A DNA stretch of 56,577 nucleotides, the filler included, from Dimargaris cristalligena (taxonomy: Eukaryota): assembly GCA_003614675.1 (NCBI GenBank). It is 2 parts of 2 records of this genome, joined end to end, with 100 filler letters (N's around TTAATTAATTAA, not from the genome) between each part and the next. Parts side by side here need not be neighbours in the genome. Positions count along the whole stretch, not along the records: positions 1 to 28,276 come from ML002502.1; 1 more part is not named here. One strand, written 5' to 3'. The translations under genes and the position numbers were made by a program. Positions within the stretch are counted from its first letter, which is position 1. The number at the start of each line of letters is the position of its first letter. Of this stretch, positions 1 through 56,577 are shown piece by piece. A model generated the notes under the pieces. That model saw only the letters and a program-made list of their open reading frames with translations, did not search any database and was not told where the DNA came from.

Positions 1-2607
1 TGGTTCCTGGAAAGATTCGTAGGTGTAGACCCAGGCGACCGCGGCCCGGGGAGTAAATTGAAGCGTAGAGGCGACGAACCATTCCACCCGGTGGGCCAGG
101 ACGGTCGTATGAACGGTAAGGGCCGATGTCGGGTTGGTGTCGGTTAAGGACGACAACGACGACGAAGGAGGAGGAGGAGGATGGGTGGGGGTATCGATGG
201 GGGTTCGCAGGAAGAGGGTCATTAGGCGGCCACCCACGTGTAGGATCAGGCTGGGGCAGGGCGGAGAGCCGGGAACAGCGGAGGGAAACCAGAGGGACCG
301 GCTGAAGGACCGAATATGCCAAGGGTCAGGGGTAATCGAATTGACCGTCCAGCGACGGACATGAACCAGGTGAAAGGAGCGGACCTCGGCCAATGAACCA
401 CTCTCGGGTGTAGCGGGGGATGATACTTGGCTAGCCGATCGATGTCGGGTAGTACCACTTCGGTCGGCGCTACCGGTCCCTCCCAGTGCGGGGGTACGGT
501 CACTCCGAATTAAGTATTCGTCGACGTGTCCGGCGTAGTCTAAAACCATGATGCAATCCTTTTGGCACTCCAGGCGGACCGCGGGGCACGTTAGGGCCCT
601 CCGGTAGACGACGTGTTGATCGTCGATCCCTAGGAGACGGGAATACACCCGCAACTCGGATTTTTGGTATTCCCAGTCCCGGCCCTGTCGCACCCTATTG
701 TCGCGGAAGGGAGAGGCTGCGGCCGCCAGCACCGTAGGATCGGCGGCCGTGGCGTCCGGGTTAAGATTGGCGGCCGTTACTAGCCAGTGGTGGTGCCACA
801 CCAGCCCACCCTGGCAGGCGAACCGGGCTTCGGCGGCCTGATTGCGGAACATTTTCCACTTTTGCGACCCGCGGCTGTAGTAACAGAAGCCCCGCCGCCC
901 CGCGATGGCGACGTAGCGGTTGGTCAAGTCGGCCGCCACATACCGAATCGGCCAGTGGGTGGATAAATACATGGACGGGTAGGAGATGAGGTTCCAGGCC
1001 AAGTCGGGATTGCTGGTCGACTCCAGAGAGGGCCAGTGGTGCGGGGCGGCGTCAGGGTCCGCCAGATTGGGAAAATTCATCAGGTGGCTAAAGTCGCCCC
1101 GGAAGGAGGAGGACGGGGATACGGTGGTGTGGTCGGGATCTTCGGAACCCTGGGCGCGTGACGTGTGGCCCATAATTAAATGCCGACTGCTTTGAAGAAT
1201 AAGGTGGCGCTGATTAGCCAGAGTCGACTGGGTGGTCAGTAGAGCACGGGCAAAGGGGATATTGTACATCTGTGCTAAGGAGCCGGGGGTCGGATTTGCA
1301 AGGGTGTCGTTTTCCGGGGGGATGGTTGGTACCCAAAGCTCGGTTCCGCTGGCGTCCCAGAATAGATGGGCATATAATGGTACAATAGGTCGGTTAGGTG
1401 GGCTGAGTGGTTCAACTGGGGACCGGGGGGCGGATCCGGCCAAGGAAGGGGACGAACATGCAGCTTGGTTGCCTTTCGATAGTCCGGTTGGGGAATCCTC
1501 CTTCATTGTCGGTGGTGCTGCGAGAGGGAACGCACTGAGCCAAGTACCATAGACCGAGTACTGGTAGATATGGGCAGCTTGGGTGTTGATGGTGAGGACC
1601 CCGCCATCCGGAGACCACACGAGGGCAGTAATGAAGGGCCGAGCGGTGGACGGGGTGGGTAGATCGGCGGGGGTGGGCAATTGAATACAGTGGGAGGGGT
1701 TAAGTCGGCCCTGGGCAGCGTTATACGAATACAAATGAACGGCCCCTTCGGTAGTGGCGATGGCGGCCAGAGAAAAACACGAGTTTAGCGAGACAGCGCT
1801 CACTGTGACCGGTTGGGGCAGTTGGCGACTAGCCACGCCGACCCAGTGATGGGTGGTCAGAGTCGCTGGGGGGCACTCCAATATGGGTTGGAGCTGGGCC
1901 AGCCATAGCGTACCTTGTTCGGTCACCCAGAGCCAGCTATCGTGCCAGACGTCCCGCTCCATAAAACCGACCGTTTCGCCGGCCAGGCCCAGCCACGGTA
2001 AATCGGCCAGCCGGTGGCAGGGATAAATCAGCCGGTGACCCTCCGGCGAACTCGGCGTATCAATGTCCCATGGCACGTGGGTGAGGGAACTGGGTTCCCG
2101 GGTTTGGATAAGAATGCTCGTTTCGGTGGCCCGTAAGCCAACCACGGGTTTCCGGCGCAGGGCCTGGAGCTGCACCGTTCCCATGATGCGTATCGTATGA
2201 ATACGGATACCGCCTTCCTCGCCGGGTCCGGGTACGTAGTAGTGGGGCGTGCGGAATTGGTACTGGTAGGCCTGGCGGTCGGTTTCCACTACCCAGTAGC
2301 GCCGTACGTGACCTCCAGTAGTCAGCACGGCAAATTCGTGCCGATGCCGGTGGCGGAGGGGTCGCCAAACCAGCTCTTGGAAGGTGCCCGTCTGTTGAAT
2401 AAGCGGTTCCGTCGCGACCTCAGTAGCCAGGAGCGCGAGTGGCTGCAAGGACCACAGGTGGAGCACCCGGCTGGTCATGGCCACCAGGAGCGACCGGTCG
2501 GGATTCGATAGCACGCGGAAGATGGGGTCATGGGCGGGCAGGGGCGGAGAAGGAGTCAAGCCATCGTCTAGGGTGACGATTTTAGGGCTAGCCAGGAGCC
2601 AGTACAT
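1..2607 (-). CDS. RIC1: RIC1 homologue (Rab6/Ypt6 GEF complex subunit), 5' part; the gene runs off the left edge of the window
   Basis: Manual minus-strand translation from the ATG at 2607 gives MYWLLASPKIV..., later ...WNLISYPSMYLSTHWPIRYVAADLTNRYVAIAGRRGFCYYSRGSQKWKMFRNQAAEARFACQGGLVW..., which matches the RIC1 WPI..AGRRG..KWK.F pattern. It is probably absent from the ORF track because no stop occurs before position 1. Confidence 0.8.
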   Translation of the reverse strand, partial: MYWLLASPKIVTLDDGLTPSPPLPAHDPIFRVLSNPDRSLLVAMTSRVLHLWSLQPLALLATEVATEPLIQQTGTFQELVWRPLRHRHRHEFAVLTTGGHVRRYWVVETDRQAYQYQFRTPHYYVPGPGEEGGIRIHTIRIMGTVQLQALRRKPVVGLRATETSILIQTREPSSLTHVPWDIDTPSSPEGHRLIYPCHRLADLPWLGLAGETVGFMERDVWHDSWLWVTEQGTLWLAQLQPILECPPATLTTHHWVGVASRQLPQPVTVSAVSLNSCFSLAAIATTEGAVHLYSYNAAQGRLNPSHCIQLPTPADLPTPSTARPFITALVWSPDGGVLTINTQAAHIYQYSVYGTWLSAFPLAAPPTMKEDSPTGLSKGNQAACSSPSLAGSAPRSPVEPLSPPNRPIVPLYAHLFWDASGTELWVPTIPPENDTLANPTPGSLAQMYNIPFARALLTTQSTLANQRHLILQSSRHLIMGHTSRAQGSEDPDHTTVSPSSSFRGDFSHLMNFPNLADPDAAPHHWPSLESTSNPDLAWNLISYPSMYLSTHWPIRYVAADLTNRYVAIAGRRGFCYYSRGSQKWKMFRNQAAEARFACQGGLVWHHHWLVTAANLNPDATAADPTVLAAAASPFRDNRVRQGRDWEYQKSELRVYSRLLGIDDQHVVYRRALTCPAVRLECQKDCIMVLDYAGHVDEYLIRSDRTPALGGTGSADRSGTTRHRSASQVSSPATPESGSLAEVRSFHLVHVRRWTVNSITPDPWHIRSFSRSLWFPSAVPGSPPCPSLILHVGGRLMTLFLRTPIDTPTHPPPPPSSSLSSLTDTNPTSALTVHTTVLAHRVEWFVASTLQFTPRAAVAWVYTYESFQEP

Positions 2608-2829
2608 ATAGAATGGGATACAAATAAGCCTGCCGTTCAAGGAGGTGAGGCGAGAACAAAAGGAAATAAGATGAACAGGGCCGCGGAGCTACTGCGGGGT
2701 CAAGTAAGAGATGGGGACGATTCAAGAAGCTGGCGGAGAAAGGACAATGGCATCACCACACACAGTCGCGCAAGTGCAATTAGTATGGGTAAATGGCAAT
2801 TATAGAGCGGAAACCCAATTCTACCATAT

Positions 2830-2968
2830 GGGAGAAGTTCATTCGGGCAGTATAATGGAAAATCACCTTGGATGAGACCAATATTACGGGTTAAGGGCTA
2901 TTCTGCCACATATTTACCCATACATGTATTATGTAAAATTTTATACAGCTGGTTTGAATTTCATCCCC
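2830..2968. mobile_element. MITE-like element, copy A
   Basis: ATAT|GGGAGAAGTTCATTCGGGCAGTATAA ... TTATACAGCTGGTTTGAATTTCATCCCC|ATTA. Imperfect terminal inverted repeats and internal similarity to the other four copies. Confidence 0.7.
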
Positions 2969-3481
2969 ATTATGGATATTAACCAGATTAGAAGATACAG
3001 GTTCAAGGTGGATATATCCACGGTTGGAATAGTCTAATACGGGAATTAGCAAAGAGAAACCTATAGCGCTTTTTACATAAATAGTTGGTTTGTCGGGATT
3101 TTGAATAGGTTAGAGAGTTAGTAACTTTATAAACAGAAATCCATTTAATTACTAAAAGAAGGTCATGAGATACTTGAGTTTATCTTTCATTACTCCATAG
3201 AACGATGGCCAATTTCTTGACTCAGTTAATCCTTTTAGGGCATCTCTGGGCATACCTCCATTGTTGGTTTGGAGACGCTTCCCATTTTCCACCAGAGCCA
3301 TCCAGATACCAGCAGACACCCCCCAGTATCACCATTAGTTCTCGTGGACGGGCCTCCCGTGCTAACCCCGCGTATAAATACGCCCCTCCCCCCAAGTTAC
3401 ATCCTGATTATTCCTAGGCTTAGTAACATATAGTTCACCTCAACAAATCCTTTTACCATCGCCCCCAGATAGTACCCAACA

Positions 3482-4206
3482 CATAGGTGCCCATATACCA
3501 TCATTACCCCCTATTTGTGTTCCTTACTAATTAGTACCGGTCTAGACCATCTCTGATGTTGTATTCTTAAAAAACCTACGCGCATGGACTCCGGTTTGGT
3601 ATTTAAGTGTTTAACCACCATGTCAGAGTTTTTGATTATATGCCTAAGCTGGATCTCTCCCAAACCATCGTGGCTCACACATTCAGCTGGAAAAACAGGC
3701 CATGGACTTCCCCACTTAATGCCCGATTGATAAACCCTAAAGTTAAAAGCACTATGCCATCGGTCAGTTTGGGCAGGACGCCATTCGTTATCTGGGCATA
3801 TCCGTGACTTGTTTACTTGGGCCAGATAACTACACCGAAGGGGATATCATCAGCTAAGTGTATTTTTAATGCTCGATAAACGATGCCTTTGGCTACTAAG
3901 TGGCTGTTCAGCCGCTTGAAGTAAGTCGTGAATAATAACACTGCTTGCTTCGCAAAAGGCATAAGCGCATAAATGGCCTTGATTAAGGATAGACTACACC
4001 AATGGCATAGCCCACGTGCCAACCCAATTATCACGTTCAATCTTGAAGACCCCATAGTAAAGTGGTCCAAAACACACAAGAATCCGAAGAATACATCAGC
4101 TGAAATAAGTAACTCACCCAAATTTATTAATAATAGGACTTTCTCCTCTGAAGAGTGGGAGGAATGAGCGATCAATACAGTCTTTTTGCATTTCACCAAC
4201 TCATAA
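3482..4206 (+). pseudogene. Possible decayed secreted-protein gene, convergent with F-box gene copy 1
   Basis: TATAAATA near 3373. Hydrophobic leader-like relic RCPYTIITPYLCSLLISTG. ORFs 3607-3807 and 3973-4167 are in the same frame, separated by in-frame stops. The 3' end (SEEWEE*AINTVFLHFTNS*) aligns with SEGYEELAINAAVLHFTL* on the minus strand at about 16625-16690. Confidence 0.3.
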
Positions 4207-4445
4207 ATCAACAATTGTAACTCTTAGATATTAAATATATACTGTGAGAAGTGACCCAGAGTATCTGGTAATCACCAACTTAAAAGTTTATTGATATGGA
4301 ACAGTAGTGGGAAGATAAAAATAGTGAAAATATCGTTGGATAGAGCCGGAACATGGGTAGGTTTTGGTATTATGCAGTAGAAACCCTGTAAGTTCCACCA
4401 GGTTGCATCCAGTCGTCGTCATCTTCATCGTCAAATAGTGCGGAT

Positions 4446-6220
4446 TTAAATATCGTGGGGGGAGGCTCCGTTTTTTTTGTACTTTGGTTGGTTTCTCACT
4501 AATTCTAGTTGATATTCAAGCTCGCTATGAGGTAGCCATCCCTCATTGAGCTTCTCGAGTTTGTTGGCCTTGATTAATTCATTGACCGTCTCGCGGTGGA
4601 CTCGGATGGCCAACTTGGGCTTTCCAAGGGAGTCGCGACGGAAGTGGACAAACCCACCAGCAGTCCAATCAACTAGAAGACCGAAGTCCCATACTTCGCT
4701 CGGATCCTGCGCATTACACTTTTTCTCGGCCGTTGTGAATCCCAATGTACCGGCATAACGGCAGTCATACCCGAATGTGTAGTTTCGTTGGTCCTCTGGA
4801 TCGGTGAAGTACTTGTCGAAGTCCCAATGCAATAGAGTCACGTACGGTTTTAATGCCAAGTAAGTAAATGGGCGATGCTCCTCAAGCAATCTCTCCAACT
4901 CCCTTAAAATGGGGAATTGGTCGATTGTGGCAAGAATCGTGCAGATACCGACTATCATGTGCCATTCGAGGGAATTTTTATACTCTATAACCGATGTTGT
5001 CCCGAGATGTTCCTCATTATGAAGCTCACTCGGTAAGTCTTCAGCCGGCATACTATCAGTGTATAATAGTGTCTTCCGAACTAGCTCGATAGTAGACACC
5101 CCGGGCCCCACTTCCAAGAAATACAACGCAGGGAATAATACACGCTTATAGGCGCTGCTTAATCCAGCATAGTCCAGATAATCCCATTCCGCCTTGATTA
5201 TCTCAAGTTTTACTAGATTCCGCCAAAGTAATCTTGGTTTCCTCTAAAGCCCTCTGGACTCTCTCAAACCTACTCTCGGCTCTCATGATCTCCTTGGAAT
5301 ATTTCGATCCAGAGCGCTAGGCCAATTGCTGGAGTCGTAGGGATCACTTCATCTATACGAAGTCCCCCAGTGCTAACCCACTTGGCGGCCGTGAGTGCAT
5401 CCATCGACTGCATCGGAAAAAGGGTTTTCAACTTTGTTAGGTCTAAGGACTTTATATTGGATATCAAATTGCCGAACTTTTTAACCATCTTTTCAACAGT
5501 AGACAATCCAGGATTCAATGCAGGCCAGCAACATATAGTGATTAAAAATGGGGATCAGTCGATGGGGGTAGGAATGGAATCGACATGGGTGAAATTCGAC
5601 CAGGTAGTATAATGCTCTAAATGAAACTTGTATGGAAACATAGGCGGAGTATTGATTTGCAACCAGGAGTGTTTGCCTCCTTCTACGGATATTTTGTTAT
5701 ACAGACCAGTTGAGCCTCTCCCATTTGCAAGTATCTGGATCACACGCGTGCACTTGGAAAGCGCACCATCAAAATAGAGAACACCCCACAGATTATGGTA
5801 GACTAAATGACAGAGTGACCTGTGAATTGTTTCGGATAAAACCGGTAGACTTACTTTGAAAATGTTCGTTCTAACTGTACCGTCTTTGCCGCTAAAATAT
5901 AAATGGCGATCGGTCTCCGATAAGCGCAAAAGGCTATCTATATCTAATTTACTATAAATTTGTTGGTGAATCTCATAGGGAAGTTTTGCAAGCTGATAGC
6001 CAGGGGTATCTTGAGGACGCTTAACTTGGATGGGAGTTTCGACCTGCATACCACTGCTAAGAGGAATTGAATTGGGATCATCGCCAGGTTGGTATTCAGC
6101 TTCATTTAATGTGATACCCCGGTCTACAGAACAGCACGCGCCCATAGGTTGGGGGCGGGAAGCAGCGCTGTGGGCTAGGGCCAGGGTTAACAGAGTGACA
6201 GGAACAAAGTACGGCTTCAT
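4446..6220 (-). pseudogene. Secreted F-box protein gene, copy 1 (exon 1 6220-5855, intron 5854-5489, exon 2 5488-4446), apparently with two frameshifts at about 5330-5195
   Basis: Signal peptide MKPYFVPVTLLTLALAHSAAS. F-box motif LAKLPYEIHQQIYSKLDIDSLLRLSETDRHL. GTAAGT donor, CTGAT branch point, ~70 nt AG-free zone and a phase-0 AAG acceptor. Exon 2 needs three reading frames to join MVKKFGN..., ...RALEETKITLAES and ...IKAEWDYLDY...LYFLEV. TATATAAG about 185 nt upstream of the ATG. Confidence 0.75.
5587..5722. mobile_element. MITE-like element, copy B, inserted in the intron of F-box gene copy 1
   Basis: ACAT|GGGTGAAATTCGACCAGGTAGTATAA ... TTATACAGACCAGTTGAGCCTCTCCC|ATTT. Absent from the paralogous intron. 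The intron length difference (366-226 = 140) equals 136 bp plus a 4-bp duplication. Confidence 0.85.
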
Positions 6221-7516
6221 TGTCGATAGGCAAAAATAAAGGAGGGGGGTTGGAAAGAACAGGGAAGTCAAGAGTAAGCAATTCTTGGCAGTCGAAGACG
6301 GCTGGGAAGCGCAAAGCAGCAAAAGGGAAGTTGAATGCTTGCTGGAATATGGTGGGTTGGGAGTAGGCGGTAGGAAATAAATATGAGGGGGAAATGGCTG
6401 GCTTATATATCGGGGACGGGCGTCAGAGGGGAGTGTACAGGTGAGCAAGGAGAGAGAGAAAGAGAGGGGGAGATGTGCAGGGAAAATGCATCTACGCCTG
6501 CCGGGAATAGTAAAGGCCGGAATCAACCTTGGCCTTTGCCATCCCAAGGAAAATATGGACCACGGATATTCAACACTCACATGTACCTTGCAAACGAGAA
6601 TTGGGGACCTTCCACCAAAAGAAGCCGGAAGGTGTTCCCGGTCTATGCCATTGGGCCAGGTCGCCTGTTCGTTTGTTAACATATATCCTTTTATACGAAG
6701 CAAATCCCACCGCGATGGCCACAGGCTGCAGCTAACAAGCCCTGCGTTTTTATGTAGCGCAGCCCTGTGTAGTGAACAGCATCATATCCCCTCGTTGTCT
6801 TTTCAACTTAGTATCCCGCTTTGTTGGGAAGCTAGCATTCGGAAAATATCCCGCAGCACATGGGAGCCCGATCATTCGCCTCGTTATTCAACTCAAGCCA
6901 CCCGAAAATAGAGGAAAAAGGGTCCAAAAGATCAAAAGAACAGCTAGCCAATGCGACTACTGGGGACAGTGCTTGGCACTTATTTATTTTAATCTTTGGT
7001 TATTGTAGGTTGGCACGAACTTCAAACCATGAATTCATGACCAGTGTTTTTTGGTGTGACTGTCCAACGAGTACCCTATTCTATTAGACCTTCGGCACGC
7101 TGCTTTCCAGCTGTGGCTGAGGCTGTCCAAAGGAGGGGAAGAATAGAGAGTGTGTGTTTACATCTACCTACCTAACCTACCCACGGCCACCGCTTCCATG
7201 GATATCCGGCGTCTTACGTATTTCCTGCCTTAGTCGACCTTTCAACCTATTCCTCAAGGTGGTCGAGTGATCCTTACCATCGAGTGTTCAAGTCCATGGC
7301 TATGATGGGCTACTCTTTCTCATTACCACATACCTTTTCGACCTCTATATACTTGCCAACAAGTACTGCCCATAGCCGCAAGGCACCACCAAAAGTAGCA
7401 AAGTATAGAAATTAAACATATCGAATGATATTCCTATGCCACCCATTCCGATAGTTCGGAAAAACAAGGAGACCCCCCATGCACCAAACATACCATTAGG
7501 GACTCTTGTCGAATAT

Positions 7517-7664
7517 AGGAGTAGTTGTCCGACCAGACGGCATAACGAAAAATCCGTTGGATAAGGCAAAAGCATTACTCCTAACTAAAAACCAATCGAT
7601 CATCTCTGCCAGCCCACATGCATAATATGTGTAAAACCTTTTACAGCTGGGTCAATTTACACCC
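7517..7664. mobile_element. MITE-like element, copy C, at the inner boundary of the left duplication arm
   Basis: ATAT|AGGAGTAGTTGTCCGACCAGACGGCATAACGAAAAATCCGTTGGAT ... TTACAGCTGGGTCAATTTACACCC|AGGT. Confidence 0.65.
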
Positions 7665-7784
7665 AGGTGTACATTATAGCTCAACCTCATTGTTTGCAGT
7701 TACACTCCATTCCTACCCGATTTCTCTAACTCTTGCTTACAAGCATTGTCACTTTTTGGAATAGCCGAACCCACCAAAACAGTC

Positions 7785-9165
7785 ATGTCGGCCGATCGTA
7801 CCAATGCATACAAGTCCCAATCTGTGAGTAGCTCATTTTCCCACCCAAAATCTCCCTCGCCAAGGGTCATTTCCAGCCCCGGGTGCGATTCAAGCAGTCG
7901 CCTTGTGAGATAGCCGCTGCGTCTTTTGAACCCCATCGGCCCTGCCGGTAACTAATGTCCAAAAATACACATACCTTCCTGCCAATTAAATACAGAATGA
8001 TACTAGCTTCCGCCGAACCTGGGATCGGGATGAGTTCGAGAAACGAGCCCGGGAGCGAAGTCGCCTCGAAAGACAGGCCGAAGAGGACGAGGACCGCAAA
8101 CGGAAAGGTACGATGTTCGCCAATGTATTCTCATTCGTATACGTTTCCACAATCGCCTCTCTGCCTAATGTGAAGTGACCCCCGCCCTTAAATTTATCCA
8201 CTTTGTCAGCTTTCTTATATCAACCGATTGTTCGGATGCATTCGCTTACCGTGTTTCCTGTATCACTGCATTAACAGGCCTGCCCCCGTTGGAGCGCCGG
8301 CGGCCCGATGAGCGTACACCAGACCGCACACTACTAAAAGCCCGCGAGGGAAAGATGGATTTCGAGTCCGCCCTCGGCAAAACCCAAGTCGCTCATATTG
8401 CTGGAACTTCGTCTCAACAGCCGGGCTTTTACTGCAAGGAGTGTGACTGTGTACTTAAGGACAGCACCGCCTTCCTAGACCATGTCAACGGCAAAAAGCA
8501 TCAGCGTAATTTGGGAATGTCCATGAAGGTTGAGCGCAGCACACTTGAGCAGGTTCGGGCCCGGTTACAGATGCTCAAGGCCCGGAAAAAAGTCACCCAG
8601 TCGGAATATAGTAAGTTGACTACTGTGGGGCTAGTCTTTATCCAGTGGTGACCTGTTCTCTTGTGACTGTCGTATCGAACACACCTTTCCCTAATCCTTG
8701 ACTATTTGGATACTTGGGCTAAAGCGACGCCGTACTTCGCTCATCTGCTTAGCCATTCTGACCCATGAACACTCGAATTTATACTCGGTTTTTATCCCAT
8801 ATTCTTTTTCTCCCATTTTCAACCAATAGACATCGAAGAGCGGCTGGCTGACCTTCGGCAGCAAAGAGTAGACGATAAAAAACGACGGCAGGAGAAAAAG
8901 TGGGAAAAGAAAGCTCGGGCGGTCCAGGAGCCCACGTCCAGTATCGGTGCCGTCGATCCTGATATGGCCGCGCTCATGGGGTACGTTAGCTTTCATACTC
9001 GAACCTATAGGCGTGCTGAGATTGGGGGATTGCGTGACAATTCTGTTACAATATATAATTGATTTACCTAGTACTAATTTTAATGTATTCATCTGCTGGT
9101 TATTGCTGTTGTTTTTCACTATTTAACATCATAGGTTTTCTGGATTTGGTACATCCAAAAAATAG
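7785..9165 (+). CDS. SNU23: U4/U6.U5 tri-snRNP zinc-finger protein Snu23/ZMAT2; exons 7785-7823, 7996-8107, 8278-8610, 8830-8980, 9135-9165
   Basis: Spliced translation MSADRTNAYKSQS-NDTSFRRTWDRDEFEKRA...GFYCKECDCVLKDSTAFLDHVNGKKHQRNLGMSMKVERSTLEQV...DMAALMGFSGFGTSKK*. All junctions are GT-AG and in phase. Confidence 0.93.
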
Positions 9166-9802
9166 TATCCTATAAACTTGCACTGTATTGTATATCTCGA
9201 GAATGGTCTGACCTTAATCCTGGTGCTGAGTAGGATTTGTTGCTAAAATCAAATAAATATTACCAATGTAATTCCCCTTCTCAAGAATTGATAAAATGCC
9301 AAAGCAGCCACCATCATGAGAGTCATGTGACTTAAATACCCTATAGTGGGTTAGCACACTTGTTTGTCCTACCTTTATTTACCCAATTCGTTGTGAGGGG
9401 GGAAATTATCGTTTATTGAGGCAGTTTACTTGGGGGACCTGGAGGGGAAACAAGGCTTCGCCAAAAGGGGAAGCTCGCGTTGGCATTCTATCGACTGTAT
9501 ATAGTGTCCCCCATTCGTTCATTCGTTCATTAGTTCATTTCTCCGTTCCTCGGTTCATTTCGACGCATTTTCGCCGTGCATCACCCACTAGTGCGTTTCC
9601 GATCGTAGGCCACGGCTCAGTTATTGACCACGCCTTACCACCCCCCACCCTCTTCAAAGTGTTTCGAATACGCTCGGCCGCAGGCCTCCCCCCATTGACC
9701 GTCTGCAGCCTTCCTGCCAGTCGCTACCTTTTACCTTTCCGCCAGCCTCGGCGACTTTTCCCGAATCGCCCGCGCGCCTTCAGTCATTCTCCCCTTCGAA
9801 CC

Positions 9803-12319
9803 ATGCGGTGGTACTTGGATATTATCACCACCCCCGGGCCCGAAACCGCCCAGACAGCGGTGATGGTGCACCTACCCAAAGAACGTTACCTGTTTAACTG
9901 TCCCGAGGGGTTGCAGCGAGTCTGCTACGAAAACCGCCACCGCATGTTCAAGCTTAACCACCTTTTCCTGACCCGCGTCGACTGGGCTTCCATGGGGGGC
10001 CTGCCAGGTATGCTGTTGACTATCGGGGACCAAAGTTCCGCCGTCGTTAATTTGGGTGCGGGTCCCAATTTCTCCCATTTCATGGCTGCCATGCGGTCCT
10101 TTATTAACCGGCCCGGGTTTCCGGTCAAAATCACCGAATTTGACGATGCGGGGCCCCAGCCTGTCGAACCCTACGTAGGGGAACAGCTTACAGTCGTGCC
10201 CGTGCTTAGCTACCCTGCCTCTGCCGATTCTGTTATCCGAGAGGAACCAACCGAGTCCACCACCGAAGATGATTCGACTTCGGACCGTGCTACTAAACGG
10301 TGTCGTCTGGCCGGCTCTAACTCCATTCCCCCTAGTTCCAGCGACCGCTTAGCCCCGATTAACGAAATTGTCCGCATGATGTTTAACCGTGATCCTAATG
10401 CCGCCGGCCGCCGGTACTACCCTTCACTTCTACCCACGTCCCCTCGCCCGGCCGCCCTAACTTACATTTGTACGGGCCCCAGCGTCCCCGGTAAATTCGA
10501 CGTCAAAGCTGCGGAAGCCCTGGGGGTCCCGAAAGGCCGTCTCCGGGGCCAGCTGGTACGCGGGGAAACCATTGTCTTACCCGACGGTACCGTTATTTCC
10601 CCCGATCAGTGCGTGCACCCCGGTCGACCGGGTGCGGTGTTCATCGTTTGCGATTGTCCGAGTGTAGCCTATATCGACTCCCTCATCAAACAACCGGGCT
10701 TCAAGCCGTACTACCGCGATGACTCGACGCACGTGACTTCCGATCGGTCGGTTGACTGCCTGATTCACAATACCGGTCCGGGGGTATTACAGGATCCCCG
10801 CTATCAGGCTTGGATGCACCGGTTTGGAGCCGAAACCCACCACCTAGTCTCGGGGGCCGACGTTAACGACGATGCCATTGTGTTCACCGGCAGCGCCGAG
10901 GAGCAGCTGGTGCTGAGCAACCTAAGCTCCAATGTATTCCATGGTCCGTTCCAGGCCGTGAAGCCCGGCTCCAGTTCGACAACCTGGGCCGCCCTCCAAC
11001 CCCAATTACCGGCCAAGAGTTGCTTACTACGTCCCGAGACGCGGTTCGAATTCGAACCCACCCCGGTTTGCCATACCGAAAACCAGATCCAACCCTATAA
11101 TTATCAGATGCAGGATCGGGTGTCGTCGATTAGCGAACTGATCCAGCCCTTCCAATCTAAAGTGGCTGAACTCCGGGAGGCCCAGCTCATCCAGTCTCCG
11201 AAACGGGACGCGAAGGCCGCTGACATCGCCCCCGATGCCTTCGAAAACCTAGTGATCTCGCCCTTGGGCACCGGTTCCTCACACCCATCCAAATACCGTA
11301 ACGTTAGCGCCAACTTAGTCAAAGTACCCACCCGGGGTAATATGCTGCTGGACGTGGGCGAAAACACCATCGGCCAACTCTATCGCCTATTGGGGGACTC
11401 CGCTCGATTCAACCCCATTTTCCAAATGGGGTTCGATGACTTGTTCGCCGACCTACACCTGATTTATATCTCCCATATGCACGCCGATCATCATCTGGGG
11501 CTCCCCAGCATTCTGAACCACTGGTTCCAACGGTCCCAAACCCAGCAGGGCCAGGCCCGCAACTTGACGGTGATTGGACCCCAGGCCCTGCTGACTTGGC
11601 TAACGGAATACAACATGGTTCAGCCCCTGGGCCTGAGTGACCCCAACCTCCACCTCGTTTGTACCGAAGCCCTGTTCCCCAGTGGGTTAAATGCCAATGC
11701 CGAAACGCGGGCTACTTTGCTCGCCCCACTCCGGACCAGTTTGGGCATTACGGATGTCACCGTGTGCCGGGCCATCCACTGTGCCAGTTCCTACTGCGTG
11801 GCCCTGGAGCATGAGCAAGGCTGGAAACTGTCCTATTCCGGTGACACACGACCTAACCCGGCCTTTGTCAGCCTCGGCCGGGACTCTGATCTACTGATCC
11901 ACGAATCCACCCTAGAGGACGCCATGCAAGCCGAGGCTATCGCTAAACGGCACTGCACCACCTCGGAAACCCTCCAAGTGGCCGCGGACATGAACGCCCG
12001 CTATACTTTGCTGACCCACTTTTCCCAGCGCTACCCGCGGGCACCCGTGTTCCTAAACGGCGGGCCCAGTCCGGCCTATTCCGCTTGTGATCCGGAGGGC
12101 TTTGTAGGGATACCATCAGTGGGCCCGAGTGCCGCTATTGCGGCGGCCAACCTTAAATTGGCAATCGACTCCCCCCGCGTGGGAGTGGCCTTTGATTTGA
12201 TGAGTGTTCGCATGGGTGATTTTCCGCAACTCGCCACTTTTATTCCCGCCCTCAAAATGCTTCACCCGAATATCGAGGGTGAGGCGGTGGAAGATGTCCA
12301 TATTGACCTTGGTATTTAA
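9803..12319 (+). CDS. TRZ1: tRNase Z long form (ELAC2/Trz1); first ATG at 9803, possible GTG-initiated extension from 9659
   Basis: Motifs RYLFNCPEGLQR, GKFD...LGVPKG (flexible arm), LGTGSSHPSKYRNVS, ISHMHADHHLG, SYSGDTRP, HEST and LTHFSQRYP. Intronless. Confidence 0.95.
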   Translation: MRWYLDIITTPGPETAQTAVMVHLPKERYLFNCPEGLQRVCYENRHRMFKLNHLFLTRVDWASMGGLPGMLLTIGDQSSAVVNLGAGPNFSHFMAAMRSFINRPGFPVKITEFDDAGPQPVEPYVGEQLTVVPVLSYPASADSVIREEPTESTTEDDSTSDRATKRCRLAGSNSIPPSSSDRLAPINEIVRMMFNRDPNAAGRRYYPSLLPTSPRPAALTYICTGPSVPGKFDVKAAEALGVPKGRLRGQLVRGETIVLPDGTVISPDQCVHPGRPGAVFIVCDCPSVAYIDSLIKQPGFKPYYRDDSTHVTSDRSVDCLIHNTGPGVLQDPRYQAWMHRFGAETHHLVSGADVNDDAIVFTGSAEEQLVLSNLSSNVFHGPFQAVKPGSSSTTWAALQPQLPAKSCLLRPETRFEFEPTPVCHTENQIQPYNYQMQDRVSSISELIQPFQSKVAELREAQLIQSPKRDAKAADIAPDAFENLVISPLGTGSSHPSKYRNVSANLVKVPTRGNMLLDVGENTIGQLYRLLGDSARFNPIFQMGFDDLFADLHLIYISHMHADHHLGLPSILNHWFQRSQTQQGQARNLTVIGPQALLTWLTEYNMVQPLGLSDPNLHLVCTEALFPSGLNANAETRATLLAPLRTSLGITDVTVCRAIHCASSYCVALEHEQGWKLSYSGDTRPNPAFVSLGRDSDLLIHESTLEDAMQAEAIAKRHCTTSETLQVAADMNARYTLLTHFSQRYPRAPVFLNGGPSPAYSACDPEGFVGIPSVGPSAAIAAANLKLAIDSPRVGVAFDLMSVRMGDFPQLATFIPALKMLHPNIEGEAVEDVHIDLGI

Positions 12320-13169
12320 TTTACATTGTACCCCTATATTGTGGGTAGGTGTAGTATCCGGAATTCAGCTCATTCTGAGTTAATGTAAGCCATTTGTTTA
12401 TGCAATCAGCTGGCGTTAAACAAATTATAGTGCGATGACAACTGGCTGATTTGGCGGGTGTTTTTTTTATAAAAAAATTGATATGGGTATATCCATTCTA
12501 CCCGCTTAGTATAATTTAACTTGTCAACCATATCAGTCGACGCGCAGCTGCTATCAGCCCATAACTATTCCTTGAGAAGATACTATTAGATAATAAAACT
12601 TCTATACAGGGCTAGAAAACAACCTCCAAGATAATTCCGCTAATGTTATATCCCGCTGAGTTATTCGAATTTTGGTGTGTGCACTCGTCCATAATCTCCC
12701 CATTACTAGGAACGTCGAATAAAACCACCGCCATCCATTTGTGGTTAAATGGGGCGCTCCCTTCAGATGAATATAGCTCAATAGGTACCCGGCGCACTCC
12801 AGTAGAATTATCCAACTATGGATTTTTAGGGAAAATATGGGTAGATAAATCCATGGGCTGTCATATTCACCGCTTACAACTGTGGAGAACATCTAGTTAT
12901 ATTTTGCATATTACATCCCAATCGCGCGTTCCACCCTTCTTGCATTTTGTGGGCCAAGACCAGTGTATATTAGCGCAATGTGGTCGTTGGATATTGCACG
13001 GGGATATTTTTGTTATAATTGATGTATATACCGGCCAAAGCACTCGGGAATGGGATACTACTTACTCTGGCCTACCAACTCGTCGCCTATGGCTAAAGCA
13101 CTTTGAGTATAAAAACTAGCAGTCAACATTAAGGATTTTAGTAGCGACCCCTAAATTGAGCCCTCTAGG

Positions 13170-13203
13170 TTCGATAGGGGTGGGCACTCTCACCCCTATC
13201 GAA
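13170..13203. other. Perfect 13-bp inverted repeat (hairpin) with an 8-nt loop
   Basis: TTCGATAGGGGTG-GGCACTCT-CACCCCTATCGAA. Confidence 0.8.
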
Positions 13204-13381
13204 GTCGTTGGTTTGTATTTGATGCGCCGCGGTATAGAATAGTTTAGTAACGGATGTCTTCATTTGGTACACGCTCTGCCCAATTTCACAATGAGAGGTC
13301 TTTTGGTGGAGGTGGGTTTTGCGAGTAGAAAATGGATATCTTGATCACTCTCACACTGGCCTGTTATTAAAATCTTAATAT

Positions 13382-13529
13382 GGGTGAACGGTGACCAAGT
13401 TCTGTATAAGGTTTTACACAAATTATGTGTTTGGGTAAATATGCGGGGGATTCTTTTTTAGTTAGTAGCATCACTTTTGCCTTATCCAACGGATTTTTCG
13501 TTATGCCGTCTGGTCGGACAACTACTCCT
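13382..13529. mobile_element. MITE-like element, copy D, at the inner boundary of the right duplication arm
   Basis: ATAT|GGGTGAACGGTGACCAAGTTCTGTATAA ... TTATGCCGTCTGGTCGGACAACTACTCCT|ATAT, with ATAT on both sides. Confidence 0.7.
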
Positions 13530-14824
13530 ATATTCGACAAGAGTCCCTAATGGTATGTTTGGTGCATGGGGGGTCTCCTTGTTTTTCCGAACTATCGGAA
13601 TGGGTGGAATAGGAATATCATTCGATGTTTAATTTCTATACTTTGCTACTTCTGGTGGTGCCTTGCGGCTATGGGCAGTACTTGTTGGCAAGTATATAGA
13701 GGTCGAAAAGGCATGTGGTAACGAGAACGAGAAGCTCAGAATAACTGTACACTTGAATACTCGATGGCAAGGGCCACTCGCCCACCCTGCAAAATGGGTT
13801 GCGGGATCGACTGCCTTGCTAAACGACAAAGGCCGGAAATACATAAGACACCGGATATCCATTGGAGCGGGGGCCGTGGGTAGGTAGGTGGATGGAGACT
13901 CTCTCTCTCTATGCTCCCCCTCCTTCGAACAGTCACTCCAACAAACTGGTCATGAAGTCATGGCCTGAAATTCGTGTCAACCTATAATAGCCACAAATAA
14001 AAATAACCAAGCGCTGTGCCCAGCTATCGCATTGGCTGGCCAGAATCTTTTGGTATTTTGGATCCTCTTCCCTCCATCTTGGGGTGGTTTAAGTTCAACG
14101 AGGCCGATGATCGGCGCCCCATGAGCAGCGGATATCTCCTCCATTTTGAGGTGGTTTGGGTTGAATAGCGAGGCGAAGGATCGGGCTCCTACGTACAGCG
14201 GATATTCTCCGAATGCTGGCTTCCCAGCCAATCGGAATACCAAGTTGAAAAGGCAACGAGGGGAGTTGCTGCTGCTTACTGCACAGAGCTACGCCTAATA
14301 GAATCGCTGGGTTTATAGGCCGCAGCTTGTGGCCATCGCGGTAGGAATAGCCCTATATTAAAGGATCCCTGTTAACAGAGTGATAGATGACTCGACCCAA
14401 TGGCATAGATCGGGAACACCTCCCCGATTCTTTTGGTGGAACGGTCCCCAATTCTCGTTTGCAAGGCACCTGTAAATATTGTATACCCGTAGTCCATAAT
14501 TTCCTTGGAATGGCGAGGGCCAAGGCTGCTTACGGCCTTTACTTTTCCCGGCAGGCGCAGGTGCTATTCTTCCTGCCCGTATCTCTCTCTCTCCTTGCTC
14601 GCCTGCACTCTCCCCTCTGGCGCCCGTCCCCAATATATAAACCGGCCATTTCCCCCCCATATTAATTACATACACCACCTACCCCCAACCCACCATATTC
14701 CAGCCGACATTCGACTTCCCTTTTGTTACTTTGCGCCTCACAGCTGTCTTCGACCGCCAAGTTTTGCTCGCCGTTATCCGCCCTTTTCATTCCAACCCTC
14801 CTCCTGGATTGTCGCCTATCGACG

Positions 14825-16402
14825 ATGAAGCCGTACTTTGTTCCTGTCACTCTGTTAAGCCTGGCCCTGGCCCACAGTGCTGTCGGCCGCCCCCAGCCCA
14901 CTGGCGTAGACCCTTCGGAAAATGAAGTCAATACTGCCGCAGATCAATATCAATCGGGCGATATTTCCAAGGCAATTCCTCTTAGCAGTGGCACGCAGGC
15001 CGAAGCTTCCTTCGAAAATGGGGGTACTCATGGTAACCCCCGTTATAAGTTTGCAACTCTTCCCCAAGAAATTCGCGAAGGCATCTATAGAAACATGGAT
15101 GTAAATAGCCTTTTGCACTTATCAGAAACCAATCGGTAATTTAACAAAAACGTCAAAACCGATCCAAACAAGCGGGAATCTATAGAAGTAAGTCTACCGG
15201 GTTTATCCGATACGCTCCGCCGGTCACTCTACCTTTCAGCACACTATCATCCGTGCCGGAATCTCTAATTTGATTATGCGCTTTTGAATTCCAAGCATGT
15301 GTTCCAGATATTTGTATATCAAATCCATTTCTACCCCCATCGACTAATCCCCGTTTTTAATCACTACATGTTGCTGACCTGCACCAATTCCCGGATTGTC
15401 TACTGCTGAAAAGATGGCTAAAACCATGGTTAAAAGCGTCGACAATGTGATATCGAATCCCGGCCCCTTGAATATGAAGGGAATGAACACCCTTCTTCCG
15501 ATGCAGTCGACGGATGCATTCAGGGTCAAAAACTGGCTTGGAGAAATGCGCGTTTTTTAGAATGGGATAAGGCTCGAGGAATTTTCGGAGGAATCTAAGG
15601 TAGCTATGGCGAAAATCGAAGCGGAATGGGAGTATTTGGACTACACTGGATTAAACAGCGACCAGAAGCGTGTACCATTTCCTGCATTATATTTCTTGGA
15701 AGTGCAGCCTGAGAAGTCTATTATCAAGTTATTCGATAAGATAATATCTTTTTTATCTCTTGACAGCCCGCCGGCCTATGGCCCTGAGAACGATGTTCTT
15801 AATGAAGAGCAGCCCGAACTTATATCGGAATCTGACCTCAAACTCATTCTCAAATGACAAATGATAGTTAGCATATTTGCGGTCCTTGCCACGATCGGCA
15901 AATTTACCATTTTGATCGAATTGCTGGAGTTGGTTGAGCAGCATTCTCCAGATTTGTCCGAAGTGTTACAAGCGTACGCGACGTTATTGCATTGGCAATA
16001 TTACAATCCCATCGATTATCCAGAGATTCAAAAAGACCACGCATTCACGTATGACTGCCGGTATGCTGAGTCATTGGGACTCCCAAAGGCCATGACTATG
16101 TGCCAATTGAAAGGTACGGGGAAAAACGGGTCCCCAATATTCTAAATGATTGGACTGCTTGTGGGTATGTATACTTCTCTCTCGGCACCAGTCGCAGCTA
16201 CGATGCCACACCCAAGTTGGCCTTCCGAGTCCATCGCCCGACTGCCAATCCACTAATCGAGGACAACAAACTCGGGGAACTCAATGAGAGTTGGCTACTT
16301 CATAACCATCTTAAAGAACAAGCAGAGTTGGTGAAAAATCAGCCAAGTAACGAAAGTCCAGAGCCTGACCCATACGGTAGTCCATATGGCGGCCCACTTT
16401 GA
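14825..16402 (+). pseudogene. Secreted F-box protein gene, copy 2 (exon 1 14825-15187, intron 15188-15413, exon 2 15414-16402); three nonsense codons and one frameshift
   Basis: Signal peptide MKPYFVPVTLLSLALAHSAVG. F-box motif FATLPQEIREGIYRNMDVNSLLHLSETNR*. In-frame stops TAA at 15137, TAG at 15558 and TGA at 15855 (W in copy 1). Frameshift near 16120. Motifs shared with copy 1: AEW.YLDY, FPALYFLEV, YDCRYA..LG, DWTA.G.V.F, PKLA.RVHR, NKL..LNE.WL.H. Confidence 0.85.
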
Positions 16403-17005
16403 TGACGACTTCGACTGATTGCAGCCTGATGGAACTTACAAATTTTCTACTGAATAAAACCAAACCCTACCCATGACCCGGCTCTATCCAAAGATATTTC
16501 CACTATGTTTATTTTCCCGCTCCCTTCGCACATTAATAAACGTTTAAGGTTATGTTTATCCGACACTAAGTCACTGCTACTTATGGTATATGTTAAATAT
16601 TTAAGATTTATAAATTTGGAGGTCTTAGAGGGTGAAATGCAAGACTGCTGCATTGATCGCCAATTCCTCATACCCTTCAGACAAAGAAGTGGGTGAAGTT
16701 CAACGCACCTGCGTAGATATCGGCCCCGATCGGTCCGGCGGGAAAGATGGTCAGGGTTTGCTCCGAGTCTATCTGGCCCAGCGAAGTTGTTTTCCGATTT
16801 TTTATGTGGAATGAATACATTCGCTTCATATGCAAAAGCATTCATAAGTGAATTATAACTTAAGGTTAAAAAATATCGGAAGATCATAAGTGGGATCTTT
16901 ATTATAATGTTAAAGGGGTATGTGAAACTCCATGAATAACGCTAGACCGAATCGTACAATGCATACAGAGAGGACTCAGGAAGACACGTAAAAAAGGGGT
17001 TATAT

Positions 17006-18406
17006 CTACATCACCAGAATGAATAGTGTGACAAAAATGATAATAACGGCGAATATTTTTAGCATGAGCCACCGATTGGACGACACATAGGAGTAATATT
17101 TAAGGAGCTCTTGTTGGGCGCCCACCACATTCATCTCGATATCTTCCACATTGGCATCAATCCTATTACAAAATTGAATTCCGTCGGGGAGGTGAGTATA
17201 GCAAAAGTAGGGCTCAATTATATACAGTTCAGGTTAATATGCCGATATTTAGTGCCAGTTCCCTGGGTTTAGTCCAACCGAACCTCGGACGGCTATGGTT
17301 GGGTTAATTAAGAGTATGCAGCCATGGGAAAGGAGCGCGTGTTATGATAGAACTAAGGGTCTTACCGTTGGACAACGTCGCGCTGTTCGGCCACCATATG
17401 GGCCAGCTGTTGGAAAATACCGCCGAGCTCAGCAATGGTAGACTCGATGGACTGGATTGCGGTTGACCGGGAATCTACGTACTGGTCATTTTGTTCCATG
17501 AGAAGCAGCTCTTGCGACCCGTGGTGGGGATCGGAGCTGTCGGGGACGGACAGGGAAACAAAATCTTCCGAGTCGTCCACGGCTTGGTAGGGCTGGCGAC
17601 GTTGGGTAAGGTAAAGTGGGGAGTTGTCAGTAGGGGAAGCAGCGGCACCTGATTTGCTGGCTGGGTCCATAAACTGTTCGCGCCGGCTATTGGACGCTTT
17701 GATATTCTATGGACAATAGAGTGATGTGAATGGTTTTGCATATAAATAAACGGTAAGTGTATTCGTAAGTAGTCCGATTAAAGTGCCAGGCGTGCAATAT
17801 GTAGCGGCAAATGTATATCTGCCAAAAACTATCCGATTCATGGATCTATGCGAAGACCAATACCGGCGGTTGACGTGGACATACCTCGCTGCGCACTTCC
17901 AGAATATTTTTGAAGCTCATGGAAGTGTTGGCCAACTTGGACTGTAGGAAAACCACCACATTGGTATTGTGTTCTTTCGCCTGAGTCGAGGCGGGTTGCC
18001 GATTGCGTTGGTCGTTGGAGAACCGCTGGAGGGCGGCAATCTTCTGGTTGATGAGGGCAATGTCCTGTTTCACCGCCTGGGTCAATGTGGCAATCTCCTC
18101 GGGTTTGTCGTCAAACAGGGTACGCCGCTTAGCCAAAACGCCCAGGCGTTCTAATCGGCGGGTGGTGGCCTGGATGTCACGACCGATGTTCGAGGCAAGC
18201 CGAGTGAACTCGGAGCGGGGCTGGTAGGGGGCAGGTGCCGGGGTGCTGCTACTCACCGTTGGGTCGGAGGTGGAGATGGAGGGTGTGGGGCTGACCGCTC
18301 GGGAACGCCGACGAACCAGGTCGATGGCCGCCCGAAATTCCTTAGTGCGGTCTTTGATGGAGGTAGGGACGGGGGCGGCCGTGGAACCCCGGTAATATGT
18401 ACTCAT
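17006..18406 (-). CDS. SED5: cis-Golgi Qa-SNARE syntaxin-5; exons 18406-17885, 17706-17366, 17162-17006
   Basis: KDRTKEF (Sly1-binding N-peptide), LAKRRTLFDDKPEEI, SNARE motif AIQSIESTIAELGGIFQQLAHMVAEQ...RIDANVEDIEMNV, and C-terminal SNRWLMLKIF followed by a transmembrane anchor. Confidence 0.95.
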
Positions 18407-19157
18407 GGCGTGGGTGACTATAGAGAGGACAGAAAATAAAGAGTTCAAGGAGGGTAAAGATATACAATGGAATAGATTGTAGGCAGCTGCGAATGGGGGG
18501 AGTGAAAAGAGGAATGAAAGAGAGAAGGAGCCTTGGCTAGGTCGAATGAAATGTGACGAATGTCTCTATAGGGTTTCCCCATGCACCCAAAGAATCCAGG
18601 CAGATGAGCCGTTGAAAAGTGGCGGAAACCAGGGGCACGGGCAAGAGGGACAGCAGCTTGGCGCAGGCCAATCACAGCCAGCGAGGTGGCTCCAACAGTA
18701 AGGGTGGGCACGCGGGCGGCTTAAGAGACCAACATTACTCAAAGCTGGCCAGTGTGAAAAACATGCCAGTCTGAGAAGGCCCAGAGAGCTCGTCAACTGA
18801 ACAAAGGGCGGAAAATATGGGTCACCCCCACAGGCCATTATTGCTCATACCCAAAGGGCCGACTCTGCTGACCAATGTGACACTATACACCCCGTGTACA
18901 CTGGTAAAACAATAACATGGCTCTACAGGGGTATTATATAGTTAGTTGGGTGGATGCCCACGAGCCTTACTCTCGTTCAGAATATTTCCATAACCATGGT
19001 CGATTGACCCGCCAAACCTCGGGTATAATTCCCCGTATCAAGATTGAGTAGGCGTTGCTTTCGTATAGAAATCCCGAACTTTAATTTACATCACAACCAT
19101 ACGACGTGTAATATTAGACCTTATTGCCGGATCTTAAACAAACACCGAGGCAGCGGC

Positions 19158-22124
19158 CTATTCCGATTTCGGATGTGGCTTCCTGTGGTTAGTCCGCATG
19201 GACTCGTTCCAAATGGGCAATACATGGGGGTAGTAGTTTGTGAGATGTGCGGTGATGCCATCGATCAATTCGAAATTACGCCGTACGCTTTCCAATGACA
19301 GGAGAAGGTCAAACGTTTCCCGGGTGGGGGCAATCCCAACGGCCTGCGGGCCCGCTAGTCCACTTTCGCCCATGGCCACGAGGGTTGGCAAAATCAAGTC
19401 AGTTTGTCTGAACCTGGCGCGACACGTCAGCAATTGGTGGTAATTAAGTAAACTAAACACCAGGCCCGATTCACGGGCCCAGGCAACAACTTCGTCCACC
19501 CGATCCCGCTGACCCAGTCGTTGGGCCGCTTTAAGTAAAATGGTGACACTCTTGTGGTTTAAAGACCCCCTTGACGCTTTCATATCCTTCCACACTTCCA
19601 AACAGGCCCGGGCCCAGGGTTTACCAAACCCCGACAGGGCATTCAAAAACGACGTGTAGGTGTTGATGGCGGTCTCATCGGCCGGGTTGGCCGTCGATGG
19701 GGTAGTTTCGGAGGACGGGGTAGGGGTACCATCCAGTGACCGGGCATTTGGTGACGCCGTTCCTGATTGGAGAACTTTCCAGCATTTATAGCCCGATTTA
19801 AGTATCTCCGGGGCACGGTGCAGGTAGCAGGTCTGCGCAAAGCGGATCCAAACCGATCCCCTATAATCGGGGAAATCGACATGGCACTGGCGCACTAGTG
19901 TCACTGCCTGAATACTTTCCTTGAGTTGAATATAGACGGGTATCATCGTATAGTAGGTAGCGTGATTGGGACGGTATAGCGCCGAGGGATCCTTGTGACA
20001 GACGCTGACCCAGTATTCAAATTCATCGGCGGCCTGGCGTAACCGACCCAGCGTAACTAGACCCTTGAGAATAGCATTTTGAGTGGACGCGTCCTCCCGG
20101 ATCTTAGCGAAGCGCATCCGGCGGCGAAGCCCGGATACCGCCAGGCTATCCCCGCGACCGGCGAAGCTTTCGATGAGACGATTAAACACGTTCACGGTGG
20201 GAGCCAATCCCTGTTGATCCATCGTGTCCAGGACCTTTAGAGCCTCGTCCGCCTGCCCCGTTTGGCAAAGACCGGTGATGATCGCCAGGTAATTGATCGC
20301 GGTGGGGTTAATCCCGCGACTGGGCATGAGGCGAAGCATCTTGAGAGCCGCGTCCAGGTGTCCGTTTTCGCACCAATAGCTCATCCATTGGCTGCAGATG
20401 TGGGGATTCCAGCCCACCGAACTCGCAAGCCAGTCTTGCTTAAGAATTTGGAGGCGTGCTGAATCCCGGCGTTTCATAAGCAGCGAAAACAAGATGGAAT
20501 AGGTGTAGTGGTCGGGAACAGGTACGCGATCCCCGGGGCTGGCTGTGGCCGTCGAATGGGTACTCCGCCTAGAAGTGGCCAAAGGCGAGGACCGCATGCG
20601 GAAATAGAGTCGCCAGAGGGCATCAATCTGACCAGTATGGCCCAGGGCCCATATAATCATATTATAAGTCTGAACATCCTTAAGGATGGGGGACTGGAGA
20701 ATTTCCAGGGATAGCTCTCGGGCACGGTCCCGGTGGCCCAATCTGGTATGGGCAATCAACAAGGGCCCATAAATATAAGCATTGGGGGCTAAGCCGACGG
20801 CCTTCATTTCGTCTAGGTACCGGTCAGCCTGCGGTAAAGTCCGGGGATCCTTCGTTGAAATATGCACCAGGATGCCGTAGTGAAATACCCGGGGTATGAG
20901 GTTCCACTGTTTAATGGTGGTCATGAGGGGGTAGATACGTTGGTATTGGCCCGTTCGCGCATAGTAGCTGAAGAAATAGTCAAACGAGGCCGCGGCGGGG
21001 ACAATGCCTCGCTGGGCCAGGCGTTCAATACATTCCCAGGCCTGATCCGGGCGCTCTGCCGCCATGAGGGCACACACAATCAACTCTAGATCGTCTAAGG
21101 TGAGCAATGGCTCAGCTGATGGCCGGGTTTCAGGTGGATGCACCGCCGATGTTTCCGAATTCAACGTGCCACTACTAGCCTCGGGGACGGTCGAAACGGG
21201 GTTGGGGTTGTCGGTGCGATGCCCACCACTGATGGAAGCGGTGTTCGTATGGGTACGCTGCTCCAGACCCAGAGAAACATCGAGGGCACTCACCCAGTCC
21301 CGACATAACTGCTCGATCCGCTCTCGCCACTGGGCATTAAACCCGTAATGGCCCAACGTTGGTGGTCGGGTGAAATACTCGCCCGACTCGATTCGCCGAA
21401 GCTGCATGTTTCGGTCAATCGCTTCGGGATGGAGCTGGTCCGGTGTTCCCGGCTCGGTGGTCTGGGTCTGGGCCCCGATAATATCCCTGGGTTTCTGCAC
21501 CCCGGCCTTCAGGATCAGAGTCAGTAATTGATTATAAGTGCTTCGCGTTATCATTCGGTTCTGCCCACTTTCCTTGAGCCTCTGGTAGCGGCTCCAAAGG
21601 GCTTCAGCATCGGAAAACACCAGCGTGGCTAGGCGGAATTGGTCGCTTGTGATGGCCCTGTTACCCCCGGTGAACCTCAATTGCGCTGGTATTGGTTGGG
21701 GGTCGGGGTTAGATCCGGGCTCGGGCTTATAAAAACTATCCGGTTCAAATAAGCAAAGTTGGGAAGAGTTACCCTGGCCCACTTTCGGATAATGCTGGGT
21801 AGAAGGCCTTGTGTGTTTGCTGTCCGACAATGGTGGCGCAGTAATAGTTGCGGATAGCGTCTTGAGAAAGCCAAGTTGCTCAACGCCGTCGCCAGTTGAA
21901 GTGGCGGTACCTGTAGTAGAGGGCGAAGGCCTCGCCTTTGAAGAACGGGATAATGGTAGAGTTCCTTGCCGCTGGGTCTCGAGTGGCGGATCGTAGCCCT
22001 TATTCGGGAAATAGCGTGGCCGCTTGGGGGGAATCGATTTAGTCGCTTGGACAGGTAGAGAATTGGAGAAAGCCCGTCGACCTTGAACCCAAGGGATTCG
22101 CAGAGGCGACGAATGCGAAGCCAT
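19158..22124 (-). CDS. Pentatricopeptide-repeat protein, probably mitochondrial
   Basis: 988-aa intronless ORF with multiple 35-aa PPR motifs (e.g. NYLAIITGLCQTGQADEALKVLDTMDQQGLAPTVN and TYNMIIWALGHTGQ). Basic N-terminus resembling a presequence (RRAFSNS). Confidence 0.88.
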   Translation of the reverse strand: MASHSSPLRIPWVQGRRAFSNSLPVQATKSIPPKRPRYFPNKGYDPPLETQRQGTLPLSRSSKARPSPSTTGTATSTGDGVEQLGFLKTLSATITAPPLSDSKHTRPSTQHYPKVGQGNSSQLCLFEPDSFYKPEPGSNPDPQPIPAQLRFTGGNRAITSDQFRLATLVFSDAEALWSRYQRLKESGQNRMITRSTYNQLLTLILKAGVQKPRDIIGAQTQTTEPGTPDQLHPEAIDRNMQLRRIESGEYFTRPPTLGHYGFNAQWRERIEQLCRDWVSALDVSLGLEQRTHTNTASISGGHRTDNPNPVSTVPEASSGTLNSETSAVHPPETRPSAEPLLTLDDLELIVCALMAAERPDQAWECIERLAQRGIVPAAASFDYFFSYYARTGQYQRIYPLMTTIKQWNLIPRVFHYGILVHISTKDPRTLPQADRYLDEMKAVGLAPNAYIYGPLLIAHTRLGHRDRARELSLEILQSPILKDVQTYNMIIWALGHTGQIDALWRLYFRMRSSPLATSRRSTHSTATASPGDRVPVPDHYTYSILFSLLMKRRDSARLQILKQDWLASSVGWNPHICSQWMSYWCENGHLDAALKMLRLMPSRGINPTAINYLAIITGLCQTGQADEALKVLDTMDQQGLAPTVNVFNRLIESFAGRGDSLAVSGLRRRMRFAKIREDASTQNAILKGLVTLGRLRQAADEFEYWVSVCHKDPSALYRPNHATYYTMIPVYIQLKESIQAVTLVRQCHVDFPDYRGSVWIRFAQTCYLHRAPEILKSGYKCWKVLQSGTASPNARSLDGTPTPSSETTPSTANPADETAINTYTSFLNALSGFGKPWARACLEVWKDMKASRGSLNHKSVTILLKAAQRLGQRDRVDEVVAWARESGLVFSLLNYHQLLTCRARFRQTDLILPTLVAMGESGLAGPQAVGIAPTRETFDLLLSLESVRRNFELIDGITAHLTNYYPHVLPIWNESMRTNHRKPHPKSE

Positions 22125-22588
22125 AGTACTCGGGAATGGTCGGTTTATCGGTTCGACAAGTAAATCGCCAGAAATAGAATGTTGAGCGAATGCGGAACTT
22201 TGTCAATGAGGTTGAAGAAAATTGAAAAACTGTAAAGCGGACACCCCAGTCGAATGGGAACTATTGACTGTAAAAGGTATGTCCCATAGCATACTCCAAC
22301 TTTTGGATACAAATGGTGACAAAAATTTCAACGGGCCAGCAACTTGGGCCAATAATGTAAAAGGCGTATTCCCAAGTCCCGCGGCAATGGCATCAACCGT
22401 AGAACACTCCAGGGCGCCAGCATAGCACATTACGATTGATTATTTAATCATTATCTAATGCATTAGGGTTGATCGCGGATAATTTATTGGTGGAATAAAG
22501 GAATGCACAGTTTCCATTAAAATAAAACACAGTAGTACCTGGTATACCAAGGAACGAGGCTTGCAAGTCGCACCTCCCCCCAAAAAAA

Positions 22589-24559
22589 TTACCGCCGGTA
22601 AAAATGGCGTTTAAAGCGGAAATAGAGCTTCAGAACACCCCGATCAAACACGTTACGGAAGCCACGCCGGGGGGTCCGTTCCCATTGTTTGTTGATGATC
22701 CGGAAGGCCACGTCTTCGTAAGGTGGTCCCGCGGTAAACCGCAGTATAACCGTTTCGTCGGACTCTGGGTCGGGCTCAATGGTGTACGAAGGAGTCACCG
22801 ACTTGTCAATAAGGTCTGGGTAAAATATATTGAACTTGTAGCCTTGCACAATCTTAGGGGGCGGGTTATCGACATCGTAGTGGGTCCGATTGAACTGGTT
22901 CCATTCGTAGCCCGAGTGGATCCGGTTAAAGTAGCGGGGTTTCCGGGGACGGTATTTGTCTTGCCAGAGGTAGACGGCCGGCTTGACGGGTTTGGCCTCA
23001 TCGGTAAAGGCAATTTCGTTCTCACCCAGGCCCTTTTGCATTTCTTCCCGATACAGTTGGGCCGTAGCATCCGATCCATCGGCGGCCCCGGAAGCGGCAG
23101 CCTGCATTCGGCCGCCTTTTTTAGGGACAAATTGTTGATTAAGCACCCGGAGTCGAGCAGCATGAAGGTTGCGGGCGTCGTCGGCAACAGTTAATAGTGG
23201 AATGTCCCGGAGATCCCGGGACACTTCGGCTACCAACCGCGGGCTCATCGTAGGCCGGTAGTGGTAGTTCTTGGATTCGTCGGGCTCCGCGGGAACTCCC
23301 GTTGCGCCCGGTGGTGCGTCGCCACCATCATCACCCAACGTCGGTGTTGTGGCAGCTACGTCCTCTCCATCCGGTATTTCCACTTCAGCTTCCAAATCCT
23401 CCTGCTCGCGCAGGGCTTCCCGGACCTGTTTCTCACGCAACTGGCCCAGTCGTTTTTGTAGGAGGGCCTCGTGCATATCGTGCAAGCGCGCAATGGCCAG
23501 GTGTACTTTTAAATACCCCCGCACGGTTTCCCAGTAATCCATATCCACGGGGTCTTGACCGGCTAGTTTGGCGTTAATCTGGGCCTCAAGAGCAAGGAGC
23601 TGCTCGTGGTTTTTGCCAGTGAAAATTCCCGCCACGTTTTCCCGGTTCGGGCCAACGGGGTCGGTATTCGACTTGGGGTTCAACTGATCAATCTTGTCCT
23701 GGCAGACCGTACGTAGACAGTTCCAGAATTCCACCTGATCCGCTTCCCGGGCAAGGGAGAAGTGGAATTCGATATCCTGGAGTAATTCCTGGGCGTCCGC
23801 CAGGTTCAGATGTTCGAAAATAATGGTTGGTTCATTCACGTCGATTTCAATATCCAGCTCATCGTCCTCTTCGTCGTCACCGAGGCCTTTATTGGTATTC
23901 TCACTCTCGGGATCCCGACTGGCTAGCCGCAGATTCATGGCCAGGATATCAATAGGCTGGGCCCGGCCGGCCTTGATGCGAATGGCGGCCCGCTGGCGCG
24001 CCTGGTCCCGGAGGAACTCTTGCTCCCGCGTTTGCCAGTCCCCCAGCGCCGCCGCCTCCGACTCCCGTTGCATCCGCTCTTGGTCCTCTTCCCGCTGCTG
24101 CTGCTCTGCTTCCCGTTCGGCCTTGCGCTGGGCCAATCGCTCCAGCTCGGCCGCGGCTTCGATGCGCCGGGCTTCCTCCAACCGGCGACGCTCTTTAGAA
24201 CTAATACCTAATTCGCGGTCCAGCTCCTTCTTCTTTTTCCAAACAAATGTGCCGCTGGGGGGAGTATAGGAGGTGGTACTGCTGGCATGGACGAGAGGTC
24301 CACCACTCACTCCGCCGGTGGCACTCAACGGGACAGGAGTGCCGGTAGCGGTGGGGGCGGGCTTCGGTTCCACGGCTACAGATGGGTGGGGCCGATCGTG
24401 GGAATGGCGGGAGCGCACAGCCCTCCGGGGGGACCTGGAAGAAGAGACATGGCGACGACGCGACGAACGACTTGACCGTGGGCGAGGGGACCGCGAGGAG
24501 CGCCGGCTGGAACGGTGATGTCGAGAGCGACTGGGTGACCGTGACCGGGAGCGGGGCAT
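22589..24559 (-). CDS. CACTIN: Cactin (spliceosome-associated factor; S. pombe Cay1 homologue)
   Basis: RS-rich N-terminus, FVWKKK, IRIKAGRAQPID, and the C-terminal domain WQDKYRPRKPRYFNRIHSGYEWN..THYDVDNPPPKIVQGYKFNIFYPDLIDK...AGPPYEDVAFRI. Confidence 0.95.
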   Translation of the reverse strand: MPRSRSRSPSRSRHHRSSRRSSRSPRPRSSRSSRRRHVSSSRSPRRAVRSRHSHDRPHPSVAVEPKPAPTATGTPVPLSATGGVSGGPLVHASSTTSYTPPSGTFVWKKKKELDRELGISSKERRRLEEARRIEAAAELERLAQRKAEREAEQQQREEDQERMQRESEAAALGDWQTREQEFLRDQARQRAAIRIKAGRAQPIDILAMNLRLASRDPESENTNKGLGDDEEDDELDIEIDVNEPTIIFEHLNLADAQELLQDIEFHFSLAREADQVEFWNCLRTVCQDKIDQLNPKSNTDPVGPNRENVAGIFTGKNHEQLLALEAQINAKLAGQDPVDMDYWETVRGYLKVHLAIARLHDMHEALLQKRLGQLREKQVREALREQEDLEAEVEIPDGEDVAATTPTLGDDGGDAPPGATGVPAEPDESKNYHYRPTMSPRLVAEVSRDLRDIPLLTVADDARNLHAARLRVLNQQFVPKKGGRMQAAASGAADGSDATAQLYREEMQKGLGENEIAFTDEAKPVKPAVYLWQDKYRPRKPRYFNRIHSGYEWNQFNRTHYDVDNPPPKIVQGYKFNIFYPDLIDKSVTPSYTIEPDPESDETVILRFTAGPPYEDVAFRIINKQWERTPRRGFRNVFDRGVLKLYFRFKRHFYRR

Positions 24560-24790
24560 GGAAGATGTGAGACAGGAAGTTAAGAATGAATAAATGGCGC
24601 GTTAAATAATAATAACAAGGCGTAAGCTTATAATAAAATCTAAATGTGTTCTAATGAAGGTTGACGGGCAAAAAGTCCATCACTACTGTGTACGGTCCTA
24701 AAAATAGCATATGCGAATGGCTGCATAGAGTAGAAACGGCCCCCAAGCCAACATGTGGCTGAGATACCGGCCATACATCTTGTTTTATAT

Positions 24791-24926
24791 GGGTGAAATC
24801 CGACCCAGCTGTATAATGGTTTAAATGATAAGTGTATGTGATAATATATGGGAGATTTATTTTTAACCAGTAATATTTGCTTCATCTAACGGATTTTTCG
24901 TTATACAGCTCGGCTGAACCTCTCCC
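24791..24926. mobile_element. MITE-like element, copy E (best preserved, 136 bp)
   Basis: ATAT|GGGTGAAATCCGACCCAGCTGTATAA ... TTATACAGCTCGGCTGAACCTCTCCC|ATAT. 26-bp imperfect TIRs and a perfect ATAT on both flanks. Confidence 0.8.
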
Positions 24927-27499
24927 ATATTAATGTATCCATGCTGGTTAGTGCTGCTACACACACTATCATACCCAAATATTGCCAAATTACCTCTCAC
25001 TCTAATTAGTCGTATAGTGTATTCGAAGTGTTTATCGACTCTGGATATATTTTTTAGCGGCTAAGGGACGAGAATGAATCGAGGGATCATTCATTGACCA
25101 TCCATACCATAGTAATGGGTTGGGTTAACTTTTATAGGATGGACAAAGAATTGCTGGCCTAGTTTGGCTATAATTTGCATCCGTTTGCTTCTTTCATGGC
25201 CCAAACCAATACCTTTCCAACTCAAAGAAAGTAGGGTTGTGCTTATTAGATTCTCAGTGTAGCTGCCAGCAGAATTGAAGCCCTCGCTCCCCCAATTTTA
25301 GCCTCCCTTTGACAACATCTTTAGAAGCAAACATTGCAAGATCCAGTTGATTTTAGCAACCCTTGGACATCGTTCAGTAGCGTGTTGTTCTGGAATATTT
25401 CCGTTTCTTCCGGAACGTTTAGACATTAATAGCCAACAAAGTCTTTCTTTATATAACGTTCGGAACCCAAAAGTATAATTTTTTTATACTAAGTTTATTA
25501 TTCGCTAAAATAATAAATCTAGAGCCGCTTTTTTTATTTGGTGTATTACTCTTTTTAACAAAGCGGGAGGTGATATTGTGGCTTGTTTATCACTAAAACC
25601 GCTATATCGTAAATCAACACCCTTGATTCACCATCATACCAAATAACTATACCCTCCCTGCGAATTTAGGTATGAAATCCCAAAACCTTCGCCCCGGCAA
25701 ACGAATAGACACCGTTGTCCAACTTCTGGATTATGTCTATACATGTATGCTATTGAAAAAAACCAAGTTGGGGAAGTAGGGTGCCCAATTCGGGCGACTA
25801 TATTTATAGCAGGCTACTATAGTATAACGCCAGGCTTAGTATCTCACTGTCGGAATACTTTATCCTACCATTCACAAAGCTTCAGCGATGCCAGCGGCAT
25901 ATCATTCAGCAAAGTAAGCTTTGCGTTCTCCATTAGTAGCAGGGAGTTGGGATGGGCTATGTTATGAATAGTCAGTGGGTCTATTGATCGGCAGTTAATT
26001 CGATCTGGTAGGGTTTAGCTGGATCTACTAGTAGTACATTGCAATACCCAGCTGGTATATATTTCCCCATGTAGTGTATGTAGAGGGTTTCACGGCAGGG
26101 TCTAGTTGGCAGCTCCGGTCTTAGCATCTTTATGTGCCGACTGACCATATATTTCTGGGTGCTTTTCCGTATATTCATCGTAGCTACAGCATTTAGTAGA
26201 TTCTACCAATCTAGACTCCCCGTAGCAGCCCTACTCCAGTATTTGGCGATATAGGCAGAGGCTTAGGTAATAGCATCGGCATAATATGCCCAACCTAACC
26301 CCACTATTAACCTAATATAATACAGTTGACCGTCAACCCCAATGCTACAATTTGGCAAGTCGACAAAGTGAGCGGGTGTGTATAGTTACCATCCCTTACC
26401 CATTTCCTAACATGCATTACCGACTAGTTTAGTGTCCTCTAATAGATGGGTGAAATTAACGTAGAACTACAGCCCAGTAACCCATATCTGGATGGTGTCT
26501 GCCAAAGTGCAGAGCAGATCTCTATTGCTATTTTTTGTATCATTTTATTCTAATTGAACAAATGCCCAATTAATGAATACAGTAGTTTACCGTGTAGTAA
26601 AGGATAAAGGCCGATAATTAAGTAGCTGATATGGGGGCGCAGCTATCTTTAACGCTGCATGATATCTTCTAGTATTTCAGTCAAATTGGAATTACTCGAC
26701 CTATACTTCCAGCTTTAGAACATAAGTATATAGAAATAGCACATAAACTCCTTTGGAGATAAATCTACTGCTTGATTATTTGACTACTACCAGCCCCGCC
26801 GATAGTGGATTAATCCACTCGACCTTGATTTGAGGAGCGCAAAGAGGTGGCCAGGAAAAGTGCATAGCCCTATAATACTTATGCTTCATTTAGGTTAGAG
26901 AAGCCTTTGGTTTCTGATTACCAGAACTGGCAAATTAGTGTGGCAGGAATACAAATCACGTGACTATAATTAAGGCTTTCGCTTTCCTGGAGCAACCACC
27001 GCCTCAGTCTCTCTCCTCTTCTCTGGCTGGCTACACTGGGATATTATTACCCTGCAATAAGAGGGACCAATCCATTAGTATGGGTTACTAAGCCGCACAG
27101 CTAAATGTTAACTACTGTTTGTAGCTGAAATAATACTCTACGGAAAGAAAAAAAAGAGAGAGAGGCAAAACGACCCGATGAATTCTCTCGTATACATTGA
27201 GGATTTTTTCTTCTAATATCCGCCGAAATTTTTTCGTACAAGTTAATTAATCGGCCGGCCTCGAGACGTAGTCGTTAGGTGTCCGTTGGAACTGTAATCT
27301 CTGCCAATTCAATCAAGGTGCCTTTTTTTCATATTTGTTTCTTGATACTTTGACTTGATTGCCTTGGACGCCCCATACTTTCACCGGTTCATTTCCATAC
27401 TCTGCCCGTCTGACCAGGCGAGCCTTGCGTTTAGTGTCCTTCGCCATATCTCCTAGCCTCTACGGTACCCCACGGCTGTTTCTCCCTTTTTAAACTCCA

Positions 27500-27986
27500 A
27501 TGGCAGGTACTGACATGAATGTGGACGGGCCCTCCAGCACTAACCTGGGCCAAAGAAAGCATAGCAGCAAGGCGGGTGTCTCTGCCTCAACCGCCCAGGC
27601 CTCGAAAGGTTCCCGCAAAGACCGCACGGCTGCTGCCAACACCACTACCGTGGTAAAGCGCTATCAGTCCATGGCAAACAATGCCCGGAATATAGTGCCC
27701 CCTCCCCACGATCCCCCTTCCTGTGTCAACATCCGTTCTCCGGAGCCCCAGTTGGACTACGCGGACCTGGCTGATTGTTCCAAGTCGGCGGTTAATGTAA
27801 AGAATCTCCTGAAGATCCGGGCCCCGCCCGTTCAGCCGGCCCTCAGCTATCGCGATAACTTGCTGACCCGCGCTTGGTTCCCCGTAGACGAGCAGGACAC
27901 TAGCTCGTCCGATGACTCGCTGGTTTTCACTCAGCGTTCGGGCGGTGCTATTAGCCCCGATGGCTGCTATTTTTCATCGACTCCAA
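27500..27986 (+). CDS. Hypothetical protein, probable first exon (GTAAGT at 27987); the remainder is lost in or after the gap
   Basis: ATG in a GC-rich, coding-like stretch after a pyrimidine-rich leader. Composition shifts to AT-rich after a GTAAGT donor. No recognisable domain. Confidence 0.4.
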
Positions 27987-28275
27987 GTAAGTGTCGGAAT
28001 ATATCACACCAGACCAGACCAAGGGGAATTACAGACCCGATGGATCTTGGCGTTGGTCGTATATGTTTATGGACCTGGGTATCTCTTAAATGTAATTTAC
28101 CTATCATCATGGATAGTACAAAGCTGAACCGAGATTCTCATTCATTCTCAATATACCACTATATCCTTTGTTTTGTTATTTACATCCTTGTTTCATTGTA
28201 CCATCCCTCCGCTTGTCAGATACCTTCTCCTGTGCAAGGGTTTTATCGTTAGTGTGTACACCGTACCCGGCGTCA

Positions 28276-28376
28276 ANNNNNNNNNNNNNNNNNNNNNNNN
28301 NNNNNNNNNNNNNNNNNNNNTTAATTAATTAANNNNNNNNNNNNNNNNNNNNNNNNNNNNNNNNNNNNNNNNNNNN
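28276..28376. other. Assembly gap with an artificial TTAATTAATTAA spacer
   Basis: N-runs flank TTAATTAATTAA (28321-28332), which places stop codons in all frames. Confidence 0.95.
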
Positions 28377-29850
28377 TATAATAATAGAAAAAACAATATA
28401 GTAATGAAAATGGAGGAAAAATGACTATACTTGTCAGGGGCAGGGGCTCATTCACTTGTCAGGGGCATACTTCTGATAAGTGCGAAAAATGGATTAAAAA
28501 TAAAAGTAGGTAAAAAATGTGGTAAGTTTACCACAGGAACATTCAGTACTTGAGGGTTGGGGATTCCTGCAGGACGACTGGGGGAATCACCAGACTGGTC
28601 CTGAGGACATCCTGGTGACCTGGGCCTGGGAATTGGTGCCGCCAAAGTTTGTAGTTCTTGGGGAGGTGGCACAACAAAAATTATTACAATGTTGGGTAAT
28701 ATAAATAGTAATAAAATAAAAATATAAAAGAAATAATACCCTTGGGTACTCGAAAATAACTAAAACCTAATCAAACCTCCACAGAAGTGCTACTGGGTGA
28801 ATTCTTCAGCCTTAACTAAAAAGGTGTGTTTATTAATAAGATATTCCACTGAGTATTTATACTAAAACTTGGGGATTATAAAATGATTCATACTAAGGAC
28901 TAAAGAACTAAATTCAGACTAATGGTAAGAGATAATAAAAGGGTTAGACCCATTTGTATAACCAAAACAAAACTAAAGACAAGGGTCTTTGAACTATAAC
29001 ATTGGTTTTACATGGTAAACTATTTGTTAGTATCATCAAAACAATGGTAAAGAAGGGAACTTTGAACTAATAATTGGCTAGGGCTAAAGTTATACCCATT
29101 GGTATAACTAAAACAAAGGTATAAATGATATAAATAAACTTATAATAGGTTAAAGGAATAACTGATACTCATTGATAGAGTACAGTAAGGGTATAAATGT
29201 GATACTTGGAATAGTAATCCAATCAAAAATATACATATAATCATTGTATAATAATAATAACTTATCAAAGGGAAAACTTAGGCTAGCAGTACCAATTCCT
29301 TGACTAATTTCCTAATTATACATGGTGGTTTCAATAAAAGAGGAGAAATAAATAGGACAATATCAAATACTACTATAGCTATTTGGCTACATTACAACAA
29401 TGGTTGTTGTGACAGGTACTGAACACCTTTAAGTTTTGGTGATGTCACTGACAATGTACCTCATAACCATTAATCAAATTATCACCTTTTTACTATATTT
29501 AGTTTAGTTTATCAATTTTAATATTATATTATATCCATATTCATCTATTACTTTATATATCATTTGTGCAGCCTATTTCCCTTTTATCTTAAGTATTCAA
29601 TAGCAGAACTGGTGTAGATATAATTATCCATTATGCCTACAGTTCTTCGACTATTTCGGACTATTGATTATTATTTACTAGTGTCTAGGTATTTTTCGCT
29701 ATTCTATAGCTATTGGGACTTTTTATTTATTTCGCTTCATCAAGTTTTTCCCATCACTGTACAAAAAAAAAACTTAAAATAATTAAGCTTTATAAACTAA
29801 TCAGTAATCATGTGATTTGATGAAAAATTTCAGAAATTTCGGCTAGAGCT
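28377..29850. mobile_element. AT-rich, CpG-depleted degenerate sequence; possible silenced transposon relic
   Basis: No CG dinucleotide seen from 28753 to 29647, no long ORF, and it abuts the assembly gap. The family is not identifiable. Confidence 0.4.
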
Positions 29851-30431
29851 CAGACAAGCCATATTATACTAAGGGTTACTTCTGGGTTGCAACATTCTAT
29901 TAACTAATATTTCTTGGCCATACCGTTTGACTGTTGGGCCATTTAAACCGTTGACTATTTTATTATATGGTTATAGTCGATATTACTCAGTATATAGCTG
30001 TGGCAGCCGATTAATAAAAATTTGCAGGAAAATACTAGCGAAACACCACCCAGTTGTATTGCAACATGAGTGCGATCACTTTAAGGAAATGGCAGTGTAT
30101 GTCTAGCTTTTATTGTTACAAACTAACCCATATAATAGACGCTTTATTATATTGCTAGGTTGAATTCCACCAGCGTTTTCCTCAAGGCCACTCCCGCCCG
30201 TGTACTATATGCATTGGTGATTCATCCCATATACAGTGCTCTGATTTGTCTTAGTGATGGACATTTTATAGGTAATTACAAAGAAACAGTCAAGGGTGCT
30301 TCAACACCACAATTGCCAATGACTTACAAGGATACAGAATCGTATGATATAGGAGGGGTGCATTTCAATCTCTCATAATAGACATTGGTGCCTTCCGGGG
30401 CATTGTCCCGCCACTGTTAATCCGCCCAGCG

Positions 30432-31349
30432 CTAGCTCAGTTTCCTCCGAGGGGGACTGGGCTTGCGCTCCAAAGAATCTAACGACGTGGTGTGAACAAT
30501 CCAATAACCCATAGCCGCCTGGGCAACCACAAAAAAGGCGGGTCCGATAATAGGTAGCCGAATGAGCAGGTAAAAGCCCATGACAAAACCCAGCAGCAGC
30601 GACTGCCGTTCCTTGAACCAGGCCCGGCGGGCCTTGGGCGGTATGCAAAGCCGCGTAAAGTAGGGATCCAGTAATTCCCGGTTCAGTTGCTGACACGCTA
30701 GGATGGCTTTGAACAGGGTCCACGACAACCCTCGGGTACCGGGCATGAACACTGCGGTCAAGGCGACGGCCCCCGCCAAGTTTGGCCCTAGAATCCCGGA
30801 CATGAGTTTAAAATTGACCAAGGTGGGCACGTATGGTCCAACCACGGGGATATTCAGTAAGACGAGCATGAGGGCAGCCAACTTAACCCGTTTCCACGTC
30901 CGCTGGACGTGGTGTTGGACCAAGGGCCACCATTGGGTTTTATGGGGCCACTGGACCAGGGCCGTATAATAGGCCGGCGCATGGGTGCGAATGACGGTCA
31001 TGAACATATCGTCAAACGGTTGGGCATAGACACTGCGCACCAACAGGACGCCCGTCAGGGGCATGGTTTGCAAGGCCCAGTCGATACTCCCCCGGGCGTC
31101 GAGTAGGGTTCGGTGGACCCGTTGGGCATCGTAGGGCGCAAAACTGGAGGTAAGCCAATTGAGGGCCCGGAGGAAAGCGAGGGGCCCGTGGATGAGAAGC
31201 TGGGCGAGGAACTGTAAAATGAGCATGGTCACAACGAGTATGGCCGAGGTGCGGACGAACCAGCGGCGGATTTTGGGCTCCGATACGGCGAGTAGGCCGC
31301 CTTCGAAACCCAATTGCATGCCATAGCGAATTTGGGACCAGGAGAGCAT
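30432..31349 (-). CDS. EI24-like/UsgS-like multi-pass membrane protein
   Basis: ATG at 31349 (MLSWSQIRY). Several hydrophobic helices. IPVVGPYV, RELLDPYFTRL...WFKERQSLLLGF and LPIIGPAFF resemble fungal EI24-domain proteins. Confidence 0.7.
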   Translation of the reverse strand: MLSWSQIRYGMQLGFEGGLLAVSEPKIRRWFVRTSAILVVTMLILQFLAQLLIHGPLAFLRALNWLTSSFAPYDAQRVHRTLLDARGSIDWALQTMPLTGVLLVRSVYAQPFDDMFMTVIRTHAPAYYTALVQWPHKTQWWPLVQHHVQRTWKRVKLAALMLVLLNIPVVGPYVPTLVNFKLMSGILGPNLAGAVALTAVFMPGTRGLSWTLFKAILACQQLNRELLDPYFTRLCIPPKARRAWFKERQSLLLGFVMGFYLLIRLPIIGPAFFVVAQAAMGYWIVHTTSLDSLERKPSPPRRKLS

Positions 31350-32137
31350 GGTAGGAAGTGAAGGAGATATGTGTGGGGAAATACAGCGACGGGTCGGAGG
31401 GTAACAGTACAATGGGTGGAATGGGACTATAAGTGGTTCCTTTCTCTAAATATATATGAAAATACGCCAATGGCGAATGAAATAACGGAACTGAAAGTAT
31501 GTAAAAAAAATGTTGAGAGTGGCGGTTTAGGGTCAAGTAGGAGGCCTTGGCAATGCCTATCTATATATGACTTGCGTGGCTTACACTTGGTCGCTTTACT
31601 ACACTCGAACAACCATCAGCATGTCATAATGCTACGTCTATATCTTTAACCACGCCCCCTTGCATTTTTCCGGCCATTCACTGATGCCAAGTTCCCCCCC
31701 CACATCTTATGATTCCGGGCAGTGAATTGGAACTGCCTGGCCGTCGGCTTGGGCAGAAAATGACCCCAAATGGGGTTATTCCGGCTACAGAGTTGGGCGA
31801 CTATAACACGATAGAGGACCGTGCCCCATGATATATCGAGTAGGGGGGTCAATGGCCAATTCGTTAAAAAATCCAGCCCCAACCGTCCCTGATGGGGACA
31901 TCCACAATAGGGGGGAATAATAACCCCCAGGCCACTTAAACTGCATCCTGGATGAGTCAAATCAGAAATATACATTTATTCAACAACAGTTAAATACAAT
32001 AGGCGGGATAGTGTAATAGAAAATGTAAATGTAAGTAAGCAAGAAAATGAAGGTCTAAGTAAAATATGGTAAAGTTCGGGGTTGGGGGGAGGGTCATAAA
32101 ACACGGGACTGTTTGTTCGACTCATCGCTTCTACCCT

Positions 32138-32746
32138 TTAATGGAAGCCCATAGCCTGGGGATTCTTGAGCTGGTGCTGGCGTTCCTGGCTCTGGAAGTA
32201 TTCGTCGACGGAAATGTAGCCATCGTTGTCGAGGTCGTCTTCGTACAGCACCGCCGTGACCCGCTCGTCAACCTCCCGCAGCAGCACCTTATTGTGACCA
32301 GTGCCTTGGAGGTGCTTGAGCCAGGGCTGGCGGAGCTCGTGGCCGTCCAGGAAACCATTGCCGTCGATGTCGTGCATCGAGAAGTAGTAGTAGAGGGCAT
32401 CGTCATAGTTCAAGTCCTTGGGGGCTTCCTCGCCGAGGTGTTCCTTGACGTAGCTAGTGAGATAGGAACAAGAAATCCAAGGTATACATACGCAAGTAGG
32501 TGAGTAATAGACGTTGCGGTGAAGGGGTTGGGTGTGAGGGGGCGGTAGATGTGGAAATGGCCAGGTCATTATTATAGGACTATTGTAGACAGGCTGGCGG
32601 CAGAGGGACACTTACTTGATAAGGTGAAGCTCGTCTTCACCATAGTGGCTTTCATCAGAGGCAAAGTGGTGATTGGAGTCGGCAGACGTCTGGCTGACGA
32701 GGGCGAACACGCAGATGGCAGAGAGAATGAGGCACTTCTTCAACAT
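32138..32746 (-). CDS. Secretory-pathway double EF-hand protein, MCFD2-like; exons 32746-32616, 32453-32138
   Basis: Signal peptide MLKKCLILSAICVFALVSQTSA. EF-hands YYFSMHDIDGNGFLDGHEL and DDLDNDGYISVDEY. In-phase GTAAGT..CTAG intron. Confidence 0.85.
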
Positions 32747-34427
32747 TATGAATATAGGGGGAGGTGGATATAGGGATAAATGAAAGAAATAGGACTAGAG
32801 AAGATGGTAGAAGTAGTAGTAGTAGTGATGATGATGTGGATATCGATATAGAGAGGTGGCGACGGTTGGGGCTTTTATATGACGGGGGCGTCCGGAACTA
32901 TAGGAGCATGCCTTGGATTAGGCGGTTACACAAGCCGATAGGAGCCATGCCGCTTGCGACGGGCATATCGTCTCTCCCCCACTCTCTTGTGGAACACAGG
33001 GATTGGCGAATAAGTGGCCTTACCCCTCTCTATCTCTCTTTCCTCTCACACAGCTTACAGCGGACACATTGGTAGACCTTAGCCGCCGCAAAGCGCTGCT
33101 CTCCAACGAAGCCCAAACCATCCCCCTTGGCCGGGACCTTTGATTAACGAGGGGGTCGTATAAAGGCCTTAGTGAGGGGAAGGACAAAGACGATGTGAAA
33201 GAGCGAGCGGTCTTTGTGGGGCCCTTTAAATTGGCCAGTGTATTGAACGGGAGAACGAGAGGTGAGGGGAGGGGAGGGGGACTAGCCCTCTTATCCCTTG
33301 CCTCTCCCCGCTTTAATGGTGGCGAATCCGATTACTTCGCTTTCTTTGGTTCGCCATCGAGGACAATGCCGTTCTTCACTCGAACCCCCCTGGCCATTGG
33401 CCCCTTTGATCTATTTTCTCTTCATCAGTCCGCCCACCCTTTTTTTCATCGCTAGGCTCCCTAGAGATACTGTAGTTTAAAGGATATACCGAATATCATC
33501 GAGCTGGGCCCGATTGTACCGACTGTTTTCGCTATTCTGAGAGAGAGGGAGGGGGAAAGAACGAGAGAGTGGTGCGGAATGATGGCAAGGGGGGGTATAG
33601 CAGCAGCATTAACTGAAGCGAGGCTCCTCGCCGTAAATACTATGTTATCCTCATTCTTCGTAAAGCTGCTTTAGTTATTCGTGTGAATTGGACCAGAAGA
33701 TCCTGCGGTGCGGGTGAAACAGGACCGCCAAAGCACACGTTGTGCGTGGGCTTCTTCGTACTGGGGCTTCGCGCTCGAAACGCCCTGACTATGCAGCATC
33801 CTATCCTTCAGATAATAGTAAAACCATGTGGTCCTGCTATCAATAAGAATTTATTCAACTCTAGCACTTATAGCCATTCATCACCAATTACATTATTCAT
33901 CTATCCCATTTACACTTACTAGCTAAGTAATTTTAGCCGAACCATCTCTTCTCGTTCTACCCCTCTTATCGTAAGTTTTACTGATGGATGCACCTAGGGA
34001 TAGGAAGTATACAGGCAGTCGAAATTGGGTTTTCATCATTTTTGCGCGCGTCTCACTCCGGCGGCATAGTTGGTCTTGGCCCAAGGGTCAAACTGTAGGT
34101 AAATACATGCTTCATTAGTGAACTAAAATAAATAAGGGTAGTATCAGCAACTAAGAGCCAGGTTCGCCTAAAAGGCTACGGAGAGCCTCGCGTGGAATAC
34201 CTAATGGCTGGTATGATTTAATAAGTGACAATGCGAGAGCGCAGACGGGGATTACAAGTAATGTGGGTATCAAGAGGTGTAGAGATGTGGATAGCATAGG
34301 TGGTGGCGGGATTAAAGCCCCCAAAAATAAATGTGTATAGACAATCGAGACATAGGGGGCGGGGTATTCATTTAGGCGGTCACTCCTTCCTTCCTTCCTT
34401 CCTCCCTTGCCCACCTAACTATCGTGA

Positions 34428-35608
34428 TTATTTAGGGGTCACCGACCAATAGGTCATGTCATCGGTGTGCATGGCATAGACACGATTCTCGTTCTGTAGT
34501 TTGGCTAAGTGCAGCAAGACACTGGACTCCGCGGCATCATGGAGCGATACCGGATATTTCGCATAGATAATCTGGACCAAGTCCCGGGCGGTCCAGGGCA
34601 CCCCGCCATCGGGATTCGTGGGCCGACTATGCAAGTCGGCCACGTAGGGACGTGAACTGAGCAAATGCAAAATTTCCTCTTCGCGGTCCATACGGTGCCG
34701 GATATAAGCCTCTAGCGTCGATTGGCCATCTTCAATGACGGGGCCGTGACCGGGATAGATGCGCTCACTGCCGATGGTCCGTAGCATTTTAAGGGATTGG
34801 ATGTACTGGTGGAGGTCTTCGAAGACGGTGTTACCGTGGCCCAGTACACAATCGCCCGCGAATAGGGCGTTTTCTTCTTCGAGATAAAAAGCCATATGGT
34901 CGGCGGTATGGCCGGGCGTATGCACCGCCCGTAGGGTAGCCCCCTCGACGGTAAAGGCCTGGCCATCGGCAATATTCTGGAGGTCGACGGGAACCTTGAG
35001 GCGGTTGAGGATGGCCGGGTCATGGTCGGGGCAATGCCGTTTCCACACCTCCGGTAAGTCGGCGGGGGTGGAGGATGGGCGGCGGTACCGCTCGAGTAAG
35101 GAAGGAAGACCGCCGACGTGATCGGCGTGCCAGTGGGTTAAAATGACATGGGAGATTCGATCGACTCCGAGGTGGGATAGAGCGGCTTCAAGGAGCGGGA
35201 TGTAGCCGGGCTTGCCCTCACCGGTGTCTAGGAGAATACGTTGGGAGCCGTTGCCAATCAAATAGGTGTTTGTGCCTGGCCAAAGAGGGACGGTAAGATA
35301 AAGGGACATAGAAGCCATTGGGGATTAATATTGGGCATAACCAACGTGGGGCAGTTTTCGGTTCAAGGAGTAGGGGAGGGGGTGGAGGATAGATTATAGG
35401 GCTGGGGTGCAATGGTATTAACCGAGCCCGGTGTCCCGTTCCTGGGGTTGTCCAGGGCGCTACTGCGAAGTGTAAGGCTTCTGAAAAGGGAGAGATAGTG
35501 GGTGGGTGGCTTACCTTGGAGGGTGAACTTGCCGGGGTTTAGGCCCAGAATCCGGAACACCCGGCTGGAGAGCTTCTCCACCATGGGCATGGCTGCTAGG
35601 GAGTCCAT
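34428..35608 (-). CDS. LACTB2: LACTB2-like metallo-beta-lactamase-fold endoribonuclease; exons 35608-35515, 35275-34428
   Basis: RILGLNPGKFTLQG|TNTYLIG, LLDTGEG, THWHADHVGG, HTPGHTADH, FAGDCVLG, IYPGHG, YIRHRMDRE and a winged-helix tail (LLHLAKL). Confidence 0.92.
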
Positions 35609-36750
35609 CGCGGGCAATATATTGTTAAGCTGGTATACGACTAAGGATGCACCAAGGTGTTACAAGCAGAAATCGCACGTCACTGGTACGGAGGTTGCTT
35701 TGGGGGGGGGACTACCAAATTGTAGGGGACCAACGATGAATAGTGCCGATGGAAGAAGATATTGGCATAGTCGGTGGAATTTCTTCAAAGTCAAATAGGG
35801 GAGGAGCGGAAAAGGCGATCCGAAAGAGTGACGATGTCGGAGAACTCTCCTCAATAGTATATTACCCGCTGTGGGAGATAACAACTTGGTGTAAAGTAGC
35901 GGGGAAAAACTCGGGTGCAAAACTACAAAAAGTCCCAACAGTTATAGTGTAGTGAAAAATAGTTAAAGAATTGATGGCTTTTATAAGCTGATTTAGTATG
36001 GTTGTTATTTGAAAGGGTATTTATACCAAAATAATGCTTTGCAGTCTTAATATGGGGTTGTATCCGCGTCACTTCTGCTATCATATAACCGGGATTGATC
36101 ATTAATACCCAATACTATTATTATATAAATTGATAAACTAAAATAAATATAGTAAGTGAGTGGTCTGTATCCATCGCAATATACTAAAAGAATAGTCTTA
36201 AAATCCATCAGCCAGTGATTTTTCTCTCGCTTAACTTGCTTGGAGACACACAAGCCCCCTAGGTTACGAATTGTTTGTTTATAGCGGGTCTGTCGTTGCC
36301 TTGCTCCAATCCACAGTATAAAAATCATTTCTTACGTTTCTACTTAGTTCCTAATTGGGGGCGGGTAGGTTTAGGCCCCTTCAGCTGAACGAGTAAGTCA
36401 TTCGAGCCATTATTATCCCGCGACCTCTGCTTAAGGGCCCACAAAGGTACCCACAGCCATATTATCGGTCTACGCATCAAAGAATGGTAGTATAGCCATA
36501 TAGTCACAAAGTGGATAGTGAGTGAGCTTGCCAATGATGTGGTGACGGAGGCAGGCTACCAATAGCACAAGAAGCCCCCAGTACTGTATTAAAATTATAC
36601 CATACTCCGGATCTCATAAGGCCGAATTCGTCATTTAGTCTTAGGCTCAAAATACCATAACCATATCCTTAAATAGGCCCTTCATTTGAATCTATTTCTC
36701 ATTCTTGAACGATTCGCTCCACCCATCCGCTGGTTAACTCTACTTTCAAA

Positions 36751-37688
36751 ATGTCCGAGTCTCCAGCCGCCGCTACCCCGGCCCATACCACATATAAGCC
36801 CATTGTCGTCTCGGACTACGCTATCCCCAACGAACCCCGGGACCGGGCCCTCCGCCCCTCGAATTCTAGTGAAAACAATGACCGCCCCGCCTCCGACGAT
36901 GTCATTCTCCAGCTCGGCCGGCTCTACCACGGCAACCTCGCCAGTCGGAATCCCTACCTTCTCCGGGGCAATCTCACCCCTTCCCAGAAGATCAACACGG
37001 TCGTGGGGGTGAGTGGTCTTTGGGGCTTTATCCTGGGGTCCTACGTGGGGGGCCAGAAGGCCGGTCTGCAGTACCGGGCCGAACATATGCACAAACTTCC
37101 ACGTTCCCACCAGGGCTGGTATTTTTACCATAAGCATAAGAACTACCGGATGATGCTTCAGGGTATTTACCGCGGCACGGCTTATGCGACTAAGTTTATG
37201 GCCATTTGCGGGGCGTTTACCGTCTCGGAAACGGCATTGGATGTGTGGAAAGGGGATACGGACTTCACTAGTACTCTAACCGCGGCATTCGCTACCGCCC
37301 TAGCTTTCTGTGTGATTAGTAAGTTGATGATAATGACGCCCCAGACCCGCGAGGGATTTAGTAGACTGTCCTTTAGCCGGTCTGTTGGCCTCTTGGGATC
37401 GGCCTTCGTTGGAAACTGCCCTAACTTTTCCGGAAAATTGAACCCAACCCGGTTGACCCCACTCTAAAGCCCATCTAAGGATGACCCAGCTAACCGTCTA
37501 CACCTTGTCCCTCCTATACCGTGTGTCCATATACTCCTACCACGCCAGACAAGCTGCCAAAGCAGAGTTCCCGGTACGCTATGCGAATCGGTACCATTTC
37601 GGGACTAACCATTGGGCTAACCCAAGACCTTCTCCACTACTACCAAGGGATGCCTCCTTTCTACATAGACTGGCTAAAGCGGGCCTAA
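36751..37688 (+). CDS. Conserved fungal Tim17/Tim22/Tim23-like membrane protein; exons 36751-37318, 37549-37688
   Basis: Gly-rich helices GLWGFILGSYVGG and the motif YRAEHMHKLP...GWYFYHKHKNY. An in-phase GTAAGT..CCAG intron gives ...CVIN KLPKQSSRYAMRIGTISGLTIGLTQDLL...*. Confidence 0.7.
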
Positions 37689-38551
37689 TGGCGAAGACCC
37701 TCTCCTCTCCCCTCGTATATTTTTAGAGGGGCTGGTCCTGTTTTGCCGTTTAATTACGTCTTTCTCGGATATTTCATGTTTATAATATTTTGTACCCATA
37801 ATCATTGCTTTCCCCGTCCCACTTGCTTTACGGACTTAGAAAACAGCCGCTTTCATCTCTGGACTATTTAAAGACCCGTTATTTTTTCTAGGCGGCAATT
37901 TCTTAAAGACTACTAAAAACTCACCAAGTTCAATGTAATAAGCAGTAATGCGTAAAGCTAACCACACCACTCGGCAATTGACTGCCCTTACAATAGGTAT
38001 ATGCTGGTTTAATACCTTATCAAGGGGCGATAAATGTGCTCAGGGAGTATGAATTTGCCCAATTGACACCTCTGTCCATACCTTCGTAATATGTGTACGT
38101 CCCACCAACTGGTTAGGGTTAGCCATCCACAGTTTGTCTAGTTAAAGTGTACGCGTTGGATGATTATCGTGTAATATGCGCATACAAGCAACTTCCAAAA
38201 CCCACTCTTTATATGCCCCCCTTTTCCCGTTTTATTTATTCCCACTTTGAATTGAATTCTACGCCTTTTCATGTTTATATATTTTCTGCTGGACACTTTG
38301 GGTTGGTTATTTTATTATCCTTGCCGCATTGTAGGAATCGTTTCACCGCACGCTACCCATTTCCGAACCCTATTTTCTACGCATTCCCTACTGTAGTACA
38401 TCCGCAGTGACTCTCATTCAGTAAACACCCTTCCTAACCATTGCCCATTAGACTATCCCGTGAGACCTCCCGGCTCGTCCATTACCGATAGTTTGTCCAT
38501 CCCACGCTCTTCAATCATTATCGATCGCCCCGCCACTGAATTCCCGCTCTA

Positions 38552-41500
38552 ATGAATCCCCCCAACTACTCGGGCGCGCATTACCCACCCTATTCACCCC
38601 CTGCCTCGTCCCAGCCTGCGAATGGCTGGTCGGGTGGCGGTGGTGGTGGCGGCCAACCCTACCCACCATCGGGGTCAGACGCACACCAGCAATATTATCC
38701 ACCTCCCCCTGCGACTTCCGTTTCAGCGAATCCAGCTTATCCCTACAACAATACGGCCTACCTTCAAGCCCAAGGCCCACCGCCACCCCCGTCCGTAGCA
38801 TTTCCCGGGACGGCGTATCCACCGCCCAGCCACCCATACTCCCAGGTTCAAGCCCAGTCGCTGGGGACCATGGCTCTACCGGTGCCAATTGCATTAACAC
38901 CCGAGCAAATACATGGCCGGTTGTGGGAACTCTGCAAGTTTTACCTGGCCTGTGCTCGGGATATATGCAGTTTTCAGGATCAAATCGAGCCCCAAATGAT
39001 TCCTAACCGGGCCGAGCATTATATTTTGGCGGCTATTAGTACCGCCCAGGCCCTACTCGATACACCCGTTGGCCCTAGTACCGTAAGTAATTTCATTATT
39101 TTCATAATAACCCCCTTAGCGGCTCTCTATACTGTGGCCCGAGCGGATGCTTCTCCCGGTGCCTGGGCTAGTTACTATTATTATACGCGCCTCCCAAAGT
39201 CTACCACGTTGCTATAGATATAAAAATGACTCTTATGGAGTAGATGCGAGCTTACCTTTTGCCGTCTGGCACTCCCACACAATGAGCCCCCGCAGAGTTT
39301 ATCCGGTTTTGGCGATTACTCATATAATATGATAATATGTCTTCGTAACCATTCGTCTAGCCTATGACTCCGCTCGCCCCCTACATGGAGCTGAAGGTTC
39401 GCTGCTTGCTGTCCGATCTCCTGTTGAAGTATACCAAAAACTACGATGAGGCCGAAACACATATCCAGAAAGCCGTAAGTTATAATCCACCGTTGACTCC
39501 TAAAATGCGACATCACATAACGCTCATTATTGTCAGCCCACCCTAATAATGTATTGTGACATACGTTACTTACACTTCTTTCGCATATGATTCAATTGCG
39601 TTGACACTAATTCGGGTAAATGATTTCCAATGTATATAAAATCATTTGCTTCTCAATTAGTCATTACTGGCCCCCCAGGTAAGATTTAACAACAGTATGG
39701 CTTGATATTAATTTATAGGACATGTTGATTTAATATATTAATCGGATTATAATAGATCCCCACACGCACGCATACATATATAGAGTAATGTCTGAAGGAT
39801 TTGTTAAATCTCAAACTAGTCGATGCGGTATTAACCTATGGTTTTGGATTGTTTCCCATACATTCTGGTCGGTTATTTTATGCGTCCGAAACTTTTAGGT
39901 CGATAACTCCAATTCCTACCGACTCCATACTGTTGATTTACAAGCCCGCTTATTCGAGGTGACGGGAAGTAATCAGGCCGCCGAAAAATTATTAACGGCG
40001 GCTATTAAAAATTCATTCGAGTAAGTGGTTTAGGGATAAATTTTGGCATGCTCATTACCAGCTCTCTTTACACATGCCGTAATTTAACCAACTAAAGCAG
40101 AAGGTGTATTTTTACCCAGCCTACTCTAACAATGTATAATATATTGTATCCACCTATTATACATGCACTTAAAATGCTATAGGGCCCGATTAATTCTGCA
40201 TGGCTATTTTTTTATAACGCGGTTGGTGGGCCTGCTGATCAAGAATAATAATTTCCGCCAAGCCTTAAATATAATTATGTACGGTGTTAAACTTTCCGAA
40301 CAGTCAAGTAATACGGCAATGAGGGTAAGTACTTAATGCATATACTTTCACAGCAACTTCTCCATTTCCGAGATACGTACGTCTTCGACGCGGCAAATAC
40401 ACCCATATAGGAATATTCATAGCATTAGCACGACACCCAATTCGTATCGAATCAAAACTCCCGAACAAACAATATCAGCTGAATTCTAACCTCCTTTATT
40501 ACCCAATCCATCCACCCGAATATTTAGATATACCTGCTTCTAGTGCTATCCCACCACAGTCTAATTTTTCAGACTTCCACGCAATCAGCTAAACTCATCC
40601 AAGACATGAACAAATTTTTCACCGAGGGTAGCCCTGTGGGCACTCCACCTATTACCGCCGACCAACTTCCCCTCGCCTTGCACGTGTATTACTTTCTTTT
40701 GATTACCATGAGTCGACTTCGTTCGGGGGACGTCAAGCAAGCATTGGATATCTTACCGCGGCTCCAAAAAATCCTGGAACAGTGGCAGCCCCAATCCACA
40801 TTGGAAAACCAGGGCTATTTTCATTTACCCTTGAACACCACTAGTTTTGCGAACCATCTGACGGTACAGCTTCCCTCGGCAGTTAGCCAGAACGGCGAAG
40901 ATCCTACATCGCCCATGCCGTTTGGATCCCAGGTATTCTGTAACCCTACTTTGACCCTGGCTTCTCATATCCAGATCCAGTGGCTGTCCAAGAGTCAGCT
41001 TTTCTGTTTAGTCTATTTCCTGTCGGGTCTCTGCCACAAATCCGATTCGGTTAAGCCAACTGGTAAACTGTTTTTAATGGAGGGCCTCAATATCGCTCAA
41101 CGTAAGTCATGCTCTCGCATATTTATTTTTTTTGTTAGAAAAGGTCCATATCTACGCGCTTCTGTAAACTGATCACAGATATACCTTTTATTAATGCGTC
41201 TGATGTTTATATATCTTACACTATGACCACGGCTTGTTTAGGCGAGATCGATTCGATGAATAGTAAGTACCGAGGTCCCTTATGTATTATTTAGTAATTG
41301 AGTCGATACTATATAGTGACTTTAGTAGTTTGGCATCTGAGTACCTGAGTTGTATATTTTCCCATGCTTAATAGCATCCGGCGACAAACCCGTTGAACTC
41401 CCTTGTTAACATTATATCCGTCTAACTCTTGAATTCTACCCTATATCCACCTCCCCCCATACCTTTCCACAGAGCAAGTTGACGCGTTCGAAACCCTGGA

Positions 41501-42878
41501 GATTCAGCGGTGGTTTATGCGCCTAAAGACCCATATTCTACTACATTTAGCTGATATATCACTCCTCCGAGGCGAGAATGACGAAGCCGAAATGGCCATT
41601 CTGGAGGCCATCAAATGGGCCAATGCTCTACAGGAGTGGGATCAGTTCAAAATACCGACCTCACTCCGCTGGGGTATGCTTTGTCAGCAGACGGGGCGAT
41701 CGGCCGAGGCGTTGGCCTATTTTGAGGCGTGTTATTTGGTAGGTGTTAGCCTGATATATTTAAATCAAGGGACAGGACAAAACCAATATATCCCACCAGC
41801 TTGGTTAAAAAGCGCATGGTTGTATTTCTCTAAACAAACACTGCAATATATATATGTTACTCTACCATGACAACTCTTTTAGGAAGCAAACAATCTGGAA
41901 TTACGAACTCTACTTCAGCTCCATAAGGTGCTGATTTACATTGGCCCCGACCACTTTGATCAAACAATCGTAAGTCTAAAGTTCGCTTTGTTACGGCATG
42001 GCTTATGGACTGTTTATTTTGATGTGATTGTGAACCATTCGACATATAATCGCATGTCCGTTAAGCTCCAACTAACCCTTGTTTTGGTGTTTCATGACAT
42101 TCGTTGCACGACTATCCAGGTGCGCGATTTACTAGACGCCATTCGGAACGACTGTGAGAACAACCTTCCGGCCCATTTCAAAGCGGCCTTTAAAGTGCTC
42201 GACAGTATTATGAGCACTGAATTCCTCAAGGCCAAGTAAGTCAACTCTTACAGGTCAAACGACCTTATTTCTATAATCACAGCTGTTTCATGCACATTCT
42301 AGTCTAACTTCCGGTTGGGTCTATGCTACCATATTACTATTTCTAACTATCTGTGTATAATCTGTTGTCATAATGGGACAATGTAATTTGGTAGGACTTT
42401 GCTGCTGGAGGCGCTGAAAATCTGTGGAGTCATCTGCAATTCGCAATTGAAGGCCCTGACTCTGGCATTTTTAAGTACCATTTTTTACTCAACGGAAAAT
42501 GAGCAGACTGAAAAGATGCTTACGGCATCGTACCTTATATCGGAAAAAGGTGGTCAGAGCGTCAGTATGCTAGTTACGGGGGCATTGCTAGGGGGTAGGT
42601 TGAGTACACTAATGCTTGGTTGGGGCGGTTCTTTACAATTTTGGTTTCGGGAACTGATTATACATTGACCGATCTTCGGCCGTGTAATAACTGGGGTGAT
42701 TTATTAACTTCTCAAATCATTATTTTCGGCTCCTTTTTGATTAGATCTTTACCAACGCCAAAATGCACGGGCCCAATTCTCGAAACAACTCGAAGTTAAC
42801 AAGAGGACATGGGAAACCGCTTACCAGACGCTCAACCGTACCTTTATTTCGGATAATTCAACTCCTGAAGTCGAGTAG
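38552..42878 (+). CDS. MAU2: Cohesin loader subunit MAU2/Scc4-like TPR protein; 12 exons: 38552-39082, 39361-39474, 39661-39678, 39899-40020, 40183-40324, 40528-41101, 41242-41262, 41473-41738, 41883-41969, 42120-42235, 42395-42594, 42745-42878
   Basis: All eleven GT-AG introns join in phase. ELKVRCLLSDLLLKYTKNYDEAETHIQKA, IQWLSKSQLFCLVYFLSGL and NSQLKALTLAFLSTIF resemble Mau2/Scc4 segments. Confidence 0.75.
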
Positions 42879-43297
42879 GCCTAGCAAAAACGACCACCTT
42901 TTACTGCGACGGTTGCTACAACATATTTTATGCGGAGATTGCTTTTCTTTTTGAAAACAAGAACGACACTGTTGCAATTGTATACATGATAACCATCACT
43001 CCAATCCACTATATTCTTGACGGACACGACAATTGCTATTATTATTATTATTATTCGGGAGGTTGTATTTACTTATTAGTCTTGAGTGCACCACTAACAA
43101 TTACTATGGTTAGATTATAAATTAAAGAGATGTGTTTATAAAATAATTGAATGCGTGTGTTGAATATAATGTCGGATCTCGCAGAGAATTGAATGGGGAC
43201 GTCGTACATGATTAGGGTGAACCCCTAAAAACCAGGAAATATAGAATGGCAGGCAGTGGGGGAACCTAGAGTTGTAACTGGCTGGAAGTAATTTAAT

Positions 43298-44317
43298 CTA
43301 CATGAGGCCAGTACCGTGGCCCCGGATCCGATTGGCCAGCTGAATGTCTTTTTGCATGAGAGTAACCCGTTTTGCGTGGATGGCACATAGATTACTAAAC
43401 GGGAGTGGGTATGTAAAGGGAGGGGGGTTCAATATAGACATAACCAGGGAATAGCAATGGATTAGATGAGCTAGCGAGAGAGTACTAGTTTACCATTATC
43501 TTGGGTTATATATTGAACGAGGATAAGGATAATTATCCCTAGGGCGCCCCCTTCACCACTCCCTTTGACGTGTGAACTTACGCATCTTCAAACATGTGTA
43601 CTAAAAAAGCCTCCGCCGCTTCCTGTAAAGCCATTAGGGCGTGACTCTGCCAGCGTAAGCCGATGGCCTGGCCCCCATCGGAGACGTAGTTGGAATTGAC
43701 GAAATCGGAAGCGATTTCCCGGACGAGGCGCATAAAGGGCTGCCGCCGGATTAATAGATCGGTGGTGCGTTGGTATTTGCGAATCTCCATGAGGGCCCGC
43801 GCCCCGGGCCGATACCGGCGTTTGTCTATGCCAGACATCAATGAGATGCAAATAGGGTAAAAGAACGCCAGAAAGAGGGTATGCGCGCCCGTACCAAAAA
43901 TCAAAATCGAATGGAGATCGAATAGAAATAGCACCAACGGGGGGTTTGATCAGTCGATGTGGGAAGGGTGAGGGGGAGGGGTGTATTAATGTAGACTATG
44001 GCCATAGTCATGGGGGATTGCAAATAGACTCTAGACTATATCGCTTCCTCTGGTCCCGCATGACCCGCGAGTGGACACGAGCGAGACGAGAAGAGAGGAA
44101 AAGAGAAGAGCTGGGCTAGAATAGGAGAAGGGGAGACGGGTCACTTACGAGTGGATTCGGGTGCTTTTTGACTTTGTTTTTTGCTGGGTTGGGTAGTAGT
44201 GGTTTTTTTCTTGCTATTTGGTTTGAGTTTGCTGCCGCTTGGCCGGAGGCTATGGGCATCGGCCTGGGGTGGCAGCGGTTTACCACGGCCGGCACGTCGA
44301 CTCAGCGGAGTGTCCAT
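43298..44317 (-). CDS. CSE4: Centromeric histone H3 variant (CenH3/CENP-A); exons 44317-44149, 43825-43582, 43394-43298
   Basis: Non-H3 N-terminal tail. Histone fold [23 protein letters not shown], an extended loop 1 ([16 protein letters not shown]), LRWQS (W in place of H3 F84), M in place of H3 Q68, H in place of H3 T107, and [18 protein letters not shown]. Confidence 0.92.
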
Positions 44318-44470
44318 CTCACCAGTCAGAAAAATATAAGAAACTAAATAAATATATAAATAAGACGAGACAATAAAGACCAAGGTAATATAAGGCGACT
44401 GTGACCTTCTCTTGGGCAGGTAATGCGCACTCAGTATATGAGGTACTGCAAATGAAAATGTGCGGTAAAC

Positions 44471-44476
<6 letters not shown>

Positions 44477-44500
<24 letters not shown>
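44477..44500. repeat. (AT)12 microsatellite upstream of CenH3
   Basis: Read directly from the sequence. Confidence 0.9.
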
Positions 44501-44501
<1 letters not shown>

Positions 44502-45377
44502 AACTAGTGGGGAAACAAGAATGTAGCGGGGTTTCAAAATCGCTGGGAAGGTACTACTCTGTCCAATGGTTGGGATGGTAAGAGGCAATTGCGGACGGAT
44601 TAGGTATAACGCAAAGCTAAAATACTTTGAATCAGAAAAGGAATTCGGTGATGTGCATAAGGGGTAAACAAAGGGACAACTGAACATAAGAATCTTACTT
44701 TTTCAGAGAATGGTAGCTCAGTTTGGCCTTCTCGTTAAACCGTAGTTGACAACAGTACTATTCCAAAACACTACACAATGGCGTTGTTTACGATAAGCCA
44801 GCCAGTGTTTGTGTGTGCTAAACTTGGGAAGCCCGCTTAATGGCCAATATCTGCTGGTCTTAGAGGATCAACTACCAGGCACGTGGATGAAGGGGTGCTA
44901 TTTCTCAAATAGAGTAGCCCAGACTAGAGAAACCTAAATTCCAGGGACATAGAATCATGGCATTATTATATCCCATGGGAGGAAAATCTACACATTATTC
45001 CGCTGCTTCCTACTGATGGGGCTAGGTGGGGTTATGTAGTTCGGAATCTTTATCGATTGGGTAGAATATTGGTCTGAGAATCAATGAAAAATACAAATAA
45101 GCGTAGATAAACAGAGTTTATAAAAAAACAGTAAGGGACAGTGGGGTGCTCGAGACGGAGGTAAACATATATATACCTCTTGAAGAAAAGGTGTATCCAG
45201 TTTAGTGTACCAGCCAATCGGTATGCCATGGAGACCCTATTCAATTGCATTGGATAGGATAGGATAGGTAGGCAAACAACCAGGCTATATAAAACGAGAG
45301 AAAATGAGAGAGAGAGAGTCAGCCCTGGTGAGCCCAAAGAATTAGTATTATTCGAGTGAGTCGAGTTCTGACCATCC

Positions 45378-46540
45378 CTAGGCACCGTAACCGATGATGT
45401 TTTCGGCGAAGCCCCACTCAGTGGTCAGCGAGTAAGGTTCCGTGACGGTCACGCCCTCCTTAGTCACCTTAGCCCGACGGAATTTGTTCAGGGAACGGGC
45501 GTCCCGGTAGAACAGCACCCGCATGCAGTCGTCGATGATTTTAATCGCCTCCTCTTCCGTAATTTCATTCTCGCGGCCCTCGACGGCCTTGCGGAGGATC
45601 GGCTGGGCCAGGTAAGCACCGAAGCCCGTGGCGATGGTGGACGATTGGTAGGTGGTGCCGATGAGGTCGATGTAGCCGAGGAAGGGTTCCCCGCTGTCGT
45701 TCAAACCACCGACGAGGTAGGAGTTCCACAGGGGGTTCATTTGACTGCGGCGCTGGTACATCAGGCGGCTCAAGTAGGAGTAGATGTGGGGGGTGGCGAG
45801 GGCGTGGCCGTCGGCGGTGTAAAACTCATGGATCATCGACTTTTCCAAGAGGTCTTGGACGTATTGGAAGTCACCAATATCGCCGGAAGCACCCACAACG
45901 GTGTGTTCGCCAACGGGCTGGAGGCGGTCAACATCGCGGAAACGGGCCAGCGAGCCGTAGGACGCTAGGAAGGGGGAATTTGCGGGGTTCAGTGAGATAT
46001 GTGCATAATTGGCATTAGTAAGACGGAAACCACCTATGGCCGCTGGCAAAGGGCAGCATCGGCAAAGTAGTTCAAATGACCGGATTTGGGGACTTACCAA
46101 GGCAATCGGCAGCAAGCATAACACCGTCCTTATATTTAATACCGAGCACGGAAGTACCCGTGACCACAGGACCACTGTAGGGTTCGGAGGGGAAGGAGAC
46201 GGCCGTAGATGGTGGGAGGAGTAGACAACATAATAGATGTATTATAGAAGTGGGTTAATATAGGGCATCGGTAAATATTATACTAGCCCATGTCGCCCCC
46301 ACCGGGCGGAGTAGAATCTAATGGTCGGAATATACTTGTATCGTAAAGTGGGGTTGTCGGGGATAGAAGTACTACTACATACCCCATACTCCGCTCCCTT
46401 CCTTTTTGCCGCACGTTGGTGGATGACGTTGACGACGAAGGCAGGTCAGTTCCAGATTAAACTACGTGGACTTACCCGGAATGGGTGATGGGGGTGGCGG
46501 CTTGGGTGGCCCGGGTTGATTTAAAGTTGACGGAGCTCAT
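45378..46540 (-). CDS. PRE4: 20S proteasome beta-7 subunit; exons 46540-46476, 46174-46098, 45964-45378
   Basis: PVVTGTSVLGIKYKDGVMLAADCL|ASYGSLARF, GDIGDFQ, MYQRRSQMNPLWN, IATGFGAYLAQPILR and MRVLFYRDARS. Confidence 0.96.
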
Positions 46541-48099
46541 TTCACGTGTGAAAAGAGGGGAATGGATGGAGGAAGGGGGTAGATGCGAGGCAATTCACTA
46601 CGAAGGCCGGAGGAATGCGGGATGAACGATCTGGTCGAGCGGAGTCAGTATTGTGGCAAATCTGTGGTATCCAGAAGACTTGCGGGGCGGCGGGTCTAGA
46701 AGATGACGAGACGCGGGAGGGACAAGTGGAATGAGATGGAGGGGGGAGATAGAGAACAAGTAGGCAGAATGTAGTAATGTAATGGAGCAGAGTGGAAGAC
46801 GGTCTTTTCCATGCGAATCCTATGCCTGGCTTCAACGAGACCACCTGGGTTACTGGGCGTGTCCTATTTTGCGCATCTCTCGGTTCCTTAGTCAGCCTGT
46901 TAGACACCCATCTATCTACACACATTCTCCCACCCACGACGGGCTTACGGGCAGTATAATACAGCACATATGGTGAAGGACACAACTGCAGTTGAGGAGT
47001 AATCCTCCAGCGGTGATTGATTACCAGCGAATCAGGTGACTTTTTAATAAAGGGTAGTCCAGAATTATTGCTGCCAAATAACCAAATGATTTCGATCCAC
47101 TCTCTGCTGACCTTGTCTACTATAAACGCACTGCCATGGCATTTGGCGTAAATTTCGATAGAAATGGACAAGAAACTGGCAGTGATATGAAACCTGACCG
47201 AGTCTTAACTGTGCAACGAACAATCTCGCCTTGACCGGTACGATTCTATACCATTGAATTAATAAGTACCGTTGTAGTCTACGCTATAATTACCCAGTAA
47301 ATCTAGTACTGGATTTGAAGACCACCGGGGTTTCATTCGATACATTCTCCTACCGGCCACCAGTTTTATTACATGGCCAGAGCATACCCCTCTCTTATTA
47401 TCCAGCTGGTAATATTGGCGAGACGAGCAACCCCACGGGAACGTCCGCGTAATGCCTAGTATGCGACAAAATTTTGGAAACTTTGACAGATCGGGAGGAG
47501 TCTGCCAAATAGAATCGACGGTCGTGCTATAATTACACTACCCCCCCCCTCCTTCCTAATCACTCACCATTATTTCACAATAGTAGTAAATGGCACTCCC
47601 GACCTCGTTGCACACTAACGGTCTTAACCACAGCCTGCAAGAAATCGAATAATCAGCTGGTGCGAATCAATGGCCAGATAATGACGCCAGTGTCCCAGAT
47701 TTAGGGATAGATGACGACAAGGGATGGCTTGTTGAGGAGAGCAAGGGGAAAAACTCAGGCTTTGGTAGGGGGGTGACATAATAGTGCTCGTTGTTTGACT
47801 CTCACACCTGGGTGTACTTTATATATCGAAAGGCGCGCCAATGTGAACGAGCGTATGTGTCTCACCCGCCATTACGATTATGTAAAGGCTGTGAATCTCT
47901 CCAATAAAACACCGGGTTCGTCCTCATAAACCGGGTTCAAACGCTTCCCTTCGCTATTATTGCTTTTCCTCCTGGTCCATATTCCATTTATATCATCAAC
48001 CTTCCTTTCTCCCTCACGCCCGATCATCATCATTTGTTTGTTTAAACCAGCTGCTTACCCGTGCCCTTCGCGATACTCTTGGTTTGGGTCATCGTCGCC

Positions 48100-48840
48100 A
48101 TGACCAATAACCACCCTTTCCAGCTGCGGTTGGAGACCGCCCGACTCTTCACCGCCTTCTTTAGCGTCTTGGTATCGCTGTCCGGCCTGGCCCTCGTCGG
48201 TCTGGCCATTTACACACTAGCGGCCACCCACGTTTCCTTCTCGGGCCGTTTCTGGATCCCCATTTTCATGCTTATTATGGGCGCCCTCGTTTTTTTCACC
48301 GGTCTCTTGGGCAGCTACGGCTCCCTCACGGAAAAGCGCTACGCCACGCTGGCCTACAGCGCCATCATGACCATCCTCCTGGCCATCCAACTGGTGGTGG
48401 CCCTCTACGCCATCATTCACCAACTCACCGTGGAGGTGGGCTTAGACGCCGCCTGGCAGAACGCCTACGACCGCCACCCCAAAATCATCCGCGACCTGCA
48501 GGACGAATACGGTTGCTGTGGCTTTAAAAATGTGGACGACCGGGCCATCCCTAAGTCGTCGCCCCAGGCCTGCGTCGAGAGTCCCTTGTTCGGCTACAAC
48601 CGGCCCTGTTACGATCTGCTCCAGCGTGGCTACCAGTCGGAATTCCGGGCCCTGATCATCGGGGAATTTATCCTCATTGCCGTGCAGGCCCTCGCGTTGC
48701 TCTGCGGAACAGCACTATACAAACAGCTCGCCGTCCAGGAAACCGCCGCCACCCCGGGCGAACGCCAGGCTTTGCTGGAAGAGGAGCGGGTAAGCCGCGG
48801 GCTACCCATCGAAGAGGAGGCGGATTCACCCGTCCCGTAA
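48100..48840 (+). CDS. Tetraspanin
   Basis: ATG at 48100. Four transmembrane helices, and a large extracellular loop with GCCGF and two further Cys. Confidence 0.9.
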   Translation: MTNNHPFQLRLETARLFTAFFSVLVSLSGLALVGLAIYTLAATHVSFSGRFWIPIFMLIMGALVFFTGLLGSYGSLTEKRYATLAYSAIMTILLAIQLVVALYAIIHQLTVEVGLDAAWQNAYDRHPKIIRDLQDEYGCCGFKNVDDRAIPKSSPQACVESPLFGYNRPCYDLLQRGYQSEFRALIIGEFILIAVQALALLCGTALYKQLAVQETAATPGERQALLEEERVSRGLPIEEEADSPVP

Positions 48841-49713
48841 ACGGTATTCTCTTGCACTCCACCGGCAACCACGGGTTCTACTCGTTTGGTCTCTTAGGGC
48901 AGCATGCCCTCTCCCTATTTCTTGTAGTTTCTCTGCCTTCTTCTCCGTGTACCTTTAGGCTTTCTTCGCTTTGATTTCCCCAAGATTTAATCGGTGTGAT
49001 ACAGCAGGTCAAATTGATTTTTCATTGGACATCTTTGCATCCCTATTAAGATCCATGACATTTAATCAAATGATACGACGTTGCCTTTCAAAGATGGCCA
49101 AACAACGCCCCCATCCACCAAATAAATAGTCGGCTATATTAATTCTTGTAGTGCGGGGAATTACACTAGATACGCATGTAGATATATAGCGGAGGTCATA
49201 AGAATGGATGTGTTGACACCCTTCTCCGCATCCAATCGACACTCCTAAAAAAGGGAAGCGTAGGAGGGGGGGGTTAGGGGTGTCTGAATCGGACAGTTGA
49301 CGCACAAGGCTGGTTTTACATTAGAGCCCCTTTATTGGAGAAGAGTCTAGTAGCGTGCCTGAGTGGTGTAGATACGTGGGGGTTGGGCCAGTAAGGGAAA
49401 GAGAGGGTTGTGTGTGGTTCGCTCTGTTTCACCCGATCCCAAAATTCTCAGCATGAGCAACTCTGGCTCCCCATTCTACTGCGCAGCCGGGAATCTCAAG
49501 CAACTCCAACTCCCATTACCCGAGCTCATTGGCCTGCATGCAGCTCTCTTTCTGGATTTTAACGGGTAATCGCCACCCGCTACTGGATTCCACCTCCTAT
49601 TTTACTCTTCTTCCACCTACTTAGTTTTGCGCGGAACTTAGAGTATATTTTACCCTCCTTTATAAAAAATTCATAAATATAAATACCGAGGCCTCTCGTA
49701 TCCCAACGCCGCT

Positions 49714-52700
49714 ATGCTCGCCTATTTTCGGGTAGGCGCCATTCCCCGCCGTGCCGATCGGTTGAATCAAGTAAGACGGCTATCATAGCATAGTGCCACT
49801 ATGGATCCCATTGTCCTCCGTGTTCCCAGAGCAAAGTAGTGCTTTTAGCAACCCATTCACCATTACTACTACAAATAGGAGACTGTAGAGAGTATGGACT
49901 GCTTATGTTGATTAGAAACTGACCCTGTGCAATACCAATGTCTAATTGTAACCGATTCCATTTACCAGACCTCATGGCTAATTCGGACCCAGACCGCCCC
50001 TGGAGAATTGATCCCCTCCCACCAAGCGATTCATACCACTGCCAGCCGGAGGAGTCCAAACGACAACAGTGGTGGCCTAAGCTGGCTGAAGGCTCCCGCC
50101 GGAGCTAGCCGTAGTCGGCCGGCTTCCAGACCTACCCCACCTTCACCGTCATCCCCATCCGTGGGCCCAGCAAGTGCCCGGTCCACCACGGCTTGGTCAC
50201 CACCTAGCGTATCTCCCGCGGGGTACCCGCCCCGCCCCGGTCCGGCGTCGGGACCCAATCCCGCTTTTCGAGGCCGTGCTGCGGCACTCGGCCCCACCGG
50301 CCAGCCCGATTTGCCCAATGGTCACTTATTGAGTGATATCCATAGTTTATTCGATCGGCGACCCCGGTCTTTTATGCCGCCCCGATCGAACACCTTCCGC
50401 CCCACCCAAACAACCCCTCCGATCGCTGCCTCCCCGGGACCACCGGCCGCCGACAACGGTGCCCGCCAATTTCCTCCTCCTCCTCCGGGATACCAAAACT
50501 ATACCAACAGGATGGACCAGGGCAGTCGCTATGCCGGCACTAATGCCAATAGACCGTCTAGCAATGACCAGGCTACTTACGGCCGACCTGGTCAGTCGTC
50601 AGGTCCGACCCGGAGACGGGAGGAACTCCATAGACCAGAATACACCAACCCGTCAACTGAACCCACTTCCCGGATCCCCTTCTCCATTAAGGCCCCACTT
50701 CCATCCCAATACCTAGCCTCATCATCATCATTATCAACCCCGGCCCGGTCGAGTAACTCGCAACAGTACAGTCCGGCTTACCCTCGACCCAGTCGCACCC
50801 AGCTACCGCCCTCCTCCCAGCCGTGGTTAACTTCTGCAGCCCAGGCATCCCCTGCCCCAGCCGCCGCCCCCCGGCCACCAAGGCCCTCCTCATCCGCCCA
50901 CCCTTGGCAGGCGGCTACTCCAGGCAAATCGGAGCCGATGCGACCTCGCCAATTCTCCCAGCCGATGCGTAATGCCTCACCTTCGTCAACAAACACGTCA
51001 GGGACCAGGCCGCCTTGCCCGCGTACGACAAACCGTTTCCCTGGGATATCGTCACCCCCGTCTTCTTATCAGCGCTTCCAGGGTGCTAATCAGTTTGCAG
51101 CCCCGTCTTACCAATCCCCGAATTCCTCGATATCTGATTTTGCGTCCCAACCCGTAAGTATTTTATTCAACACTTAATTCATCGCCAGTGGCTTCCAGTT
51201 CATGGCACCAACTTTGGTCCGGCTATTTGGGTGGTTTATTGATGTTGAATTATTTGTAACTTTCTACTCGGGTGTTTTTGGTACTTCTATCGATTCCCGC
51301 CCCCCTAACCATGCCTTTGGATGGCCAACTAATATGATTATCCTTTTTTATTTTTTTAAAAAAATATGTTAATTATATTTCTGATAACTTCCGCCTATTG
51401 ATTAATAGCGACGACCCCAACTGCCACCATCGGGACGACCCCCCTTCAACCGGAATCCCGCTGATGATAACCGTTTCCGGTCACCTCGTTCACCACCCCA
51501 TTCGCCGGGTTTCCGTAATGATCGTTATCCTTCGCGGGGCCTACCCCCGCGTCCCAAACCCGATGATATCCCGTCGGCCCTGGACCAGGCCAAGCCGGAC
51601 ACCCAGCCGGAAGAGAAGCGTCGCTTGATGCCTGACCCCGATCGGAAAATCCACAAAAAGTCAGCCATTGACAAATACAAGGACGCGCCCACCAAAAAAG
51701 TGGGGGATAATAATAAACCCCGCACCCGGCGCCCCGACTCTACTGATAGCATCGATGGCGATGGCTTATTTGACGAATCGGGTCATCGGAAACGCGGCAA
51801 GAATGTCCGGCTCGCCTTAGCCCAGTCGGAAGAGGGCGGTGATCGCCGAACCCCCCGGAAGCGTAAGGTACGGAGCAAAAAGGTGCGCGAAGTCGTGATT
51901 CCGGACGCCGTCACGGTGAGCGGCCTGGCCGATCTTATCCACGTGCGGCTAGATCATCTGCAGCGGGTCATTACCAATATGGGTATGGGCGAGCTCCACC
52001 ACGACTACATGCTGACCCCCGAGGATACCACCGCCATTGTCCTGGAGTTTGACATCAATCCCATTATTACAGAGGACAAAGGTAAGGACGTCCAACCCCG
52101 TGATTTGCCCGACGACATGTCCGAATTCCCGCTGCGCCCTCCTGTCGTCACCATCATGGGCCACGTTGACCATGGCAAAACCACGCTGCTCGACACTCTA
52201 CGGAAATCCTCCATCGTCGACTCCGAGGCGGGCGGTATCACGCAGCATATCGGTGCCTTCGCTGTGACTCTTCCTTCCGGCCAGCGGGCCACTTTCCTGG
52301 ATACCCCGGGCCACGCGGCCTTTTCGAACATGCGCTCGCGGGGCGCCCACATGACCGATCTGGTCGTTCTGGTCGTTTCGGCCGACGACGGAGTCATGCC
52401 CCAAACGGCCGAGGCCATCGAACACGCCCGATCTGCCGATGTGCCCATTATTGTGGCGATTAACAAGTGCGACAAACCGGGGGCCAATCCCCAGAAGATT
52501 CGGGAAGGACTGCTTAAGTACGGCGTGCAGGTCGAGGATATGGGCGGGGACGTACAGGTGGTGGAAATTTCGGCACTTAAAGGTACGGGCATTGAACTGC
52601 TGGTGGAGAACATCGTCCTCCTGGCGGAAGTGCTGGACCTGCGGGCCCCCACCGACGGCCCTGTGGAAGCGGCCATTATCGAGTCCCAGTCCGAAAAGGG

Positions 52701-54256
52701 TCGAGGGTAAGTGAAACGCTATATTTCTTCATTGGTAGCGCTTTGGGCAAGGTTACGCCCTATACTGTGGCGTACCCATTGGTAAAGCCGTCGTGAATCA
52801 GATCTTAACCGATATTTGGTATCCAACCTATCTAACCACTTCATTACCGTACAAAATTGTATTGGTTTACTATACTCTGTCTTTTTTTATATATTTGATC
52901 TTTTAGATTGTCGGCGTCACTGCTCATCCAGAACGGGTCCTTGAGTGTGGGTGATATTATCGTTGCAGGTCAGAGTTACTGCCGTATCCGTAGTATGACC
53001 AACGATCTGGGCAAGGCCGTTAAAATTGCCGAGCCGGGTACTCCCGTCAGTGCCACGGGTTGGAAGGATCTGCCCGAGGCTGGCCAGACCGCCATCCAGG
53101 TTGAATCAGAGGTAAGTCACAGTTACTTATTCCAGAAAGTAGGCTGCGGTTACGACGCATAGTCTTAAGCGTATTCACTATCTCTATCAGCAATATAAAG
53201 GGTTCCTCCTAATTACTAATATTCGGATAGTTTTTATTTTATTTTATTTTTTATTATTTTGTCGAACCACTAACTCAACCACCCTAGAGCCTCGCCAAGG
53301 AGATTATCGAGAACCGGATTGGCAAGGCCAAACAAGCCGAAACGCTGAAACAGATCCAGGCCATCAATGCCAAACGACTCGTCAGCCACGAGGAAATGTC
53401 GGCCGAAAGGGAGGCCAAACGGCGCTACGCCCAGGAAGTGTACCGGTTCTACAAGGGGCTGCGCCCCGACCACCCCCAGGAGAAAGATTTCGTGGGACCG
53501 GCGGCGTTAATAGGGGGGGGTGAGACCGAAGGTTCGGGCTCCGAGGCGAAGGACCGCCCCCAGGTCCCCACGCTCCGGGTATTAGTGAAGGGCGATGTGA
53601 GCGGCACAGTGGAAGCGGTCGTGGACTGTCTCCAGGCCCTTCCCCAGCGGTTCGTCCATATTGACGTAGTGGCCCACGCCGTCGGCCCCATTACCGAGTC
53701 CGACATCCAGCGCGCGCGTGGCTGTACTTCCGAGAGTGGCAAGAAGAGTACTTCTAGTAATAGTAGTAATGTTCCGGGCGTCCACTCCGATGTCGTCGTG
53801 ATCGGCTTCAACGTTAAGGCGGACAAGAAGGCACAGGCGCTGGCCAAGTCCCTGGACATCCCGATTGAGACGCACCGCATCATTTACCGACTTTTGGAGG
53901 ATATCCGTGCCCGTATGGTGGCCCAACTGGAACCGGAGTATGAGGAACACGCCCGGGGGGAAGCCCGGGTGCTCCAACGGTTCGCTTACGATCTTAAGCG
54001 TGGCAAAGTGGCCCATATTGCCGGGTGTCGAGTCACTAGTGGGATCTTTTACCACGACCGGCGGGTCCGCGTCATGCGCGGTGACCAAATCATGTACCAG
54101 GGGCTCTTGGCTAGTCTGCGCTCGGGTAAAGAGCAGACCACCGAGGTGAGTAAAGGTCAGGAATGCGGTATGGCGTTTAATAAGTTCGAGGACTTTAAAG
54201 AAGGCGATGTCATTTTCAGCTTGGAATCGATCGAAAAGCCGCGTAAACTTGAGTAA
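49714..54256 (+). CDS. IFM1: Mitochondrial translation initiation factor 2; exons 49714-49770, 49969-51153, 51409-52706, 52907-53111, 53288-54256 (~1237 aa)
   Basis: [64 protein letters not shown] and GQECGM. All four introns are in phase. N-terminus [13 protein letters not shown] resembles a presequence. Confidence 0.93.
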
Positions 54257-54266
54257 GGCAGGTCGT

Positions 54267-54296
54267 CGTCCCACCGTCCCACCGTCCCACCGTCCC
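54267..54296 (+). repeat. (CGTCCCAC)x3.75 tandem repeat just after the IFM1 stop codon
   Basis: Read directly from the sequence. Confidence 0.85.
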
Positions 54297-54867
54297 TCCA
54301 TCACCCCTATTTCCTCCATTCTCCCTCTCTTGACTTCTCCGTGTGGGACAAGCCTTACACGCAGCTGTACAGTCAATAACACGCTTAGAGGGTGGAGTTG
54401 AATTGACCAGCAATACATTCTTCCCTATCGTTCCATTCAATACATTTATACAGCCATGTGGTTGATCTTGTCCCACTTCCACCAATAAAAATTTTATTAT
54501 CAACTATCAACCATACGTTGGCCCACACATCCCTAGATTATTTCCCTCATTTATGTGCTCTCCATATCCACTATTGTTTGCTCATGAAGTCCAAATATTA
54601 CCCTAATAGAGCATACTTTGCACTAAAGATTGGTTTATTGTACTAGTAATCCGTTTATCAACATATTATACCTTTAGTCTACATTGTACCAGCCCAGTCG
54701 TTTGTTTATAGCTATGGTAATGTCCGGCCAATCACAAATAAATATTACCGCTACACCCAACAGCCATCTCGACAAGCTTACCCATTATATGTAGGCCCCG
54801 CCCCCTCCTCCATGCATCAGAGAGACTCCTCACCTATTACAAAATTCTCGCTAGTCACTGTGGTTTC

Positions 54868-56128
54868 CTAATAAACCCGTATCGATCGTGACCCCAATTT
54901 GTAATTCGATAATTTCGCTTTAAGGGCATCTAATATTAACTCTATATTCGCCGGACTATTTTCCAAACCGAGGAAGTTCCCCCGGCCCAGGACCGCTAGT
55001 TTAGGGTAGTCTCCGAGGGTGTTCGACGCGTGGATTAATTGGGCACAATCATACCTATGGGGGGTTGTGAAGAACTGGACGACTAATTCGTCCAAGTTCT
55101 TATTCCACGCCACCCCGTAAATAAGCGTTGGTCGACTCAAATTGAATTCCGGGTTTCGGAGCAAACGGCTGACCAGGACGTCGATTTTGGGGGTAGTCCG
55201 TGGAAAACGACTGGGCTGCTTGGAGATGATACTTTAAATTCAATAGGATATTTGTATACATTCGATCAACTTCCTTCACGGCGAGGTCATCAAGGGGGGG
55301 CTCCGCTAGGCTCGTAGTGCGAGTTACCGGTGGGGCTGAATTTAACGGGCGGTTATGGACTGCCGAGGAGCCCTGGCCTAGGCCTTGACCCGATGGAAAG
55401 GCCCACTTTGAATAGATTTCACATAGAGCAAGCGATTGTTTGAGCGACATGGTGAACTTCGATTTAGAGCTAGTTCGGAGTTGGGGCGACATGGAGACTC
55501 TGAAATTTGAGCTGATTCCGAGGTTGGGTGACATGGTAACTTCAGGTGTTGACCTGGTCCCGGGTTTGGATTTTGTGCCCACCACCTGTGGTTTCAAAGG
55601 GGGTTGGTTGGCGTTTTTGGGCCCGTATGCACCATCGACTAAGGCAGCGGAAGCTTTGGATTCGTCTGGGATGGATAGATGAATATCGGAGTTGAAAAGC
55701 GGCTCGTTGTACTCGTGCTGCTGCTGCCACTGTTGCTCTTGTTGTTCGTTACCCATGGTATTGGGAATCACTGACTGCGACAATTTATCGAGCCACGGAT
55801 AGGCATCCTTAAAATTGACCGAAGGGGTGAGCGTCAAATCCTCATTTACCTTCGGGTTGGTATACGGCGGCCAGTAGGTAGATACGAGAGGGGATTGCTG
55901 TATGTCGTTATTTACCATACCAGACCCACGGGGCCAAATTTCCTGGTCAATCGGATTGTGAACATACGGGTGGTGGTCGTTATTATAAAGAGTATTATCA
56001 TCGACAAGGTAGTCTGACTGTGTGGGTGTGTATTGGCCTGTATTAGGAAGGGAGAATGCCAAATCAAGGCCTATAGTTAACTGCCAGACCAGGACTAAAC
56101 CGGCCACCGGAAATAGATGATGCACCAT
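54868..56128 (-). pseudogene. Putative secreted protein of unknown family, with an apparent +1 frameshift at about 55190
   Basis: Signal peptide MVHHLFPVAGLVLVWQLTIGLDLAFS and an upstream (TA)n/TATA. Removing one C from the run in TAC CCC C AAA ATC joins ...FSTDYP to KIDVLVSRLLRNPEFNL... and on to the stop at 54868. Confidence 0.55.
55445..55570 (-). repeat. Three degenerate 42-bp (14-aa) coding tandem repeats
   Basis: YGACATGG recurs at 55445, 55487 and 55529. Peptides: SKPGTRSTPEVTMS / PNLGISSNFRVSMS / PQLRTSSKSKFTMS. Confidence 0.7.
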
Positions 56129-56577
56129 AGCAATAAGAGCTCCCGGTGAAATATTAAATAAAAGTATTGAAGAAAAATGGGGGCGATGTAATAATTAAAA
56201 TGAATAGGAATAAGGCTAAAGCCAAACGTAGGTGGACGGGAGCAGTGGATATCTGATTCCCAAAAGGCATATATATATATATATACGCATGAATGGCCAC
56301 GGCCCAAGGGCAAATGGATATACAATCGCTCCATTTTAAACAGCGCCTAGGGGGCCGCCATTTCACTCTTTTTTCAAGCGGAGTAGATAGTACAAGTGCT
56401 ATTATCGTTAATAGATGCCGTCGACGTTGTGACGTTTTACGACCCTTGTCTAACGCACATAATATTACTAATGTGTCCCTTCGCGTCTCCTTAATTATCA
56501 TTCGGCAGTTCGAGTCATCGCTGCTTTGCATTACTCCGGGTTACCCCAGCCCGACCACAACACGCCATAATTGTAAG

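Follow-up and report, generated by a model that had tools for sequence, protein, structure and literature searches.

Two loci in the window, the 56,577-nucleotide stretch of Dimargaris cristalligena DNA analysed here, are decayed paralogues (pseudogenes) of a D. cristalligena multigene family and are no longer capable of the effector role proposed for them in an earlier, sequence-only reading, that of secreted F-box proteins which co-opt a host ubiquitin ligase. The best explanation overall, to which we assign a probability of about 0.4, combines the decay of these two paralogues, termed copy 1 and copy 2, with intact family members that act as host-delivered F-box effectors. Four parts make up the intact members: a cleavable-looking signal peptide comes first, followed by a linker that is variable and disordered, a divergent F-box and finally a C-terminal domain. 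Judged from their sequences, they are plausible effector candidates, although the odds remain somewhat below even. The window copies record birth-and-death turnover in the family.

Two pseudogenes on the arms of an old inverted duplication

Each copy is carried by one arm of this duplication; the arms, ~3.5 kb each, appear as 18 inverted pairs in a repeat search of the window. The left arm (4138..7654, minus strand) holds copy 1 together with ~1.4 kb of upstream and 0.3 kb of downstream DNA, and the right arm (13392..16690, plus strand) holds copy 2. The two arms are 74-88% identical by blastn and 75% identical overall in a MAFFT alignment. RIP was rejected as the source of their divergence, as the alignment displays 449 transitions against 358 transversions and RIP indices are normal. 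Searches of a highly conserved arm segment retrieved no tRNAs and no Rfam matches. The gene limits proposed earlier hold for both paralogues, with copy 1 extending on the minus strand from an ATG at 6220 to a stop at 4446-4448 and copy 2 on the plus strand from an ATG at 14825 to a stop at 16400-16402.

Exon 1 of copy 1 (5855..6220; all copy 1 features are on the minus strand) is an intact 122-codon frame, identified in the ORF list and by translation, and shares 97% identity with the annotated protein P0001. It encodes a signal-peptide-like segment recognised by hand-rule features (codons 1-21, 6158..6220), a variable, polar/acidic linker of 55 aa (codons 22-76, 5993..6157) and an F-box-like motif located with Pfam (codons 77-108, 5897..5992; the stretch quoted earlier comprised codons 77-105, 5906-5992). 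Signal and F-box are contained in one uninterrupted exon, and their fusion is therefore independent of the splice model. The inferred intron 1 (5495..5854) has a GTAAGT donor at 5854 and an acceptor just before an ATG at 5494, where homology to P0019 residues 130-173 picks up again in tblastn. Sequence around both splice sites is conserved from one copy to the other, and the copy 1 intron holds ~140 nt (5587-5728) missing from copy 2, corresponding to 140 gap columns in the alignment.

The remainder of copy 1 is disrupted by two frameshifts. The first part of exon 2 (5273..5494) continues the exon-1 frame up to a stop at 5270-5272, and tblastn frames and three-frame translation place a shift into the third frame necessarily within 5273-5316. 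The other frameshift results from a 19-nt insertion relative to copy 2 (5199..5217, a placement ambiguous by 1 nt in the DNA alignment), which introduces stop triplets; the pieces flanking it abut on the continuous frame of copy 2, the downstream piece presenting 14 identical residues out of 20. The C-terminal domain follows in a different frame (4446..5198 including the stop at 4446-4448, within the ORF 4446-5243), displaying 51% identity to P0023 residues 185-429 by tblastn. Copy 1 could at most give a truncated protein of ~197 aa, with signal and F-box and without the C-terminal domain. An intron keeping the gene open was considered and rejected: ten GT..AG candidates join both frames, of which just one has a GTRNGT-type donor, and this candidate is 41 nt long with no branch-site consensus seen on reading. 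The candidate-intron reading would also use a homology-free frame, whereas the third frame matches copy 2.

Copy 2 carries three in-frame stops and one frameshift. Its exon 1 (14825..15187, plus strand) contains a signal-like start and the F-box-like motif (15050-15136), which is cut by a TAA at 15137-15139. A GTAAGT donor is found at 15188 and homology picks up again at 15414, the start of exon 2 (15414..16402, plus strand), which was delimited with the ORF list and by tblastn with P0023 and P0019. Within exon 2, in-frame stops are located at 15558-15560 and 15855-15857 and the frameshift between 16106 and 16136. The exon boundaries of the two copies agree with the earlier assignment of a C-terminal region of ~330 aa to a separate exon; the broken state of both loci had gone unmentioned.

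The lesions are disabling when compared with intact paralogues, and they are present in the DNA rather than being assembly errors. No indel was observed at the lesion sites of either copy in any of four DNA runs. X5, an independent run from a second study and the only run covering both copies throughout (X1-X3 cover copy 2 in part), displays the same lesions, with the exon 2 stops of copy 2 unchanged, plus a 2-bp deletion at 4953 in copy 1. Among the between-run substitutions listed for copy 1, all six are non-synonymous, and its exon-1-encoded part presents 4 amino-acid differences over 122 residues between two annotated models. The corresponding values for intact members in two independently annotated assemblies are 0 differences over 480 aa (P0023/P0002) and 0 over 449 (P0019/P0005). 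The annotated models of the window copies skip conserved sequence and so stay open: P0001, which carries a LOW QUALITY flag, includes a pseudo-intron of 9 nt, and P0013 ends at 190 aa.

Family distribution and protein architecture

A search with the C-terminal region identified 16 representatives at E<=0.001 among 1,835,955,588 proteins, all 16 of them named D. cristalligena, and on this evidence the family appears to be seen only in this species. A profile search of a 5.8-billion-protein set returned just three known members, and a search of the same set with the first 40 residues of P0026 produced no scoring match; neither result shows absence, because the set is word-indexed. The architecture recurs across the family: a conserved, signal-like N-terminus is present at 9/16 loci, eight of which also carry a P.E-type F-box-like motif, and intact models of 442-481 aa are annotated in two assemblies. 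Models of the remaining seven loci lack the N-terminal exon, which could reflect decay or poor gene models and speaks against the effector model. The intact proteins are large (~450-480 aa) and cysteine-poor, unlike many fungal effectors, which is also an argument against it.

The ~330-aa region encoded by the second exon belongs to no recognised family in either copy, as the sequence-only reading had perceived. No Pfam family matches it in the window copies or the paralogues, and no LRR, ankyrin or other Pfam repeat follows the F-box in any family member examined. In the AlphaFold model of P0023, pLDDT is 54.6 overall and 70-89 within the C-terminal domain, for which the best Foldseek PDB match has an E value of 0.39 and the ESM Atlas provided no usable match. 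The modelled domain is predicted to comprise ~250-300 aa, to be mostly helical and to lie outside known families and folds.

The F-box, earlier called clear in both copies, is less evident. A motif is present in copy 1, where Pfam gives a sub-threshold match to F-box-like (E 4e-4, 20.5 bits; cut-off 24.3) and weaker matches to F-box (E 0.014, 15.7 bits; cut-off 20.5) and F-box_4 (E 0.028), and copy 2 has no F-box HMM match in Pfam. When membership is defined as a PF00646 or PF12937 score at or above the curated cut-off, both window copies fall outside. Among the nine signal-bearing loci, the cut-off is passed by one (P0019/P0005, 24.9-25.0 bits against PF00646, cut-off 20.5), while four are sub-threshold at the homologous place and four present no F-box match. 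Support for an F-box across the family appears modest, and this weakness counts against the effector model. Among PDB sequences, the family profile A2 reached Skp2 F-box chains at non-significant E values (0.57 and 1.7), and no matches were retrieved when family profile A3 or P0005 served as the query. An AlphaFold model of copy 1 codons 71-122 (52 aa) has a pLDDT of 70.7 and helices at 12-21 and 24-43, and retrieved no Foldseek matches; the F-box region in the P0023 model has a pLDDT of 54-63.

The low scores, the non-significant PDB matches, the absence of a Foldseek fold match and the stronger conservation of the signal-like N-terminus than of any other part would all suit a family that is secreted, or stays within the secretory pathway, and whose F-box-like stretch is a diverged helical remnant no longer binding Skp1. 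Such proteins would exert their effect not in the host cytoplasm but elsewhere, for instance at the cell wall or the haustorial interface, via the novel C-terminal domain. We consider this unlikely, if the most serious of the alternatives. The P and E do not vary within the family alignment, the P.E-type F-box-like motif and the spacing of its hydrophobic positions are preserved in 8/9 loci, one locus does pass the curated cut-off, and UniProt names six loci 'F-box domain-containing'. Between the window copies, the dN/dS of the motif (0.55) is lower than that of the linker (0.88, codons 22-72).

Under the von Heijne rule, a signal peptide combines a positively charged n-region with an h-region of 7-15 hydrophobic residues and has small residues at -3/-1. 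The two copies share the opening MKPYFVPVTLL.LALAHSA.., after which comes RPQP, with K at position 2, a 10-residue Kyte-Doolittle maximum mean of 2.2 and small -3/-1 residues before RP, and by this hand heuristic the N-terminal secretion signal claimed for both is seen as a signal-like start. Criteria of this type, applied as a hand rule and not a trained predictor, describe all nine family N-termini (K/R at position 2; 10-residue hydrophobic maximum of 1.8-2.5; A/V/T/L at -3 and S/G at -1 before [RH]P). The signal-like N-terminus is the most strongly conserved segment of the family: mean identity across eight loci reaches 53% there, compared with 32% in the C-terminal domain, 31% in the F-box and 17% in the linker. 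The linker, put at ~60 aa earlier, is indeed variable, with 65% DNA identity between the copies over codons 22-72, and the equivalent residues of P0023 have a pLDDT <50. Near-identity of the signal DNA had been taken, together with divergence elsewhere, as a mark of effectors. The identity itself stands (56/63 nt), but the non-coding DNA upstream of the copies is also 80-86% identical, so the signal DNA stands out mainly against the coding body and, the flanking DNA being about equally conserved, its conservation is no specific evidence.

The uncharged stretch of the N-terminus comprises 19 residues in 7/9 loci (14 in P0016 and 25 in P0007) and is followed by R or H and a proline. Immediately behind the signal, the sequences of copy 1 and P0023 show a second methionine, Met26, from which an isoform lacking the signal could arise, an observation against the effector model. 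Met26 precedes GACCS, which we take to resemble a myristoylation/palmitoylation motif. F-box proteins normally act in the cytosol or nucleus. The 19-residue stretch, the second start and this usual location would fit an F-box that functions inside Dimargaris, in a membrane-tethered SCF adaptor of the parasite itself, whether by an uncleaved anchor with the F-box in the cytosol or by a downstream start (Met26 in copy 1 and P0023) yielding a cytosolic form. This appears rather improbable: over 19 residues, the nine N-termini of the family reach a mean hydrophobicity of 0.96-1.49, a low value for a transmembrane helix, their K/R at position 2 and small residues at -3/-1 suit a cleaved signal whose C-terminal side is translocated, and Met26-Gly is missing from the other seven signal-bearing loci.

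Decay of the whole family, with 'intact' models as mere gene-prediction products and signal and F-box without present function, would accommodate two broken window copies, models that skip conserved sequence (P0001 and P0013), seven N-terminally short models and the location of many members on contigs of 3-8 kb, but is very improbable given that the P0023/P0002 and P0019/P0005 pairs are full length and identical between two assemblies and that conserved blocks persist across paralogues only ~30% identical.

A putative route of host delivery

The effector reading of the intact members accords with the lifestyle proposed earlier, as Dimargaritales are described in a passage of PMC9866270 as haustorial parasites of fungi. 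An intact protein would enter the secretory pathway, where the signal would be cut off before the conserved [RH]P, and would then be released at the haustorial interface and reach the cytoplasm of the host fungus. There, the F-box would bind the host's Skp1, a protein highly conserved across fungi, and the C-terminal domain would recruit host proteins to the SCF ligase of the host, which would ubiquitinate them. In its fullest form this account, which we advance tentatively from sequence comparison and think more apt to fail than to hold, proposes that D. cristalligena equipped a cellular F-box module with a signal peptide and thereby made it a secreted weapon, giving rise to ~16 loci of haustorially delivered adaptors in which the F-box may dock to host Skp1 and the new C-terminal domain may pick host proteins for destruction.

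What the window itself provides is more modest, namely two dead copies of a signal-peptide F-box family. If the effector model is true, the family would constitute the first F-box effectors from a fungus and the first used by one fungus against another, with a new SCF substrate-recognition domain. Should intact members be secreted and bind host Skp1, they would offer a concrete molecular handle on fungus-fungus biotrophy, would illustrate how a cellular module can become an effector simply via signal-peptide gain, and would extend the range of SCF substrate-binding domains by a new one.

Comparison with known F-box proteins and effectors

Ordinary cellular F-box proteins (PF00646 / PF12937) share with the family the L-P-x-E-[IL] motif and the hydrophobic spacing. 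They differ in having no N-terminal secretion signal, and copy 1 and most Dimargaris paralogues score below the corresponding cut-offs. Hijacking of the host SCF by F-box mimicry is also known in viruses, and Legionella AnkB and Agrobacterium VirF are bacterial F-box effectors. The Ralstonia RipG/GALA proteins, as portrayed in extracts dealing with RipG7, resemble the proposed model in that a pathogen-made F-box adaptor plugs into the host SCF ligase. In contrast with the Dimargaris family, bacterial F-box effectors employ type III/IV secretion and not a Sec-type signal peptide, bind their substrates by LRR or ankyrin repeats and are of prokaryotic origin.

Documented cases of such mimicry come from bacteria and from one insect (for the insect, in sections of PMC7330099 and PMC4617103). 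No fungal secreted F-box effector was present among the literature matches listed, and a portion of PMC8146833 notes the lack of such fungal material. Literature searches retrieved nothing on F-boxes in Dimargaris and nothing on effectors of haustorial mycoparasites of Zoopagomycota.

The closest eukaryotic analogue is SSGP-71 of the Hessian fly, Mayetiola destructor. Excerpts of PMC7330099 place it among signal-peptide-encoding effector genes and, with excerpts of PMC4617103, report that its F-box binds host Skp1-like proteins. Within what these excerpts cover, SSGP-71 and the Dimargaris family have in common a eukaryotic parasite as their source, an N-terminal F-box and a large, diversifying multigene family. 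They differ in the region that follows, since the F-box of SSGP-71 precedes LRRs while that of the Dimargaris proteins precedes a C-terminal domain matching no family or fold. The host of SSGP-71 is a plant, whereas that of Dimargaris, the candidate target of its putative effectors, is a fungus.

Anatomy and decay of the two window loci

The sequence-only reading had described, at both paralogous loci, a signal-like start, a linker, an F-box and a separate C-terminal exon, and this architecture is real at the level of coordinates. Copy 1 lies on the minus strand, with exon 1 extending from 6220 to 5855 (ATG at 6220, 122 codons) and encoding, in this order, MKPYFVPVTLLTLALAHSAAS, RPQP, a polar linker and the F-box-like motif (codons 77-105). 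A GTAAGT donor at 5854 directly follows exon 1. Exon 2 starts at 5494, preceded by an AAAAG acceptor, where homology with family members resumes, and the stop at 4446-4448 coincides with the end of that homology. The plus-strand copy 2 has its start at 14825, a donor at 15188, a second exon starting at 15414 and a stop at 16400-16402. Approximately 140 nt of the copy 1 intron (5587-5728) are missing from copy 2, and other contigs in the DNA runs used for comparison share part of this stretch (5685-5728). The stretch has the look of a small dispersed repeat that entered the intron.

What the sequence-only reading had not reported is that both window loci are pseudogenes. In copy 2, a TAA at 15137-15139, right after the F-box-like motif, is followed by in-frame stops at 15558-15560 and 15855-15857 and by a frameshift between 16106 and 16136, all on the plus strand. 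In copy 1, exon 1 is intact while exon 2 is disrupted: the exon-1 frame covers 5494-5273 and then meets a stop at 5270-5272, and for the C-terminal domain the reading frame is a different one, open only from 5243. DNA alignment reveals a 19-nt insertion relative to copy 2 at ~5199-5217. Just upstream of it a third frame abuts the continuous frame of copy 2, just downstream 14 of 20 residues match copy 2, and a second frame shift must necessarily fall within 5273-5316. Ten GT..AG candidate introns would join the two frames of copy 1; the only one with a reasonable donor was rejected because it is 41 nt long and reads a frame without homology. The annotated models of the broken copies are open only through omission of conserved sequence. 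They comprise P0001, the product of copy 1 (321 aa, flagged LOW QUALITY, with a 9-nt pseudo-intron), P0028 (324 aa) and P0013, the product of copy 2 (190 aa). Four DNA runs were compared with the window over 4000-17000, one from a second study (X5) covering the whole stretch and three (X1-X3) covering copy 1 fully and copy 2 partly. None reported an indel at the lesion sites within its coverage, and the lesions are not assembly errors.

An inverted duplication carries the two copies, copy 1 in its left arm (~4138-7654) and copy 2 in its right arm (~13392-16690), with 75% identity between the arms overall. Between them lie genes for a zinc-finger protein and for tRNase Z, and the remainder of the window contains housekeeping genes (RIC1, PPR, cactin, a proteasome subunit and IF-2). 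RIP was ruled out as the source of arm divergence, since the transition:transversion ratio is 449:358 and dinucleotide indices are normal. The sequence-only reading had contrasted conserved signal DNA with a diverged remainder. The copies do share 56 of the 63 signal nt and only 65-73% of the coding body (dS ~0.5), but the contrast is not specific to the signal because the upstream non-coding DNA (6221-7654 versus 13392-14824) is likewise 80-86% identical. This upstream DNA includes a 96%-identical block (7420-7597/13449-13626), and a search of its conserved part for tRNA and Rfam families found none; its high identity could reflect gene conversion near the palindrome centre or a conserved regulatory element. 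A 40-nt element present in both arms (7532-7571 and 13475-13514) also occurs elsewhere in the genome, and short contigs match it alone, with unrelated sequence flanking both sides. Further along the window, 28000-30000 is AT-rich (GC 29-34%) and two 44-nt N runs (28277-28320 and 28333-28376) mark the joint between its parts.

A Dimargaris family and its regions

With the C-terminal frame of copy 1 (265 aa) as query, a search of 1.84 billion proteins retrieved 16 representatives (E<=0.001), all with Dimargaris cristalligena as source name. The conserved N-terminus is present at nine of these 16 loci (copy 1, copy 2, P0023, P0019, P0018, P0007, P0016, P0025 and P0026), and at eight of them a P.E-type motif occupies the aligned position; full-length models span 442-481 aa. 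Models of the other seven loci start inside or after the middle region, which may reflect either decay or poor gene models. P0021, a 528-aa model in one assembly, fuses an upstream small protein to family member P0016 (442 aa, usual family start). The upstream part is P0022 in the other assembly (126 aa, own signal-like start), and the arrangement suggests two signal-bearing genes in tandem.

No Pfam family matched the C-terminal domain, and an Atlas search with it returned nothing usable. The AlphaFold model of the intact member P0023 shows it largely as helices plus a single small hairpin (pLDDT 70-89), and the best Foldseek match of this model in the PDB had an E-value of 0.39. Two conserved blocks, C.YAG.LGF..A..KC and G.PKLAIRVRRS, were identified.

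The F-box-like motifs of the two window loci fared unevenly against Pfam. Copy 1 matches F-box-like below threshold (20.5 bits, cut-off 24.3) and copy 2 not at all, as is also the case for P0023/P0002, P0016/P0021 and P0026, while the intact locus P0019/P0005 passes for PF00646 (24.9-25.0 bits, cut-off 20.5). P0025 (17.2 bits, cut-off 24.3), P0018 (13.6 bits, cut-off 20.5) and P0007 (12.0 bits, cut-off 20.5) are sub-threshold, every sub-threshold match falling at the homologous position. The P and E of an L-P-x-E core are invariant across the family alignment, and UniProt names six loci, P0023 and P0021 among them, 'F-box domain-containing'. Isolated Skp2 F-box chains account for two of only four matches of the family profile to PDB sequences, though at non-significant values (E 0.57 and 1.7). 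The 52-aa F-box-like stretch was modelled as helical (pLDDT 70.7), and Foldseek with this model gave no match. The motif is likely homologous to F-boxes; a secreted protein that does not bind Skp1, with which the sub-threshold scores would be compatible, is a somewhat unlikely alternative.

The signal-like segment is the best-conserved part of the proteins: mean pairwise identity (28 pairs, eight loci) is 53% there, drops to 17% in the linker and reaches 31% in the F-box and 32% in the C-terminal domain. Assessed by hand rules, each of the nine N-termini shows a K or R in position 2 and a hydrophobic core (maximum 10-residue Kyte-Doolittle mean 1.8-2.5), with -3 occupied by A, V, T or L, -1 by S or G, and a conserved [RH]P thereafter. 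That core might instead anchor a membrane-tethered adaptor acting on the producing cell itself, which is unlikely; over 19 residues, mean hydrophobicity in the nine N-termini is just 0.96-1.49, a low value for a membrane-spanning segment. Immediately behind the signal-like segment, copy 1 (codons 26-31, 6130-6145) and P0023/P0002 (residues 27-32), alone among the nine signal-bearing loci, have a second Met and then GACCS, which we take to resemble an N-myristoylation plus palmitoylation motif. The linker is unalignable outside a short Q-[PS]-[GNS]-[DG] motif ~20 residues past the predicted cleavage site at six of nine loci (e.g. 6086-6097).

Constraint has been lost at the copy 1 locus and kept at intact loci. 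X5 has a further 2-bp deletion at 4953, within the conserved C-terminal domain, and all six copy 1 substitutions among the differences listed between it and the window alter the amino acid (eight more differences lie on the stretch). Four of the 122 residues encoded by copy 1 exon 1 differ between the two annotated assemblies, against 0/480 for P0023/P0002 and 0/449 for P0019/P0005. A dead family, of which the two broken copies would be representative, is quite improbable.

Proposed secreted F-box effectors and their precedents

The original observation is confirmed in part. The proposal of a secreted effector that hijacks a host SCF ligase finds partial support for the family as a whole, both loci in the window being pseudogenes. 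For the intact paralogues, it is the best single explanation, tentatively held at a probability of roughly 0.4. If signal and F-box both work, the F-box would lie out of reach of the producing cell's own Skp1, so the simplest place of use would be in a host. Skp1 is highly conserved among fungi, and host Skp1 should therefore be compatible. Dimargaritales are described in PMC9866270 as parasites of Mucoromycota and some Ascomycota that act via appressorium and haustorium.

Searches of the literature on Dimargaris F-box or secreted F-box proteins found no report of a fungal secreted F-box effector family, and among the matches listed for fungal F-box effectors none describes one; a passage of PMC8146833 notes a shortage of material on eukaryotic F-box roles in pathogenicity. 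The closest eukaryotic precedent is SSGP-71 of the Hessian fly, a family that is counted among the fly's effector genes encoding signal peptides, combines an F-box with LRRs and binds wheat Skp1-like proteins through that F-box, as described in PMC7330099 and PMC4617103. Bacterial RipG/GALA effectors work on the principle proposed here. The Dimargaris family differs in its putative Sec-type signal in a fungus, in the fungal host proposed as its target and in a C-terminal domain that is new.
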